From: a virus
Lineage: Duplodnaviria; Heunggongvirae; Uroviricota; Caudoviricetes
Strand: one strand, 5' to 3'
Virus record (IMG/VR): IMGVR_UViG_2690316099_000018
Length of the DNA stretch: 5,689 nt
Positions 1 to 5,689 of the stretch are shown here, piece after piece. A program made the position numbers and the translations under genes. Below the pieces are notes generated by a model. The model made no database searches and was not told the origin of the DNA. It was given only the letters and a program-made list of their open reading frames with translations. Positions within the stretch are counted from its first letter, which is position 1, and each line of letters starts with the position of its first letter.

Positions 1-16
1 GTGGGGAGTGTTTAAG

Positions 17-544
17 ATGATGCACCTGAAAAATATTAAGGCCGGGAATCCGAAAACACCGGAACAATACCAGCTAACTAAAAAAGCGGGCGTGGTATGG
101 CTCTTTTGCGAAGATGGCAAAAACTGGTATGAGGAACAAAAGAATTTTCAGCCAGACACCATAAAAATTGCTTACGATGAGAACAACATCATCGTTGCTG
201 TCAGTAAAGACGTTTCAACTATTAATCCTGAAGGGCTAAGCATAGTTGAAGTTCCTGATATTACGGCAAATCGTCACGCAGACAATAACGGAAAATGGAT
301 GTTTCTGGATGGTAAAGTAGTAAAGAGGGAATATACAGAACAGGAACTGCAACAACAGGCCGAATCACAAAAGGCCGCATTGCTTTCCGAAGCTGAATCA
401 GTCATCCAGCCGCTGGAACGCGCTGTCAGGCTGAATATGGCGACGGACGAGGAACGCACACGACTGGAAGCATGGGAACGCTACAGTGTTCTGGTCAGCC
501 GTGTGGATACGGCAAATCCTGAATGGCCACAAAAGCCTGAATAA
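17..544 (+). CDS. tfa: Tail fibre assembly protein (Tfa chaperone family, P2 gpG / Mu U / TfaR-like), lying in inverted orientation relative to stf
   Basis: Intact ORF (track 8-544). The C-terminal region ([43 protein letters not shown]) matches the conserved C-terminus of Tfa proteins as I recall it from lambda Tfa ([36 protein letters not shown]...EWP). Start preferred at ATG 17 (MMHLKNI...) because GGGGAG at 3-8 sits about 8-9 nt upstream; the GTG at 8 is the track start. Stop TAA 542-544. Confidence 0.85.
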
Positions 545-2255
545 AAATTAAGGCCCGATANNNNNNNNNNNNNNNNNNNNNNNNNNNNNNNNNNNNNNNN
601 NNNNNNNNNNNNNNNNNNNNNNNNNNNNNNNNNNNNNNNNNNNNNNNNNNNNNNNNNNNNNNNNNNNNNNNNNNNNNNNNNNNNNNNNNNNNNNNNNNNN
701 NNNNNNNNNNNNNNNNNNNNNNNNNNNNNNNNNNNNNNNNNNNNNNNNNNNNNNNNNNNNNNNNNNNNNNNNNNNNNNNNNNNNNNNNNNNNNNNNNNNN
801 NNNNNNNNNNNNNNNNNNNNNNNNNNNNNNNNNNNNNNNNNNNNNNNNNNNNNNNNNNNNNNNNNNNNNNNNNNNNNNNNNNNNNNNNNNNNNNNNNNNN
901 NNNNNNNNNNNNNNNNNNNNNNNNNNNNNNNNNNNNNNNNNNNNNNNNNNNNNNNNNNNNNNNNNNNNNNNNNNNNNNNNNNNNNNNNNNNNNNNNNNNN
1001 NNNNNNNNNNNNNNNNNNNNNNNNNNNNNNNNNNNNNNNNNNNNNNNNNNNNNNNNNNNNNNNNNNNNNNNNNNNNNNNNNNNNNNNNNNNNNNNNNNNN
1101 NNNNNNNNNNNNNNNNNNNNNNNNNNNNNNNNNNNNNNNNNNNNNNNNNNNNNNNNNNNNNNNNNNNNNNNNNNNNNNNNNNNNNNNNNNNNNNNNNNNN
1201 NNNNNNNNNNNNNNNNNNNNNNNNNNNNNNNNNNNNNNNNNNNNNNNNNNNNNNNNNNNNNNNNNNNNNNNNNNNNNNNNNNNNNNNNNNNNNNNNNNNN
1301 NNNNNNNNNNNNNNNNNNNNNNNNNNNNNNNNNNNNNNNNNNNNNNNNNNNNNNNNNNNNNNNNNNNNNNNNNNNNNNNNNNNNNNNNNNNNNNNNNNNN
1401 NNNNNNNNNNNNNNNNNNNNNNNNNNNNNNNNNNNNNNNNNNNNNNNNNNNNNNNNNNNNNNNNNNNNNNNNNNNNNNNNNNNNNNNNNNNNNNNNNNNN
1501 NNNNNNNNNNNNNNNNNNNNNNNNNNNNNNNNNNNNNNNNNNNNNNNNNNNNNNNNNNNNNNNNNNNNNNNNNNNNNNNNNNNNNNNNNNNNNNNNNNNN
1601 NNNNNNNNNNNNNNNNNNNNNNNNNNNNNNNNNNNNNNNNNNNNNNNNNNNNNNNNNNNNNNNNNNNNNNNNNNNNNNNNNNNNNNNNNNNNNNNNNNNN
1701 NNNNNNNNNNNNNNNNNNNNNNNNNNNNNNNNNNNNNNNNNNNNNNNNNNNNNNNNNNNNNNNNNNNNNNNNNNNNNNNNNNNNNNNNNNNNNNNNNNNN
1801 NNNNNNNNNNNNNNNNNNNNNNNNNNNNNNNNNNNNNNNNNNNNNNNNNNNNNNNNNNNNNNNNNNNNNNNNNNNNNNNNNNNNNNNNNNNNNNNNNNNN
1901 NNNNNNNNNNNNNNNNNNNNNNNNNNNNNNNNNNNNNNNNNNNNNNNNNNNNNNNNNNNNNNNNNNNNNNNNNNNNNNNNNNNNNNNNNNNNNNNNNNNN
2001 NNNNNNNNNNNNNNNNNNNNNNNNNNNNNNNNNNNNNNNNNNNNNNNNNNNNNNNNNNNNNNNNNNNNNNNNNNNNNNNNNNNNNNNNNNNNNNNNNNNN
2101 NNNNNNNNNNNNNNNNNNNNNNNNNNNNNNNNNNNNNNNNNNNNNNNNNNNNNNNNNNNNNNNNNNNNNNNNNNNNNNNNNNNNNNNNNNNNNNNNNNNN
2201 NNNNNNNNNNNNNNNNNNNNNNNNNNNNNNNNNNNNNNNNNNNNNNNNNNNNNNN

Positions 2256-4390
2256 AATGAAATGAAGAAAATCTTCTGAACGACGGAAAATTAGACCGAA
2301 GGTATCATTGAAAATTCGCAGCGCATTCACCGTGCCAATTTTCAGTTCTCCGGTCATTTTATCGCCGGAACGCTGAACGGCGTTACCAGCCTTGTTTACC
2401 GTTTCCTGTAAACCGAGGTATTCGATAACGGCGGCAACGGTCGATTTCGCAAGAATATCCCGCCCGACTTTTGTCAGGGTTGCCAGGCTGGCGACATCAT
2501 TCCCCGTAAAATACGGAAACTTGCCTGCCGCAGTAGTAAGTCCGGCCAGCGCCGTCAGGGTGGCATCTTTCGGTTGCTTACCCGCAAGCGCGTTAGTCAT
2601 GGTGGTCGCAAAATTCGGGTCGTTGCCCAGCGCCGCAGCCAGCTCGTTCAGCGTGTTCAGTGCATCAGGTGACGAATCTACAAGGGCGGCAATCGCAGCC
2701 ATAACGAAAGCCGTGCTTGCGATTTGGGTATTATTCGTTCCCTGTCGCGCAGTTGGTGTTGTTGGCGTTCCGGTCAGTGCAGGACTATTTAAGGGCGCTT
2801 TCTTGTTCGTTTCACCCATTACCGCCTTAACCGCTTTTGGCGTTGCCGCCAGTGACTCGGAAGTGCTGTTGGTCGCACTGCTGAGCTGTACTATCCCCTT
2901 TTTCGTCGTGCTCGCATCCTCAAGCGCCACGGCGGATGCAATATCCTCTGCCCGTTTTGCTGCTGTCTCGGCGCGCGTTGCCGCGGATTCAGCAGCAACT
3001 TTGCTCTGAGATGCAGCCGTCGCACTGCCTGCCGCCTCTGATGCTTTCGTTGTTGCTGTCGTGGCACTACCTTTCGCTGCTGACGCTTGTCTGGTCGCCT
3101 CATCTTTTGAAGCAGACGCAGATGATGCCGATGACGCCGCNNNNNNNNNNNNNNNNNNNNNNNNNNNNNNNNNNNNNNNNNNNNNNNNNNNNNNNNNNNN
3201 NNNNNNNNNNNNNNNNNNNNNNNNNNNNNNNNNNNNNNNNNNNNNNNNNNNNNNNNNNNNNNNNNNNNNNNNNNNNNNNNNNNNNNNNNNNNNNNNNNNN
3301 NNNNNNNNNNNNNNNNNNNNNNNNNNNNNNNNNNNNNNNNNNNNNNNNNNNNNNNNNNNNNNNNNNNNNNNNNNNNNNNNNNNNNNNNNNNNNNNNNNNN
3401 NNNNNNNNNNNNNNNNNNNNNNNNNNNNNNNNNNNNNNNNNNNNNNNNNNNNNNNNNNNNNNNNNNNNNNNNNNNNNNNNNNNNNNNNNNNNNNNNNNNN
3501 NNNNNNNNNNNNNNNNNNNNNNNNNNNNNNNNNNNNNNNNNNNNNNNNNNNNNNNNNNNNNNNNNNNNNNNNNNNNNNNNNNNNNNNNNNNGCCGAGGAA
3601 GCTGCACTACTGGCACTTGATGATGCATTCGTTTCTGAAGATTTCGCTGCCTCTTTTGAGGCCGCCGCACCCCGTGCCGAGGTNNNNNNNNNNNNNNNNN
3701 NNNNNNNNNNNNNNNNNNNNNNNNNNNNNNNNNNNNNNNNNNNNNNNNNNNNNNNNNNNNNNNNNNNNNNNNNGATGCTGCGGCATTCGTTTCTGACGTT
3801 TTCGCGGCACTGGCGCTGGTAGCTGCCGCGCTTTTTGATGACTCTGCAGCAGCACTTTTTGCTGCTTCACGGGCCTTTGTCGATGCCGTTCCTGCGCTGG
3901 AAGACGCTGACTGAGCCGACGTCGCGGCCTGTCCGGCTGACGTGCTGGCGGCACGTGCTGAGGCTGCAGCATCGGTTGCATGAGTTGCCGCCTCGCTGGC
4001 TGATTTTTTCGCGGCTGCCGTATTCTGTGCAACCGCGGAGGCGTTACGTGACACCTCTTCCACCATCTGCTCAAAGCGGCGCAGTGCCTCCGGTCGGACA
4101 TCATCCTCCGTCATGGCACCGAGAAAATCATTCAGCGTACCTGGTCTGGAACCTTCATAGACGGTAATGGTCCCGGCATGTGAAGGCGGAAAACCTTCAA
4201 CCAGCAGGGTGACGCTGTACTGACCATGCTCAACATCCATGCTGTAACGTCCGGCTTCATCCGGATTTTCAGAGGCCACCGTGTTCACCACCATCGTGCT
4301 GCTGGTTCGTCTGGCCTTCAGCACAATGGTGCAGTTCTGTACTGGTTTTCCTGTGCCATCTTTAAGCACGCCAGAAATTTTTACTGTCAT
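2256..4390 (-). CDS. stf: Side tail fibre protein Stf (lambda Stf-like); 3' end runs into the masked block 561-2255, and there is an apparent frame discontinuity across masked 3684-3773
   Basis: ATG at 4390-4388. The N-terminus MTVKISGVLKDGTGKPVQNCTI...GFPPSHAGTITVYE...GTLNDFL.AMTEDD matches lambda Stf from recall. An Ala/Ser-rich shaft follows (KSAAAESSKSAAATSASAAKTSETNAAAS). Hand translation of 3683-3592 gives TSARGAAASKEAAKSSETNASSSASSAASS, and 3140-2256 gives ...AGSATAASQSKVAAESAATRAETAAKRAEDIASAVALEDASTTKKGIVQLSSATNSTSESLAATPKAVK...NTLNELAAALGNDP...GRDILAKSTVAAVIEYLGLQETVNKAGNAVQRSGDKMTGEL..., collinear with lambda Stf up to EYLG. The track's 'M' at 2930 is an internal GTG (Val); the frame is open upstream to 3140. 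Confidence 0.9.
2403..2428. other. Candidate crossover site for a Din-family serine invertase (gix/pix/cix/hix-like 26-bp site) embedded in stf at the constant/variable junction
   Basis: Plus-strand sequence TTCCTGTAAACCGAGGTATTCGATAA. It fits the pattern I recall for Gin/Hin/Cin/Pin crossover sites (TTCnTGnAAACCnAGGTnTTnGATAA; gix recalled as TTCCTGTAAACCGAGGTTTTGGATAA, about 24/26 identical). It has imperfect dyad symmetry about a central GA. It encodes ...IEYLGLQE..., exactly where similarity to lambda Stf stops. Confidence 0.6.
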
Positions 4391-4404
4391 ACTTTTCCAC
4401 CAAT

Positions 4405-4437
4405 AAAAAAAGCCCGCAGCAGTGACGCCACGGGCTT
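4405..4437 (-). terminator. Rho-independent terminator between the truncated stf paralogue and full-length stf
   Basis: Minus-strand RNA 5'-AAGCCCGUGGC GUCACU GCUGCGGGCUU followed by a U-run (UUUUUAUUGG): an 11-bp stem including two G-U pairs, a 6-nt loop, and a T-tract (plus-strand A-run 4405-4411). The stf start codon follows about 15 nt downstream. Confidence 0.6.
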
Positions 4438-5174
4438 CAGGACAGTGTAACTTTACGTTTCCTCAAACGCAGNNNNNNNNNNNNNNNNNNNNNNNNNNNN
4501 NNNGTGGATGCAGAAGTGGCTGCTGATTTTTGTGACGCTGCAGCATTCGTTTCTGACGTTTTCGCCGCACCGGCACTGGTGGCCGCCGCGCTTTTTGAGG
4601 ACTCTGCAGCGGCAGCACTTTTTTCCGCTTCAGTGGCCTTTGTTGATGCCGTTCCTGCGCTGGAAGACGCTGACTGAGCCGACGTCGCGGCCTGTCCGGC
4701 TGACGTGCTGGCTGCACGCGCTGAGCCTGCAGCATCAGTCGCATGGGTTGCCGCCTCACGGGCAGATGTGCCGGCATCACTGGCTGACTTCTTCGCGGCT
4801 GCCGTGTTCTGTGCCACCGCGGACGCGTTACGCGCCACCTCTTCCACCATCAGTTCAAAACGGCGCAGAGCCTCCGGACGGGCATCATCCTCCGTCATGG
4901 CACCGAGAAAATCATTCAGCGTACCGGGTCGGGAATCTTCATACACGGTGATGGTCCCGGCATGTGACGGCGGGAATCCTTCCACCAACAGAATAACGCT
5001 GTACTGACCGTACTCAACGTCCATGCTGTAACGCCCGGCTTCATCCGGATTTTCTGAGGCCAGCGTGTTCACCACCACCGTGGTGCTGTTACGTTTTGCT
5101 TTCAGCTGGATTGTGCAGTTCTGTACCGGTTTTCCTGTGCCGTCTTTCAGTACACCTGAAATCTTTACTGCCAT
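4437..5174 (-). CDS. Truncated paralogue of the side tail fibre N-terminal domain (about 240 codons; possible pseudogene or remnant of a second stf module)
   Basis: ATG at 5174-5172 (the track's GTG at 5180 gives MNMAVKISG...). The protein MAVKISGVLKDGTGKPVQNCTIQLKAKRNSTTVVVNT...AAKTSETNAAASQKSAATSAS is about 90% identical by eye to the first ~205 residues of the stf at 4390, with a 7-residue insertion (DAGTSAR) and one extra Ala. After masked 4473-4503, all three frames hit a stop by 4437; the track frame ends ...LRLRKRKVTLS*. Confidence 0.7.
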   Translation of the reverse strand: MAVKISGVLKDGTGKPVQNCTIQLKAKRNSTTVVVNTLASENPDEAGRYSMDVEYGQYSVILLVEGFPPSHAGTITVYEDSRPGTLNDFLGAMTEDDARPEALRRFELMVEEVARNASAVAQNTAAAKKSASDAGTSAREAATHATDAAGSARAASTSAGQAATSAQSASSSAGTASTKATEAEKSAAAAESSKSAAATSAGAAKTSETNAAASQKSAATSASXXXXXXXXXXXLRLRKRKVTLS

Positions 5175-5184
5175 ATTCACCCCA

Positions 5185-5212
5185 CAAAAAAGCCCGCCTG
5201 AACCGGCGGGCT
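5185..5212 (-). terminator. Rho-independent terminator downstream of lom
   Basis: Minus-strand RNA 5'-AGCCCGCC GGUUCA GGCGGGCU followed by UUUUUGUGGGG: a GC-rich 8-bp stem, 6-nt loop and U-tract, immediately after the lom stop (5239-5241) and before the stf-paralogue start region (GGGGTGAATATG). Confidence 0.65.
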
Positions 5213-5238
5213 GTCATAACACTGTGTTACCTGGCTAA

Positions 5239-5689
5239 TCAGAACTTATAACCGACACCCACGATGAAATCGTCAGTGCGCCAGTCGCCACTGCCGGAGC
5301 CTTCATAAGCAATATCAATGGCCACGGATTCGGTCGGGTTAAACTGCACGCCAGCTCCCCACGCCAGAGACGTGTTGCTGTGGCGACCGTCATCACTTCC
5401 GGTCAGCACGTCGTGCGTTTTCCCCTTGTTGTCAGTTACGCGGAGATAATCCCCGGAAAAAGTCGACACACGGCTGTAAGCCACACCCACCATCGCATAC
5501 GCGCTGAACCATTCATTCACGCGTACAGACGGCCCCGCCATCACGCTGAACCAGCGGTTACGCACGGAATCTTCATGCCAGCGGGTATCGCTGTAGTGCG
5601 TTTTTTGCTCATCCTCAGCATTGGCATAACTGAAGGACGTAATCAGCCCCAGCGCGTCCGTAAACTCATAACGGTATTTCACGTTAATC
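5239..5689 (-). CDS. lom: Lom outer-membrane protein (Ail/Lom/OmpX beta-barrel family), 3' portion only; the 5' end lies beyond the window
   Basis: The C-terminus ...SVAIDIAYEGSGSGDWRTDDFIVGVGYKF* matches lambda Lom (...DIAYEGSGSGDWRTDGFIVGVGYKF) from recall, and the N-proximal part ..NVKYRYEFTD.. matches lambda ..INVKYRYELTD... The frame stays open to the window edge. The track's 'M' at 5682 is an internal GTG (Val). Confidence 0.9.
   Translation of the reverse strand, partial: INVKYRYEFTDALGLITSFSYANAEDEQKTHYSDTRWHEDSVRNRWFSVMAGPSVRVNEWFSAYAMVGVAYSRVSTFSGDYLRVTDNKGKTHDVLTGSDDGRHSNTSLAWGAGVQFNPTESVAIDIAYEGSGSGDWRTDDFIVGVGYKF

Follow-up and report, generated by a model that had tools for sequence, protein, structure and literature searches.

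Since the 1980s, invertible tail-fibre segments have served as a textbook case of programmed DNA inversion. They let a phage swap its fibre tip and thereby its host range. The inversion mechanism of Gin, Cin, Pin, Hin, and PinB is established, and the Din-family invertases cross-complement one another. For Shigella, which carries the PinB/B-segment system, the exact crossover site was reportedly published in 1991. Tominaga et al. (1991, J Bacteriol 173:4079) are said to have described the B segment as highly homologous to Mu G-gin with a different 5' constant region, which fits a fibre gene other than that of Mu. The crossover site of this system, bixL, has been defined experimentally (PMC3241671, Table 3). 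In the native Hin system, about 100 bp separate hixL from the proximal Fis site (PMC3798978). There is also a precedent for inversion in trans: the P segment of e14 is inverted by PinQ, the recombinase of another prophage, Qin (PMC12529663). The protein StfE2 is made upon this inversion, and its use by the host has been reported.

We analysed a stretch of 5,689 nucleotides of viral DNA, hereafter called the window, together with related loci (L numbers). With a probability of about 85%, the window carries an invertible tail-fibre cassette of the Mu G or Shigella B-segment type grafted on the constant part of a lambdoid stf gene. Direct support comes from the site's identity to bixL, the homology of the components, and the presence of both orientations with exchanged half-sites in near-identical genomes, whereas the established mechanism is applied to this cassette by homology.

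Crossover site and gene content of the window

An earlier note on this DNA had proposed a Din-type 26-bp site exactly where the conserved Stf body gives way to divergent sequence, and both parts of this proposal hold. The 26-mer TTCCTGTAAACCGAGGTATTCGATAA agrees at 26 of 26 positions with bixL as tabulated among the Din-family sites (PMC3241671, Table 3). It has 2 mismatches (24/26) with Mu gix, gixL and gixR both being TTCCTGTAAACCGAGGTTTTGGATAA in the Mu record, and it occurs only once in the window; no gix-like match was obtained in a shuffle control (0/200 shuffles). The site has the dix-type design of two 12-bp half-sites flanking a 2-bp core, and lies in frame at the constant/variable junction, where the stf ORF reads ..VIEYLG/LQETVNK... 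When the window was compared with L008, L010, and L002, in which stf is joined to the other tip, the alignment extended only from 2408 rightwards (99.5-99.7%), and window 2256-2434 aligned with the silent tip of these loci. According to these alignments, stf homology breaks within the site, close to its central GA. The unmasked part of the window was found to contain no inverted copy of the site; in the relatives, about 0.9 kb separate tfaA from the partner site upstream of it, and the equivalent position would be to the left of the window, beyond position 1.

Table 1 Features of the window, with positions counted from its first letter.
Feature	Position	Strand	Basis or remark
Last four codons and stop (VGSV, stop) of the SvA-type tip ORF before tfaA	1-15	+	Match to relatives; TAA at 13-15
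tfaA, tail fibre assembly chaperone, Mu U homologue, 175 aa	17-544	+	Profile and structure-database matches
Left half of the 28-nt spacer hairpin between convergent tfa genes	545-560		Comparison of L004, L008, L014, L020, and Mu
N block, 1695 nt	561-2255		By analogy, expected to contain the remainder of the expressed tip plus its minus-strand tfa
SvA tip start (..LQETVNKAGNAVQRSGDKMTGELKIGTVNALRIFNDTFGLIFRRSEDFLHFI..), first ~53 codons joined to stf	2256-2416	-	SvA of relatives; remainder under Ns
Din-family crossover site, 26 bp, TTCCTGTAAACCGAGGTATTCGATAA	2403-2428	+ (reading)	Identity to bixL
Variable-side half-site, TTCCTGTAAACC	2403-2414		
Core, GA	2415-2416		
Constant-side half-site, GGTATTCGATAA	2417-2428		
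Constant part of the lambdoid side tail fibre gene stf	2417-4390	-	PF08400, PF03406, stf of relatives
Second terminator-like hairpin, before main stf	4438-4409		Terminator scan
Second 5' copy of stf (first ~223 codons), with 85% identity to the copy starting at 4390	4504-5174	-	Upstream of main stf
Terminator-like hairpin after lom	5212-5191		Terminator scan
lom (Ail/Lom outer membrane protein) gene, 3' part	5239-5689	-	PF06316, E 3e-92

The product of tfaA matched the Pfam profile PF02413 (Caudo_TAP, E 7.9e-37) and, over its full length (residues 1-175), the tail fibre assembly protein U of Mu (PDB 5YVQ_B, E 9.9e-94), confirming the complete tfa gene that had been placed on the strand opposite to stf. 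The plus-strand ORF claimed to end immediately before tfaA was also genuine: the TAA codon closes the ..VGSV frame, and window 1-16 matches the final codons of the tip ORF that precedes the tfaA-type gene in the relatives. In relatives with this layout, this tip ORF is silent and promoterless and starts at the partner site; it is 280 aa long in L008/L010 and 298 aa long in L014. The spacer hairpin that follows tfaA is AAGGCCCG-ATAG-CGGGCCTT in the relatives and Mu, and is probably a bidirectional terminator; the first N block of the window begins in its loop.

On the other side of the site, stf starts with ATG at 4390, passes through an Ala/Ser-rich repeat region, and reaches ..VAAVIEYLG at the site. 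Its product matched PF08400 (phage_tail_N, E 1.7e-70) and PF03406 (Phage_fiber_2). The repeat region is broken by N blocks at 3684-3773 and 3141-3591, and 119 extra nucleotides lie between 3140 and 3774 in comparison with every relative; if the N lengths are exact, stf would be frameshifted, with the 5' piece (4390-3774) and the remainder (3683-2417) in different frames. The SvA tip start runs contiguously across the site and is 99.7% identical to the expressed SvA of L004/L011 and 98.3% identical to the silent SvA' of L008. Upstream of the main gene, the N block at 4473-4503 covers the point at which the second stf copy joins the lom-stf intergenic DNA belonging to the next copy.

The masked block between tfaA and the tip start had been regarded as about the right size for a tip and its chaperone gene, which did not prove correct. 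Between the crossover centre and the stop codon of tfa there are 1871 nt in the window and 1486 nt in L008, the closest relative of the same orientation, so that the block is 385 nt too long. Indeed, all the comparable N blocks are longer than in the relatives: 1695 vs 1310 nt (L008), 451 vs 364 nt, and 90 vs 58 nt. The excesses are 385, 87, and 32 nt, the latter two against every relative carrying the island, and Ns make up 39.8% of the window.

Cassette organisation and inversion in related loci

The order in the relatives is recombinase, inverted partner site (bixR), silent tip, tfa, convergent tfa, expressed tip, bixL, and constant stf, with a segment size of 2.9-3.1 kb. The two tfa genes, 528 and 534 nt long, flank the 28-nt hairpin spacer, which is precisely the arrangement of Mu G. 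In L008, L010, and L001, the site on the recombinase side has the sequence of bixR, with a serine recombinase gene adjoining it. The P2-like prophage L014 contains the same cassette with 90% nucleotide identity to Mu U-U'-Sv', and its recombinase (199 aa) matched the Gin structures 4M6F/3UJ3 (E ~1e-101). The lambdoid locus L152 has an identical bixL, a 95% identical stf, and a full-length gin-like ORF in the layout recombinase (-), site, tip' (+), tfa' (+), tfa (-), tip (-), bixL, constant part (-). Scaffold L020 contains three sites and three tip-tfa modules; no multi-site (Min-like) arrangement was demonstrable for the window.

This layout supports the earlier proposal of a Din site at the stf junction with two convergent tip-chaperone cassettes, and the upstream plus-strand tip ORF, inverted partner site, and adjacent serine recombinase that it had led one to expect are all present in relatives (L008/L010 and L014; bixR). 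The simple reading of the convergent tfa as belonging to an alternative cassette does not fit the window as it is written, since this tfa is of the chaperone type that normally goes with the tip already on stf. In the other loci holding both tfaA and the SvA tip type, the two are colinear (4/4) and never convergent, unlike the window, where the SvA-type tip start is on stf and the SvA tip end and tfaA are on the opposite strand.

Inversion was observed between near-identical genomes. L004/L011 and L008/L010 differ by a clean 2950-bp inversion between 8.5-kb flanks that are 99.94-99.99% identical. When L004 was aligned with L008 and L010, the flanks matched in reverse orientation (99.94-100% identity) and the central 2950 bp were co-oriented, with 25-bp overlaps at both ends. 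The half-sites were reciprocally exchanged, being TTCCTGTAAACC/GGTATTCGATAA and TTCTCGTAAACC/GGTTTTAGATAA in L004 vs TTCCTGTAAACC/GGTTTTAGATAA and TTCTCGTAAACC/GGTATTCGATAA in L008/L010. With both orientations and swapped half-sites in near-identical genomes, the segment has flipped in nature in these relatives; this evidence belongs to L004/L011 and L008/L010 and not to the window's own strain.

By analogy with the known invertases, a small serine invertase, a protein type with a Resolvase catalytic domain and HTH_7, would bind the two inverted 26-bp sites, bixL inside stf and bixR beside the invertase gene, assisted by Fis, which would occupy an enhancer within the 5' end of that gene. The invertase would cut at the central GA, rotate the DNA, and religate it, and the ~3-kb segment with its two convergent tip-chaperone modules would flip. 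Each orientation would fuse the constant stf to a different receptor-binding tip with that tip's own tfa downstream.

State of the invertase and alternative readings

No invertase gene was found in the window. The gin-like gene is full length in L014, L015, L020, L151, and L152, and only a dead stub of about 60 codons is left of it in the closest relatives (L001-L012). Over its first ~190 nt, together with bixR, the stub is 92.5% identical to Mu gixR and the 5' end of gin; judging from this similarity, the Fis enhancer may be retained and working. With the gene reduced to this stub in the closest lambdoid relatives, autonomous switching in this lineage is unlikely, and the window copy is probably without a working invertase of its own. 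Flipping in these relatives therefore needs an invertase in trans. L004 and L008 share an identical W61-to-stop change in the gin-like gene, followed by divergence, and yet have opposite orientations, indicating that flipping took place after inactivation of the invertase and that prophages engage in cross-talk, a point of modest interest. The cassette thus appears to be an orphan in this lineage, and its flipping would need a Din-family invertase supplied by another prophage.

The fibre genes also appear to be decaying, and it is possible, with odds of roughly one in three, that the cassette is a frozen relic of the invertible type that no longer switches in this genome, with its invertase lost or inactive, no compatible one at hand, fibre genes reduced to pseudogenes, and a site that is only a scar. 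In addition to the gin-like stub, the SvB tip of the closest relatives is interrupted by a premature internal stop (875-aa and 48-aa ORFs), and IS insertions are found in stf of L010 and in SvA of L003-type loci. The window itself has a truncated extra stf copy upstream and, if the N lengths are exact, an stf out of frame. However, the orientation differs among genomes that share the same invertase lesion and nearly identical flanks, bixR and the start of the invertase gene have been kept, and Din invertases cross-complement, with PinQ acting on e14 in trans.

The unusual layout may instead be an artefact of assembly or masking, a possibility that we place somewhat short of even odds: two or three prophage regions paralogous to one another, or a culture of mixed orientation, would have contributed the pieces between the N blocks. 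The convergent tfa may then lie elsewhere than it seems to, and the true stf-SvA-tfaA arrangement may be colinear as in L004. Indeed, the best match varies by piece, being L020 for 1-560 (100%, in a P2-like context; 99.6% for L004/L008), L004/L011 for 2256-4472 (99.7-99.9%, with a 918-aa stf), and L079 for 4504-5366 (99.1%). L020 itself is joined by a single N and begins exactly at a site. All the unusual junctions lie under Ns, the first block starting in a palindromic loop, and among the excess lengths of the three comparable blocks is one that is not a multiple of 3. The layout was absent from 5426 complete E. coli genomes except for one palindromic, indel-rich assembly, and no plasmid or phage record had the same arrangement. 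On the other hand, the fetched loci seldom contain Ns (4/156 loci, with single Ns only), the extent of the Ns looks like deliberate masking, which would preserve lengths, and real rearrangements do occur in decayed Shigella-like prophages. A more speculative and rather unlikely picture is that orphan B-type segments in decayed lambdoid prophages are still flipped by the invertases of co-resident prophages in a cross-prophage network. In that picture, the A-type tip start on stf, the convergent A-type tip end with tfaA, and the additional 385 nt could represent a real secondary rearrangement yielding a chimeric fibre protein, perhaps used by the host like StfE2.

Finally, the site could be conserved only as a hot spot for horizontal exchange of tips between phages, and not for programmed inversion. 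The same site and tips are found in lambdoid, P2-like, Mu-like, and P1-like contexts, the tip starts are mosaic (SvA and SvD have ~387 nt in common after the site and then diverge), and some loci have one site only. This explanation is nevertheless very improbable, given the clean reciprocal inversion between two sites in near-identical genomes, the intact Gin-like invertases adjoining the same cassette, and the experimental definition of the site; moreover, tip swapping and inversion are not mutually exclusive. The caveat of the earlier note that such a site may be a mere recombination hot spot is therefore not needed.

Comparison with known inversion systems

The invertible cassette of the window is of a type already known, an ordinary prophage copy of the Mu G/Shigella B switch. 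For annotation, the 26-mer marks where stf can rejoin another tip, and this should be borne in mind when reading gene calls, pseudogenes called as "partial tail fibre", and assembly breaks near it.

P1 C/Cin and p15B Min resemble the window in having Din-family sites at the constant/variable junctions of tail-fibre genes; tfaA shows 82% nucleotide identity to its P1 homologue, and the three sites and modules of L020 are reminiscent of Min. However, cix of P1 and mix of p15B differ from the window site (PMC3241671, Table 3). The e14 P/Pin system and the Pin-type recombinases of Rac and Qin in E. coli K-12 share an invertible segment in the stf genes of a defective lambdoid prophage, which in e14 can be flipped in trans by the recombinase of another prophage (PMC12529663). 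In contrast, the P segment is 1797 bp long (PMC12529663) and has different sites, pix being TTCTCCCAAACC AA .. (PMC3241671, Table 3). Furthermore, the recombinases of other fetched lambdoid loci are only ~36% identical to Gin and form a subgroup different from that of the cassette-linked gin/pinB-like gene.

The similarity to Mu G/Gin (Sc-Sv-U/U'-Sv') is closer, as seen in the 24/26 site, the full-length U homologue tfaA (81% nucleotide identity), the sizes of the tfa genes and hairpin spacer in the relatives, and the 92.5% identical stub and bixR. The constant part of the window is, however, a lambdoid Stf with the PF08400 N-terminal domain and long Ala/Ser-rich repeats and not Mu S, and the SvA tip is not Mu Sv, with no nucleotide match beyond ~60 nt at the site. 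The Shigella B segment/PinB (GenBank D00660) was compared at its sites. Unlike that system, the closest relatives of the window have a truncated pinB/gin-like gene, whereas the cassette of the relatives is likewise G-like in size (2.9-3.1 kb) and organisation, the window site is bixL, and the recombinase-side site of L008, L010, and L001 is bixR.

Crossover site and chaperone gene of the window

The 26-mer at 2403-2428, which the earlier note had taken for a Din-family crossover site at the junction of the conserved and divergent parts of stf, was identical to the published bixL, given as TTCCTGTAAACC GA GGTATTCGATAA in a table of Din-family sites (PMC3241671); the PinB/B-segment system of Shigella has bixL and bixR as its sites. 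The 26-mer occurred once, had 2 mismatches to Mu gix (the gix sequence was verified on the Mu record), and was matched by none of 200 shuffles. It also coincided with a conservation boundary: the alignment of relatives whose stf bears the other tip started at 2408 and extended rightwards only, and window 2256-2434 aligned to their silent tip on the opposite strand. The two other features that the note had described were likewise found. The tfa gene opposite to stf (tfaA) was complete, and its product, TfaA, carried a Caudo_TAP domain and matched the chaperone U of Mu (5YVQ_B) along its full length of 175 residues (E 9.9e-94). The stop of the plus-strand ORF that ends before tfaA was also present.

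Coordinates of features in the window and in related records (L numbers denote fetched related loci)
Feature	Record	Position	Strand	Remarks
End of another ORF (last codons and stop)	window	stop 13-15	+	directly before tfa
tfa (tfaA), complete	window	17-544	+	Caudo_TAP domain; matches Mu chaperone U
Spacer hairpin	window	545-560
Spacer hairpin	L004	10529-10556
Spacer hairpin	Mu record	33503-33530
N block	window	561-2255		1695 nt; 1310 nt in L008 (+385 nt)
stf continuation past the site (SvA start)	window	to 2256	-	~50 codons; then the 1695-nt N block
N block	window	3141-3591		451 nt; 364 nt in every relative with the island (+87 nt)
N block	window	3684-3773		90 nt; 58 nt in every relative with the island (+32 nt)
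Second (main) stf	window	starts 4390, to the 26-mer at 2403-2428	-	Ala/Ser-rich repeats; N blocks 3684-3773 and 3141-3591 inside
lom-stf intergenic DNA	window	upstream of main stf	-	with second terminator-like hairpin
N block	window	4473-4503		between first stf copy and lom-stf intergenic DNA
First stf 5' copy	window	5174-4504	-	~223 codons; 85% identical to second copy, 99.1% to lambdoid locus L079
lom gene, 3' part	window	5689-5239	-	terminator-like hairpin after it
gin/pinB-like stub	L004	12082-12264
gin/pinB-like stub	L008	8849-9031
gin/pinB-like stub	L001	4853-5047

Window 4391-5174 held two stf 5' regions in tandem with the lom-stf intergenic DNA between them, the join lying under the N block 4473-4503. 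The junction across this block was absent from the complete E. coli genomes, and a scan of genome contigs also gave no match.

Cassette architecture and inversion in related prophages

Relatives were found by exact-protein look-up of TfaA and by BLAST. They were prophages adjoining the trp operon or potABC, in which stf and the lom-stf spacer were 99.7-99.9% identical to the window. The Mu G-like architecture that had been proposed, with two convergent tip and tfa modules, an inverted site, and a serine recombinase, was present in these relatives. Leftwards of tfaA, a promoterless tip ORF of ~280-298 codons was followed by the inverted 26-bp site (exactly bixR in the loci L008, L010, and L001) and then by the serine recombinase gene; rightwards, the 28-nt spacer hairpin came first, then a 534-nt tfa in convergent orientation, the tip that is expressed, bixL, and the constant part of stf. 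The length of the segment was 2916-3081 bp across the relatives. Furthermore, a P2-like prophage (L014) had this cassette too, together with a recombinase of 199 aa that matched Gin crystal structures (E ~1e-101), and a lambdoid locus with an identical bixL (L152) held a full-length gin-like ORF and the entire predicted layout.

The segment was found in opposite orientations at one chromosomal site, one in L004 and L011 and the other in L008 and L010. When L004 and L008 were compared, the flanks were 99.94-99.99% identical for 8.5 kb on each side, whereas the central 2950 bp was inverted and overlapped the flanks by 25 bp at each end. The half-sites were exchanged reciprocally, the variable-side TTCCTGTAAACC and TTCTCGTAAACC being swapped between the stf-side GGTATTCGATAA and the recombinase-side GGTTTTAGATAA. 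Such a reciprocal swap is the hallmark left by conservative site-specific recombination within the core.

The 28-nt spacer hairpin between the convergent tfa genes, AAGGCCCG ATAG CGGGCCTT, was identical in Mu and is probably a bidirectional terminator. The first N block of the window opens in the loop of this hairpin, which is also the midpoint of the palindromic assembly L015.

In another record of P2-like context (L020, IMGVR_UViG_2693429557_000008), positions 1-5611 contained three crossover sites and three tip-tfa modules, with an intact invertase adjoining. The scaffold begins exactly at a site and a single N joins its pieces at 3141. The first of these pieces has a constant-type half-site at each end, which suggests that the sequenced culture held both orientations. 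About 40 of the 364 fetched loci (e.g. L030, L072, and L077), which were lambdoid and fetched with stf patterns, carried a different serine recombinase, ~36% identical to Gin, that may be of the PinQ/PinR type.

The tips themselves appeared mosaic. SvA, SvB, and SvD shared a short motif, ..NSIVLGDNDTGF.Q.GDG.. (L004 9409-9485 compared with the locus L142 and with SvB), and SvA and SvD were ~92% identical from the site to ~387 nt and divergent beyond. This pattern looks like a module boundary at which tips are shuffled by homologous recombination.

State of the invertase gene

In the lineage of L001-L012, the gin-like gene was interrupted by a W61-to-stop change (TGG to TGA) and then ran into unrelated DNA, so that ~60-64 codons were left; the remaining ~190 nt together with bixR were still 92.5% identical to Mu. 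The W61 lesion was common to both orientations, which is most simply read as flipping after the inactivation, and we infer that an invertase was supplied in trans. Din invertases cross-complement one another. The P segment of e14 is inverted by PinQ, a product of the prophage Qin (PMC12529663).

Further decay was observed in these prophages. SvB had a premature stop in this lineage, and IS copies broke stf or SvA in several genomes. A 1263-bp IS with IS3-family transposase domains lay at one shared point of SvA in L003, L005-L007, L009, and L012 (8448-9710), six genomes in which the upstream phage DNA was replaced, and in stf of L010 (13523-14785). The IS-bearing genomes are probably Shigella, given their IS load and that the E. 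coli RefSeq set does not include them. Beside the gin/pinB-like stub were pieces of tfa genes as well as a gene for a class I SAM-dependent methyltransferase, and this block was conserved at two prophage integration sites (trp/ompW and potABC). Judged from its closest relatives, autonomous switching of the window's own copy is unlikely.

Contiguity of the window and comparison with known systems

The window site had the half-site combination of the state in which SvA is expressed, and 2256-2402 was the start of SvA; the end of SvA and tfaA were on the opposite strand. In all four other loci holding both, the start of SvA was colinear with its end and tfaA. When the layout of the window (tfaA and the junction of the constant part with the SvA start, both on the window's plus strand) was searched for in 5426 complete E. 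coli genomes, PLSDB plasmids, and phage records, only ETEC1706 (L015) was obtained, which was not trusted because its segment was a 3-kb palindrome with ~30 gap openings per alignment. By BLAST, none of the 364 fetched loci held the whole window. Scans of viral contigs and of metagenomes yielded relatives only, the window-specific SNPs at 442/445 had no match in genome contigs, and a protein search with the ORF comprising the constant part and the SvA start found fibre proteins that were mostly partial, none of them an exact match.

The N blocks were also longer than expected from the relatives. The earlier note had considered the block 561-2255 to be of about the right size for the variable tip and its tfa, a view not upheld by the comparison with L008. 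Several sources of the extra 385 nt were considered and rejected. The best candidates for a secondary crossover site inside SvA all had at least 12 mismatches. For a Min-like multi-site arrangement, three sites were found only in L020, with no pair ~385 nt apart. Recombination at the motif common to SvA and SvB (..NSIVLGDNDTGF..) would have oriented the parts correctly but shortened the arm by 243 nt instead of lengthening it by 385 nt, and with the 1263-bp IS at the SvA insertion point of L003-type loci the arithmetic missed by ~20 nt. Within stf, the 92-nt island between the blocks 3141-3591 and 3684-3773 was 100% identical in the relatives carrying it. The combined excess of these two blocks was 119 nt, which is not a multiple of 3; with the N lengths taken as exact, the body of stf would therefore be out of frame with its 5' end. 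The best matches varied between the pieces separated by N blocks, and all the unusual junctions lay under Ns. This may mean that the source is a prophage region that has decayed and been rearranged, or else that the window does not faithfully represent one contiguous stretch; neither reading is favoured over the other.

As to the kind of element, the first reading was right: it is a Din-family invertible tail-fibre cassette, and such cassettes are already known. Among described systems, it comes nearest to the Shigella B segment with PinB in site identity and to the Mu G segment with Gin in gene content, the tfa gene sizes and spacer hairpin of the relatives being the same as those of Mu. The constant part here is a lambdoid Stf, to which the cassette is attached.

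Follow-up and report, generated by a model that had tools for sequence, protein, structure and literature searches.

An apparent frameshift in a lambdoid side-tail-fibre gene probably reflects N-runs of inexact length

The window analysed here (the whole stretch of 5,689 nt of viral DNA) comes from a lambdoid prophage in an E. coli/Shigella-like genome and covers its tail-fibre region, lom-stf-tfa. The sequence contains four runs of Ns (1695, 451, 90 and 31 nt), and the side-tail-fibre gene stf appears to change reading frame across the 90-nt run. The N-runs are probably not length-true masks of real sequence: either they mark unresolved gaps where short contigs were joined into a scaffold, or they are placeholders whose length is inexact. 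The stf frameshift is then probably an artefact; we infer that the Ns originated in scaffolding. The break in the reading frame would then be an artefact because the length of the N-run is not the true one. The real spacer under positions 3684-3773 is most likely the invariant 58 nt found in homologues. With this spacer stf would remain in frame and would encode an intact side tail fibre, and the discontinuity would come from the gap length.

Layout of the tail-fibre region and the phase offset

The main copy of stf starts with the ATG at 4390 and is visible as three pieces, split by the 90- and 451-nt N-runs (Table 1). The N-terminal prophage tail-fibre domain PF08400 is present as a full profile in both stf copies, with an E-value of 6.9e-73 in the second fragment. 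An Ala/Ser-rich shaft, collinear with that of lambda Stf, is followed by a Phage_fiber_2 repeat, as expected of a lambdoid Stf. The stretch 2256-3140 comprises the end of the Ala/Ser region, the Phage_fiber_2 repeat, the constant/variable junction and the first 147 nt of the variable part Sv1. The surroundings are also those of a lambdoid stf, with lom (PF06316) upstream and tfa (PF02413) downstream, but tfa is not oriented as the crossover site's state requires. Together with the end of Sv1, it occupies the strand opposite to stf (1-544).

Table 1. Features of the window (positions from the first letter of the 5,689-nt stretch)
Feature	Position	Strand	Remarks
Last Sv1 codons (VGSV*), 1-15, then tfa, 17-544	1..544	+	tfa: PF02413 Caudo_TAP, E = 7.9e-37
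1695-nt N-run	561..2255	.	Length matches neither inversion state of relatives
stf middle part, phase 2, AASSASSASASKDEATRQ...RRSEDFLHFI	2256..3140	-	Phage_fiber_2 PF03406, E = 3.2e-19
26-bp Gin/Pin-type crossover site TTCCTGTAAACCGAGGTATTCGATAA	2403..2428	+	Half-site combination = state i
451-nt N-run, stf Ala/Ser-rich shaft region	3141..3591	.	364 nt in relatives
Visible stf island, 92 nt, TSARGAAASKEAAKSSETNASSSASSAASS, phase 2	3592..3683	-	100 % identical to relatives
90-nt N-run in main stf	3684..3773	.	Exactly 90 nt; 58 nt in relatives, in every anchor-bearing locus
Main stf N-terminal part, residues 1-205 + 2 nt, phase 0	3774..4390	-	PF08400 phage_tail_N, E = 1.7e-70
Intergenic, 82 nt upstream of main stf	4391..4472	-	In relatives continues to lom gene
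31-nt N-run	4473..4503	.	Separates intergenic sequence from second stf fragment
Second stf N-terminal fragment, other allele, 223 codons	4504..5174	-	85 % identical to main copy
lom (Ail/Lom family), C-terminal 149 codons	5239..5689	-	PF06316 Ail_Lom, E = 3.3e-94; runs off window end

Beyond tfa, the visible sequence (545-560) ends in the loop of a hairpin, AAGGCCCG-ATAG-CGGGCCTT, which is found in the related locus L159 at 10529-10556. Lying between convergent tfa genes, this hairpin is probably a bidirectional terminator.

Read on the minus strand, 3774-4390 gives MTVKISG...KTSETNAAA(S) in phase 0 from the ATG, while 3592-3683 and 2256-3140 are in phase 2. The initial annotation had reported an offset of one nucleotide across the 90-N block and none across the 451-N block, and computation of the phases confirmed both, although the mismatch holds only if the 90 Ns are length-true. 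The collinearity with lambda Stf that it had proposed is also borne out, with KTSETNAAAS corresponding to residues 205-214 of lambda orf-401. When the frame of the ATG at 4390 is read through the Ns, an Arg/Gln/Pro-rich nonsense tail results, which runs to a stop at 2891. A gap of arbitrary length would put the two sides out of phase in two-thirds of cases, so the mismatch alone is no more than chance predicts. A frameshift, an assembly indel and an untrue N-run length had all been put forward to account for it. The last of these is favoured, all homologues having 58 nt at this point.

The hidden spacer in homologues and near-identical relatives

Both exact 20-nt anchors flanking the 90 Ns were present in 51 fetched loci. 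The spacer between them was 58 nt in every case (51/51), and its sequence was identical in 48. At the protein level, the motif pair KTSETNAA[AT]S...SAR.A.ASKEAAK encloses a 19-residue linker in 84/84 loci, lambda included; lambda stf had been suggested as a comparison at the outset, and its linker at the masked spot is in frame. On the minus strand, the 58 nt (1 mod 3, in frame) finish a Ser codon and then encode QKSAATSASTATTKASEAA (19 residues). The flanks also align to the edges of the N-run in three complete E. coli genomes, with 58 nt encoding QKSAATSASTATTKASEAA between them. Anchor scans of IMG/VR at spacings of 28-57, 59-80 and 75-105 nt gave no matches, and neither did a scan of JGI metagenome contigs at 75-105 nt. 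A single continuous stf ORF runs through the masked point in all relatives.

Seven close relatives, three from IMG/VR (L097, L098 and L107) and four from NCBI chromosomes (L155, L159, L161 and L162), match the window at 99.6-100 % identity wherever its main stf and tfa are visible. Over the N-terminal part of the main stf (3774-4390), identity is 99.7-99.86 % in L097, L098, L107, L155, L159 and L162. Four of the relatives (L097, L098, L155 and L162) show 0-3 substitutions per visible segment and zero indels. L159 has one gap in segment D, L161 has an insertion inside D, and only part of segment A is present in L107. In all seven (7/7) the 90-N block is replaced by 58 nt, in frame, and the 451-N block by 364 nt, so that a frameshift lesion common to the close relatives was not found. 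The relatives encode an intact Stf, of 918 aa in L155 and L162 and of 875 aa in L159, which is in the flipped state. Replacing the two N-runs within stf of the window by 58 and 364 nt gives 2016 nt of stop-free sequence, or 672 codons, which differs from L155 Stf at 2 residues.

Wider searches gave more distant matches. In a BLAST search of 5,426 complete E. coli genomes the best match to the stf segment was 98.4 % and a window-like layout was absent, and phages and plasmids gave nothing closer. An exact-pattern scan of the genome_contigs collection returned E. albertii matches only. Scans for exact patterns in the viral_contigs and metagenome_contigs collections did not yield the source record. 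When proteins were searched with the 205-aa N-terminus, most of the matches were partial or frameshifted fragments and none was exact. Exact look-ups of the proteins encoded by the window, both with X runs and without them, and of partial proteins that end where an N-run begins, gave no match.

In the loci L154-L163 the related prophage adjoins trpA-trpD. The genomes that carry these loci are absent from the complete E. coli collection, which suggests that the hosts are Shigella-like. Insertions of IS1 and of IS3-family elements have heavily degraded the prophage in several related chromosomes, where stf is deleted and tfa/tfa2 alone remain.

It is unlikely that the frameshift is real. In that case the 90 Ns would stand for 90 true bases, with a 32-nt insertion or duplication compared with the 58-nt spacer, and stf would be a pseudogene whose product has residues 1-206 and then an out-of-frame Arg/Gln/Pro-rich tail. 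The phases do differ with 90 nt, and the shifted frame is open to 2891, which would give a product of ~470-499 aa. Public chromosomes commonly carry disrupted stf ORFs (P0047, P0057, P0065, P0086 and P0109), the related prophages lie in IS-rich, decaying contexts, and lambda PaPa, in which side fibres are abolished, provides a precedent (PMC12617516). However, no homologue has a spacing other than 58 nt. A real frameshift would also need independent indels of +32 and +87 nt, both exactly beneath N-runs, in a gene whose only other differences from its closest relatives are substitutions, and it leaves the mixed inversion states (see below) and the 1695-N block unaccounted for. The earlier suggestion that stf carries a frameshift comparable to that of lambda PaPa found no positive evidence.

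Many stf calls on multi-megabase public chromosomes (e.g. P0047 and P0109) switch to an Arg/Gln/Pro-rich shifted frame. Frameshifts, whether genuine or the result of consensus error, are frequent in the Ala/Ser-coding region, and its composition keeps the shifted frames open over hundreds of codons.

Programmed frameshifting occurs in other tail genes, e.g. lambda G/GT. For stf, programmed translational frameshifting (or recoding) has nothing but the phase difference in its favour, and it was rejected on the basis of the one continuous ORF in all relatives. Moreover, the window has no sequence at this point to carry a slippery site, and the product of the shifted frame would be without the receptor-binding part. 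We regard this reading as extremely improbable.

Low probability is also given to the possibility that the 90 nt are real assembled sequence with a length error, made in assembly or gap-filling of repetitive Ala/Ser-coding DNA, the biological gene being intact. GCN/TCN-rich repeats occur in several prophage copies (median 2-3 places per E. coli genome), and the draft scaffolds here are visibly mis-built. Against this, typical consensus errors are 1-2-nt indels and not +32 nt, and nothing points directly to sequence, rather than a gap, beneath the Ns.

N-run lengths, stf paralogues and inversion states

Reading the N-runs as gaps of inexact length brings in the other N blocks. Compared with the relatives, the runs measure 90 against 58 nt, 451 against 364 nt, and 1695 nt against 726 nt (inversion state i) or ~1310 nt (state ii), so that the last fits neither state. 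Some points weigh against the gap reading. All four N-runs are longer than the relatives imply (+32, +87, ~+385 and possibly +18), which is a one-sided bias. In addition, deliberate masks, which are mentioned for the genome_contigs collection, might preserve length. Where the visible segments end did not align cleanly with k-mer repeats (k = 17-31) common to both stf alleles or within L097, and therefore the breaks are not shown to have a simple de Bruijn-graph origin.

The second stf fragment, upstream of the main copy, is probably a piece of the stf of a second prophage, placed there by scaffolding. All of the contigs with 68 nt of the end of this fragment (26/26) continue as normal stf, and all loci with the intergenic sequence (125/125) continue to lom. 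A gapped-pattern search of IMG/VR for the point where the second fragment meets the intergenic sequence gave no match, and adjacency of the two stf alleles was seen in no contiguous sequence searched.

There is precedent for such a layout in the same lineage. The IMG/VR scaffolds L107 (at 3411 and 6838) and L149 (at 677 and 1342-1345) join contigs of stf paralogues across 1-4 Ns, and L149 has a 664-nt paralogous piece inside stf where the true distance is 58 nt. This chaining in L107 and L149 indicates that draft assemblies of the lineage do yield such layouts, with N counts unrelated to real distances. The L107 and L149 records are thus not readable as contiguous sequence.

The upstream stf paralogue is called as an ORF of 247 aa (4437-5180) ending in LRLRKRKVTLS*. 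It crosses the 31-N block into intergenic DNA, and its stop and C-terminus depend on the length of that N-run. GTGGATG lies at 4504-4510, and an identical 7-mer is found 13 nt past the visible intergenic end (4472) in the relatives L155 and L005. A microhomology junction at GTGGATG would hide 13 nt, not 31, and the match may be due to chance.

The relatives carry two inverted 26-bp sites, TTCCTGTAAACCGAGGTATTCGATAA and TTCTCGTAAACCGAGGTTTTAGATAA, whose half-sites are swapped between L155/L162 (state i) and L159/L161 (state ii). In state i the order is Sc-site-Sv1-tfa, and in state ii Sc-site-Sv2-tfa2 converges on tfa-Sv1. In the relatives, inversion exchanges a 918-aa Stf (Sv1 + tfa) for one of 875 aa (Sv2 + tfa2). 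The invertible segment is ~2.9 kb, with sites at 9086-9111 and 12002-12027 in L155 and L159 and with half-sites exchanged at the core. Only one crossover site is visible in the window (2403-2428), and the evidence for both orientations comes from the relatives.

The window mixes the two states. On the minus strand it has the state-i site and the beginning of Sv1 (2256-2428); its plus strand carries tfa and the end of Sv1 (1-544), as in state ii. Neither inversion state by itself yields such a layout, and the window is inconsistent as a single molecule. Such a mixture is as expected if contigs from a population of mixed orientation were scaffolded, or if one contig was mis-oriented.

Site-specific inversion was considered for the opposite-strand tfa and rejected, as the window retains the state-i half-sites and the start of Sv1. 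A hybrid Sv1/Sv2 recombinant and an inverted tfa duplication were considered as fillings for the 1695 nt, and were also rejected, the offsets needed being 233 and 409 nt.

The whole layout could instead be genuine, with a truncated stf module fused upstream of a lom-less stf that has a 32-nt insertion after residue 206, and with the cassette rearranged, in a decaying, recombined locus. We think this quite improbable.

A functional serine invertase gene was not found adjacent to the segment. A 60-aa PF00239 remnant is present in L155, L158 and L160 (at 12082-12264) and in L161 (at 8849-9031), and there is none within the window. The presence of both states despite the remnant invertase suggests that another invertase acted in trans, or that the inversion predates the decay of the gene.

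Relation to known tail-fibre systems

Tail-fibre loci, in which repetitive Ala/Ser-coding DNA occurs together with several prophage paralogues and an invertible cassette, rank with the most frequently mis-scaffolded regions of draft enterobacterial genomes. Arithmetic on reading frames across N-runs has no meaning unless the runs are known to be length-true. If the frameshift were true, it would give another defective prophage with an inactivated side-tail-fibre gene, like that of lambda PaPa, and no new biology. Lambdoid side tail fibres, intact or inactivated, are well known, and no reading considered here gives new biology.

Among the near-identical relatives, L155 (CP032523.1), L162 (CP179997.1) and L159 (CP179990.1) have an intact Stf and belong to prophages adjoining the trp operon. 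They differ from the window in having one stf copy each and a tfa orientation that agrees with the state of the crossover site.

The stf of phage lambda (Ur-lambda; orf-401 + orf-314 in lambda PaPa, NC_001416) resembles that of the window in its PF08400 N-terminus and in the gene order lom-stf-tfa. Both proteins have KTSETNAAAS and then SAR.A.ASKEAAKSSETNA, with the 19-residue linker between them in lambda. The C-terminal variable part and tfa of the window differ from those of lambda, and sit in the invertible segment. The stf frameshift of lambda PaPa is the precedent for a broken gene of this kind (PMC12617516). As the initial annotation had stated, it lies elsewhere, near residue 395, whereas the apparent break in the window is at residue 206, where a frameshift is undemonstrated.

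The crossover sites place the variable part of the locus beside the Gin/Cin/Pin/Min segments (Mu G, P1 C, e14 P and p15B). These have in common with the present locus two inverted 26-bp sites, TTC..GTAAACCGAGGT.TT.GATAA, at the constant/variable junction of a fibre gene, as well as alternative Sv-tfa cassettes, both orientations among related genomes, and exchanged half-sites. The 26-bp sites resemble gix. Unlike in the Gin/Cin/Pin/Min systems, the host gene here is a lambdoid stf and the adjoining resolvase is only a remnant. The invertible cassette itself is a known kind of system.
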